From NCBI GenBank assembly GCA_951406725.2, contig OX597840.1, positions 248,001 to 312,000 on the forward strand: 64,000 nucleotides of DNA, in the 5' to 3' direction. The notes under the pieces were generated by a model, which was given only the letters and a program-made list of their open reading frames with translations, searched no databases and was not told where the DNA came from. Of the stretch, positions 1-64,000 are shown one piece after another. Numbering within the stretch: the first letter of the stretch is position 1; each line of letters opens with the position of its first letter. The position numbers and the translations under genes were made by a program. The DNA is from Octopus vulgaris (Eukaryota).

Positions 1-159
1 CTGTTATGGTTATTATTGAGGTTTTTGCTGCTGCTGTTGTTGTTGTTATTGTTGTGGTGGTGGTGGTGGTGATGGAGGTGATGGTAGGGTTGTAGGTGAT
101 GGTGGTGGCATTATTAATATCCCACCATCTGATGCCCCTGTGGCAAATAACGAAAATCG

Positions 160-670
160 TCATCATCTTCGTCATCATTGTCATCACATCACCATCATCG
201 TGGTCATCATCATCATAGTCGTCATCATCATCATCATCATCATCATCATCAGCGTTGTCGAAGTCGTCAAAATCGACACCAGTTACACCACAACCCGGAC
301 CGCCAGCACTACAAATTTAATCACCATCATCATAATCATCATCAATATCATAATCATCATCATCATCATCATCGTCATCATCATCATCATCATCATCATC
401 ATCACCACCACCATCATCGTCATCATCATCATAATCATCGTCATCATCACCATCTTCATCATCATTGCTGTTTTCTCCATCATAATCATCATCATCATCC
501 TCATCATGACCATCATCATCCAGATTCTCCTCTTCCTCCTCATCATCATCGTCATTATCATCACCGTCATCAATATTAACATCGCTGCCATCTCCAACAA
601 CGCCACAGGCGGAATGATCAACATCAGCTGCACCACACCGACCACCATCACCACCACCACCACCACCACC

Positions 671-716
<46 letters not shown>

Positions 717-781
717 CCATCATCATTATCACCACCACCACCACCGCCACCACCACCACCACCACCACCATCATCATCATC
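160..781. repeat. Degenerate (ATC)n/(ACC)n trinucleotide field
   Basis: Directly visible catcat/caccac runs; overlapping poly-I/H/M ORFs are artefacts. Confidence 0.95.
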
Positions 782-799
782 AAGAACTTCATCGGGAGA

Positions 800-1225
800 C
801 CGGCAGAAATTGTTAGCATGCCGAACAAAACAGTTAGTGGCATATTTTTTTCCGGCTCTTCAGGTTCTGATCTGAAATGCTTTGGCAAATTTTTGCTTTC
901 GACTTTTTTTGGAGTCGATTAAAACGAAGTACTAGTGATATACTGGGGGTCGATGTAACGGGATTTCCCCCTTTTCCCTCAAAACTGCTGGTCACGTGCA
1001 TTTAATTAAAACCAAATTACTATTAATACAACGAAGGATGAAATGATTAGCAACACATCTTCCGAATCATCACGATATGAGTTCAAATGCCGTCGAGGTC
1101 AACTTTGCCTTTCATCCTTTCGGGGTCGATGAAATAAGCGCCGGCCGCGTCCTTGGCGGGTGGGGGTCAATGTAATCGACAAGTTCTGTCCCGTAAAGTT
1201 TCAGGTTTTGTGCCTCTAATGGAAA
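800..1225 (+). mobile_element. Two diverged SINE family A remnants
   Basis: ggcagaaattgttagcatgccg head; gaggtcaactttgcctttcatcctttcggggtcgat central block shared with the younger copy at 6451. Confidence 0.75.
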
Positions 1226-1227
1226 GA

Positions 1228-1274
<47 letters not shown>

Positions 1275-1469
1275 AACCACCACCCACCACCACCACTACC
1301 ACCACCACCATCACTACTACTACTACTACTACCACTACTACTATTACTACTACTATTACTACTACTACTACTACCACCACCACCACCACCACTACCACCA
1401 CCAAAACCAGCGCCAGCACAATCACTACCACCATTACTACTACTACTACTACTACTACTGCTGCTGCTG

Positions 1470-1515
<46 letters not shown>

Positions 1516-1605
1516 TACTATAACTACTACTACTGTCACCACCACCTCCACCTCCACCACTACCACCACCATCATCACCACAACTACTACCACCACCACG
1601 ACCAT
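1228..1605. repeat. (TAC)n/(CAC)n microsatellite
   Basis: Directly visible. Confidence 0.95.
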
Positions 1606-2254
1606 TACTTGTTTCTGTTGTTGTACTAATAGTCCCCCTTTTATTTTCTGCGCCCCTTCGTCATTTGCTTCCACTTGACGAGTCTCACCCATCTTCGTCT
1701 GCCTTTACGAACCAGCAATATTTTTTACTTTTCGCTTTGCTTCTTTCTGCCATTGTTTTCTCATTTCATTATTTTGTTTTTTAATAACTACATCGAAAGT
1801 TTCATCTCTTACGCAATCCGCTTGTTTGTTTCGTTGTTTGTGTTTGTATATGTAAGGGTGTGTATCTGTGTGTGTATGTATGTATGAACGTGTGTATATG
1901 CGTGTGAATTTGTGTGTCTATGTGTTGTTTGTAAGTGTTTGTGGGTGTTTCAAAATGGCCGACTATTTAGGCATTAAAAACCCTTTCAAAAAAGCAAAGA
2001 AAAAACCTTTGGTGATTTTCTTCTCTTTCCGAGTCCGCTGCAAGAATTATTCTCTTAAATACCATACTTGGCTAACGGGACATTACATAATCTGTGCCCC
2101 ACCTCCCTCTCTCTGTTTTCTCCCCCTTTTTCTTTCTTTCTTTTTCCTTTTTCATTATCCTTTTTTTTTCGTTTCTCTTCTGGACATATTTTAAAAGTAG
2201 TTTTCTCTCCCCAACTTCGACACCGCACTCCCTTTGTCACCATAATCGTATAGT

Positions 2255-3085
2255 AGTCACAACCATTGTCACCATTGCCAAAATCATCATGATCATGATC
2301 ATCATCATCATCATCACCACCACCACCATCATCACCGTCACTATGATCATTAACATCATCATCATCATCACCATTATCACCCTCAACAGCATCATCATTA
2401 TCATCAACATCATCCCCCTCCTGCTCCTCCTCCTCATTATCATCATCATCATCATCATCATCACCATTATCACCATCGTCAGCATCACCATCAGAATCAT
2501 CATCAATATCATTATTATGATCATTATCGACATGATCCTCCCCCTCTTCCTTCTTCTCCTTTTTATCATCATCTCCATCATTATCCTCATCTCAACACCA
2601 CCACCACCATCAACATCATCGTCGTTATCATCATCATCATCATCATCATACCCATCATCATGAAGATCATGATGACATTCCATTCTTTCTGCAACATCTC
2701 GTGTCTCTTCCAGCTCACCACGACCACCACCACGACAATCACCATCATCATCACCACCACCACCACCACCACCACAACCACTACTTTTACTACGAACACC
2801 ACCATCACCACCACAACTACTATCATCATAATCATCATACCCATCATCATCATCGTCATCATCGTCATCATCGTCATCATCATCCCCATCACCACCACCA
2901 CCACCATCCTCCTCCTCCTCCTCCTCCTCATCATCATCATCATCATCATCCTCATCCTCATCAGGATCATGATGACAATCCATTTTTCTGCAATTCCTCG
3001 TCTCCCCTCCTCCACCTCACCGTCACCACCACCACCACCACCACCACCACCACCACCACCATCACTACCACCGCCACCACCATCA
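2255..3085. repeat. Degenerate (ATC)n/(ACC)n/(CTC)n field
   Basis: Directly visible. Confidence 0.95.
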
Positions 3086-3676
3086 CGCCGATGCTCTGGC
3101 ACTGATATAATCTTGATTACACACGAATCTAAATATATCGCCTGAATCTGTTTATTTTTAATATTACTTTAAATATCAGCCTCTCGTTCTGTCTGTCTGT
3201 TCGTCTTTCCATTCTTGCTGGGTGCCTTGATGTCTATCTGTGCATCTTCTGAGTATCAAGACACTTAACGCTCAAACGTCTAAGTCCACCTAGTTAGAGA
3301 AAGGCAAAGGGTCACCTCAGAGCGAAACTAAACGACTCCCGATTAAACATGTGACAGCAATGCAAATTGATGTGGTGGTGATGATGATGATGATGATGGT
3401 TGTGGTGATGAGTGAGGATGATAGATGCTGATGGTGATGATGATAACGGCCGGATGCTGAGAGTGATGGCAAGAAGTTGCCGTAATTGTAGCAGTAATTA
3501 TGACGATCGTGATCATGATGGCGAAGAAGATGATGATAATGATAAGGGCGTTGATGAATAGCAGGAACTAACGGAGGTGTGTTTGATTCTTCCTTACAGT
3601 AACACAGCATTTTGGAGAAACAGCCCAGGTACTCTTGTTTCTCAGTCTTACAATCTTACTTATGTAAGACGTCTGT

Positions 3677-3765
<89 letters not shown>

Positions 3766-3799
3766 TATATATATATACACACATATATATATATATATA

Positions 3800-3880
<81 letters not shown>

Positions 3881-4074
3881 ATCTTAGGGAGTAAATCCAA
3901 ACTTTTTGATAAATTATATTTATTTAATAAAATAATAAATAAATAAAAAATATATATATATATATAAAAATTTATAAATATAAATTAATAATTTAAAATT
4001 TTTAACTTTAAATTTAAATAATTAAAATTTTGAATATTATATTTGATATATTTTGTATATTATATTAATTTATT

Positions 4075-4143
4075 TTATTTCTATGTTTTGGTTTATGTTT
4101 TTCATTGTTTGATTTGCCTAATAGTGGTTTTATCTCTAATTTA

Positions 4144-4146
<3 letters not shown>
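4075..4146 (+). mobile_element. Terminal fragment of the AT-rich HHR-bearing element family (other copies at 38752 and 44112)
   Basis: tttttcattgtttgatttgcctaatagtggttttatctctaatttaat is the reverse complement of the start of both other copies; abuts (TA)n. Confidence 0.8.
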
Positions 4147-4182
<36 letters not shown>

Positions 4183-4187
4183 TACAT

Positions 4188-4225
<38 letters not shown>

Positions 4226-5089
4226 CAAGCGCACCTTCATTTTGGGATCACTACTAATTTGTTATCTCCCCTACTTCTTAGATCTCCTGTGTGACCCTTC
4301 TGTCCGGCATGATAGATCGCTAACCACTACACACATGTTTTTTGCACGTATAAACAATAATTGCAGCGAAGTGACCGACAAAACCGTCAATATCAGGCAA
4401 ACAGTTCCTCAGAGACCTAACCCTGAATGGCTACCCACCATCTTTAACCAAACAACGGCGCCTAAAATACATCAGCGTCAATAAACCTGAGAACCATATA
4501 AAACTATCCCGTAAATCTACTTATGCAGATAAGGAATTGATCGTCTTAAAACCACGCCTAATCTACATCGCTGAAGATCCTTGTAGACACACGATTGGTT
4601 ACTTGACGAATTCCTTTTTCTATTTACCTTTCGATTTTTCAAATATGCAAATTTTTCACCAATTTTAAAGTTTTTTGGCGAACACATCACGGCAAACGAT
4701 TTCTAAGTGACAGGGCGATAGAACCCGGGGAGAAAGAACGCTGAATAATTAAGTAGCACATGGAAGTTACATAATATGAGACCGTTGCATCATTTTTTTA
4801 AAACATGTATCATATCTCTACGTTTTCCATCCTTTCCATTCACACACATACAAACATATATACACGCATTTATGTGAGTGTGTATATACTTGTCGGCAAA
4901 TGCATACGTACACATATAACCAATATATATATATATACACATACTCTCTCTCAATCCCTATATATATATATGTAAGACACTGTATGATTACTAAAGTGTG
5001 AATAAGCGCGCAAATGTGTAAAATTTATTCCTTGAATATTAGCATGCTATCTATATTTGCATTATTGCGTCAGGGTATACACACACACA

Positions 5090-5275
<186 letters not shown>

Positions 5276-5447
5276 ATATGTATGTATATATGTATGTATA
5301 TGCATATCCTTGCTGTTGGGTATATACATGCATTCACGCCAATGTGTGCAAACAAATATATTCACGCGTCAAATCGTATGTTTTCATACCTCGGAGGCAA
5401 ATCAGAAATGATTTTATATATTTAGTTGTATGGAAGCACACTCTACA

Positions 5448-5521
<74 letters not shown>

Positions 5522-5522
5522 A

Positions 5523-5573
<51 letters not shown>

Positions 5574-6132
5574 TGATAAGTTATATATATGAACAAGCTG
5601 AAAACGCCGAAGCCCGTATTTATAACTGTTTGCTTGTAGCAAGCCTGAGAGCCTCTCTCTGTGTATGTGCACTTATATAAAAAAATATTACATACTGGAA
5701 TGTACCACAACCCGTACACACCTGTGTACTTTATACGATTGCTTGTATATATATATATATATGATATGTACGTGTGTTTGTTTCTCTGTGTGTGTGTGTG
5801 TCTATGTATCTGGCTCCATGGGTGTGTTTCTATGTATCTAGCTCCATGTGCATGTGTGTTTGAATGTGTGTGTGTGTGAATGCATTAGTGTATTAATCAA
5901 GCAGCGAGTTGAGGCAGTGAACTCTGTAACCGGTTGTAATTACTAAACTACCGCTGACATGTTTGGACGACATCCATAACCTCTGCTATCACAATCCTGC
6001 ATGCAGGTGAACCTTCTCCCATGCCGCCGTAGAATCATTTCGTCAAATCAACTCTACGTGGCACAAGTTGAGCTTCCTTTTCTCACTTTATCATTATCAC
6101 CCTCTTTATGTATGTATGTATCTTTAAACACA

Positions 6133-6201
<69 letters not shown>

Positions 6202-6348
6202 CATAAAATGCATTTATATATAAATATATATTTACACATGTTTATATATATACATACGTACATGAATATATGTATATATATAAACATATACATGTATAAG
6301 TATATACACTCTACAATATATGTGAGTGTGTGTGCATATATACATATA

Positions 6349-6414
<66 letters not shown>

Positions 6415-6450
6415 GGTATGTATCTATCTATCTATATATATACATATAGT

Positions 6451-6682
6451 AAGGCGGCGAGCTGGCAGAAATGTTAGCGGGCGGGGCGAAATGCTTTGCG
6501 GTATTTCGTCTGCCGTTACGTTCTGAGTTCAAATTCCGCCGAGGTCGACTTTGCCTTTCATCCATTCGGGGTCGAGAAATAAAGTACCAGTTTCGCACTG
6601 GGGTCGATGTAATCGACTTAATCCGTTTGTCTGTCCTTGTTTGCCCCCTCAATGTTTAGCCCCTTGTTGGCAGTAATGAAAC
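6451..6682 (+). mobile_element. tRNA-derived SINE family A, full length
   Basis: aaggcggcgagctggcagaaatgttag (A-box-like) and gagttcaaattcc (B-box-like); more than 10 related copies in the window. Confidence 0.9.
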
Positions 6683-6732
6683 ATATATATATGCATATAG
6701 CTGTTTTGCTTATATATATATGCAATATAATA

Positions 6733-7125
6733 AAAAAACAGCCCCCCAAACAGACACATGTATACATATATACACACACACTCACACCATTCTGACCTCC
6801 ATACAGACACACATATACACACACATGCACACAAATAGCACCATGACAGATGCCAATCACACACATACACACACACACACAACACCATACACACACCATC
6901 CCACCAAATTTTAAAAAAATACACATCTATTTTTACCACAATGGACCCTGGGACCAATCAAAAACAGCCCCCCCACACAAACACATGCATACATATATGC
7001 ACTCACACAAAGACACACACACCCACACCATTCTGACCTCCATACAGACACACATATACACACACATGCACACAAATAGCACCATGCCAAATGCCAATCA
7101 CGCACATACATACACACACACAACA
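6733..7125. repeat. Tandem duplication of a ~225 bp CA-rich unit
   Basis: aaaaacagcccccc...cacaccattctgacctccatacagacacacatatacacacacatgcacacaaatagcaccatg recurs at ~6733 and ~6960. Confidence 0.85.
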
Positions 7126-7464
7126 CCAAGACAATCACACACACGGTTGACAAACTGGCACACATATACACACACCATCCTACCAGATTATACAAACACA
7201 CAGACACATCTATTCACACCACATATGTATATACACACTCACTCGAACCATTCTGACCTCTAAAGACCAATCCCCCAAATCATTGATGCGTGAAGGAGAG
7301 ACAAAAAGGAGAAATTCTTTTCAGTTCCACATTACTCCTCCTTCCCCCCACCCAAACACACCTACAGTGTCCCTTGAAATAGATAATATTCTTTTACGTT
7401 AACATGGTGAACAGGTCAGTTTTAGCTTCCCTACTATTATAATGTAAACCTTTTTGAACTCATA

Positions 7465-7891
7465 ATATTCTATGCATGTATACCAATATTCCACTGAACT
7501 TTTTAATAATTCCTTCTGGAAGCTATCTTTTACATTTTCTTGAGAATTTGTTGTAATCTTTTGTGCCCAATATTTCAATGAACTTGTTAAAATATTTTAT
7601 GTTCTTAGCATGCTCTTGTCACCAAAGAATGTATATATATGTATTGTAGTACTTGTGACAACCAATATTCTGTGCGTGTTTGAATATACAGATACAATAC
7701 CAATATCCCACTGAACTTTTTAATAACTCCATCTGGAAACTATCTTTAACATTTTCTTGAAAATGTATATTTATGTTGTAATATTTTGTGCCCAATATTT
7801 TAAGGAACTTGTTAAACTTTCTTATGTCCTTAACATGTCCTTGTTATCAAAGACTGTATATATGTAATGTAGCATTTTGTAACAACCAATA
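7465..7891. repeat. Diverged tandem duplication (~200-230 bp units) upstream of an HHR-like motif
   Basis: ccactgaactttttaataa...ttttgtgcccaatattt...acaaccaata occurs twice. Confidence 0.8.
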
Positions 7892-7916
7892 ATTAACGCA
7901 ACCAAACTTTTACATG

Positions 7917-7960
7917 TTACTTTTGACAATCTTTTTCCAAAGAGTGAAACCGTAAAGTAA
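7917..7960 (+). ncRNA. Minimal type-I hammerhead-like motif, U3-A8 variant
   Basis: ttactt-TTGACAA-TCTTT(ttcc)AAAGA-gt-GAAAC-C-GTA-aagtaa: 6-bp stem I, 5-bp stem II, compensated 3-8 pair, 2 extra nt before GAAA. Confidence 0.55.
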
Positions 7961-7999
7961 ATAAACATCTTTTAAAATTGCATTTTCAAACATTCTTTC

Positions 8000-8093
<94 letters not shown>

Positions 8094-8498
8094 TCTTATG
8101 TATGTATGTGGATATAACATTGAATATAACTACATATAGTCACTCTCTCTCTCTCTCTCTCTTTCTCTGTCTCTGTCGCTACACACACACACACACACTG
8201 CAGTATTCTGTTATTCCCGTCCGGAGCCCATCATTCACTCTTTCAACACCTCTGTGCCCCAAGGGACCAGTAAAGGGCTGCATCACTTCGTCATCGTTAC
8301 TAATGCCTGAGAGTTTTCCAGTTTATTTCCAAGTATGACTAGGGGCTTCGTGGTACGTGTGTATATATAATTGCGTGCATTTATACATCACAAGAAAACA
8401 TTTCTCAGCCGTGTTACTGTTATTCCGTCTCAATGTTACCTCTCTAGGATCTAATTGATATATATATAGTTTAGATCAAATTGTCATCTCGGTTCCAT

Positions 8499-8557
8499 TT
8501 TAACAAAACTGTCCGACGAACGGGAACGTGAAACTCCGAGTAACAGCTTTTGTTAAA
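8499..8557 (+). ncRNA. Minimal type-I hammerhead motif (U4C core)
   Basis: tttaacaaaactgt-CCGACGA-ACG(ggaa)CGT-GAAA-CTC(c)GA-GTA-acagcttttgttaaa: 14-bp stem I with one bulge; palindromic stem III. Confidence 0.75.
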
Positions 8558-8578
8558 TTTCTGCTGCTTTTAAATAAA

Positions 8579-8639
<61 letters not shown>

Positions 8640-8990
8640 TATATATATACACACATATATATATATGTGTGTGTGTGTGTATGTGTGTGTGTATATGTGT
8701 GTGTCTATAGATATATGTATATGTATATGTACATATATATGTGTGTGTGTGTGTGTGTATGTTTATATATATGCATATATAGGTGCATATACATACACTC
8801 ATATATATGTATATATATATACACACATATATTATTATTTGTATGTGTGTATATGTATATACTTATGTATGCACATCATCTATGTATATTAACTTACATA
8901 TATATTCTTTTGTGTGTTTGCCCTCATACAAGTGTGCGTGAGTATGTGCATATATATCTCTATATATGCACCCGGACACACTCACACACG

Positions 8991-9022
<32 letters not shown>

Positions 9023-9341
9023 TATATCTGATACCTGTATATCTCACACCCTCTGTCTTCTCCTTCGAATATAGTGGAAAAGAGAAAATGAAGAGAGAAA
9101 ATGAGAGAGAGAGAGAGAGAGAGAGGATGAAAGTGTGAAGGAGACAGACGTAAAACATGATTGATTACCCAACAAAGAGTGAACAAATTCTTCTCACAAC
9201 AGACGTGTCCTACCATAAACTGACTTGTCATTGGACAGTCTGTCGGCCATATTGTTATGACGGAATTCGCCACTATTGAATTATGTTAAAGTATTAGATT
9301 GCCAAAGGAAACACTCTGGTTCCTTGTACTCTATAGAAATA

Positions 9342-9727
9342 GTGGAGGCGCAATGGCCCAGTGGTTAGGGCAGCGGACTCGCGGTCATAGGATCGCGGTT
9401 TCGATTCCCAGACCGGGCGTTGTGAGTGTTTATTGAGCGAAAGCACCTAAAGCTCCACAAGGCTCCGGCAGGGGATGGTGGTGATCCCTGCTGTACTCTT
9501 TCACCACAACTTTCTCTCACTCTTACTTCCTGTTTCTGTTGTACCTGTATTTCAAAATGGCCGGCCTTGTCACTCTCTGTGTCACGCTGAATATCCCCGA
9601 GAACTACGTTAAGGGTGCACGTGTCTGTGGAGTGCTCAGCCACTTACACGTTAATTTCACGAGCAGGCTGTTCCGTTGATTCGGATCAACCGGAACCCTC
9701 ATCGTTGTAACCGACGGAGTGCTTCCA
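9342..9727 (+). mobile_element. tRNA-derived SINE family C, full length
   Basis: tggcccagtggttagggc...ggtttcgattccc tRNA-like head; near-identical copies at 16367 and 56074; TSD atagaaatagt (9333/9730). Confidence 0.92.
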
Positions 9728-10001
9728 AAATAGAAATAGTAAGAACGACCTCTCTTGCATCACATTCTGTCATCTTAAAACTGGATGGCGATATGGCGCA
9801 ATTTAGTCCTTCGTATGCAGTATACAAAATGACGATGTCGTCATAGCTAGAAAGCCTTTGATTCTAAATACTCCCGATCAGATATAATCTGATGTTAAAC
9901 AGCAATATCAATTATATAGCAAACTATTGGTGAGCCGAAAACATGTGGTTGCTTCGCATGCTAGAAATAGCGGGTGAACATGACGTAAAATCTAATATAT
10001 C

Positions 10002-10094
<93 letters not shown>

Positions 10095-10104
10095 GTTTCT
10101 CTCT

Positions 10105-10500
10105 TTCTCTTTTACTTGTTTCAATCATATGACTGTGGCCATGCTGAAGCACCGCCTTTCGTCGAGCAAATCGACCCCAGGACTTTATTCTTTGTAAGCC
10201 TAGTACTTATTATATCGGTCTCTTTTGCCGAACCGCTAAGTGACGGGGACGTAAACACACCAGCATCGGTTGTCAAGCTATGTTGGGAGGACAAACGCAG
10301 ACACACAAACACACACACACATACATATATACATATATACGACGGGCTTCTTTCAGTTTCCGTCTACCAAATCCACTCACAAGGCTTTGGTTGGCCCAAG
10401 GCTATAGTAGAAGACACTTGCCCAAGATGCCACGCAGTGGGACTTAACCCGGAACCATATGGTTGGTAAGCAAGCTACTTACCACACAGCCACTCCTACG

Positions 10501-10503
<3 letters not shown>
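10105..10503 (-). mobile_element. tRNA-derived SINE family B (CORE-like block, internal CA/TA tract)
   Basis: Reverse complement of the copy at 31683; cttgggcaagtgtctt resembles the CORE-SINE motif. Confidence 0.9.
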
Positions 10504-10557
<54 letters not shown>

Positions 10558-10975
10558 TCGGTTCTGTCCATGTTCGGTTTCCTGGTATGTCTCCATTATC
10601 ATTTTTTTGTTCCTAACTTTGACCTTCCATAAATCCAAAATTTTATTTTACAACTTATGGGAGCAAATGTGTTGGAAGAGCCATATTGTCGTTGAATGTT
10701 CGAAACGAGGAGTATATAGACACCTGACTACTAATGAAGGGTCCATTCTCTCTGTTTACTTGTCCTGTCTTCCATTTCTTCGCTGTTTACGTACTTCATG
10801 TTATTTTGCACCCTTGGTTAAGTCCTTTATCCAAATATGCATGTATATATATATATATATACACATATATATATATATACACATATATATATATACATGC
10901 ATATACATATATAATGTATGTATATATGTATATATATATATATATATATAGACACATATATATATACATATATAT

Positions 10976-11025
<50 letters not shown>

Positions 11026-11171
11026 ATACATACATGCATACTTATATATATGTGTGTATGTATGCACAAATGAATATATGCATTTGTATCTATATATATC
11101 GATGTGTATAAATATAGGCGGTGCACCAGCATGGCCGCAGTCAAACGAATGAAATAAGTAAAAGAATGGAA

Positions 11172-11217
<46 letters not shown>

Positions 11218-11514
11218 GTATGTGTGTGTGTGTGTGTGCGTCTATTTGTTTTTCTGTCTGTTTCTTGTATTTTATTCCCCGAGGACAATGTTTCCATATG
11301 GAATACAATACTTTTGAGAACATATTTTGATGGATTCTTCATTCTTTATTCGCTTCCAGTTTTGTCAAAGATGCCGTCACATCGTCTGAGACTTCTGCAA
11401 GTATTATCTGGTTGCCTTGCTGCTGAAGTCATTTTATATAAATTCTTCTAGTCGAGATTTTTGTATATATTTTTTGATTTTTTGTAGGTAATTTTACTCA
11501 CCTTCTTTGCTTTT

Positions 11515-11995
<481 letters not shown>

Positions 11996-11996
<1 letters not shown>

Positions 11997-12302
11997 CTTA
12001 TAAATAAGGGCCAACGAAAAAATTTCTAATGCCAAATATGCCGAAAATTGGACATATTGTATAACATGGGTATGAGTAAGTATCACATTTATTTCTTTGC
12101 CACATTTATCACTTACGAAGGGAGGGTTCTTATGAATTAACCCTGAAATCGGTCCGATATGGTAATAATGGAATTTTTAAAGAAATTTCTGTCGACGTGT
12201 TTTCGAGTAGCGTGCGTATTGTGAAAAGTTGTATGGTTATGGACAATATGTCCAATTTTCGGCATATTTGGCATTAGAAATTTTTTCGTTTTATTTATAA
12301 GT
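11996..12302 (+). mobile_element. (TA)n-flanked element with perfect 48-bp inverted arms enclosing an HHR
   Basis: 12013-12060 is the reverse complement of 12243-12290. Confidence 0.75.
12106..12165 (+). ncRNA. Type-I hammerhead motif with G5U substitution
   Basis: ttatca-CTTACGA-AGGG...CCCT-GAAA-TCGG(t)CCG-ATA-tggtaa. Confidence 0.65.
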
Positions 12303-12349
12303 TCTTTATAATTTTGCCCTTATTTATAAAATTTTATCCTACATTAAAT

Positions 12350-12423
<74 letters not shown>

Positions 12424-12597
12424 ATAAAAAATATAATACATATATATATATATATCTTTATAATTCACTTCCATCTTTACCCTTTAATTGTCACTTTATT
12501 TTAACTTTCCTATGACATACAACTTTCAAGATGGTATTTATAATTTTGAAATATTTAAAAGGTATTTTTTCAAAATTTTATCCTACATTAAATATAA

Positions 12598-12640
<43 letters not shown>

Positions 12641-12787
12641 TATTTTTATTATTATTATTTTTTTTCCTTTTTCTTTTTGTGTCTCTCTCCTTCTCCATAT
12701 ATATATATATATACATAGGCAACCTATGCACAACACACACTATATATACAGCCAAGTATAAAACCACAGGGTCCAGCAGACCAACGG

Positions 12788-12860
<73 letters not shown>

Positions 12861-13167
12861 TCTACAAATATGAACCATCTGATCTGATTACCATGTATAC
12901 TTACTGATAATTTCTCTGTTGTAGTTCATGTTTGCGCTTTGATTACTAATTCTAACTATTTCTGCTATTTTGCCCTAATTTGAATTCCTGATAATTATAT
13001 AGATAGTTGATGGTATATCAGGGTTAAAATAATTAACAATACTATAGCTGCCTTTTGGTGTGTATACTCCCCGCACGTCACGTAGCTTCCTTAAATATAT
13101 ATATATATATATATACACATATATATGTATGTATACATATATATGTATAAGTATTTATATACATATG

Positions 13168-13223
<56 letters not shown>

Positions 13224-13725
13224 TTTATATATATGTCTATATATGTATATGCATGTATGTATCTATCTCTCTATATATACGTATATACGCCTATATTTGT
13301 ACATGTGCATAAATGCATAGATCAATACATATATCTATCTACCTAACATACACACACACACAAACACATCCACACATATTTATATATACATATTCACGCA
13401 CAATTGTATATCAACAGCACACATCTGTTTGTATAGATAGATTGGGCAAAAAAATTTGTACAGCTAATGAACTGACGTATGATGAAGTGGAACAAACAAA
13501 AGGAAATACGAATGGAACAGATATATATGTTATATACTGCAAAAGAAATATTCAGATCGAGAAACAAAATTAATATGTGAAAATAACAAAGAAATTAAAA
13601 GAATAAACAATAACAGGATTGTGGACATATATTAACCATTCAAAAACACACAAAACTTTAGCTCGTTTAAATATTTATTATTTGGTGTCAGCAATTTCGT
13701 CTTGCTGTCTGTAACCTATGACTAA

Positions 13726-13787
<62 letters not shown>

Positions 13788-13788
<1 letters not shown>

Positions 13789-13998
13789 TTCTTTACTACC
13801 CACAAGGGGCTAAACATAGACGGGACAAACAAGGACAGACAAAGGGTTTAAGTCAATTACATCGACTCCAGTGCGTAACTGGTACTTAATTTATCGACCC
13901 CGAAAGGATGAAAGGCAAAGTCAACCTCGGCGGAATTTGAACTCAGAACGTAACGCATTTCGCCCGGTGCGCTAACGGTTCTACCAGCTCGCCCCCTT
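13788..13998 (-). mobile_element. SINE family A
   Basis: Reverse complement of the family A sequence, with a short internal deletion. Confidence 0.9.
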
Positions 13999-14043
13999 AT
14001 ATATCCCTCTTATATATATATATACATATATATATGTATATGC

Positions 14044-14086
<43 letters not shown>

Positions 14087-14118
14087 TATATGTATATATA
14101 TATGTATATATGTATATA

Positions 14119-14170
<52 letters not shown>

Positions 14171-14613
14171 AAGAGGGATGACCACTAGATGGATTCCTAA
14201 TATGGTAAATATAGACCCCATATGGTTTGACTACTAAGAAAATTCTCGAGAAAATTCGACAAAAGCCAGAGCGTAAAGCGAGTAAGACAAATGGAAGGAT
14301 ACAAAATATAGTGATTAGTCACAAACCATGGTTTCATTGTTACCATTTACATTACGTAAATGTCTGCAAATGCTCAGTGTGACCGTCACGGAAAAGATAA
14401 TATGCAGAACTATACACGAGACGTCCTCTTGAGAGGTAACAACGAAACCATGGTATGTTACTAATCACTATATTTTGTATCTTTTCATTTGTCTTGCTCA
14501 CTGTAATGTCTGGCGTCTGCCGAATTTACTTGAGAACAATCTTTTCTTAGTGGTCAGACCATATGGGGTCTACCTTTAGCATATTAGGAATCCACCAAGT
14601 GATCATTCCTCTT
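14171..14613. mobile_element. Penelope-like element with diverged ~175-bp inverted arms and an HHR 3' half
   Basis: 14171-14344 versus 14435-14613 inverted; GAAACCATGGTA at 14444-14455; related fragment at ~38545-38686. Confidence 0.65.
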
Positions 14614-14622
14614 ATATGTATG

Positions 14623-14833
14623 CTCTTTACTCTTTTACTTGCTTCAGTCATATTGACTGCGGCCATGCTGGAGCACCGCCTTTTAGTCGAGCAAATCGAC
14701 CCCGGGACTTATTCTTTTTGTAAGCCCAGTACTTATTCTATCGGTCTCTTTTGCCGAACCGCTAACTGACGGGGACGTAAACACACCATCATCGGTTGTC
14801 AAGCAATGCTAGGGGGACAAACACAGACACACA

Positions 14834-14921
<88 letters not shown>

Positions 14922-14956
14922 CATATACATATATACGACAGGCTTCTTTCAGTTTT
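14623..14956 (-). mobile_element. SINE family B, 5'-truncated
   Basis: ctctttttactctttta-type tail and family B 3' half; flanked by a ~94-bp direct repeat. Confidence 0.88.
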
Positions 14957-15816
14957 CTTGAGAACAATTTTTCTTAGTGGTCAGACCATATGGGGTCTAT
15001 CTTTAGCATATTAGAAATCCACCAAGTGATCATTTCTCTTATATGTATGTAATATAATTTTCTGAATCTTCAGATTTTTTTTCAATATTTAGATATTTTT
15101 TCAATATGGGTGGATTGGCGTGAAAAATGGCACACGTGTGGGGACGGGTGCATAAATTGGAATACGGTTTGTATTTTTTCTAATGGAATTCCCTTGTTTC
15201 TTCCGGCATTAAAACAACCAGTTGCTCACACAGACGGCATATACCATTTCGCTAGCAACAAGGGGAGTACAGGATGACAGTCAGCCAAAACTTTCGCTAT
15301 GCTGTCTCTCTTACTACGTACAAATACGTCAATCATCACGACAAACACCTTCACTCATTCTCTCAAACTCTCTTTCTCATCCTCTTTCTCTCTCACATAC
15401 ACACGCGTAAGCACGCACGCACACACACACACAAGTCCATTTCATATATCTTCTTTCAATTTCTGCTCTCTGCAAATAATTTTTTTACGGATACAACTGC
15501 TTACAAAAATAGGGATTTATGTATAATTTATTTCTATGTTCATAATTAAATCAATGTTTTAATGATTAGACAGAGGTCCAATAGAATAGCTCTCAGAAAC
15601 AGACTATGTACAAATTCGTTCTTCACAAATCCTGAAGCTGTTTTCTGACAGCGGTGGGGAGTCAGAAAATGTTCATACAGCTGGCTCCAATCGAAACAGA
15701 GGACCCGAAATGATAAGGTTGAGAAACGCTGTTATAGATTATCCCTAACCGAAAATGATCGCAGCCACATCATCCAAACAGACCGGGTGAAACCGGGCTT
15801 AGCTGCAAGTACATAT

Positions 15817-16229
15817 AAGTTAAGTTAAGTTAATTTTTTGGCTCAAAAAGCAAAAAGCAAGGCCTTGTAGGGGGGACATGGAGTTATGTACAGGGGTGTT
15901 CATGCAAAGAGTTCAGACCATTTCTGGTCAAGAGAGAATTTGAACCGAGCGGTCGTCGGCATCTTCACTATCTCGTCCGGCAGCTTATTCCACGGATCCG
16001 CAACCCGGACGGAGAAAGCCCCTCTCCTTCGATTGAGATGAAATCGTCGCAGATAGAGCTTTTCGGAGTGACCCCGCAACCTACGCTCTGGAGCAGGAGT
16101 GAAGAACAGCTCTTTCGAGAGGTTACACTTTCCGATTATGATGTTGTGAGCAAGAATGAGATCACCACGGCGTCGTCGTTTTTCTAGAGAATAAAGGTCG
16201 AGCGTCTTCAGCCTTTCTTCATAAGACAA
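15817..16229 (-). mobile_element. CR1-type LINE 3' end (ORF2 C-terminus, 3' UTR, (TTAAC)n tail)
   Basis: SYEERLKTLDLYSLEKRRRRGDLI..RGHSEKL..FSVRVADPWNKLP matches the CR1-group ORF2 C-terminal pattern. Confidence 0.9.
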
Positions 16230-16366
16230 ATGTGTATATATATGTATATATATATATATCTGAAGTAGATAAAGGTACGAATAATGGAGTGTAAATAAAT
16301 ATTGGGTTGAAAATACGTTGGATCGGAATTGTGAGCGGCTGTCCGCAGGACTGGAACCCGTGGGAA

Positions 16367-16750
16367 TGGAAGCACTCCGTCGGTTACGACGATGAGGGTT
16401 CCGGTTGATCCGAATCAACAGAACAGCCTGCTCGTGAAATTAACGTGTAAGTGGCTGAGCACTCCACAGACACGTGTACCCTTAACGTAGTTCTCGGGGA
16501 TATTCAGCGTGACACAGTGAGTGACAAGGCTGGCCCTTTGAAATACAGGTACAACAGAAACAGGAAGAAAGAGTGAGAGAAAGTTGTGGTGAAAGAGTAC
16601 AGCAGGGATCACCATCATCCCTGCCGAAGCCTCGTGGAGCTTTAGGTGTTTTCGCTCAATAAACACTCACAACGCCCGGTCTGGGAATCGAAACCGCGAT
16701 TGTATGACCGCGAGTCCGCTGCCCTAACCACTGGGCCATTGCGCCTCCAC
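16367..16750 (-). mobile_element. SINE family C, full length
   Basis: Reverse complement of the 9342 copy. Confidence 0.92.
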
Positions 16751-17013
16751 TCTGGAACCTGTATCTCCTCTAAACATGATCGAGTTCCTACTCATATGCG
16801 AAAGCAAGACATCAAATATCCCCATTCATTATTTTATAGATTTATCTATTTCGAGTTTTGCCGTTAAACACCATATAATGCACGCCTTTCGAAGTTCCTA
16901 AACTATCATGGCGTAAACTATGTGTATATACATATAGTTATTTATATATATATGTATGTATATGTGTGTGAGTGTGTACATACATGCAACACACTTATAT
17001 ATGCATACATAAA

Positions 17014-17065
<52 letters not shown>

Positions 17066-17104
17066 CACTCATATAGATGCTTACATACATACATACATAC
17101 ATAC

Positions 17105-17135
<31 letters not shown>

Positions 17136-17605
17136 TACATACATACATACATACATACATACATACATACATACGTACGTACGTACGTACTTACATAGTT
17201 GCTTGGTTCATCAATGTCAAATTCAGAAAGCGTTGTAATTCTGATAAAAGAGCGTTACTATGGAAATTAATATTGTGATCCTTAAATGTGCAGTAAGGAT
17301 AAAGACCGTTGAACGTTTCTCTGTAGTAATTAATGTAAAATCCTAGAGGTAATTCTTTATCAATGAGTGTTAATGTCATTTAGAAAGTTCCAGAAAGTTT
17401 CGTGTGATTTTTTTAATGCACCCAGTGGTTCGTTAGCTGATTGTATGTATGTATAACAAGCAGCTGAACGTTGCAGTGTCAGTTATACAGGTCATACATA
17501 CACATATACACATATATACATACATACATACATACATACATAAACACTCAAATGAACATATATATATATATATACTTATCTATATATACATATATATATA
17601 TATAC

Positions 17606-17639
<34 letters not shown>

Positions 17640-17659
17640 GTATATATATATATATATGC

Positions 17660-17704
<45 letters not shown>

Positions 17705-17742
17705 TATGCATATGCATACGAATATATATATATATATTTATA

Positions 17743-17779
<37 letters not shown>

Positions 17780-18091
17780 CACGCATGAGCATGCAAAGGC
17801 TTATATGTATGTGCATGTTGTGTGTGTGTGTGTGTTCTAAATTACGTAGATACATTTTAATTTCCAATTTCTTCTTGATCAAGCGACGCAGATATAACGG
17901 AAAAACTCGCTGAAATTCCGCAATTTCTTGCGTTTAATTATGTCAAAATGATCTACTTTCAATTTCACTCAGTTTGTGTTCGTTCTGCTGTGTAATGTAG
18001 TAGGTCTTGAAGCTGAACTTATTTTCGGTGTCTCCTACCTCTACTTACATTTATATAACTATTATTACTATTATTACTATTACTATTATTA

Positions 18092-18537
18092 ATGTAGCAA
18101 GCTGGCAGAATCGTCAGCACGCTTGGATGAAATGCTAAGCGCTATTTCGTTTGCCGCTACGTTCTGAGTTCAAATTCCGCCGAGGTCGACTTTGCCTTTC
18201 ATCCTTTCGGGAGTCGATAAATTAAGTACCAGTTAAGCACTGGGGTCGATATAATCGACTTAATCCGTTTGTCTGTCCTTGTTTGTCCTCTCTATGTTTA
18301 GCCCCTTGTGGGTAGTAAAGAAATATGTATTTCGTCTGCCGCTACGTTTTGCGTTCAAATTCCGCCGAGGCCAACTTTGCCTTTCATCCTTTCAGGGTCG
18401 ATTAAATAAGTACCAGTTACGCACTGGGGTAGATATAATCGACTGAATCCGTTTGTTTGTCCGCTCTTTGTTTAGCCCCTTGTGGGTAGTAAAGAAATAG
18501 AAATAGGTATTTCGACTGTCTTTATATTCTGAGTTCA
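18092..18537 (+). mobile_element. SINE family A head-to-tail multimer (about 2.2 units)
   Basis: Tail aaagaaata joined to internal gtatttcg twice; followed by an inverted family B head (18538-18620). Confidence 0.85.
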
Positions 18538-18623
18538 CTTGTCTAATGTGCCACGCTGGGGGACTGAACCCGCTACCATGAGGTTGGTAAGCAAGCTAAT
18601 TACCACACAGCCACTCCTAATCC

Positions 18624-18721
<98 letters not shown>

Positions 18722-19214
18722 TATAGGTTTGCTAGAACAAACATGATAAAAAGAAAAATCAGTAAATGAGACTATATCTTATTAGTTTGTACCGGTAGAA
18801 AGTGACTCAAAGGTGACTTAGGAACCGAGAGTTTCGTTCAGAGAACAAGCTAAACTGCCTTCGAATGGTGTGTATAGAGTGAATTGAAAACATTTCCGCT
18901 TTGTTATATTTGAAATTAAAATTTGTGTGTCCCTGTAATTAATTTGAATTTCTTCTATGAATAGAAGCAAACTCTCCGATTTGATGAAAGTCTCGTCCTG
19001 TGAATCACTTTTGTGTGTTTCAGTCTATTGAAAATAATAATCGCTTCGTTCTCCCCCCCACCTCTCTATGTGTATGTGTGTGTGTGTGTGTGTGTGCATT
19101 TATACATACGCGCCTAAATATATGTTTATGTATGTATATACACACATACATATATATTGCTGTGTATATATATATATACCTATATATGTATAACTATATA
19201 TATATATATATATA

Positions 19215-19270
<56 letters not shown>

Positions 19271-19441
19271 TTATCTATATGTATGTATATACACATATAC
19301 ATATATATTAGTACATATATACCTATATATATATATATATATATATATGTATAAGTGCAAATTCAATATATACATATGTATATATATCTATATGCACACA
19401 CATATCTATATACGTACATATATGTGTGTATATACATGTAC

Positions 19442-19488
<47 letters not shown>

Positions 19489-19613
19489 TTTATATACATA
19501 TATGTATGTGAATGTAAACGCATACACAAACACGCACAGACACACACACACACAAGCACAAATACATATATGTATACACACACACACACACAAGCACAAA
19601 TACATATATGTAT

Positions 19614-19646
<33 letters not shown>

Positions 19647-20444
19647 TGTATATATGCAGACACGAACACGCTGAGCCACACATACAGGCACTGAAAGTCT
19701 CTCAAGTCACAACGTGACAGTCTACAACGGTGGGACGAGAACGTGAGTTGGAAATCAGCCACCATTTTGTAGCTTGCTACGCGTGTTTCTTTTTTTTTTT
19801 TTTATTTTGTCTCTTTACTTTTGTTTTACTTTTGTTATAATTTAGGTCTTTTCTTTTATCTTTTTTTTTTTTTTTCAAAAATTTTTACTTAATTTTCTTT
19901 TTTTTTTTTTTTGGCTTCTTGTGTTAGTTTTGGTAGGAGAGAATAGAAGATGGAAGCGCAGAAGGGGAGTGGTGCGAGGGTACGTCTGGTACAGAATTAA
20001 GACATCGTTTGTGGAAGTGGAGGGGGGGGGGGGTATGCGTGTGAGGGGTGGGGGTGGGGTGGGGTGATAGTCCGTGAATGTTAATGGCGTTTTGTCTGTA
20101 TAAAGGTTGTCAGCTACTGGTATGGTGTAGTAGTAGTAGTAGTAGTAGTTGTAGTTGTAGGAGTGGTGGTGGTGGTAGAAGTTGTGGTAAGACATGGTGC
20201 TTGTAGTAGTAGCTGTAGTATGAGTAATGGAATTTTTGCTGCTGCTACTACTACTACTACTACTACAACCCCCACAACCATCACCACCACCACCATTGCT
20301 ACTACTACTACTACTGCCACCATTGCTACTACTACTATACTACCACCACCACAACTACCACCACCACAACTACCACCATTACTACTACTACTACTACCCC
20401 CACAACTACCACCATCACCATGGTGTGTGTGTGTGTGTGTGTGC

Positions 20445-20778
20445 CTGACGGGATTCTTTCGGTTTCCGTCTACCAAATCCACTCACAAGGCTTTGGTCTG
20501 CCCGAGGCTATAGTAGAAGATACTTGCCGAAGTTGCCACGCAGTGGGACTGAACCCGGAACCATGTGGTTGGGAAGCAAGCTTCTTACCACACAGCCAGA
20601 CCTGCGCCTGATGGGAATCTTTCAGTTTTCGTCTACCAAATCCACGCACAAGGCTATAGTACAAGACTATAGTAGAGGCTATAGTAGAAGACACTTACAC
20701 AAGGTACCCGCAGTGGGACTGAACCCGGATCCATTTAGATAAGAAGCAAACTGCTTACTACACATCTACTCATGCCCT
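20445..20778 (-). mobile_element. Two tandem 5' halves of SINE family B
   Basis: gtctaccaaatccac...gcagtgggactgaacccgga occurs twice. Confidence 0.85.
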
Positions 20779-20971
20779 ACCTGATATGATCTGTATATGT
20801 TGTAGTACAGTGTGGTGTAGTGAGGTGCTGTTTCGTGTTGTGTAGTGTATGTGTTGTAGTATGATGCAGTCTGTGTCGTAGTATATGTATAGCAGTGTTG
20901 CATTGTATATGTTGCAGTACAGGGTGGTATAGCGTAGAGTAGTTTAATATAGAGTGGTATAACGCACTATG

Positions 20972-21415
20972 AAGGCGGCGAGCTGGCAGAAACGTTAGCA
21001 CGCCGGGCGAAATGCTTTGCAATATTTCGTCTGCCGCTACGTTCTGAGTTCAATTTCCGCCGAGGTCGACTTTGCCTTTCATCCTTTCGGGGTCGATTAA
21101 ATAAGTACCAGTTACGCACTGGGGTCTATATAATCGACTTAATCCGTTTGTCTGTCCTTGTTTGTCCCCTCTGTGTTTAGCCCCTTGTGGGTAGTAAAGA
21201 AATAGGTACCAGTTACGCACTGGGGTTGATATAATCGACTTAACCCGTTTGCCTGTCCTTGTTTGTCCTCTCTGTGTTTAGCCCCTTGTGGGTAATAAAG
21301 AAACAGATAAATTAAGTACCAGTTACGCACTGGGGTCGATATAATCGACTTAATCCGTTTGCCTGTCCTTGTTTGTCCTCTCTGTGTTTAGCCCCTTGTG
21401 GGTAGTAAAGAAATA
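20972..21415 (+). mobile_element. SINE family A with its 3' half present three times
   Basis: gtaccagttacgcactgggg...tttagccccttgtgggta occurs three times. Confidence 0.9.
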
Positions 21416-21973
21416 GTTATATCGCACTATACTAAAGCCATGCTCAAGCATGGCGGTGTGGAGATCTGTCAATATTCGGTGCAGTGCAGATGTGTCTGGG
21501 TACGGGTACAGCGATGTGGTGAGCTACAGCAGTAGAATAGCCTCGGGGGTCTTGTGATGTCTGCTGACCTTGTTATTCGCTGGTGAAGCGATATAATGGC
21601 GTAAAATGCCAATGAAACACTCAGTCATATAGTTTCCGTATTTCGTTACAAGTTAATTCGATAATGGACAGATTACACAACATTTGTCTCTCCTCATACA
21701 TAGAAATCTATTTTTTTCCCCGCCGTATTTATAAGTCTATCTGGTCGAGTTCGTAATGGTACCATTAAATACATTACCGTTGTTGTTATTGTTGATGATG
21801 ATGATGATGATGATGATGATGCTGATGTTGTTGGTGATGTAATTTAGACCCAGGTGAACCCTGATCTCAAAGACCTCAGACCAAATATGTCTCCAGTCGT
21901 GAATATACTTCCGCATTTTAGAGTGTGTGTATATTTATATTATCGAATCTGTTATTTACTCACTGGCTCTATT

Positions 21974-22018
<45 letters not shown>

Positions 22019-22165
22019 AATGTGCGTGTGAGTGTATGTGTGTGCGTGTTTTTGTGGGTGGGTGAGCATATATGTATTTATATACATATTATATATACTC
22101 ATACATTATATACATCTGTCAATCTCTCTCTCCCTCTGTCTCTTTCTCTCTCTTCATAGAGATGC

Positions 22166-22197
<32 letters not shown>

Positions 22198-22338
22198 TGT
22201 CCATATATATACATATATCTATACACACGCACACACACACACACACACACATACACACACATATATATATATAAACTTATATGGATGCGTGGCGTTGAAT
22301 CAAATTATAATATAATATAATATAATATATATAATATA

Positions 22339-22643
<305 letters not shown>

Positions 22644-23079
22644 CATATGACGAGAATCTTTCAAAGCATTCTTTTGCCACAATGGGAAACATTAGGAAAT
22701 ATAGCATACATACAGATATACAGACAATTATTACATTTTAACCTTTATCAAATTTCTTGCTGCTTTTACAAATTAATGCAATGAATACTAATTTTCTAAC
22801 GGAAAATATTTATTACCTTCAAATATAATTGAATAAAAACAAATTTCACATTTGTATATTTCCGATAAATATATGTTATTATTTTGCTAAAGTTTACCAA
22901 CATAAGTGTGCTCCATTAAAAACCTATATCTACAAAAATTTCATGAAAAAAAAATGTTTCTCTGAAAGTTGCTAGAGATTAATCCAGCAGTTCTTTTTGT
23001 TAGTTCTTCTCACATTTCTTTTTTACATTTTCTTCCACTCTCTCTTATACGGCAGGTATATATACATACATACATACAT

Positions 23080-23116
<37 letters not shown>

Positions 23117-23117
23117 G

Positions 23118-23170
<53 letters not shown>

Positions 23171-23171
<1 letters not shown>

Positions 23172-23322
23172 AAATAAGCAACAAGAATAACTTCGGTAAT
23201 TTGGTACGATCGTTTCACGCTACATCATTTTAAAACTGTTGTAATACTTACAATATTTAATAAAATGATGTAGCATGAAACGATCGTACCAAATTACCGA
23301 AGTTATTGTTGTTGCTTATTTT
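23171..23322. repeat. 62-bp near-perfect inverted repeat carrying the HHR 3' half GAAACGATCGTA
   Basis: 23171-23232 versus 23261-23322, two mismatches. Confidence 0.85.
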
Positions 23323-23466
23323 TTATTATAATCACCCCATGGATTTATATGGATAACACCATACAAAATTCTGGTGCATCTAACTTAAGTACCATATCCA
23401 TTTGAATCTAAATTTTGCTGAACTTATATATATATATATGCACTTTATTAATAAAGCTGCAAATAT

Positions 23467-23523
23467 ATCACAAAAACTGTTACTCAGAGTTTCACGTTTC
23501 CGTTCGACGGACAGTTCTGTGAT
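23467..23523 (-). ncRNA. Second copy of the 8499 hammerhead family (core CCGTCGA, A6U)
   Basis: Reverse complement: cacagaactgt-CCGTCGA-ACG(gaaa)CGT-GAAA-CTC(t)GA-GTA-acagtttttgtg; bracketed by inverted ctttattaataaagctgca. Confidence 0.7.
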
Positions 23524-23656
23524 GATGATGATGTCTCTGCAGCTTTATTAATAAAGCATATTACTCTACCTCCGGTATTCGAGTACTATTTTTTCCACCT
23601 TGTTTCATATTTGTGACCTTACTCTGGTATATATAGATACATACATGCATAACGAC

Positions 23657-23744
<88 letters not shown>

Positions 23745-23953
23745 AAAACTATACAGGATAAGAAAAATTATAGAATTTTTTTCTACCAGTGGACTAGAAT
23801 ATACATTATTCATATGAAATTAGTGTACATTTAAACACATAAGAGGTGCCTTGACAGGACACTTAGCATGCTAGAAAGACCAGTCAAAATCCAAACCACG
23901 GTTAGGGGTAATTTCGAAGGGAATGAAATAAAAACATTTACCATATTTTGCTA

Positions 23954-24020
23954 CCGGACCATGGTTTCGAACTTTAATTAGCAAATAAAATAATTTGTTA
24001 GGCGAAGTTCTCATCAGCGG
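23954..24020 (-). ncRNA. Canonical type-I hammerhead ribozyme motif
   Basis: Reverse complement: ccg-CTGATGA-GAACTT...AAGTTC-GAAAC-CATG-GTC-cgg; all core nucleotides canonical; predicted cut between 23957 and 23956. Confidence 0.85.
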
Positions 24021-24347
24021 ATACGCCAAAGATTAACATAAAATTATGAGGCAGAATAGCGCATGTCTCATCTTTATATATTATAATTTTTGCTGCCGAA
24101 GGCATTTCGCCTGGTGCGCTAACGTTTCTGCCAGCTCGCCGCCTAAGACCTCTTCTCTTCTGAGGATCGAATTCTGGAGGTGGTGCATTTCTGTACACCC
24201 GCAAATGCTATTCTCGCATTCAGTCCATTGCCCTGCTTGCCACTACAACGTAGCACAACAAGCAAGCTTGCTAGTGCCATTACAATTGGAATTATAAGAA
24301 CAGAAGATAGAACGATCAAATATTTATTTTCTAGTAAACGTTAGAGT

Positions 24348-24864
24348 GTGGAGGCGCGTGGCTTAGTGGTTAGGGTGTCAACATGAGGATCGTAAGATTG
24401 TGGTTTCGATTCCTGGACCGGGCGACGGGTTGTGTTCTTGAGCAAAACACTTCATTTCACGTTGCTCCAGTCCTCTCAGCTGGCAAAAATGAGTAACGCT
24501 GCGATGGACTGGCGTCCCGTCCAGCTGGGGAACACATACGACATTGAAACCGGGAAACCGGGCCCATGAGCCTGGCTAGGCTTTAAAAGGGTGCATTTAT
24601 TTTAGTGGAGGCACGTGGCTTAGTGGTTAGGGTGTCAGCATCATGATCATAAGGTTGTGGTTTCGATTCCTGGACCGGGCCACGCGTTGTGTTCTTGAGC
24701 AAAGCACTTCATTCACGTTGCTCCAGTCCACTCAGCAGGCAAAAATGAGTAACGCTGCGATGGACTGGCGTCCCGTCCAGCTGGGGAACACATGCGCCAT
24801 TGAAACCGGGAAACCCGGCCCATGAGCCTGGCTAGGCTTTAAAAGGGTGCTGTTATTTTATTTT
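24348..24864 (+). mobile_element. Dimer of tRNA/CORE-like SINE family D
   Basis: Units start at 24348 and 24605 (gtggaggc..tggcttagtggttaggg..ggtttcgattcc); one TSD taaacgttagagt at 24335 and 24865. Confidence 0.9.
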
Positions 24865-25384
24865 TAAACGTTAGAGTACACACACACACACACGCACACA
24901 CACATACGCATGCAAAAACTTAAAAGCAAATATAATTCGTTTGAAAAATAACTCGTTCTTATCATTTTAGAATTACAAATTTTTTTTATTTAAAATAAAA
25001 CAAGTCGAGATTATGTACTGTTAGATATCTTATTTAGATTCATTTTCTCAAAAATGACAGATAGCCGGGAAAAAAATATTTTATAATATTAAAAAAAATT
25101 ACTTGTCCTTATCATTTTAAAATTACGATAAATTGTATTTTTAAAAAAAATTAGCAGATACTATATAATATTTTATGATATTTTGTTTTCTTAAAAATAT
25201 ATCTGTTTCTACGATAATTTCTTTTTAAATATGTTTTTTTTCAACTATTTGATGAAAACATACGAATGTAAAAACTCCGAAGTCGCTATCAATAATTTAA
25301 CACGTAAGGTCCACGTAAGGTCCACTTACGACAAACGATCACTCGGAGATGTGTAGAGTGATTCTTCAATAACGGAGTGTTTAC

Positions 25385-25601
25385 ACACACATACACGCAT
25401 ACATACACGCATACATACACGCATACATACATACATACATACATACATACATACATACATACATGCATACATACACACACACACATACATACATACATAC
25501 ATACATACATACATACATACATACATACATACATGCACACATAGATACATACACACATACATACATACATACATACATACATACATGCATACATACATAC
25601 A

Positions 25602-25635
<34 letters not shown>

Positions 25636-25695
25636 CATACATACATACATACATACATACATACATACGTACATACATACATACATACATACATG
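25385..25695. repeat. (TACA)n microsatellite
   Basis: Directly visible. Confidence 0.95.
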
Positions 25696-25751
25696 CATTT
25701 AAACATACATACTTCTATGAAATGTAAATATAACAGGATGTATAAATATAT

Positions 25752-25950
25752 ATCTTTTTCTATTTGTTTCAGTCAATTGACTGCGACAATGCTGGAGCAC
25801 TGCCTTTAGTCGACCCCTGAACTTATTCCTTGTAAGGCTAGTACTTATACTATCGGTCAATCGCTAATTTACGGTCTATTGCTAATTTACGGAGATGTAA
25901 ACACACCGGCACCGGTTGTCAAGCGATGTTGGGGGGACAAACACGGACAC
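25752..25950 (-). mobile_element. SINE family B 3' half, diverged
   Basis: tgtttcagtcaattgactgcg...gtcaagcgatgttggggggacaaacac. Confidence 0.8.
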
Positions 25951-25974
25951 ACGCACACACACACACACACGCAT

Positions 25975-26022
<48 letters not shown>

Positions 26023-26092
26023 ACACAGAACGAACGAACGTGAGGACGTGCACAAGGAATGTATTAGCATGACGCTCGGTGAAAGGAGAGAG

Positions 26093-26125
26093 TTTGACGT
26101 TTCGAGCACAGCTCGTCGTCGGAAA
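26093..26125 (-). ncRNA. Ultra-minimal hammerhead motif (U4C)
   Basis: Reverse complement: ttt-CCGACGA-c-GAGC(tgt)GCTC-GAAAC-GTC-aaa; lies in a ~160-bp island related to 45283-45472. Confidence 0.65.
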
Positions 26126-26199
26126 GGAGAAATGGAAAAGTCCGATGAGGGAGAAGAAAACGAAATCACCAGTGGGCCACGTGGATTTAGTTATATTTT

Positions 26200-26254
26200 A
26201 TGCATGTATGTATGTATGTATGTATGTATGTATATATGTATATATGTATGTATG

Positions 26255-26288
<34 letters not shown>

Positions 26289-26852
26289 TGTATGTGTGTG
26301 TGTGTATGTATGTAATGTATGTATATATGTATGTGTGTATGTGTGTATGTATGTATATGTGTATGTGTGTGTATGTATGTATGTATGTATGTATGTATGT
26401 ATGTATGTATATATGTATGTGTGTATGTGTGTATGTATGTATGTGTGTATGTGTGTATGTATGTATGTATGTATGTATGTGTGTATGTGTGTATGTATGT
26501 GTGTATGTGTGTATGTATGTATGTATGTATATGTGTATGTATGTGTGTATGTATGTGTGTGTACGTATGTATGTATGTATGCATATATGTATGTATGTAT
26601 GTATATATGTATGTATGTATATATATATATGTATGTATGTATGTACGTACGTACGTACGTATGTATGTATGTATGTATGTATGTATGTATGTATGTATGT
26701 ATGTATGTATGTATGTATGTATGTATGTATGTATGTATGTACGTACGTACGTACGTACGTACGTATGTATGTATGTATATATGTATGTTTGTATGTATGT
26801 ATGTATGTATGTATGTATGTATGTATGTATGTGTGTATGTATGTGTGTATGT
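26200..26852. repeat. (TATG)n microsatellite
   Basis: Directly visible. Confidence 0.95.
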
Positions 26853-26859
26853 CTCATCG

Positions 26860-27038
26860 CGCTTCGCATTCTTTTGGCTTTCGAATGATGCCACCGTGCT
26901 GGCAAGGGGAGCAGGCCTACGTTTGCCCTGAACAGAAAGTTAGTCCGTGGTAGGGGTAACCCATTTACAGCCGAGTGGCCTGGTGCAACGCGAAATGTAT
27001 TGTTTTTCCCAAGTACATAATGCACCGCCCAGTCCGGC
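26860..27038 (-). mobile_element. Diverged CORE-like SINE fragment related to family D
   Basis: The reverse complement of acccatttacagccgagtggcctggtgcaacgcgaaatg resembles catttcacgttgctccagtccactcagc. Confidence 0.6.
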
Positions 27039-27082
27039 CTAATGTATCAAAAAGAAGTTACAAGCCAAAGGCGATGCAAATA

Positions 27083-28022
<940 letters not shown>

Positions 28023-28405
28023 GCGCTGTATTTTAAAACAGCTTTTTATAAATCTTGAAGATTGACATAGAAAGAGAACCAGGCGAGACTCAATTAGACC
28101 GGCAACAACCGGAAGTCGCGTATTTTTTTCTTTCTTTAATTTTTTTTTGTCATATGAAATCATATTTATTTTTTGTTTTTCTTTCCGTTCTCGCCGCCAT
28201 CTTTTTCTTCTCTTCTTCCACACTTTATTCGTTCATGCTAACTTTCTTCTTACCGATTTACCTTCTCTCTTTCCTTCGATCCATCATTCGTTCCTTCTTT
28301 TTCTCTTTGTTTCTTTCCTTCCTTCTTTCTCTCTTTGTTTTCTGTCTCCCTTTCTCTCTTCCTTCCTTCCTTTACATCTTTCTTTTCTTCCTTCTTTCTC
28401 ACTCA

Positions 28406-28461
<56 letters not shown>

Positions 28462-28463
<2 letters not shown>

Positions 28464-28688
28464 TCTTTTGTTTACATTTGACCGTGGCCATGCTGGAGCA
28501 CCGCCTTTAGTTGAATCAAATCGACCCCAAGACATATTCTTTGTAAGCCTAGTTCTTATTCTATCGGTCTATTTTGCCGAACCGTTAAGTTACGGGGACC
28601 TAAACACACCAACATCGGTTGTCAAGCGATGTTGGGGTGGGGGACAAACACAGATACACAACATATACACAAACATACATATATATAC

Positions 28689-28746
<58 letters not shown>

Positions 28747-28909
28747 GACGGGTTTCTTTCAGTTTCCGTCTACCAAATCCACTCACAAGGCTTTGGTTGG
28801 CCCGAGGCTATAGTAGAAGACACTTGCCCAAGGTGCCACGCAGTGGGACTGAACCCGGAACCATGTGGCCGCTAAGCAACTACTTACCACACAGCCACTC
28901 CTGCGCCTA
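28462..28909 (-). mobile_element. SINE family B, full length
   Basis: Both halves present, with an internal (TA)n tract. Confidence 0.9.
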
Positions 28910-29112
28910 TATATATATGTCTGATGTAATATATTTATACGTATATATACACACGCATGCGCATACACACACGTGAAAATAGTTGTGCGCATCCCCCATC
29001 CCCCCACACATACGCATATTCGTATTTTCTTCTTAATTTCTTGTCTCTCTCTTTGGCTTTTCTGTTCTCACCAATCTTTTCCTCATTTTAGTCCTATTCT
29101 TTGGCGACACAC

Positions 29113-29141
29113 TCATCATCATCAACATCGCCACCATCGCT

Positions 29142-29174
<33 letters not shown>

Positions 29175-30560
29175 TTCATCATCATTTCTTCATCATCTTG
29201 TACTTCATCATCTTCATCATCATCATTTCTTCATCATCTTGTACTTCATCTTCTTCATCATCCTCATTTCTTCATAACTATCTTCATCAACACCATCTTC
29301 CTCATCATCATCATCTTCATCATTATCATCATCATCCTCTTGTTGTTGTTCTTCTTCATCATCATTACCTTCATCTTCTTATACTTCAGCATCATCATCA
29401 CCATCATCATCATCACTATCATCGTCGTCATCATCATCTTCATCATCATCATCATCATCATCATCACCACCACCACCACCACCACCACCATCATCATCAT
29501 AATCATCATCATCATCACCATTATCATAATCTTCATCATCATCATCATCATCATCATCAACTTTTTCTTCTTCCTCTTCTTCATCGTCGTCGTCACCGTC
29601 ATCGTCTTCTTGTTCCTGTTGTTGTTGTTGTTGTTCTTCTTCTTCTTCTACTTCTTCTTCTTCTTCTTCTTCTTTTTCCCCTTCTCTCCCTCCCTCTGCT
29701 TCTCTCTCCTCTAAACCCTCCTCAGAATCAACCCTACCCCCTTCCCAGCCGACCCCCATTCCTGTCCTTTTCGCCTTTCATTCACTTTCTCCTTTTCTCT
29801 GGTCGTCACGACCGTAATTGACAGAAGCACTGAAAGCTTTTAATGTCCGCCGGTCAGTAAACAGACGTTACATGTCTTAATATTAAGATGGCCGACCTGT
29901 TTGTTTTTACATTAATTCAGGCAGTAGCAGTCAATATCAATAAAATTGAAGACTACTACTACTACTACTTTTTGTTCTTCCAATTCCCCTTCGTCTCACC
30001 TTTTTTCATCTTTTCTTTCTTCTTCTTCTTCTTCTTCTTCTTCTTCTTCTTCTTCTTCTTCTTCTTCTTCTTCTTCTTCTTCTTTCTTCTTTTTCTTCTT
30101 CTTCTCCATCTTCTTCTTCTTTTTCTTCTTCTTCTCCATCTTCTTCTTCTTTTTCTTTTTCTTCTTCTTCTTCTTCTTCTTCTTCTTCTTCTTCTTCTTC
30201 TTCTTCTTCTTCTTCTTCTTCTCGATCTTCTTCTTCTTCTTCTTCTTCTCCTCTTCTTCTCCTCCGTTTCCTCCTCCTCCTCCTTTTTTTGTCTCCTCCA
30301 TCTTGTTGTTCTTCATCCGTTTACCTTCTTTTTGTTTTATTCTTTCTTTATTTTCATTCTTATTTACTTTCATTTCATTTCCTTCATTTCTTTTTTTAAA
30401 TTTCTTTCTTCCTTCCTTCCTTCCTTTTCTCTTACTCTCTTTTCTTCCCGTCTTTCTTTCCTCTCTTTCCTTTTCTTCTCTCTGTCTATCTTCGTTTCTT
30501 TTCTTTCCTTTCCCTTCCATTAATTTCTTTCTTCCTTTGTTTTCTTTTCTTTCCTTTTTT
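29113..30560. repeat. (ATC)n and (TTC)n/polypyrimidine fields separated by a short unique island
   Basis: Directly visible. Confidence 0.9.
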
Positions 30561-30691
30561 TCTCGTTGAAAGGACTGACTCTTTAATGCAGTTTAATATT
30601 CACAGAAATTGCCTGAGAGAAGTTTCTCCTTTTGTGTGCAGTTTTCCAACTTTTTTAACCTCTCTGCCTGTCTAGCTACATTCATATACGC

Positions 30692-30724
<33 letters not shown>

Positions 30725-30807
30725 TGTATGTATGTATGTATGTATGTATGTATGTATGTATGTATGGGCATATCTATCTATCTATATTTATACATACATA
30801 AAACATA

Positions 30808-30852
<45 letters not shown>

Positions 30853-30864
30853 GTATATATATAC

Positions 30865-30939
<75 letters not shown>

Positions 30940-31039
30940 CAAGTACATACACACACATATATAAATATATATATGTATATATATATACATATCTATATAT
31001 ACATACATATATATGTATATGTATATATATATATACATA

Positions 31040-31077
<38 letters not shown>

Positions 31078-31141
31078 CATATATATGTATATGTATATAT
31101 ATATACATATATATGTATATATATATATATATATATATTCA

Positions 31142-31430
31142 TACAGTGTGTGATGGGTAAATTGTCGCTATTTTATATATTTAACTTCACGCATGCGCCT
31201 TGTTTAATTTTGATTTAGCTGACTACACAGTATAATAGGGTCAGTTGAGCACCGTGTGTGAGAAATACTGCTTGGCATTCGCACAGGAAGCTTCAATACG
31301 TACATTTCAGATTGTTTGGGTGTCAATCTGAGGACATGTACCGAGAGTGATAAAAAACAAACACCCAGTCAACATCATGGTGTTTGGAGTAATCACTTGT
31401 GATGGCGACGTTATGCTTCCCTTCACATTC
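31142..31430 (+). mobile_element. Internally deleted Tc1/mariner (maT/DD37D-like) remnant
   Basis: TA-CAGTGTGTGATGGG terminus; 31341-31430 translates PRVIKNKHPVNIMVFGVITCDGDVMLPFTF, resembling the K.KHP..MV.G motif of these transposases. Confidence 0.7.
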
Positions 31431-31682
31431 ATTCATTTCTCATGAGTGCAATTCCTCGTGAGTGCAACTGGTAGACGGAAACTGAAAGAAGCCCGTCGTA
31501 TTTATATATTTCATATACACAGATATGATACAGCCCTGACAAGGAAAGTTTGTCATGGAAGGAACGGCCTTGATTGTTAGTCTATTCGCTGAGATCCACT
31601 TTGGAACAAACAACAACGATGAATTTAGGGACTATTATTGCAATAACAGCGACGATAGGAATATCGGAAACGTCTACATAAT

Positions 31683-31845
31683 AGGCGCAGGAGTGGCAGT
31701 GTGGTAAGTAGCTTGCTTGCCAACCACATGGTTCCGGGTTCAGTCCCAGTGCGTGGCATCTTGGGCAAGTGTCTTCTACTATAGCCTCGGGCCGACCAAA
31801 GCCTTGTGAGTGGATTTGGTAGACAGAAACTGAAAGAAGCCCGTC

Positions 31846-31885
<40 letters not shown>

Positions 31886-32105
31886 TGTGTGTGTATATGT
31901 TTGTGTGTGTGTTTGTCCCCCTCGAACATCGCTTGACAACCGATGCTGGTGTGTTTACGTCCCCGTCACTTAGCGGTTCGGCAAAAAGAGACCGATAAAA
32001 TAAGTACTGGGCTTACAAAGAATAAGACCTGGGGTCGATTTGATCGACTAAAGGCGGTGCTCCAGCATGGCCGCAGTCAAATGACTGAAACAAGTAAAAG
32101 AGAGT
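31683..32105 (+). mobile_element. SINE family B, full length
   Basis: aggcgcaggagtggcagtgtggtaag...gggttcagtccc head; aaacaagtaaaagagag tail. Confidence 0.92.
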
Positions 32106-32334
32106 AATAATAATATTATTGGCCTACAACAATAATAACAACGATAATATGAGAAACAAGAAGAAGAAAGACAAAGACGTCTGCGCCATCATTATCATCG
32201 TCAAGAGGAATAATAACAGGAAGGATGTTGTCGATAATATGAATGTCAGGAATGATGTCCTCATCAGCGGAAGAAGATAACAGCAACAACAGCAACAATT
32301 AAAAAATCTTCAGGAATGTTAACAACAACAACGA

Positions 32335-33073
32335 CATCAGCAGCAGTAGCAGTATCAGGAGCAGCAGTAGTAGCAGCAGTAGTAGCAGCAGCAGCAGCAG
32401 CAGCAGTGGCAGCAGCAGTAGCAGCAGCAGTAACAGCAGCAGTAGCAGCAGCAGCAGTATCAGGAGCAGCAGTAGTAGCAGCAGTAGTAGCAGCAGCAGC
32501 AGCAGCAGCAGTGGCAGCAGCAGTAGCAGCAGCAGTAACAGCAGCAGTAGCAGCAGCAGCAGTATCAGGAGCAGCAGTAGGAGCAGTAGTAGCAGCAGCA
32601 GCAGCAGCAGCAGTGGCAGCAGCAGTAGCAGCAGCAGTAGCAGCGGCAGTAGCAGTAGCAGTAGCAGCAGCAGTAGCAGTAGCAGCAGTAGCAGTGCAGC
32701 AGCAGCAGCAGTGGCATCGCAGCGCGCTGTGCAGTGGCAGCAGCAGCAGCAGTGGCAGCAGCAGCAGCAGCAGCTAGCAGCAGCAGCAGCAGCGCGCTGC
32801 AGCGCGTAACAGCAGCTGCGCGTTGCGCAGCAGCGCGTTGTGCTGTTGCAGCAGCAGCGCGTGTGTGCGTTGCGCTGTGCTGTGCAGCGCGTGAGCGCAG
32901 GGTGTGCGCAGTGGTTGCAGTGTGGTTGTTGTTGTTGCAGCGTTGCAGCAGCAGCAGCGGTTGTTGTTGCGTTGTTGTTGCAGTCAGGCAGTTGTTGTTG
33001 TTGCTTGTTGTTGTGGCGTTGTTGTTGTTGCAGTTGCTGTTGTTGTTGTTGTTGCAGTTGTTGTTGCAGTTGC

Positions 33074-33110
<37 letters not shown>

Positions 33111-33446
33111 GGCGTTGCGTTGTTGCAGTTGTTGCAGTTGTTGTTGTGTTGCAGTTGTTGCTGTTGTTGTTGTTGCGTTTGCGCGTGAGCGTGTTGTTGT
33201 TGTTGTGTGTTGTTGCGGTGCTGCGCGGCTTGGTGTGCAGCAGGGTGCAGCAATGCAGCAGTGCAGTGCAGCGTGTGCGTGCGCAGCAGTGCAGCAGCGT
33301 AGCAGTGTTGCAGCAGCAGCAGTAGCAGCAGCAGTAGCAGTAGCAGCAGCAGTAGCAGCAGCAGTAGCAGTAGTAGCAGCAGCAGCAGTAGCAGCAGTAG
33401 CAGCAGTAGCAGCAGCAGCAGCAGTAGCAGCAGCAGTAGCAGCAGT

Positions 33447-33482
<36 letters not shown>

Positions 33483-33497
33483 AGCAGCAGCAGCAGA

Positions 33498-33564
<67 letters not shown>

Positions 33565-34366
33565 ATAACAATAAAGAAGGCTTTGGTAATAATAATAACA
33601 GCACCAACAACAGAAAATAACAGCAACAATAACAGCAACAACAAAGCTCAAGTAATGACAATAATATCAACAACAACAGCAACAACAGCAACAAAGAAAG
33701 CTTTAGTTAATAAGAACAGCAACACCGTTAGCAGCAGCAACAGCAACAACAACAACAACAACAACGATAACAGCAACAACAACAACAACAACAACAGTAA
33801 CAGCCACAACAATAACGACAAAAGCGATAGCAACTGTAGCAGTAACAACAATAACAAAGAATTAGTAACAATAACAACAACAACAGCACAAACAACAGCA
33901 ACAGCGGCAGCTGAAGCAGCAACAGCAGAAATAATATTAACGTCATCTTCATCATCATCATCATCATCACCACCATCGTAATCAACATCTTCATCATCAT
34001 CACCATTATCATCATCATCATCATCATCATCATCGTAATCATCATCATCATCATCTTCATCATCACCAATATCATCATCATCATCATCGTAATCATCATC
34101 ATCATCATCTTCATCATCACCAATATCATCATCATCATCATCGTAATCAACATCTTCATCATAATAACCATCACCATTATCATCATCATCATCATTATCA
34201 TCATCATCATCGTAATCATCATCATCATCATCATCGTCATCATCACCAATATCATCATCATCATCATCGTAATCAACATCTTCATCATCATCATCATCAT
34301 CGTAATCATCATCATCATCATCGTAATCATCATCATCATCATCGTAATCATCATCATCGTCATCGC

Positions 34367-34412
<46 letters not shown>

Positions 34413-34419
34413 GTCGTCG

Positions 34420-34454
<35 letters not shown>

Positions 34455-34456
34455 GT

Positions 34457-34554
<98 letters not shown>

Positions 34555-34555
34555 A
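32335..34555. repeat. Compound (GCA/GTA)n, (GTT)n, (AAC)n, (ATC)n field with a 105-bp higher-order repeat
   Basis: gtatcaggag at 32352, 32457 and 32562. Confidence 0.9.
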
Positions 34556-35074
34556 CAAGAGCAATTAGAAGACCGTTTCCGTCAACAAATACAACAGCGG
34601 CACTCACTACATGAACAAGAACAAAAAAAAAATCAACAAAATATTAGGAACAACGACAAAAACAACAACAACAACAACAGCAACAACAACAAAATAACAA
34701 CCGGAATGTCATCAACAACACAATGGGTACATCATAACAAAACGCGAGCAGCAGCGGCAGCAGCAGCACAACAACAACAACAACAACAGCAACAAAAACA
34801 TTAGATGGTGTATAAAACAACGGAAGAAAAATTAAATTTTAAAAAAGATATATATAAAAAAAAAAAAATAAATAAATGGAAAGAAAAAATCGCACGAGGA
34901 AATCAATCTAATGACAATTAATGAACAAATCAATAATTAGGTTTATATTTAATTATATTTAATGTATGGCGTATTAAATAGTTAACTAGAAATAATTATG
35001 TGGGGAGGTCGATAGATCGATAGATCGATAGATCGATAGATCAATACATTAGTTTTGCTTTAATATGGTTTTCC

Positions 35075-36545
35075 CATACATCATCCTGTGATGCACCTGG
35101 ACATATAACTCTGTGATGTTTCCCTGAGACCATTAGTTGCTTCGGGTCTTTGAACAATTAGAAACCTTCACCCTGGTGATTCAGTCGGGGTTGATCAACC
35201 CCCAGGTTGTTAGATCTACCCGTGCTAGAACCACCCGTGTTAGCACTGCCCTTTCCAGGACTTGCACGTTTTGACCAACAGCCAACCATTTGGATTTTCC
35301 TCTACTGGGAGTTCGTTAGGTGTTTCGGGTCTTTAGATATCAGACACCTTTATCCAAGCAATCTACCCAAAGTTGACTAAACCCCAGATTACACTCAGTT
35401 ATCACGGCCCCATCAAGGGCTTTGCCCTCATGATTCTCAGCCACCTTGATGTTGTTATTGTTACTGAGCTGCCTTCACAGCCAGCTTGACAACCTTCTGT
35501 CTACTGGCCCTTGTGACGCCCCTCAGCTTGTCATAAGCTCTATCTAGGGTCTGGACTGCAATCCACCTACATCCCACCTCGAAGGGGTCTCATCTCGTTT
35601 GTCACCCACTAATTTGGTTACAATTTCATCGGCCCAGCGTATTTCCTTCTCTTTTGTTTGACCAGAAATAATTTCGTGGTTGAGATTGACGAATCGATAA
35701 ATCCATAAATCAATAATTTAAGTTTGTGCTAACATAGATTTTCCATAAATCCTCCTGTGATGTACTTGGACACATCATCTGTGATGTTTCCCGAGGTCAT
35801 TGGGTGTTTGGAAACTTTCATCATCAAGACACATTTATCCAGTGACCCAGCGAACATTTGACCATGCCCCAGCTTGTGTCAAGTTGGCATTACCCTTGGT
35901 TTCACTGCTCCTTCCAGGGCTCATACTTTCTGAACTGCAGCCTCATTCATGTATTCTCTGCTGTCTATCCCGGCCAACCCGGTGGCTTTCCCACTACTAG
36001 GAGTTCATTAAGTGCTCCGAAAATTTCAGCATCAGACACCATCACGCACGTGATCCAACCAGGGTTTATGAAACCCCATTTGTGTTCAGTTAGCACTTTA
36101 CTTGACAACACAGCCACATCCAATCACCTTTGATCAAAAGCCTCTTTAAAGCAACCTTTATTCCTACAGCCAAGCTTAAAGCCCTCCACTTACTGGATGT
36201 TCAGTAGCTGTTGCGTGTCGTTTTAACATCAGACACCCTCATCCAGATGACCCAGCTGGAGTTGATCAACCCCAGGTTGCATCTCATTAACACCACTACT
36301 TGTGGCACTGCCCCTTCTATGGCTCACTCCTCACATTGGCACAACTTCTGCTGCCTCCATAGCCAACATAATGGCCTTCCGCCCACGGGGCCCTTATAGT
36401 GCTCAACATGGTCCAGGCTCTGCAGAGGAACTAGTCTGCAAATGTTCTGCATCCGACCCTCGGTGGGATCACACCTCGATTGCCAGCCATTCCTTTGGTA
36501 TAACTCTACCATCTCGGTATATTTCGTTCTCTTACTCTCGTTGAA
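35075..36545 (-). mobile_element. Cluster of decayed HERO-like (restriction-like endonuclease non-LTR) 3' ends
   Basis: The minus strand at 36330-36545 gives NESKRTKYTEMVELYQRNGWQSRCDPT, then after frameshifts EVGCR and RKAIMLAMEAAE; a UTR-like block (tttcgggtctt..atcagacacc..gttgatcaacccc) recurs about five times. Confidence 0.65.
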
Positions 36546-36549
36546 CGAC

Positions 36550-37300
36550 AAATAATTATATAAATGAGATAGAGAGGTAGATCGATAGATCGATAAGTCA
36601 ATAATTTAGTATAATGTCAACATAATTTATGATGGAGTATTAATTAGTTAACCAGAAAGAACAAAGAATTATTTGGTAAGACATACTGATAGATTGATCG
36701 ATACGTCAATAATTTGGTCTTGTGTTAATATATAGAGTATTAATTAGAAATTAACTAGAGGTAATTATGCGTGGAGATAGACAGATCGATCAATAGATCA
36801 ATAATCTATTTTTCTGTTAAAATAATGCTTGGATTATTAATAGGTTAACTAGAAATAATTATGTAGTGAGATAGAAAGATCGATATAGATCCGTAATATA
36901 GTTCGTGTTAACATAGTTAATGTATGGAGAATTAATTTGTTAGTTAAAAAGAGGGAATTATGCGGGGAGATCGACAGATCGATAATTTGCTTCTTTGTGT
37001 TAACATATTTAATGCAAGGAATACTTCATTAGTTAAGTAAAAATAATTATGTTTTGAGATAGTTAGATCGATAGATAGATTAGTAATTGAGTTTGTGTTG
37101 ACATTTAATGACAGAGCATTAGTTATCTACAAGTTATTATATGGTGAGATAGATAGATCGATGGATCGATAATTTAGTTTCCTGATAGAGTATTAGTTAA
37201 CTACACGTAATTATATGGTGAGATAGGCAAATCGATGGATCGATAATTGAGTTTGTTTTAACATATCTTATGATGGAATTAATTAGCTAGAAATAATTTC
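36550..37300. repeat. Degenerate AT-rich satellite (~80-100 bp period)
   Basis: Recurrent ttaactagaaataattatg..gagatag..agatcgat..ataatttagtt; further units at 34958-35070 and 35650-35745. Confidence 0.8.
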
Positions 37301-37454
37301 ATGATGAGACAGAACAGGACAGAGATAGGTTAGTTTCAATACGTTTACTGAATAATGACGGCGATAAAGAAAAGTACGAGTTAAGTACTGTACCTAACAA
37401 ATCTACTATACCCCTATCTACATTGACTTGTCTTGGGCCCCAGCTATCAATACT

Positions 37455-37686
37455 TATTTCTTTATTGCCCACAAGGGGCGAAACATAGAGGGGAATAACA
37501 TGGACAGACAAAGGGATTAAGTCGATTACATCGACCGCACTGCGTAACTGATACTTAATTTATTGACCCCGAAAGGATGAAAGGCAAAGTCGACCTCGGC
37601 GGAATTTGAACTCAGAACGCAGCGGCGGACAAAATACCACAAAGCATTTCGCCCGGTGTGCTAACGATTCTGCCAGCTTGCTCCGC
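37455..37686 (-). mobile_element. SINE family A
   Basis: Reverse complement of the family A sequence. Confidence 0.9.
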
Positions 37687-37823
37687 TATCAATACTGTCG
37701 TAGGAGTCATGACAAATCGTGAAACAATCTTTTTTGTCAACCTTCCCTAGTATGTTTGCCAGAGTTCGGCTCTCCGCTAAATGATTTACTCGCATTTTCT
37801 TTGATGTTACAATCAGACAGGCT

Positions 37824-37997
37824 TCATAGAATCGTTAATGCGAAGGTGGTAGTTTGGCAGAACCGCTAGAGCGTCGAAGGAAATGCGTTGTAGCAATTCT
37901 TCCGGCGCTTTACGTTCTGAGTTCAAACCCTTCCAAGGTCAATTTCGCTCTTTAATCGATTCTGAGGTCGGTAAAATAAAGTACCAGACAATTATAG
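37824..37997 (+). repeat. 174-bp direct duplicate (old SINE A plus flank) of 39549-39722
   Basis: About 7 substitutions between the copies by eye. Confidence 0.9.
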
Positions 37998-38335
37998 CAA
38001 TAATCCACAAAAGAGTATAGCGAACTTGACGTGAACAATAGAGACTTCGACGATTCGCAGAGAGTCCTTCTTCAGAGAAAAGTTAACAGGAGAGAAATTA
38101 AAGAGATGCAACTGAGTTTTACGCGTCGTGTGTTAGGAAAAAAAGATCGGAACTGATAAAGAACGCAAGACCACCGGAGATTCATTTGCGGAACGGAAGC
38201 ATACCTTAGACAGGAAGCATTGCCTGGACAGGAAGCTATTCTTTGGTATTGTATATCTATCCTACCCTAACCCTATCTACTCAATATTAACATAAATTTG
38301 TTTGAAATTTTAAGGTGTTTCCATTATTTTGTCCA

Positions 38336-38398
<63 letters not shown>

Positions 38399-38484
38399 GT
38401 GTATATATTTATAATATTTTGTGAAATTTGATTTAGTATTTATAAATTTAATTGTTTTCTGTAAGTTTGGAATAATATCCCCTC

Positions 38485-38537
<53 letters not shown>

Positions 38538-38688
38538 TTCTTTATTTCGTATATTTTCATCTGTCTTGCTTATTTTTACATTCTTGCATTTGCTAAAATT
38601 TTCTTGAGAACACACTCTTCTTGGTAAGGTGATTTGACGTCTATCTTTAGCACATTAGGATTCATTTTGGTGGTCATTCCTCTTAGTT

Positions 38689-38746
<58 letters not shown>

Positions 38747-38751
38747 TATAT

Positions 38752-38990
38752 ATATTAAATTAGAGATAAAACCACTATTAGGCAAATCAAACAATGAAAA
38801 ACTTAAGCCAATACATAAAATTAATTAATTTATATTATTTTAAATATATATCAAAAGTATTAAAAGTTTAATAAAAGATAATGAGTAAAACACAACGATC
38901 GTTTCATGGCTGTACAATTCGTAATAATTCGAGTTATGGTTATAGTCAATCTTCAGGTGATTGAAATATTTATCTTAGCGAGGTTTAGCA
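38752..38990 (-). mobile_element. Short copy of the AT-rich Penelope-like element with an HHR
   Basis: Collinear with both ends of 44112-45280; lacks ~0.9 kb of its middle. Confidence 0.8.
38891..38959 (-). ncRNA. Type-I hammerhead motif with extended stem II
   Basis: Reverse complement: cac-CTGAAGA-ttgactata...tacagccat-GAAAC-GATC-GTT-gtg. Confidence 0.7.
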
Positions 38991-39031
38991 ATGATGTATA
39001 TATACATGTATATGTATATACATACATATAC

Positions 39032-39099
<68 letters not shown>

Positions 39100-39548
39100 G
39101 TATATATATGTGTGTGTATACATAAACTTTCCCTTCATATATATATACATATGCATGTATACATATATATGCAAGTGTCTATGTGTGTAAGGAATAGGGC
39201 GTGCTCCATCATGACTGAAACAAGTATAAGAATACACACGCATACACACTCACACAGGCACGCATATTTATATGTACACTCACACATCTCGTCGTCGTAT
39301 ATTTTTTTTTAGATACAGCGTATCGAAGTCTGAAATATCGTTGGCAATATGGAAGCGCGAACGCGTGAGGACCTGTCAATGACCTGCTTGAAATAGTAAC
39401 GTTATCTCCCTCCAATCACGTTCTGGTTTCCAATCAAAGATTGAATTTGCCTTTCATCATTCTGGAGGTCAATAAAATCAAACATGGGTCAAGTATCGAT
39501 CTCGATCGCATCGATAATTCTCACATATAACATTTCTGGTTTTCTTTC

Positions 39549-39782
39549 TCATAGAATCGTTAATGCGAAGGTGGTAGTTTGGCAGAACCGCTAGAGCGTC
39601 GAAGGAAATGCGTTGTAGCAATTCTTCAGGCGCTTTACGTTCTGAGTTCAATCCCTTCCAAGGTCAATTTTGCTCGTTAATCGACTCCGAGGTCGATAAA
39701 ATAAAGTACCAGACAATTATAGGTGTTTGATGTAATCACTTTACTCCTTGCCTCCAAAACGTTCTGTCTTGTGCCGAAATCA
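39549..39782 (+). mobile_element. Old SINE family A copy (partner of the 37824 duplicate)
   Basis: gtttggcagaaccgctagagcg...tacgttctgagttcaa...gaggtcgataaaataaagtaccag. Confidence 0.8.
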
Positions 39783-39966
39783 GAAGCAGTTGTTATTACT
39801 GTTGGAAGAAAAAGAAATAGGAGGCGTAAGAGAATAAAGAACGAAATAGAAAATGAAGAAGAATGAAGGAAATGAAGAAGAAAATAAAGAATGAAGAAGA
39901 AAAAGAGTGAAGAAAGAAGAAAAGAATGGAGAATGATGAGAAAGAAAACGAAAAAGAAGTTGATTA

Positions 39967-39997
<31 letters not shown>

Positions 39998-40024
39998 TGA
40001 TGTTTGGGAATCTCTGATGTTTTT

Positions 40025-40109
40025 TCGGCTGATGAGTACGAGCCACCTATATTTACTGCAATTTTTGTAGCTTTATTAAAGATGTCCTCGTACGAAACAA
40101 TTGTACCGA
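40025..40109 (+). ncRNA. Canonical type-I hammerhead ribozyme motif
   Basis: tcgg-CTGATGA-GTACGAG...CTCGTAC-GAAAC-AATT-GTA-ccga; 7-bp stem II base; predicted cut after 40105; in a ~143-bp island between (TA)n tracts. Confidence 0.87.
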
Positions 40110-40139
40110 TATATTGATCCATTCTTGTTGCTTTTCTCC

Positions 40140-40184
<45 letters not shown>

Positions 40185-40187
<3 letters not shown>

Positions 40188-40352
40188 TGAGTCTGTGTTT
40201 GTCCCCCTCAACATCATTTCACAACCGATGTTAGTGTGTTTATGTCCCCGTAACCTAGCAGATCAGCAAAAAAAAAAAAAGAAACCGATAGATTAAGAAC
40301 TAGGCTTACAAAGAATAAGTCCTGGGGTCGATTTGTTCGACTAAAGGCGGTG
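40185..40352 (+). mobile_element. SINE family B 3' half
   Basis: tgtgtttgtccccc...ggcttacaaagaataagtcctggggtcgatttgttcgactaaaggcggtg. Confidence 0.85.
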
Positions 40353-40734
40353 TTCTTTTATACATTGTTTTAGTCGACACCCCTTCCGACAAACAGCAGG
40401 CCTAGAGTGAAAATTTGAGACAATTGTTGTTGTTGCTAGTGTCGTGGTTGTTAATATTATTAACGTTAACATTAATGATTAGGGCGACACCTATGAGAGA
40501 GAGAGAGAGGGGGGAGAAAGATAGGGGAGAGATATGGAGAGAGAGAGAGAAAGAGGTAATAGTGTGAGAGATGTATTTATTACAAATAGTGCGAAAGAAA
40601 CACTGAGAAAGTGGGAGTCGTGGGTTGGGTAGCAGGAAGAGTGAAATATTGAATGGTGGGCAGGAAGACTGCTTTTGTGTGTTTACGTTTGTATACAAAT
40701 ATATGCTTGTATACACACGTGAGTGTGTATACAA

Positions 40735-40777
<43 letters not shown>

Positions 40778-41062
40778 TATACACCACATGAATTATATAT
40801 ATATATTTTTTTTTTTTTTTTTTTTTCAGTTTCATCTTGATACCGCCATTGTGGTGAAAGAGTACAGCGGGATCACCACCCCTATATAATATAGAGAATC
40901 GAAACCGCGATCCTGCGACCGCGATATATATACACCACATGAATCATATATATATATATATATATATACAACAATGGCATATATGTATGTATACATGTGT
41001 ACACACATACACATATATACATACGTATGCAGTATACAGAGAACAAGTGGCGTAAGAAATGT

Positions 41063-41112
<50 letters not shown>

Positions 41113-41884
41113 GTAAACACAGAGAGAGAGAGAGAGGGAGAGAAAAAAAAAGAAAGAATGAGAATCAGGCAGACAGAGAAGGAGTGAAAAAGGGGAAGAG
41201 AGCGATGGACTGGGAGAAGGGAAAAGACAATACTTCAAAGAAATGTCCAAGGTTAAACAACATAATATTCTGAACAAGCGATTGCATGACACTACAAGAT
41301 CAAACATGCACGCACACACACATACACACACTAACAGACACACACAAACACATATTGATAAGCAATCGATGTCTTTCTTTACTATGTATCTATTCCACAA
41401 TTCCAGCTGTATCCATTTTGAAATGGACAGTGTTTTAGACAATTCCTAGATGCCATAATGAATTTTAATTCAAAACCATCTCATTTTATCTTCCTCTCTC
41501 TCCATAAACTCTCAACTCGCTTCTGCACGACAGCACACTGGCTTCAGTAAGGCTATGTTAATCATTTGAGACGCAATTGTCGTTTTGTCATGCAAAATTA
41601 TGTCAGCTTTGCTGGACATAAACATGTGATCAAGTGTGGCAAAACTTCAAGCATTAATTTGGTTTATGTCAGTTTTTCTGTAACATACGAACTTTTGTTA
41701 TGTTTCTACAACGTTATTCTTGCAACAAAGTTGGAATTGATTCGTGTTCGGAAGTAAATACATACATACAAAACATACATACACACTCACACACACACGA
41801 ACACACGCACATATGTATATATATTCACGATGCACTTGTAGATGTCGAGTGAAATAGCGTGTCGCATAATCTTGGCTATAAGCG

Positions 41885-42044
41885 TAGGCGCAGCTGTGTG
41901 ATAAGAGCTTTGCTTCCCAGCCTCGTAGCTCCAGGTTCAGTGCACTGCGGCGCTGGCACTTTGAGCAAAACTCTTCTACTGTAGCCTCGGGCCGACCAAA
42001 GCCTTTTGAGTGGGTTTCGTAGACGGAAACTGAAAAAGCGCGTC

Positions 42045-42046
<2 letters not shown>
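41885..42046 (+). mobile_element. SINE family B 5' half, diverged
   Basis: agcctcgggccgaccaaagcctt...gtagacggaaactgaaa. Confidence 0.8.
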
Positions 42047-42113
<67 letters not shown>

Positions 42114-42273
42114 GTTTGTAAAAGTTTTTAATTTTCATCTCATTAAATTTATCCAGCTTCTGTGTATCTAGTACACACTTCGCCTTTTAATGTACTTATA
42201 TATGAATAATATATGGCGTGTGCTAGAACACCGGCGATAATAATTAATTTTATTGTATCGCATTTGACTTTGG

Positions 42274-42315
<42 letters not shown>

Positions 42316-42368
42316 AAAACAAAGTTTGAAAATGCAACTATATAAGATAAATTTTAATTTCCTTAGAG

Positions 42369-42414
42369 ATTTTACGTTTCGGTTTTTCTTGAAAAAACGA
42401 ACCTTATTAAAAGT
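42369..42414 (-). ncRNA. Degenerate hammerhead-like motif related to the 7917 family
   Basis: Reverse complement: TTAATAA-GGTT...AACC-GAAAC-GTA; shares downstream ttgcattttcaaac with 7978; G5A and a weak stem I. Confidence 0.4.
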
Positions 42415-43217
42415 ATTTTTAAAAGCTAAGTGTAATGAAAAAGTTCATAATTGTTTCTTACTAGTCTCAACAGAGTACACATGGTGGTGTTTTGAGGTGG
42501 TGGGGGGCATAATGGCTGTCTTGTGCGTTGACTAGATTCGTTGGCTGTAATTGTGGAAATGACCAGTGGCCGAAACAGCAGTAGTAGCAGAGACTGTTGG
42601 TCGTAGTAGTAGTGACCATGGTGGTGATGGTTGGAATTGCAGCAGCAGTTCATTAGCTGTAGTAGTAGCAGCAGCAGCAGCGGTTGGAGTTGTAGTAGCA
42701 GTTCATTGGCTGAACTATATATATATAATTAAGAGAAATAACCTCTATTAAGCAATAATATTTATTATAGTATATTCAAATTTTCTATATGATATAGATA
42801 AAGTCTTTCACTATTGAATTACTTAATAGGGGTTATTTCTCTTAATTATATATACATATTGTATATTGTGAAATTTTATTTGGAATTGCTAAATTGAACT
42901 TTTCCCTGTAAGTTTGGAATTATATTCCCTCCTTTTATATATATGTGTGCGTGTTTGTGTTTGTGTGTGTTTGTGTGTGTTAGTGTGTATGTGTTTGTGT
43001 GTGCACGTACACGTGTGTGTACGTGTGTATGTGTGTGTGTGTGTGTATGTGTGCCAAAGGATGTTATTTTTACATAGCTTTCTCATTTCCATAAGAAGAA
43101 AAAGCTGAAGAATACTTTCAAAATTGCAGTTGAATCGTGATTGTGAAGGCGCGAAGTGTGTGCGCGTATCTGTAGGGTTGATGTACCCGAGAAACACGTA
43201 TGAATCATCTATATAAT

Positions 43218-43270
<53 letters not shown>

Positions 43271-43439
43271 GTTTCGCTGAAGGTGACACACATTGGCACA
43301 GAAAAAAAACATGGGTCTGGTAAGCAAACCCCTTACCACGCAGCTAAGCTACATCTATGTTTCTTGCACTAGCATAAGCATTAATTTTTACAGTCCACCG
43401 TTTTTAGTTTCTTTGTTGATAAATTCTATCGATTTTCCA

Positions 43440-43760
43440 ATGAGTTTAGATCAGACTACATATTAGACACTGCATATTGTATGAATTCAAAAGGAAGCTG
43501 CAAGAAATATTCATTCTGTCTATGGAAATGAAGCTTTAAGTGTCTTGAAATGCCAACAATAGTTTGCTCGGTTACACTCGGGAAATTCTTTCTCTTGCAG
43601 ACTCCCCTAAGGTTCTGTCAATAATGAGGTGCTGAAATCCAAAGTAAATTGTATGAAAATTAGCAAAACAGTTCAATTCAATTCACTTTTCAATCATAAA
43701 ATACCTTCGTGAACTAACAAAGATACCCAAACCTGGTGAGTGGCTCTCTCGTTAATTTGG
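43440..43760 (+). pseudogene. Mariner transposase N-terminal (HTH) remnant
   Basis: LHIRHCILYEFK / AARNIHSVYGNEALS..FARLHSGN / LAKQFNS..YLREL..KPGEWLS (WVPHEL-equivalent); frameshifts and stops. Confidence 0.8.
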
Positions 43761-43794
43761 CTTCCTATGATTTCAATATACAGTTTGGTGGTAA

Positions 43795-44012
43795 AAGCGG
43801 TGAGCTAACAAAATCGTTAGCATGCCGGGCAAACTGCTCAGCGGCATTTCGTTTCTCTTGACGTTGTGAGGTCATATTCCGTCAAGGTCAACTTTACCTT
43901 TCATCCTTTCAGGGTCGATGAAATAAGTACCAGTTAAGTACTAGAGTCGATGTAATCGACTTATCACCTGCCTACTTAATTGCTGGCCTTGTACCGAAAT
44001 TTGAAGCCAATA
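43795..44012 (+). mobile_element. Diverged SINE family A
   Basis: ctttcatcctttcagggtcgatgaaataagtaccagtt. Confidence 0.8.
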
Positions 44013-44111
44013 TATAAGTTCATGGGGATTTTGAATAATACTTTCAATCTGACTCCCGATAAACAGTAAAAGTAATTACCCAATTGTATGTATATATATA
44101 TATATATATAT

Positions 44112-45280
44112 CATATTAAATTAGAGATTAAACCACTATTAGGCAAATCAAACAATGAAAAACATAAGCCAATACATAAAATTAATTTAATTTATATTAT
44201 TTTAAATATATATCAAAAATATTAAAAGTTTAATAAAAGATAAAGAGTAAAACACTATGATCGTTTCATGGCTGTACAATTCGAATAACAATAATTTAAA
44301 TTCAATTAATAATTCGAGTTATGGTTACAGTCAATCTTCAGGTTAATTGAAATATCTAAAAAATAATCAGAAATATTTAAACAATATTTTTAAGATATAA
44401 ATAATATAATAATTTTACTTATAAACTCTATTATCAAATTAGAAACATAAAACTTAACAATTATGATTATATCAAAATCGACTATAATGTTAAATATTAA
44501 TTTTAATTTATAAGGTAGGAAAACCCACCAATAATCTAATATCGGTATTAATCTATATCTAATTACATAAATATTTAAAAATGACTATTATATATAAATT
44601 ATCAATGAAAATATATAAATGTATATAAATATTATAATTAAGATCTAAAATAATCTCTATAAATAAATATATATGCACATATAATAAAAACCTAAAAAAT
44701 TAATTTTTCATATTTAAAGATGAAATAGCTAATTTCAAAATACAAATAAACAAATTTAAACGAACTTTCGGAAATCTTATGTAAAATACTTATAGAAATA
44801 ATCAATTCGTAGTAATATAGTATCGAATAAATACTATAAATACTATAAATATAATTATCAATGGGAATAACTAGCGAATATCAATTTAAAAAAACAATAA
44901 CTAAGTTATGCTATTAAATAAGACATGGCTTGGACCAATCTTTAGTCGAAACATATCTAAGTTTATCAAAGTTTATCTAATTTAATTATAAGAAATTTAA
45001 AACTACAATTAATACTATTAAAACATGTATATACAAAAGCCTAACTTTATACACCTCGTATATTTTCTATCAAACAACAAATCTATCGCTAAGTAGTATC
45101 TTACGAATAAACTTAAATTTAATATCTAATAATGTAGAAAATTATGATAATTAGATCATTACATAAACAACGATATTTACAAAAGGAAAATATTATTACA
45201 CCAAAGACTTATACAATATTAAAATTTACAATTTGAAGATCTTAAATATAAATAAATATTTATCTTAGCGAGGTTTAGTA
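44112..45280 (-). mobile_element. Long AT-rich Penelope-like non-autonomous element with an HHR
   Basis: Shares both termini with the 38752 copy; begins at (TA)n; no ORF in the track. Confidence 0.7.
44253..44344 (-). ncRNA. Hammerhead motif, longer stem II version of the 38891 motif
   Basis: Reverse complement: CTGAAGA-ttgactgta...tacagccat-GAAAC-GATC-ATA-gtg (one stem III mismatch). Confidence 0.6.
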
Positions 45281-45282
45281 TA

Positions 45283-45570
<288 letters not shown>

Positions 45571-45576
45571 GTGTGT

Positions 45577-45920
45577 GTGGAGGCGCATGGCTCAGTGGTT
45601 AGAGCGTCGCGTCGAGCTTACGATCGTGAGGTTGTGAGTTCGAATCCCGGACCGGGCTACGTGTTGTGTTCTTGAGCAAGACACTTTGTTTCACGTTGCT
45701 CCAGTTCACTCATCTGTAGAAATGAGTTGCGACGTCACTGGTGCGAAGTTGTATCGGCCCCTTTGCCTTTCCCTTACATAACACTTGTGGAGAGGGGAGG
45801 CCGGTATGCATGGGCGACTGCTGGTCTTCCATTCTTCCATAAATTCTTCCAGGACTTGTGCCCGGGAGGGTAACTTTCTAGGTGCAATCCCACGGTCAAT
45901 CATGACCAAAGAGGGTCTCA
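45577..45920 (+). mobile_element. tRNA/CORE-like SINE, family D variant
   Basis: tggctcagtggttagagc...gagttcgaatccc; tgtgttcttgagcaagacactt. Confidence 0.85.
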
Positions 45921-45977
<57 letters not shown>

Positions 45978-45981
<4 letters not shown>

Positions 45982-46083
45982 AGGATGATCCGGTTTTTGA
46001 CTGACGATTAAAGGCCTCGAATGACCCGCCCGTGTTCTTTGTATCGTCTATTTAGATGTTTTGCGTTCTTGTCCCATTTTGTA

Positions 46084-46088
<5 letters not shown>
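45978..46088. mobile_element. Short (TA)n-associated repeat (inverted fragment at 54881-54920)
   Basis: atcgtc..atgttt..cgttcttgtccca.tttgta is shared between the two loci. Confidence 0.6.
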
Positions 46089-46166
<78 letters not shown>

Positions 46167-46639
46167 GCATACACTCAGTGTGGTACAGTATCTGGGGATC
46201 TGGAATTGTTGCGTAGCCTATCTTATCGTTTCCAGGCAACAATAGATGATTTACTCAGAGTTCTGATCGGTATTACGGAGATGTACTTGGAAAATGGAAA
46301 ATATACTGGTCTGAGATCGTTTGTCGAAACTAAAACGATTGCAGCATGGAAGACACAAGAAAACCGTTCAGGAAATCACGAAGACAGGCATCTTCACTTA
46401 GGAATTTAATTTCGTAATACGGCGTCAAATTTCGTTTCCAAAACTGCGGTTTGTTCACTGAATAAGTCTAAGCTGCATTTCAAAAGCAGCGCAAAATTTG
46501 TCAATGACCAGGTTGGACGCAGCTTTGAGCTACGAAAATCTTAAAAGCGATGTGCTCGAGACGTAAAATATCCAGTCATTTCCTTACTTTTACTGAGCGT
46601 CATATAAATACATTTCATATGTACATCCATGTTGTTTTG

Positions 46640-46705
<66 letters not shown>

Positions 46706-46792
46706 GTGTGTGTGTATGTATATGTATATATATATTTATACATATAAATACATGCACACACACACAAACACACACACACATATATATATATA

Positions 46793-47022
46793 CTCTTCAC
46801 TCTTTTACTTGTTTCAGTCATTTGACTGCGGCCATGCTGGAGCACCGCCTTTAATCGAGCAGGTCGACCCCGGGACTTATCTTTTGTAAGCCCAGTACTT
46901 AGTCTATCGGTCTTTTTGTCTTCTCTCCTGGTGCTGTATGAACATTTAATGTGGTTTTAGAGTCAAGTTTAGACTGCTATTTCCAGCGTGGTGGTATCTC
47001 TTAGATAGCCTAAATTATAATT
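46793..47022. mobile_element. SINE B 3' fragment fused to a fragment of the 11630 element
   Basis: Family B tail runs to ~46917, then the reverse complement of 11718-11825 follows. Confidence 0.8.
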
Positions 47023-47026
47023 ATAC

Positions 47027-47093
<67 letters not shown>

Positions 47094-47149
47094 CACGTTT
47101 AAATATTTGTTGTGCAAGATTTTTTATGTGAAGTCGTGTGTTGAAACAG

Positions 47150-47568
47150 ATATTGTTATATTTCGGAATGGTCATATTGCCAGTTTAGCCAATAAAAACA
47201 CACGCATTATATATTTGGTGTTATTTTGCTTCAGTGTTATTTATTTCAGTGTTATTTATTTTTTACATTAATCTTAATCTTATTTCGGCCTAACTAACCG
47301 TCAGCCATTTTGTATTTCTATTTTGTATACAACAGAAATACAAAATGGCTGACGGTTAGTAAGGAGAGACACAAATAAGAAAGAAGAAAACAAAGGACCA
47401 CTGATGCGGTCACAGGAGTGTGACGAAAGAACTCTGGCCGAAATAAGATTAAGATTAATGTAAAAAATAAATAACACTGAAATAAATAACACTGAAGCAA
47501 AATAACACCAAATATATAGTGCGTGTGTTTTTATTGGCTAAACTGGCAATATGACCATTCCGAAATAT

Positions 47569-47576
<8 letters not shown>
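47150..47576. mobile_element. Penelope-like element: 141-bp inverted arms, internal 27-bp hairpin and HHR
   Basis: 47150-47290 versus 47436-47576 (about one mismatch); 47293-47319 versus 47334-47360 perfect. Confidence 0.85.
47395..47439 (+). ncRNA. Type-I hammerhead motif (A9C)
   Basis: ggacca-CTGATGC-g-GTCACA(ggag)TGTGAC-GAAA-G(aa)-CTC-tggcc. Confidence 0.65.
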
Positions 47577-47607
<31 letters not shown>

Positions 47608-48539
47608 CACACATACGTGTGTGTGTGTTTATATATATACACACACATACATATCTATATATGTATACACACGCACACACACATATAATTCCATGGACAT
47701 TAACAGGTAATCAATATTTGATTTAAAAATTGCTGTGACATACATTGTCATTCACTCACATTTACTACAATAACAGTAAATTTCCATCTCTTAGTCTTCC
47801 ACCATTTTTAACGCTTACATTTTTCCCAACCATTCGAACGACGGGTGAATTCGTTTCTCTGACGGACTTTTATGAAGGGCATTCCGTCCATATAAAGGTG
47901 TGTCCATTTTTAAAGTCTTACTTTAAACGTTTTTCATTGCAACCAAAAATGTATTTTGTCATATTTATGTTCATTTTTCAGGCTACAACCTTGTTTTAAA
48001 GACTCTTCCTCAGATATTGGACAATCCCTATCCAAAAATTTCTTGGAATCGAATTTATTGCTTTCTTCCACAGATTGATTTATTACTTGGGGGTGCCATC
48101 AGTCTCTCCAAGAGTACAAAATTGTTTCTCATATCGGAACCGATTTTCATATGCAGCGCAATGCACAACATTAATAAACAGCATCAGTCTTCAAAATATG
48201 GCAGTGCCTTACTTCCTTCTTCCCACCCTTTTCTTTCCTCCCTCCATTTCTTCCTTCCTTCCTTCGCTGACAATATTTTCGTTACTCCTTCCTTCCGTCA
48301 TCGTTTGTTTCTTTCTCTCTGTCTTTCTTTCCTTCTTTCTTTATTTCATTCTTGTACGAAGAATTACCGAAAATATTATTTGCAGCACTGATTTAAATGT
48401 CTGCCTTTTCCAATATCTGCCTAATTTTGCTATTGTCAACGCTTTAGTAATAATGCCTTCTTCTTTTCTTTCCTTTCTTCGTTCGTTCGTTCGTTCCTTC
48501 CTTCGTTCCTTCCCCCCTTCTTCTTCTTCTTCTTCTTCT

Positions 48540-48571
<32 letters not shown>

Positions 48572-48662
48572 CTCTCTTCTTCTTCTTCTTCTTCTTCTTC
48601 TTCTTCTTCTTCTCCTCCTCCTCCTCCTCCTTCATCTGGATAAAAATAGTTGAAGGATATCG

Positions 48663-48754
<92 letters not shown>

Positions 48755-49115
48755 GCACGACTGGTTATGGCCCTGGTCAAATCAATATTATTAATTACTT
48801 CACTAAACTTATTCAACCTTACCCTCAGTAAATATAGTCTTTTTTTTTTTTACCAAGCCGCTAAATTTGGGAATCGTAAACAAACGAACATCATTTGGCT
48901 ACGAATATTACTTATACATATATACATATATAAGGTTATCATCTAAATTCATTGCGTTCTCTCTGGTTTGAAGGTCAACAAAGAATATTTTGTATAGGTT
49001 TTGAGAAAGTTCGGAAAGAGATTTCAGAGCAAAACGCCAGCACTCTATCACTCGGGTCGGCTGGAACCTACATCAAGACAATGAATCAGTCCACAACACT
49101 ATTCTGATAACTTGC

Positions 49116-49408
49116 TGTCCAGATCTTGCTCCCTGTAACTTTTGATTGTTATCCAAGTAGAAGGCGTACCTCAGGAGCGGCCATTTTGAAAACATTGAGG
49201 AAATGAGGGAGCTTTGTGAAGGTTACTGGACACCTTCATTTCATTTTGGGGGACTCCAACTGGTCCTTAACGAAGTGGCTGGTGTGCTACAACAAATGTA
49301 TTGAAGTCAGCGGGCACTACTTCGAAGGAGATTAGAGTTTTGTACCTCTTTAAGATTGATAAATGTCTCTTCTGAAAGAGTCTCCAACCTTCTGGCATAA
49401 ACCTTGTA
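49116..49408 (+). pseudogene. Mariner transposase C-terminal remnant and probable 3' terminal inverted repeat
   Basis: CPDLAPCNF*LLSK*KAYLRSGHFENIEEM...[20 protein letters not shown] (YSPDLAP motif); ends aaccttgta. Confidence 0.85.
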
Positions 49409-49418
49409 TATGTATAAG

Positions 49419-49471
<53 letters not shown>

Positions 49472-49488
49472 CTATCTATATATATGAA

Positions 49489-49528
<40 letters not shown>

Positions 49529-49613
49529 TATATATATATTATATATATATATATATGTATAAGTGTATATATATATGTGTGTGTGTGTGTGTATGTGTAT
49601 CTATCTATATATA

Positions 49614-49709
<96 letters not shown>

Positions 49710-50207
49710 GTATATATTTGTCAAGGATGAAGAAATATCTTGTAGACTAAATCTAAAGCCTCTTCCAATGGCTTCAATCAGATAAACCACTATATCACTG
49801 TGGCGGGAAATTAGACGTCACGTGAATGTGTTATATTTTGCTTTTCGTCTTTGTCAATCGTAATTTTCTTTTTTTTTGTTTTTTGCTTCATTATTTTATT
49901 TTCCCTTATTTCTTTATTTTATTATTCTTTCCTTTTGACTAGTAATGGCGTTTCTGAAAGTGATTTATGAGGGTGACAATTGGGATTATCTATAGGTAGA
50001 GCCGTGGAAGAGAGATGCAGATGGGTTTGGCGGCGGTGGTAGTGGTGGTGGTCATGATGGTGATGATGATGGTGATGATGATGATGGTGATGATGGTGAT
50101 GATGATGATGGTGGTAGTGAAGGTAGTGAGAGTTGCGTGGCACTTCATCGGATGTTGAAAGGATAGCTGCCATGCAGACCCATAGATTTGAAGAACTGTG
50201 CACATTG

Positions 50208-50257
<50 letters not shown>

Positions 50258-50264
50258 GTATATG

Positions 50265-50295
<31 letters not shown>

Positions 50296-50331
50296 TATAT
50301 ATAATATATTATACATATTATATATATATAT

Positions 50332-50420
<89 letters not shown>

Positions 50421-50577
50421 TAGATAGATAGATAGATAGATACTATCTGTTCAAAGGAACAGATTGTCTGTGAGAGGGAGAAAGAGAGAATAATAGAGAG
50501 AGAGAGGATGGGAGAAGGAGGACATCTATTGCTATACGTGCGCATATATGCGTGTATGACAGTGTGTGCGACTGTAT

Positions 50578-50624
<47 letters not shown>

Positions 50625-51844
50625 ACGCACATACGCAGAAACATTCGCACACACACACACACACATATGTATTTATAGTTTGATAGCTTGATTTATGAAT
50701 GATGATCAAATAGACTGATTTGATAGATGAACAGGAAATTAGCATTGAAGCTGTTTGTCTTCTTCATCACGCTATCATATGTTGCCATGGTGACAAAATG
50801 ATGTTGCTGCTGTTAATGATGATGATGACGCAACTGGTCATTTATAGCCTTCGCTGAAGATAGACTACGATGCGTTGACAGGTGTCTATCTCTCTGTCAG
50901 TCTATCTATGAGTCTATCTATTCATCTGTCCGTCCGTCCGTCCGTCTATGTCTGTCTCTATACTTTTCTATATATCTGTGAACGTAAAATGTATGTATGT
51001 ATGTATGTATGTATGTATGTATGTATGTATATATACATACATACACATATATATGATATACATATATGCATGTATATATATATTATATTATATGATATGT
51101 ATGTACGTATGTATGTATGTATGTTTGTATGTTTGTATGTATGTATGTATGTTTGTATGTATGTATTTATGTATGTATGTATATATATAGATATATATAC
51201 ATACATACACATATGTATAATATACATATATGCATGTATATATATATTATATTATATTATATGTATGTATGTATGTATATATGTATGTATGTATGAATGT
51301 ATGTATGTATGTATGTATGTATATATATAGATATATATACATACATACACACATATATAATATACATATATGCATGTATATATATATTATATTATATTAT
51401 ATGTATGTATGAATGAATGAATGTATGTATGTATGTATGTATATATATATACATACATACACATATATATAATATACATATATGCATGTATATATATATT
51501 ATATTATATATATTATATTATATGTATGTACGCATGTACGTATGTATGTATGTATGTATGTATGTATGAATGGATGGATGGATGTATATATGACCTATCT
51601 TCAGCTCACTTCATCAACGTGCATGGTTAAAACCTTGAACAAAACGGCATAGGAATATCGATCTTGGATCAATATTTACTGCAGCTGAATAAGGAAAACG
51701 TACGTGAATATTACGTCGAAAGACACCAGGAAACTTAGCAAGCAGAAATATCCCGTGTTGGATTGAAGTTTGATAAGTATCATACAGTAATAAATAAATA
51801 AATTCTGAAGACGTATAATTTTCCATACTTCTCATGAAGTATGT

Positions 51845-52306
51845 ATGTCGTTGCTATTATGTTAAACCAGTGGTTTTCAACCAGGGTTCCGCCAGTACAG
51901 TCCAGGGGTTCCGGAAGAAGTTACAAAACTGCTAAAATCGGCAGTAATTTTTAATTCTCCTGTGCAGATATGTGTGCATAAGACTATTAAATTATTGCAC
52001 AGGGGTTCCTCGAGCCAGTGGAATGTTTCCTTGGGGTTCCGCTCCAGCAAAAAGTTTGAAAAGCACTGTGTTAAACTGTCGTGTGTCCAAATTTGGCCAA
52101 ATTTGTTTTTTCAGTATTTATCTTTGCTTGCAATAGCATGTTCTTTTGGTCAAACTGTCGTATCTCCAGCAACCTCAGATGCCAAGATATGAAAGTTGTT
52201 AAAGTGTAGTTCGACGGTTTTGCTATAGATTGGTGAGACTATTTTTTTCGTTTTCTGAAAAGGCTACATTTTGGACTTAGGATCCGTTTGCATAATAGCA
52301 ACGATA
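51845..52306. mobile_element. Outer MITE-like element with ~45-bp imperfect terminal inverted repeats
   Basis: tcgttgctattatg...gtccaaa.t.gcc versus ggc...tttggac...cataatagcaacga once the inner insert is removed. Confidence 0.6.
51868..52068. mobile_element. hAT-type MITE (201 bp)
   Basis: TIRs CAGTGGTTTTCAA / TTGAAAAGCACTG; 8-bp TSD tgttaaac (51860, 52069). Confidence 0.9.
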
Positions 52307-52432
52307 TGTGTGTTTGTGTGTGCATGTGTGTTTGTTTGTTTGTGTATGTGTGTATTTGTGTGTGTGTGTGTGTGGATGTGTGTGCATTTTGCGCACTTTG
52401 GCTGTGTTTTTAGGTAGCTTTGGTTGCCATAC

Positions 52433-52904
52433 ATTTTACTCTTTACACTTTTAGACTTTTACTTGTTTCAGTCATTTGACTGTGGCTATGCTGGAGCATC
52501 GTCTTATGTCGAGCAAATCGACCCTAGGACTTATTCTTTTGTAAGTCTAGTGCTTATTCTATCTGCCTCTTTTGGCCGAACCGCTAAGTGACGGGGACGT
52601 AAACATACCAGCATCGGTTGTCAAGTGATGTTGGGGGGACAAACACAGACACACAAACATATACACACATACATACTCTTTACTATTTTTACTCTTTTAC
52701 TTGTTTCAGTCATTTGACTGCGGCCATGCTGCAGCACCGCCTTTAGTCGAGCGAATCGACCCCGGGACTTATTTTTTGCAAGCCCAGTACTTATTCTATC
52801 GGTCTCTTTTGCCGAACCGCTAAGTGACGGACATGTAAACACACCAGCATCGGTTGTCAAGCAATGCTAGGGGGACAAACACAGACACACACATACATTT
52901 ATAC

Positions 52905-52961
<57 letters not shown>

Positions 52962-53110
52962 TACGACGGGCTTCTTTCAGATTCCGTCTATCAAATCCAC
53001 TCACAAGCCATTGGTCGGCCCGGGGCTATAGCAGAAGACACTTGCCCAAGATGCCACGCAGTGGGACTGAACCCAGAACCATGTGGTTGGTAAGCAAGCT
53101 GCTTACCACG
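52433..53110 (-). mobile_element. Tandem SINE family B (3' half plus a near full-length copy)
   Basis: ttttacttgtttcagtcatttgactg at ~52457 and ~52695. Confidence 0.9.
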
Positions 53111-53227
53111 CCAAACTGACCAATCGCATAGAGACTCTAAACTTTGCCTCGTATGCGACGTCGTGTCCATTCTTGGCTAATGCTGTAAACAAGCTTGACC
53201 GACTGATTTGTGTCTGCACGTCTTTTC

Positions 53228-53264
<37 letters not shown>

Positions 53265-53547
53265 TTGGTGGTGGTGGTGATGATGATGATGATGAAGATG
53301 ATGATGATGTTGGTGGTGGTGGTGATGATGATGATGATGATGATGATGAACACGACAATGATGATGATGATGATGATGAGGATGATGACGATGGTAATAA
53401 TGATGATGATGATGATCTATTAAACAGTATTTTTTAAAACCATGTGTGTACATGTTTTTTCGTGTAATTTATATGCGTGTGTGTGTATATATATATATAT
53501 CTATATATATCTATACACATATATATATATACATATATGTATGTATG

Positions 53548-53585
<38 letters not shown>

Positions 53586-53587
53586 TG

Positions 53588-53653
<66 letters not shown>

Positions 53654-54546
53654 ATGTCTATATAGGTAGTTGTGTGTGTGTGTGTGTGTGTGCATACGTA
53701 CATGTGCATCTCTCTCTCTCTCTCTTTGTATATATGCGGGTATATATGTAAATATATGCATGTAGGCGGTAGGCGTGAGTATATGCGTGTCTCTCTGAAC
53801 CTGTATGTGTACGCTCGTGTCTCTCCACGTGTGAGTGTGTGTGAGTGCATGTATATGCATGTGTAAGTATATGCGTAAATGCATGCGTGGATGCGTGCAT
53901 GTGTAAATGTGGATGTGAGTTGGCGCCTTTGTGTGTGGGTTTTTTTTTCTTTTTTTACAGTTCAAAGGTTTCCGAAGAACTGTTGAATTCTTTGTTAATA
54001 ATTCCGAATATCCAGCGAGGACATATTACAGACAGTCTCTGACCACCTTGTTGTTGTTGTCGTTTTCTTGTGGCGACAATTTAGCCACAGGCCAGCAATC
54101 TTCCAAGCGATCTGTGATCAAAAATATTCCATTCGTGACAATCCTATCTTTTGTTTCTTTTTTTATATTTTACCTTAATTTTTTTGCGTAGGCATGACAG
54201 TTTGGTTAAGAATATCACTTCAGAACCAGCCAGATAGTTTCGGGTTCAATCTCAACGTACAGCATCGAGTTGGCAAATACCTTGTTGCTTTGCCAGAGAT
54301 TTTTGCAGTCCAAAACTGTGTGGAAGCCCAACGAAGCTTAAAGGTGATCCACAAGCGCTCAGGTTTGAGTGCTTCTGGTAGCAGAAACAGCTTTAAGCCA
54401 ATGAAAGGGATTACGTAATTACTGTTCCTTTCTCATTTAGCTAATACATATTTTGCTTTGTACTCGCTGAATGATTTGCTCTGAAGCATATGCACAGTGA
54501 GTTCTAACATCAGATTACTAGTATCGCAGTGCCCGAGAGAAATATT

Positions 54547-54611
<65 letters not shown>

Positions 54612-54722
54612 AAAAATGGTAAATAATTTTCCTGTGGTTTTTCATGTAACCAACAATTATTTACCGGTAAATTTCGGTATGTAAATACGACAAAATAATT
54701 GTCAAGACCTTTGTAAGGTTCA

Positions 54723-54799
<77 letters not shown>

Positions 54800-54820
54800 T
54801 ACATATGTGTATACGTATAC

Positions 54821-54869
<49 letters not shown>

Positions 54870-54972
54870 AATGTAAAAAATACAAACTGGGACAAGAACG
54901 TGAAACATTTAGAAGACGATATATATATATGTATATATGGACATATATGCACAAACACAGACGCATATGAAG

Positions 54973-55011
<39 letters not shown>

Positions 55012-55153
55012 AATATACAAACACACCATACACACACACACAAGATGTCAATATTATATGTTTTGCCTTAGGTCAAAAGAATGCAAAAGGAGTGGTTAAT
55101 ACATGTAGAAGATATGGTTGGTGTTTGTCCCCCGGATCGATTTTCAATGACGA

Positions 55154-55248
<95 letters not shown>

Positions 55249-55391
55249 GTGTAAATATATATATATATATATAAAGACGAAAACAGGTGGTGTAGGCAAA
55301 AACAGATGTATTTGTATAGATAGATAGATAGATTGATAAATAGAAAGATATATATCTATATATATATATAAATATATATATAAATGTATAT

Positions 55392-55464
<73 letters not shown>

Positions 55465-55471
55465 CTCATAT

Positions 55472-55503
<32 letters not shown>

Positions 55504-55547
55504 CTATCTATCTCTATCTCTCTCTCTCTATCTATCTATCTAGATAA

Positions 55548-55593
<46 letters not shown>

Positions 55594-56073
55594 CCATACA
55601 TACATACCTACATATACGCACACATAGATAGAATGAAAGAACAAGTTGAGCTTTGACAAGTTGAAGAAGAGGGAAAAGCCGCACCCGGGAAAGTTTTATG
55701 ATTTTTTCTACTACAAAATTCCCTTTGGGCATACATTGATAATTTTGCACTAAAATTTTCTTGTACGGAAACCAGTTTTCTATACTTTAAGTAACATGAT
55801 TTTATCTCTTGTTTAATTTTGTGTTGTGCATGTAAAATTCATTTTTTGAAAACATACACTGATATATTTTTAGTAAAATACAGGGTGTCGCAGAATTAAC
55901 AATCTATTTTAATGAAATCGTGCAAATTAAGAAAAAATTTACAAACAAGATGGCAGAATTTGTTTTTTTATTTAATTATGATACCAAAAGAAATATATTT
56001 ATCTATCCTGCGTCAAAATTTTATTGAAAATTTTCAACAAGTGATCCATTTGTAGTAAAGATTGTTTGCCAAT

Positions 56074-56458
56074 GTGGAGGCGCAATGGCCCAGTGGTTAG
56101 AGCAGCGGATTCGCGGTCGTAGGATCGCGTTTTCGATTCCCAGACCGGGCGTTGTGAGTGTTTATTGAGCGAAAACACCTAAAAGCTCCACGAGGCTCCG
56201 GCAGGGGATGGTGGTGATCCCTGCTGTACTCTTTCACCACAACTTTCTCTCACTCTTACTTCCTGTTTCTGTTGTACCTATATTTCAAAGGGCCGGCCTT
56301 GTCACTCTCTGTGTCACGCTGAATATCCCCGAGAACTACGTTAAGGGTACACGTGTCTGTGGAGTGCTCAGCCTCTTACACGTTAATTTCACGAGCAGGC
56401 TGTTCCGTTGATCGGATCAACCAGAACCCTCATCGTCGTAACCGACGGAGTGCTTCCA
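56074..56458 (+). mobile_element. SINE family C, full length
   Basis: Near-identical to the 9342 copy; TSD gtttgccaat (56064/56463). Confidence 0.92.
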
Positions 56459-56616
56459 AGAAGTTTGCCAATATAACATGGCTGCCTGGTTTAGGACGAA
56501 TGTTGCTGTAATTTAACCCCAGGAGACATCGTCTCCAGCTTACTATACAACACGATCTGTGCCCTTATATTTTCGAACAAGGGAATAAAGCACCCCCACT
56601 CAGCTCAAAAAAATAT

Positions 56617-56659
56617 CTGTGCATTGCGATTTCCGGGTTATTTCCCTTCATCAGCACAG
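56617..56659 (-). ncRNA. Hammerhead motif with non-cleavable G17
   Basis: Reverse complement: ctgtg-CTGATGA-a-GGG(aaataa)CCC-g-GAAA-TCGCA-ATG-cacag. Confidence 0.6.
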
Positions 56660-57251
56660 GATAATTGTTCGGTTAGAGGTGGCGCTGCCAAACTCCCGCT
56701 CGAAATATATAGTTTTTAAAGCGACAATTAGTCACTGATTTATAAACGAGAAAATTACTATTGTTCGAAAATATAAGGACACAGATCGTGTCGTACAGCC
56801 AGCTGGAGACGATGCCACCTGGGGCTAAATTACAGCATAATTCGTTCTAAGCCAGCACTGCCATGTTATGTTGGCAAACAATCTTTACTCCGAAGTACTG
56901 TTGCTGAATGTCTCGCGCTGTGAGATTTAAAAATAGTAATTTTCTAGTATGCTTCATTTGTATTCCTGCAAATTTCAAATCTGTTCTTAGAGTTGCGAAA
57001 CACATTTTGAGGCATTTCGGGAGTTATCTCCTGCACTGCTAACTGAATGCATTCTTTAAGTTCTGCAAAACTATCGACGCATCCTAGGGATGAAGGTAGA
57101 GAAAATAAATGCAGCCAAATTGACAAAAAAGATGTCGTGGACAGAGAAGCGGGATCCAGCAGGAATGAAAATAAATTATATAAAAAAGGAAATTATAAAA
57201 ATGATAAGATTATAAACAAAACTAAAAATTTATACACTTTTAACACATAAA

Positions 57252-57999
57252 CTTTTCTACTCTAGGAACGAAATGTATTTTGTGGGGGATGGCCAATCGA
57301 TTAGATCGACACTAGTACGCAGCTGGTACTTAATTTATCGAACCCAAAAGGCAAAGTAGACCTCGGAGGAATTTGAACTCAGAACGTAAAGACAGACGAA
57401 ATACCTATTTCTTTACTACCCACAAGGAGATAAACACAGAGTGGACAAACAAGGACAGACAAACGGATTAAGTCGATTATATCAACCCTAGTGCGTAACT
57501 GGTACTTATTTAAACGATCCCGAATGGATGAAAGTCAAAGTCAACCTCGGCGGAATTTGAACTCAGAATGTAAAGGCAGACGAAATACCTATTTCTTTAA
57601 TACCCACAAGGGGCTAAACACAGAGAGGACAAACAAGGACAGACAAACGTATTAAGTCGATGATATCGACCCCAATGCGTAACTGGTACTTTTTCAATCG
57701 ACCTCGAAAGGATGAAAGGCAAAGTCGACCTTGGCGGAATTTGAACTCAGTATGTAGCGGCAGACGAAATACCTATTTCCTTTATTACCTACAAGGGGCT
57801 AAACATAGAGGGGACAAACAAGGACAGACAAATGGATTAAGTCGATTATAAACCCCAGTGCGTAACTTGTACTTAATTTATCGACCCCGAAAGGATGAAA
57901 GGCAAAGTCGACCTCGGCGGAATTTGAACTCAGAACGCAGACAAAATACCTCTAAGCATCTCGCCCGGCGTGCTAAAGTTTCTGCCAGCTCGCCGCCTT
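57252..57999 (-). mobile_element. SINE family A head-to-tail tetramer
   Basis: Junction cagacgaaatacctatttc at ~57393, ~57577 and ~57761; a single tRNA head ends at 57999. Confidence 0.9.
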
Positions 58000-58109
58000 C
58001 AAATCCCATACGTTTATACCATTGATAAACAAAAAAACTGTTGAAGCTAGCTTGGTATGTATGTTAATAAATTTATTTAAAAACAGTTACAAGTTACATT
58101 TGTCGTTAC

Positions 58110-58272
58110 ACACTGTGTATCGCTGATTCTGGCTAATACTAGTTACACGTCCCTGTAAAATACTTAGTTACTTTTATTCGCTAATTTGACATGCAGGTAT
58201 TTCAGCTGAGTTGAGAAATAACTCAATGCTCTTCGACGAAAGCGACGAGGATCCATTTCCTCAGGATTACAG
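58110..58272. mobile_element. Unclassified dispersed repeat (inverted homolog at 62787-62962)
   Basis: tttcagctgagttgagaaataac..aatgctcttc.acgaaagcgacgaggatccatttcct.aggattaca is shared. Confidence 0.75.
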
Positions 58273-58278
58273 TTGTCA

Positions 58279-58528
58279 AAGGCTGAAGACGCTCGACCTT
58301 TATTCTCTAGAAAAACGACGACGCCGTGGTGATCTCATTCTTGCTCACAACATCATAAGCGGAAAGTGTAACCTCTCGAAAGAGCTGTTCTTCACTCCTG
58401 CTCCAGAGCGTCGGCTGCAGGGTCACTCCGAAAAGCTCTATCTGCGACGATTTCATCTCAATCGAAGGAGAGGGGCTTTCTCCGTCCGGGTTGCGGATCC
58501 GTGGCATAAGCTGCCGGACGAGATAGTG
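58279..58528 (+). mobile_element. CR1-type LINE ORF2 C-terminal fragment, second copy
   Basis: RLKTLDLYSLEKRRRRGDLILAHNII...DPWHKLPDEIV; only 3 aa differ from the 15900 copy over the shared part. Confidence 0.9.
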
Positions 58529-58880
58529 GATGTAATAATCGTATAGTGAATGTAATAATCGTATGGTGAATGTAATAATAGTATGGTAAATGTAATGATC
58601 GTATAGGGAATGTAAGGACAATGTTAGAATGAATGTAATAAGTATAGTATATGAATGCAATGACCGTATAGTCAATGTAATGATGGTGTAGGGAACTTAA
58701 GAATGATGGTAGAGTGAACGTAATAATTATGGTAGATGAATGTAATATCACGAAGTGACTGTAATGATCGTTTAGGGAATGATTTGATGGTATAGGAAAA
58801 AGAAAGGACACTGCTTTTTGAATCAGTGTAATGATTACATAGTGAGTATAAACATAGAAGTGAACGTAATGATATTAGCA
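58529..58880. repeat. Decaying ~20-bp minisatellite (tgaatgtaataatcgtatag)
   Basis: Directly visible; starts where the LINE fragment ends. Confidence 0.85.
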
Positions 58881-59182
58881 TTCTGTGAATTGAATAGCGA
58901 TGGTGTTGTGTATGTAACGACGATGGTGTCATTGTTTTTATACGGTCTGATGGCGGCGGAGGCAGGTGTTACAACTTAGGTAAGTACATGAAGGTTATAG
59001 TGTGATATAAACATTGGAAAAAGAAAGTGAAAGTAACCGAAAGAAATAAATCGAAAAAACACATACAAAAATTCACACATACACACATTACATAATACAT
59101 ACATATGTATGTATATATGTATGTATGTATACATACATATATATACATATATACATACATGCATACATACACACATACATAC

Positions 59183-59225
<43 letters not shown>

Positions 59226-59580
59226 CATGAAGATCTAAGACTGTTTACTCAGTCTATACTTAAGGTTCCCGCTTTTTTCAAAGTATATTTTCTTTGCATG
59301 TTAAACGACGATTATGTGTATGTATGTATGTGGGTAGGTATGCGTATATATATATATATGTATGTATACATACGCACACACACATGTATGTATATATATA
59401 TAGATTTAGATAGGTATACATACACTTATACGTTGCATGTGTATATATTTATACAAACACACATATATATATTTATACATATATATAGATGTAGATATGT
59501 ATATACACATATCTATATATATATGTGTGTATATATACATATTGAATATACTTATATCTTACTCTGTGTGCACGTGTGTG

Positions 59581-59614
<34 letters not shown>

Positions 59615-60104
59615 GAGATGAAGGAGAAAAACAAGGAGAGAACGGAAGTCAGTGAGATACAGAGAGAAAGAGAGAGAGAGAGAGGATGAGAGAGAGATTG
59701 AAACAAAGAGGCAAAGAAGAATTTAGGATGAGAGGAAAAAAATAAAAAATAACGCATAAAAACTAAATACGTAATAAAATAATAAGAATAATAAAAAAAT
59801 ATGTCTAGTTCTTTTGATTTCCTTCCAGCCGTCGGCCACAATTCTTCCTCTCTTTGAATTCTATTGATCCACGGTTGCATCACCTCCAGACACTGTCGAC
59901 AATATTGACTTAGAAAAAAAAAAAAAAAACACAAGAAGACTTAAAATAAATAAATAAATAAATAAATAATGTATGGAAAAAAATCTCCTCGTAAAATATA
60001 TAAATATATATGAAAAAACATTAAAATATATAAAAAATATATAAAAACTATGTGAAAGAACATTAAAATATTAAATATATATATATATGAAAAATAGCTC
60101 CACA

Positions 60105-60236
<132 letters not shown>

Positions 60237-60724
60237 GTATGTATGTATGTATGTATGTATGTATATATACATACATATGTATATAAGGTAAAATATATGA
60301 AAGTATAATATGAAAAAAACACATGTAGAAATATGTGAAAAACCACGAAAAATATATAAATATATGATGAAACATTGCGTAAAAAAAAATAAGGAGATTG
60401 CATTGGAATATGAAGGAGGAGGAAGATGAAGAGGCAGAAGATGAAGATGGAAATGGTTTGGAGAAGCCTTTTTATGGTCGTGTAAAAGGTCTGCGATTAA
60501 TTCTTCCTGAAAACATTTTTGGTTTTGTTTTTTTTATTATTAATAATTGAAAGAATAAAGTGTGAAAGGTATTTGTTGGCTGGTTGGTTGGATAAGGTCG
60601 ATCATTTGAGGAATTCGATGGAGTCGTCATGGTTGTATTGGATTGTATTGGAGTGCATTGGAGTGCATTCGTCCGGATTGAGATCTGCTCGACCTTGGTC
60701 TGGACATGGTGCATTGAGATACAG

Positions 60725-60988
60725 TGAGGAGGAGGAGAAGGAGGAATAGGAGGAGGAGTAGGAGGAGGAGGAGAAGAGCAAGAACAGCAACTCGGTCAAG
60801 GACGATCACAACAAGAAGAAGAACGATAGCAGCAACAAGAAACTGGGAAAATATCTCTAGAACCAACAACAACATCAACAACAACAATAACAACCACGAT
60901 CCTGACAGCAGCAGCAAGACCACTGCCATCATCATCATAATCATCAGCATCGTAATCATCCTCATCATCATCATCATTGTCGTCGTCG

Positions 60989-61026
<38 letters not shown>

Positions 61027-61136
61027 GTAATCATCATCATCATCATCATCATCATTGTCATCGTCGTCATCATCATCATCGTCATCATTGTCGTCATCGT
61101 CGTCATCATCATCATCATCATCATCGTCATAATCAC

Positions 61137-61174
<38 letters not shown>

Positions 61175-61285
61175 CACCATCATCATCATCATTAATACCA
61201 GCAGCAGCTCAACGACAATAGCAAGAAAAGCACTATCACCACCACCACCACCACCACCACCACCACCACAACAACAACAACCACC
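60725..61285. repeat. (GAG)n/(AAC)n/(ATC)n/(ACC)n field
   Basis: Directly visible. Confidence 0.9.
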
Positions 61286-61633
61286 AAAAACCGTCATTTA
61301 ACAATCAAGCAAAGTTCTACTTCGGTGCTTCCATAGTTTTTGATAGCCTTCAAAATTGTAAAAAAATGTTCTATGCTGGTAATTTCAAATTCTTGGTTTT
61401 GAAGATCTGTTGTTGGAAACCTGACGTTTTTTCACTCCTTTACATTAACCAAAACATGTTTATGTGTAAGCGTAAGCTTGACTGTGTGTTTAAGTGGCTC
61501 TCTTTCCTAACATGTTGTTCAGTCTCACAACACAGAAGGTTGGGCACGTGTATGAAGTGTGCTTCACTGTAACTCCGAGTCGACACCAATTTCTTGTGAG
61601 CGAATTTTCTTTACGGAAAATACCTGGAAGACC

Positions 61634-61700
<67 letters not shown>

Positions 61701-61845
61701 CGGGAAGCTTTATGAAAATAGACAAAAGACGAAGGCAGGTGGAAAACAAACAAACAATTGTATTAGTATGGCGCTCAGGAAATATAAATAAAACAAGTCT
61801 TTAACGTTTCGAGCCTATATATATATATAAATAAATATATATATA

Positions 61846-62216
61846 CTAGAGGTATCGCGGCGTTGCTCGGGTTTGTAAGGGAAATAACTATATAAGCATT
61901 TTTAGAGAGTTATAGCCAAAAAAATAGCAAAAAAAGCATTAAAAATGGAAAAAAAAATGATGGTAAATTTTTTTAAAAATCGTTGACTCATCATAGACAT
62001 TTTTAGAGAGTTACTTCCCTTATATAATAGCGAAAAAAATGCATTAAAATGGAATCGTAGACTCATTGTAGACGCGCGCTAATACCCAGAAGGGCTCGAT
62101 ATGAATCACGACTATAAGATACCCGGTTTTGGTTAAACTGCACCGCAAAATGTGGGAGTAGTTAGGAATCTAAATCGTAGGAGACAGACGCACAACTTGA
62201 CTTTTATATATAAAGA
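61846..62216 (-). mobile_element. Non-autonomous Helitron-like element
   Basis: The minus strand starts TCTTTATATATAAAAG and ends with a GC-rich hairpin-like cccgagcaacgccgcg followed by CTAG, between A and T in a TA tract. Confidence 0.75.
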
Positions 62217-62388
62217 TATATATATATATATATATAAACATATATATATGTATGTATATTATTTTGCAATTTACTAAATCATTGATATATTATTGTTATT
62301 TTAATTTTAATACTTCTATTATATGTAATTTTCTAGATGGTGTAATTTAATTGTTCATTTTGAATTGATAAAAGGTGTTTTTTTTCTG

Positions 62389-62442
<54 letters not shown>

Positions 62443-62455
62443 ATGTGTGTGTGTA

Positions 62456-62488
<33 letters not shown>

Positions 62489-62521
62489 GTATCTATGTAT
62501 ATGTATATACGTATGCATATG

Positions 62522-62559
<38 letters not shown>

Positions 62560-63184
62560 CACACATCTGTATCACCATCATCATCACCATCACTATCGTC
62601 GTCGTCGTCGTCATCATCATCATCATCATCATCACCAGCAGCAGCAGCAACTGCAAAAATTTTCTTGAAGGGAAACGAGAGTGGCACACCCAATCAGATC
62701 GCTATATCTGCAAAAGATAATAACCAAGTTGATAAAAAAAAAACAACAAAAACGTCACACTCACTTGTATGTATATATCAAAGATATTGTAATCCTAAGG
62801 AAATGGATCCTCGTCGCTTTCGTGGAAGAGCATTGTGTTATTTCTCAGCTCAGCTGAAATACTTGCGTGCTGAATTAGCGAGTAAAAGTAGTTAAGTACT
62901 TCACAGAGACGTGTAACTCTAATATTAAAAATTAAAATATTAAAATCAGCGATACACAGAGTGTACCGAAGCTAGGTTTTAGAATTACATTGACACTTCA
63001 TCCGAGGTCTTCCGTACAGTTTCCCGTTTCCCTTTTAACCGGTATTGACGGTAGTGGGATAGACACACATGTACAGATAGAGACACCGGCTTATACACAT
63101 ACACAGTGCCTTAAAGTCTGAAAAAAACACATTCAATAGTCTAGGGTAGATTGTACCAGGTGAGATGCATATATACATAAACAT

Positions 63185-63232
<48 letters not shown>

Positions 63233-63267
63233 CCATACAAAGAGACAAATACACAACATATGCACAT

Positions 63268-63432
63268 GTGCAGGAGTGGCTGTGTGGTAAGTAGCTTGCT
63301 TACCAACCACATGGTTCCGGATTCATTCCCACTGCGTGGTACCTTGGGCAAGTGTCTTCTGCTATAGCCTTGGGCCGACCAAAGTCTTGGGAGTGGATGT
63401 GGTAGACGGAAACTGAAAATAAGCCCGTCGTA

Positions 63433-63479
<47 letters not shown>

Positions 63480-63714
63480 ATGTGTGTATGTGTGTGTGTA
63501 TGTTTGTGTGTCTGTATTTGTCCCCCCAACATCGCTTGACAACCGATGCTGGTGTGCTTACGTCCCCGTAACTTAGCGGTTCGGCTTAAAGAGGCCGATA
63601 GAATAAGTACTAGGCTTACAAAGAATAAGTCCTAGGTTCGATTTGCTCGACTAAAGGCGGTGCTCCACCATGGCCGCAGTCAAATGACTGAAACAAGTAA
63701 AAGAGTAAAAGAGT
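63268..63714 (+). mobile_element. SINE family B, full length (a further inverted head fragment at ~63885-63945)
   Basis: Matches the 31683 copy; (gtaaaaga)n tail. Confidence 0.92.
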
Positions 63715-64000
63715 ATGCAGAAACACACAACTTTTGTGTGGCTAATGTGTGAACCACTTGGAGTAGCCCTTAAGTTTGTCACCTCCCTCGCGGGCCATCA
63801 AGACTATACAGGCTTATGCTACAGTGGACCCATAACTGTGCTATCCATCTAAAGAGTGTCGCTCGGGACTGACTGCTCGGAACCATGAACCCGGAACCAT
63901 GTGATTGGTAAGCAAGTTACTTACCACAGAGCCACTCCTGCGCACGTGCATATGTTGTGTGTTTGTGTGTTTGTATGGGTCTGTGTGTGTTTATGTTTAT

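Follow-up and report, generated by a model that had tools for sequence, protein, structure and literature searches.

Within a window of 64,000 nt of the Octopus vulgaris genome, three hammerhead-related elements lie side by side. They are very probably three unrelated insertions with (TA)n tracts between them, likely made on separate occasions by TA-targeting enzymes of Penelope-like elements (PLEs), and the locus that they form is likely inert. The elements, here called A, B and C, belong to known kinds, namely PLE hammerheads and animal retrozymes.

Layout of the locus

An earlier, sequence-only reading of the window had noticed that all three elements are related to hammerheads and that the core of element C is fully canonical, in agreement with our analysis. 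The features of the locus, in window coordinates, are as follows.

23135..23170, (TA)n tract flanking element A at its short end
23167..23232, minus strand, inverted 5' arm of element A at its short end, with the 3' half of a hammerhead only
23226..23425, plus strand, main arm of element A, in which stem II, GAAAC-GAUC-GUA (23277-23288) and the tail remain
23425..23442, (TA)n tract that adjoins both A (long end) and B (short end)
23443..23520, minus strand, arm of element B with a minimal type I hammerhead (23514-23477)
23521..23627, plus strand, opposite arm of element B, tail only, reaching the long end of the B family
23628..23742, TA-rich microsatellite separating the long ends of B and C
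23743..24091, minus strand, element C, 5'-truncated, reaching the long 3' end of the C family
23950..24024, minus strand, type I hammerhead of element C, with the site GUC at 23957/23956

The host genome (2.8 Gb) is rich in microsatellites, and (TA)n bounds the 3' end of each of the three elements. A (TA)n target, 5' truncation and an inverted 5' arm are all present in families A, B and C. The motifs of the three elements are not chance occurrences, because each belongs to a large repeat family; reversed-pattern controls for the motif searches gave 0 matches. Rfam produced no hammerhead match at the gathering score in the window, nor at E<=10 in 22900-24300. Matches of the foldback of element A to miRNA families of Rfam lie below the gathering scores and were set aside, as they reflect the long hairpin.

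The foldback itself is present as described before, although not at the 62 bp given then: its arms measure 66 nt (23167-23232 and 23261-23326) and are 95% complementary, with a folding z score of -20.6. The motif GAAACGATCGTA was rightly placed inside it, and occurs at 23277-23288 on the plus strand and at 23216-23205 on the minus strand.

Other hammerhead-like motifs are found elsewhere in the window. A full one at 40029-40105 (plus strand) has a 7-bp stem II base, a long insert and a 4-bp stem I, and passes the stem descriptor with longer stems than the motif of element C. Two short motifs of the form CUGAUGA...GAAA with a palindrome-like stem III, at 56654-56628 and 11912-11868 (both minus strand), failed this descriptor. 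The related motifs at 38956-38894 and 44341-44259 (both minus strand) have CUGAAGA, a U-U at the stem II base and GAAAC-GAUC, like family A; the latter is without the GUH end.

Elements A and B and the Hydra-type PLEs

Element A (23167-23425) appears to be the young 3' end of a Hydra-type PLE. Its main arm is 96-98% identical to its best siblings (40 of 2,196 candidates were scored), and all 25 family loci compared, 25/25, end at one site followed by TA. In long copies of the family, about 1.1 kb of upstream sequence leads to the end of an ORF, preceded by sequence of the C-terminal part of a reverse transcriptase (RT); the longest copy fetched is 5'-truncated within the RT. A CxCX5C linker, GIY-YIG and CxxC/CxH motifs were found upstream of A in four loci (L035, L047, L049 and L143), and the translations of L143, L145 and L049 have a C-terminal GIY-YIG with the CxCX5C linker and CxxC/CxH. 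The GIY-YIG domain upstream of family A is a Pfam match above the cut-off (E 1.6e-5). The same combination of linker, GIY-YIG and CxxC/CxH, together with insertion in (TA)n, is given for the Hydra clade in the available text of Craig et al. 2021 (PMC8557442). An assignment of the ORF to the Neptune type was dropped, because its motifs match those described for the Hydra clade.

The foldback is a 5' inversion of element A, and it removed the CUGAUGA half of the ribozyme. An inverted arm starting from the same internal site is seen in 6 of the 25 family loci, including element A (5 of the 24 siblings), and in 16/24 siblings CUGAUGA lies directly upstream of the point where element A starts; a CUGANGA 5' core half is absent from element A on both strands. 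The inverted arm is predicted to be paired in its foldback at P of about 1.0. In two of the 24 siblings (L037 and L047) the core reads CCGAUGA, a U4C change like the one usual in family B.

The sequence-only reading had correctly recognised a minus-strand copy of the 8499 family in the locus: element B (23443-23627) is a sister of the 8499 subfamily, 85% identical over 96 nt to 8503-8597 on the opposite strand. Absent from that reading was that the 8499-type element is a complete minimal hammerhead with a variant core. The hammerhead of element B (23514-23477, minus strand) has a long stem I, a 2-bp stem II, GAAA and a near-palindromic stem III, with a predicted cleavage site GUA at 23481/23480. 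The core of the family is CCGACGA, carrying U4C, and a pattern in which position 4 may be C or U had 1,613 matches in the genome, with 0 for the reversed control. Position 4 is C in 78 of the first 100 matches listed, counted by eye, and the U4 forms would fit CpG decay. In the copy at this locus the core reads CCGUCGA and departs from the conserved core by A6U at 23507; identity to siblings is 78-87%. Before the variant core was recognised, element B had been taken for a half-ribozyme, and the upstream search for CUGAWGA gave only three unrelated matches; this reading was then dropped. The 8499 copy at 8509-8546 (plus strand) has an intact CCGACGA core and is a better B-type candidate than the copy at 23514-23477.

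Of 15 long copies in the 8499 subfamily, two (L203 and L207) have upstream the end of an ORF with CxCX5C and a GIY-YIG-like region, recognised by motif. These motifs argue that the 8499 subfamily is a PLE end, and the element B copy itself presumably is one too. The available text of PMC3088659 reports low activity for hammerheads changed at A6, and for U4C an activity that is reduced in vitro, yet enough for a viroid in vivo.

Elements A and B resemble the Hydra-clade EN+ PLEs in that the hammerhead lies close to the 3' end, (TA)n is the target, and 5' truncation goes with an inverted arm and optional tail. The C-terminal GIY-YIG, with its CxCX5C linker and CxxC/CxH motifs, is a further point of likeness for A and may be one for B; family B differs in its U4C core. 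Inverted 5'-truncated arms and an optional tail are described as usual for PLEs in the same text (PMC8557442), whose supplement includes an octopus Hydra family, Hydra-1_Obim. A search of this supplement with exact probes of 11-12 bases from the motifs of the three elements found nothing, so A, B and C look like other families. Craig et al. was the only paper found in a search of the octopus and cephalopod literature for hammerheads, Penelope elements and retrozymes, and the supplements of other papers may list these families. For the minimal type I hammerheads of metazoan PLEs, weak cleavage, only as dimers, is reported by Cervera and De la Pena (2014, PMC4209133), and the dimer mechanism also appears in PMC6765202. 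The motifs described here share with them, as far as the text of PMC4209133 available to us goes, the short stem I, the palindromic stem III and the occurrence mostly as single dispersed motifs and opposite-strand pairs. Against the same text, B differs in its 2-bp stem II and U4C core, and C in its long two-part stem II and in having no extra base before the first G-C pair.

Element C as a piece of a retrozyme-like unit

Element C appears to derive by truncation from a retrozyme-like unit of 445 nt that has no ORF and repeats head to tail. The repeat has 2,053 candidates in the genome, and full-length matches among the 40 scored are 78-92% identical. The unit was defined in L116, the one locus with two hammerheads in tandem, as the 445 nt between the two cleavage sites, and it holds no ORF. 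The copy at our locus runs from about unit position 323 to the long site; it spans less than a unit, with a single ribozyme, and no second C copy is present in the 64,000-nt window. The main arms of 61 of 76 distinct family loci end at two sites (35 short, 26 long). Outward-facing inverted arms occur in 24 of the 76 loci, 15 of them pairing a short with a long end. In 33/76 loci the sequence runs through the long end into the next unit, a fraction that is inflated, since the loci were picked by similarity to queries of which one was the unit junction. Copies longer than one unit were found at 23/76 loci, the longest being 707 nt, and none of the 76 is an array longer than 1.6 units. Beyond the unit, no upstream sequence common to the family was found, nor was any PLE ORF attached to it, and no full-length autonomous partner was identified.

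An ORF-less head-to-tail unit with one type I hammerhead is the anatomy of a non-LTR retrozyme, and family C shares it, with PLE-like insertion ends added. In the available texts, animal non-LTR retrozymes likewise combine a single type I hammerhead, in an AT-rich unit that lacks an ORF, with head-to-tail continuity and a proposed PLE origin (Cervera and De la Pena 2020, PMC7229834; Li, Clavereau and Pollet 2026, bioRxiv 10.64898/2026.07.22.740005). As compared with the units of 220-390 nt described there for coral, mussel and axolotl, the C unit is longer; family C is also old, and known from DNA alone as dispersed pieces of at most 1.6 units, and the element C copy lacks the two ribozymes by which an active retrozyme is recognised.

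At our locus (24102-24144 and 24347-24914) very high-copy short repeats adjoin the 5' end of element C and are followed by tandem copies of a SINE-like, putatively tRNA-derived repeat. At L119 (686-1142, plus strand) the end of a PLE GIY-YIG ORF lies upstream of the C copy on the opposite strand, so that insertions are stacked there too.

The hammerhead of element C contains CUGANGA, GAAA and NUH, here as CUGAUGA (24017-24011), GAAA (23968-23965) and GUC ending at 23957, all on the minus strand. The sequence-only reading had described most of its parts accurately, including the 6-bp stem II base (24010-24005 with 23974-23969), the second AU hairpin above it (24000-23993 with 23986-23979), GAAAC-CAUG-GUC (23968-23957) and the predicted cleavage site at 23957/23956. 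Stem III (23965-23958) is palindromic. Stem I pairs 24020-24018 with 23956-23954 before mismatches begin, and the upper part of the two-part stem II has a private A-C mismatch at 23998. A strict 33-base pattern has two matches in the genome, element C among them, and a looser one that allows wobble pairs finds 43 intact cores, again including element C.

Covariation argues that the type I hammerhead is real at the level of family C. In an alignment of element C with 30 of the 43 intact-core places, six of the seven in-register pairs of stem I change on both sides, stem II shows a C-G / U-A switch (16/14) and the centre of the stem III palindrome a UA / AU switch (20/5). The search pattern itself selected for pairing in stems II and III and not in stem I; the stem I changes reflect a few subfamily events, and subfamily kinship inflates the counts throughout. 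The covariation score was reached by 0 of 500 shuffles, and slid controls pair in 20-40% as against 86%. One further candidate pair, 11-92, was discarded, being paired in only 1/31 aligned sequences.

The predicted folding of the present copy bears on the view that element C is an active ribozyme, possibly kept by the host, which cuts a minus-strand transcript through the locus. The canonical core, its rarity in the genome and a local stem II probability of 0.98 speak for this view. In the monomer, however, the active fold costs 9.5 kcal/mol over the minimum, with P(stem I) at 0.0, since the 5' strand of stem I and CUGA are engaged in a hairpin; this rival hairpin has P 0.61-0.65 in a 930-nt context. 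Among the siblings 12/30 retain every junction pair and pay less for the active fold, in four cases 2.4-2.8 kcal/mol. These figures, the private mismatch in stem II, the length of less than one unit and the absence from the window of a partner for dimer formation do not sustain the earlier ranking of element C as a top candidate for an active ribozyme. Moreover, with thousands of copies in decay, a few can be expected to have survived intact. A host gene is not apparent among the 107 ORFs of the window, which gave no Pfam match above the cut-off and one weak match below it, a search that could miss short exons. Assembled contigs of eight RNA runs cover the repeat families, with no listed piece spanning the locus, and are uninformative either way. 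We regard an active, possibly host-kept ribozyme as quite unlikely. The energies of stem III (+2.9 kcal/mol as a hairpin, -11.2 as an 8-bp homoduplex) would fit the dimer mechanism of metazoan type I hammerheads, in models that ignore tertiary contacts and co-transcriptional folding and treat the dimer by stem III duplex energies only. It is only a little less improbable that family C represents the pseudo-LTR of an autonomous PLE in partial tandem. One would then expect what is seen, namely TA targeting, two fixed ends and inverted arms like those of A and B, and no long arrays; yet upstream-extended C copies enter the unit's own 3' end, in one case with two hammerheads 445 nt apart, whereas none enters a PLE ORF, and the ORF end near the copy in L119 is on the opposite strand. 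The independent retrozyme-like unit remains our preferred reading.

Clustering and origin of the locus

The sequence-only reading also saw the locus as a hotspot. It is hardly a special one: the three families are unrelated, common in the genome, and all end in (TA)n. Forty arbitrary 10-kb stretches (400 kb) contained four A-like, three B-like and two C-like elements along with 557 TA tracts. The corresponding densities of 10, 7.5 and 5 per Mb are rough, resting on only 2-4 counts each, and by arithmetic from these rates about two triples of A, B and C within 1.4 kb are expected genome-wide by uniform chance; more are expected with common targeting or if other families are counted. Around 123 sibling loci, 10 neighbours from another of the three families were found versus about 5-6 expected, and three of the 10 lie within 40 bp. 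Clustering is thus modestly above background, a weak overall excess with a tendency to abut.

That C, B and the inverted arm of A are read on the same strand within 850 nt might suggest a single functional cassette of three minus-strand motifs that complete or regulate one another. This idea has almost nothing left to recommend it, given that the elements differ in family and age (sibling identities of 96-98%, 78-87% and 78-92% for A, B and C), that the A arm is locked in its foldback, and that none of the 123 sibling loci has both other families. Stem III cross-pairing among the three is also negligible, at -0.3 to -1.4 kcal/mol versus -7.9 to -11.2 for the self-pairs; since these stems do not cross-pair, the cluster cannot act as a unit by the stem III route.

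For the three separate insertions that we prefer, the following origin may be proposed. Elements A and B would be clipped 3' ends of Hydra-type PLEs, each with the usual inverted 5' arm; a link to a PLE ORF is seen for A and for the 8499 subfamily of B, and is presumed for the element B copy. The PLE endonuclease would cut in (TA)n, with priming at fixed internal sites. Family C likely borrows PLE enzymes for its copying, and the ends of its copies suggest a circular or head-to-tail RNA as template, on which reverse transcription may begin beside TA, at either of two fixed points. The hammerheads of the source elements may cut as homodimers via their palindromic stem III, as covariation and the literature suggest. 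TA left at the outer ends of each insertion could then be the target for the next, and A, being the youngest, would have been inserted last. In its present state the locus holds A without half of its core, B with A6U, and C with an intact core but with no partner copy, a weak stem I and a competing hairpin. Element C would probably cut only slowly, and in vitro only as a tandem dimer.

A wider picture can be offered tentatively, and as a whole it is doubtful. The TA tracts may be self-renewing landing pads that chain unrelated ribozyme elements to one another; family C may be a retrozyme of 445 nt whose stem II is branched and whose copying begins at two fixed points on a circular RNA; and family B, with over 1,600 copies, may be a PLE family that spread despite a non-canonical U4C core, which would make it an active natural U4C ribozyme in an animal retrotransposon.

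Overall, the locus itself matters little, as a pile-up of decayed insertions of known kinds, and the usable points are at the level of the families. Family C has natural compensatory variants in all three stems, and its better-folding siblings L084, L090, L093 and L108 suit a test of dimer cleavage. Family B, having spread widely with a U4C core, allows a test of the level of catalysis that a PLE needs.

Follow-up and report, generated by a model that had tools for sequence, protein, structure and literature searches.

The window analysed here comprises 64,000 nucleotides of the microsatellite-rich, 2.8-Gb genome of Octopus vulgaris, i.e., positions 248,001 to 312,000 of the forward strand of contig OX597840.1. 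At 39997..40139 (plus strand), a 143-bp insert is embedded in a (TA)n tract, with an (AT)14 stretch (39970..39997) on its 5' side and a (TA)7 stretch followed by (TG)n (40140..40154) on its 3' side. Both borders allow some latitude: the T at 39997 is assignable to either side, and the first TAT of the downstream tract equally represents the next three bases of the inserted element itself.

The insert harbours a type I hammerhead motif of 85 nt (40025..40109, plus strand), oriented in sense relative to the ORF of the element described below. As read from the sequence, the motif consists of (i) stem I (TCGG, 40025-40028; CCGA, 40106-40109), (ii) the catalytic core CUGAUGA (40029..40035), (iii) a 7-bp stem II with G10.1-C11.1 (GTACGAG, 40036-40042; CTCGTAC, 40087-40093; spanning 40036..40093), (iv) a 44-nt loop II containing a further 6-bp hairpin (CTGCAA, 40056-40061; TTGTAG, 40065-40070), (v) GAAA (40094-40097), and (vi) a stem III formed by a self-complementary 8-mer (40097..40104), the predicted dimer interface. 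Applying hammerhead numbering, cleavage is predicted after the A of the GUA triplet (40105..40106), leaving 34 nt (40106..40139) up to what is termed here the short 3' end of the family; in full elements, this stretch is the start of a 208-nt leader preceding the ATG. CUGANGA, GAAA and a NUH triplet, which define type I hammerheads, are present in order, and all features named in the initial annotation (stems, core, TA tracts, 85-nt length and extra hairpin) are found at the above positions. A general type I descriptor yields two matches in the real window versus a mean of 0.015 per local shuffle (n = 200), with 197 of the 200 shuffles free of any match, so the motif is not a product of chance.

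The view that the motif represents a perfect, canonical hammerhead holds with respect to its reality, but is overstated with respect to its structure. In the 85-nt fold, pairing probabilities amount to 0.61-0.94 for stem I and 0.95-0.99 for stem II, compared to 0.04 for stem III, which comprises only 2 bp in the monomer versus 8 bp in a dimer. The minimum-energy fold of the full 143-nt strand is not a hammerhead and its stability is no better than that of shuffled sequences (z = +0.72). Together with the weak monomeric stem III, this argues for a real motif that is not a perfect monomeric hammerhead. Rfam reports no hammerhead family across the full window at gathering score, and none around the motif at E-values up to 10. 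As to the loop 1-loop 2 contact, constrained folding provides just a weak, interrupted extension of stem I.

The insert is a member of a dispersed repeat family. An exact 20-mer occurs 580 times genome-wide (reversed control, 0), and the 3' half of the ribozyme, searched with four loop III bases left free, has 950 genome matches. From a search with a 96-nt motif, 40 of 1,273 candidates were scored and contained at least 42 matches, 12 of them identical over all 96 nt. Copies share upstream sequence for variable lengths, and longer ones were retrieved by an RT-seeded search. Over 143/143 nt, the insert is 98.6 % identical to L031:8348-8490 and L032:8352-8494, the 3' ends of two such longer copies, in which the same 143 nt are located ~1 kb downstream of an ORF ending in a GIY-YIG domain; L032 additionally carries an inverted RT fragment upstream. 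Based on this identity, the stretch 39997..40139 is assigned to the youngest subfamily of a Hydra-type Penelope-like element (PLE), as its 5'-truncated 3' end (pLTR).

The organization of the complete element is evident from two copies of a sister subfamily, L095 and L096, which are 88-91 % identical to the window over the insert stretch. Their stop-free ORFs (1,071 and 1,072 codons, respectively) are 99 % identical in DNA and start 208 nt past the hammerhead cut. In L096, a second hammerhead follows 1,295 nt past the stop codon, resulting in a unit of 4,722 nt; a partial upstream copy (2694-2785) equals 7416-7507, i.e., sense hammerheads in direct pLTRs flank the ORF. The 3' hammerhead of L095 is not contained in the retrieved stretch, the match breaking at 7212. 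Hence the unit reads, in order, hammerhead, 208-nt leader, 1,072-codon RT/GIY-YIG ORF, ~1.3 kb of 3' UTR, and hammerhead. In the subfamily to which the window copy belongs, none of the examined copies showed an intact ORF. The insert corresponds to the 3'-terminal 143 bp of this 4.7-kb PLE, 5'-truncated in a (TA)n tract. By comparison with published descriptions, the element is a new family of a known kind; searches of the literature for octopus Penelope-like or hammerhead elements yielded no description of it, and it may already be catalogued in Repbase or Dfam.

With the domains cut out, Pfam assigns GIY-YIG at 23.1 bits (cut-off, 22.6) and RVT_1 at an E-value of 6e-4, below Pfam's cut-off, while the whole ORF and other long ORFs yielded no useful Pfam match. 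In a search with the RT region, 13 of 14 protein matches align over 89-96 % of the query region; one match, named from Octopus sinensis, is 65 % identical across one quarter of its query. The ORF at L096:2957-6172 (17 % Asn overall) exceeds its homologues by ~350 residues because of two Asn-rich inserts, which are in frame in both intact copies. An alignment with 9 of the 14 homologues displays RWR/RWK, DKT and a CxCx5C linker but no CCHH, and in the endonuclease CxxC before the conserved E as well as CxH after the conserved N; RWR is the form of the octopus element and RWK that of 7 of the 9 aligned homologues, DKT being present. RWK-like, DKT, CxCx5C, CxxC and CxH motifs, the missing CCHH and (TA)n targeting are diagnostic of the Hydra clade according to the available part of its description (PMC8557442). 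Insertion at (TA)n was found for the 3' ends of 110 out of 120 distinct copies covering the cut site, which were chosen by similarity to hammerhead, body or RT and not at random. The element likely belongs to the Hydra clade, an assignment based on protein motifs and (TA)n targeting, not on a tree. A first reading as a member of the Neptune clade was dropped after the motif comparison; the CX2-5CxxC linker and the CCHH finger (two cysteines between GIY and YIG) of Neptune/Nematis are absent from the ORF alignment.

As far as the available part of their description reaches (PMC8557442), Hydra-clade PLEs share with the octopus family the single ORF with RT and C-terminal GIY-YIG domains and the entire motif set (including the lack of CCHH), a type I hammerhead in sense orientation, located close to the 3' end and having a quasi-palindromic stem III, as well as (TA)n targeting, inverted 5' copies and a tail often restricted to one end. 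Several properties set the octopus family apart from the families covered there (PMC8557442): a unit of 4.7 kb versus 1.1-3.0 kb, its 4,722 nt thereby exceeding the <3 kb to which the clade tends, albeit not strictly; an ORF of 1,072 aa with two Asn-rich inserts; a stem III that is a perfect 8-mer; and a tail of ~120 nt compared to the 30-40 bp described for PLEs. Loop II is structured and 38-46 nt long versus 3-10 nt in 26/26 Hydra rows of File S2 (PMC8557442), a descriptor-derived table that may exclude long loops. The 2.5-kb Hydra-1_Obim of Octopus bimaculoides (PMC8557442, as available) differs in protein start and hammerhead, when compared by eye.

With the minimal hammerheads of metazoan PLEs, as described in the accessible part of PMC4209133, the octopus motif has in common the long helix II (7 bp), the short helix I (4 bp), G10.1-C11.1 and the small palindromic helix III. 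In both cases, most motifs are dispersed singly and derive from truncated PLEs, with some close inverted pairs. Unlike the set covered there (PMC4209133), the octopus hammerhead has no extra nucleotide between A9 and G10.1 and possesses a large structured loop II.

The architecture is conserved across the family. Core and stems are intact in 81 of 103 whole copies, position 7 being the sole core base to switch among subfamilies (T 63, C 28, G 3, A 1). Loop II ranges from 38 to 46 nt in these 103 copies and keeps its inner hairpin; in older subfamilies, this hairpin persists with G-U replaced by G-C. In the self-complementary 8-mer of stem III, two positions are changed together in the sister subfamily, such that self-complementarity is kept; the two palindromic forms account for 83/103 and 12/103 whole copies. 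According to a hand count, 97 of the first 100 listed genome matches retain a palindrome (48 and 49, respectively, for the two forms) and 3 have a single change. Since the palindrome change represents one evolutionary switch, this pattern is suggestive rather than statistical.

Two copies fold as a double hammerhead at -38.6 kcal/mol compared to 2 × -14.9 kcal/mol, and from such folding, efficient cleavage is predicted for the dimeric hammerhead only. In the available part of the respective study (PMC4209133), metazoan PLE hammerheads with a helix II of 7-8 bp, a helix I of 4-5 bp and a palindromic helix III are of low activity; they were inactive as monomers and weak as dimers. The proposal that the insert would be the best single experimental target could thus not be upheld: the palindromic stem III and the folding in favour of a double hammerhead make a lone copy a poor target, weak monomer cleavage is predicted, and the same architecture was inactive as a monomer (PMC4209133). 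Yet, since an axolotl monomer of similar stem III design reached 22 % cleavage in an hour (PMC7229834, available part), the octopus monomer may not be fully silent. The element family is a better experimental object than the single copy in the window.

The 5' ends of the copies are scattered. Thirty unselected copies, all located on a single chromosome, keep between 22 nt and the entire examined 1,516 nt of sequence upstream of the cut, and 12 of the 30 keep ≤110 nt; accordingly, the 109 nt of the window copy represent ordinary truncation. Among the 120 distinct copies, 65 have a 5' inversion. At the 5' junction, (TA)n is present in 19 of 45 non-inverted, uncut copies (versus 12 % of window positions) and missing in the other 26.

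On the 3' side, (TA)n begins at one of two fixed sites in the 110 copies mentioned above: at a short end 25-49 nt past the cut (mode 34) in 65 copies, the window copy included, and at a long end 140-173 nt past the cut (mode 154-157) in 45 copies. The other 10 comprise 7 without tract (4 of which read through into the leader of a long copy), 2 at a locus edge and 1 other. Tail-out inverted pairs within 6.5 kb (n = 30) combine one short with one long end in 22 cases, whereas 1 was scored short-short and 7 were unclassifiable; 22 one-of-each among 23 classifiable pairs compare to independent choice with p = 1.4e-6. These ends fit the known PLE tail, albeit at fourfold length, and 5' truncation, inverted upstream copies and an optional tail at one end are PLE traits found in the family. 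Available literature on twin priming, inversion and tails of Penelope-like elements provided no count of such a one-end-each pattern.

The single short-short pair involves L126, where a long-tail arm (1290-1500, minus strand) carries (TA)n exactly at the short end site and the tail resumes after a short duplication. Being a long arm interrupted at the short site, it fits the one-of-each rule; the tract may stem either from a second insertion event or from expansion of the element's own TAT, raising the question whether some (TA)n arises during insertion. A counter-case is provided by L096, the outer arms of which are both short; at 6,594 nt apart, they are beyond the distance limit for pairs. 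In this locus, the inverted arm (1-2697 versus 5648-8322) duplicates ~800 bp of flank beyond the element end, so that the inversion could reflect either a subsequent fold-back or a feature of the assembly.

Based on the accessible part of its description (PMC11167929), the Poseidon element PAc of the green anole likewise has AT-rich targets, inserted copies spanning the cut site, and a tail defined by two fixed positions past the hammerhead at which RT starts. There, reverse transcription starts at two internal sites on uncut RNA, and the hammerhead needs the element's protein and is dispensable for insertion in vitro (PMC11167929). In both PAc and the octopus family, inserted copies run through the cut site, pointing to an uncut template. 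The octopus sites differ from those of PAc (PMC11167929, as available) in residing within the 5' leader (+34 and +155, with the ATG at +208) instead of the ORF, in being 120 nt apart, in the 3-nt match of the short site to (TA)n, and in belonging to another clade.

In view of the above, we consider the insert, at a probability of roughly nine in ten, to be the terminal 143 bp of a Penelope-like retrotransposon of 4.7 kb (likely Hydra clade), probably left in a (TA)n tract by reverse transcription that stopped early, with a hammerhead predicted to be efficient only as a dimer. The element's endonuclease (GIY-YIG domain) would nick (TA)n, whereupon its reverse transcriptase would prime internally, at +34 in case of the window copy, on RNA uncut (or re-joined) at the hammerhead; an RNA intact across the cut site would fit the ~118 copies carrying both sides of it. 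Copying would then proceed back through the ribozyme and stop 109 nt upstream of the cut, yielding 143 nt in all. The hammerhead may rather serve the full element by cleaving multi-unit transcripts upon pairing of two palindromic stem III strands, perhaps assisted by the element's protein. Having neither an ORF nor a partner in cis, the window copy itself is likely inert.

For the one-of-each ends, one may speculate about ordered two-site priming, with one protein-RNA complex nicking both (TA)n strands and priming at +34 on one and at +155 on the other, from the same uncut leader. This scheme is tentative and presently rather doubtful. If it applied, every two-armed insertion would receive one short and one long end, and the family, with its two intact ORF copies, would offer a tractable system for how PLE tails and inversions form, as well as a test of whether the element's protein turns on its own dimeric hammerhead, for which the structured 44-nt loop II could be a docking site.

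The initial annotation had likened the insert to a retrozyme monomer or a solo pseudo-LTR. A monomer of a non-LTR retrozyme, i.e., a small unit without coding capacity that undergoes cleavage by its hammerheads, circularises and is re-inserted as such, would agree with the type I hammerhead and its weak stem III within a short, AT-rich unit, and PLE pLTRs have been proposed as the origin of retrozymes (bioRxiv 10.64898/2026.07.22.740005). In the accessible part of their description (PMC7229834), metazoan retrozymes form tandem arrays of 150-450-bp units with a hammerhead in each; common to them and the octopus family are a low GC content and a type I hammerhead for which dimerisation may be required, whereas tandem arrays and a fixed unit are lacking in the octopus family, which is a protein-coding element. 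Indeed, the proposed search for tandem arrays detected none genome-wide: a spacing of 60-500 nt between two copies on the same strand occurs at only 2 loci, compared to 950 matches. Moreover, the scattered 5' ends (22 to 1,516 nt in the 30 copies) conform to no fixed unit, longer copies continue into the coding element, and one cut cannot release a unit, since the insert does not begin and end with a repeated sequence. A retrozyme monomer is therefore highly improbable, even though two direct mini-dimers exist. Of these, L151:1440-2200 (minus strand) has a 379-nt unit composed of hammerhead, leader and first codons, then back to pLTR, and L150:1250-1830 has a 275-nt unit with a direct repeat of the hammerhead; both are isolated cases of internal deletion or partial tandem and resemble material from which a retrozyme could start at a single locus. 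Contigs of four runs of guessed RNA status, aligned to the sister copy L001, contain family sequence and in some cases (X1 record 3, X4 record 17) span the cut by >31 nt on both sides. No joint closing a circle at the hammerhead is present in these contigs, which show neither expression nor its absence; the one back-joint (1263 to 1069) is located upstream, in the 3' UTR.

The solo pseudo-LTR of the initial annotation was correct in so far as the insert represents a PLE's pLTR end (98.6 % identity to L031/L032), but it is most likely a truncation product and not a defined unit. Recombination between both pLTRs of a once full-length insertion, in analogy to solo LTRs, could leave such a piece, given that the hammerhead region is found at both ends of full elements (L096). 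The 5' inversions in 65/120 copies and the continuum of 5' ends, with 12 of 30 unselected copies keeping ≤110 nt upstream of the cut, are those expected of truncated reverse transcription, rendering such recombination very unlikely. Least credible is a co-option of the window copy for cutting a host transcript through the locus. Its motif is intact and a dimer partner in trans could come from the transcripts of hundreds of other copies, but 81 of 103 whole copies are equally intact and no host gene was identified around the insert. As the window copy differs from other young copies at 2/143 nt, its intactness reflects youth rather than selection.

The locus itself is of little weight, since ~950 such ends of this known type of retroelement exist in the genome. 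What the family contributes is a Hydra-type PLE of unusual length that retains intact ORF copies and has a large, structured loop II as well as a 120-nt tail, the two ends of which are distributed one per arm in inverted insertions; it is a candidate system for studying the function of PLE hammerheads. The family also supplies genomic counts for a mechanism which, within the accessible part of PMC11167929, was shown in vitro for only one PLE, the anole PAc.

Further repeats were observed in the window and in the retrieved loci. A second, different type I hammerhead (23954-24020, within 23743-24090, minus strand) has a palindromic stem III, a 6-bp stem II, a 30-nt loop II and a (TA)n end 214 nt past the cut. 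It represents a distinct repeat family with 2,048 candidates, which seemingly has two 3' ends (~+140-158 and +214) that are split between the arms in several inverted copies; at one of its loci (L142), a GIY-YIG C-terminus sharing 35 % identity with the Hydra-type protein is encoded nearby. The stretch 23305-23407 (plus strand) of the window is a 77 %-identical tail fragment of a relative of the main family, seemingly adjoined by an inverted piece of the loop II region. Upstream of the element in L031 (329-2264), fragments of an unrelated LINE-type reverse transcriptase are present, which we take to be RTE/CR1-like. Tandem tRNA-like SINE-type repeats at 24348-24860 and 21099-21415 of the window, with periods of 256 nt and ~105 nt, presumably resemble octopus SINEs.
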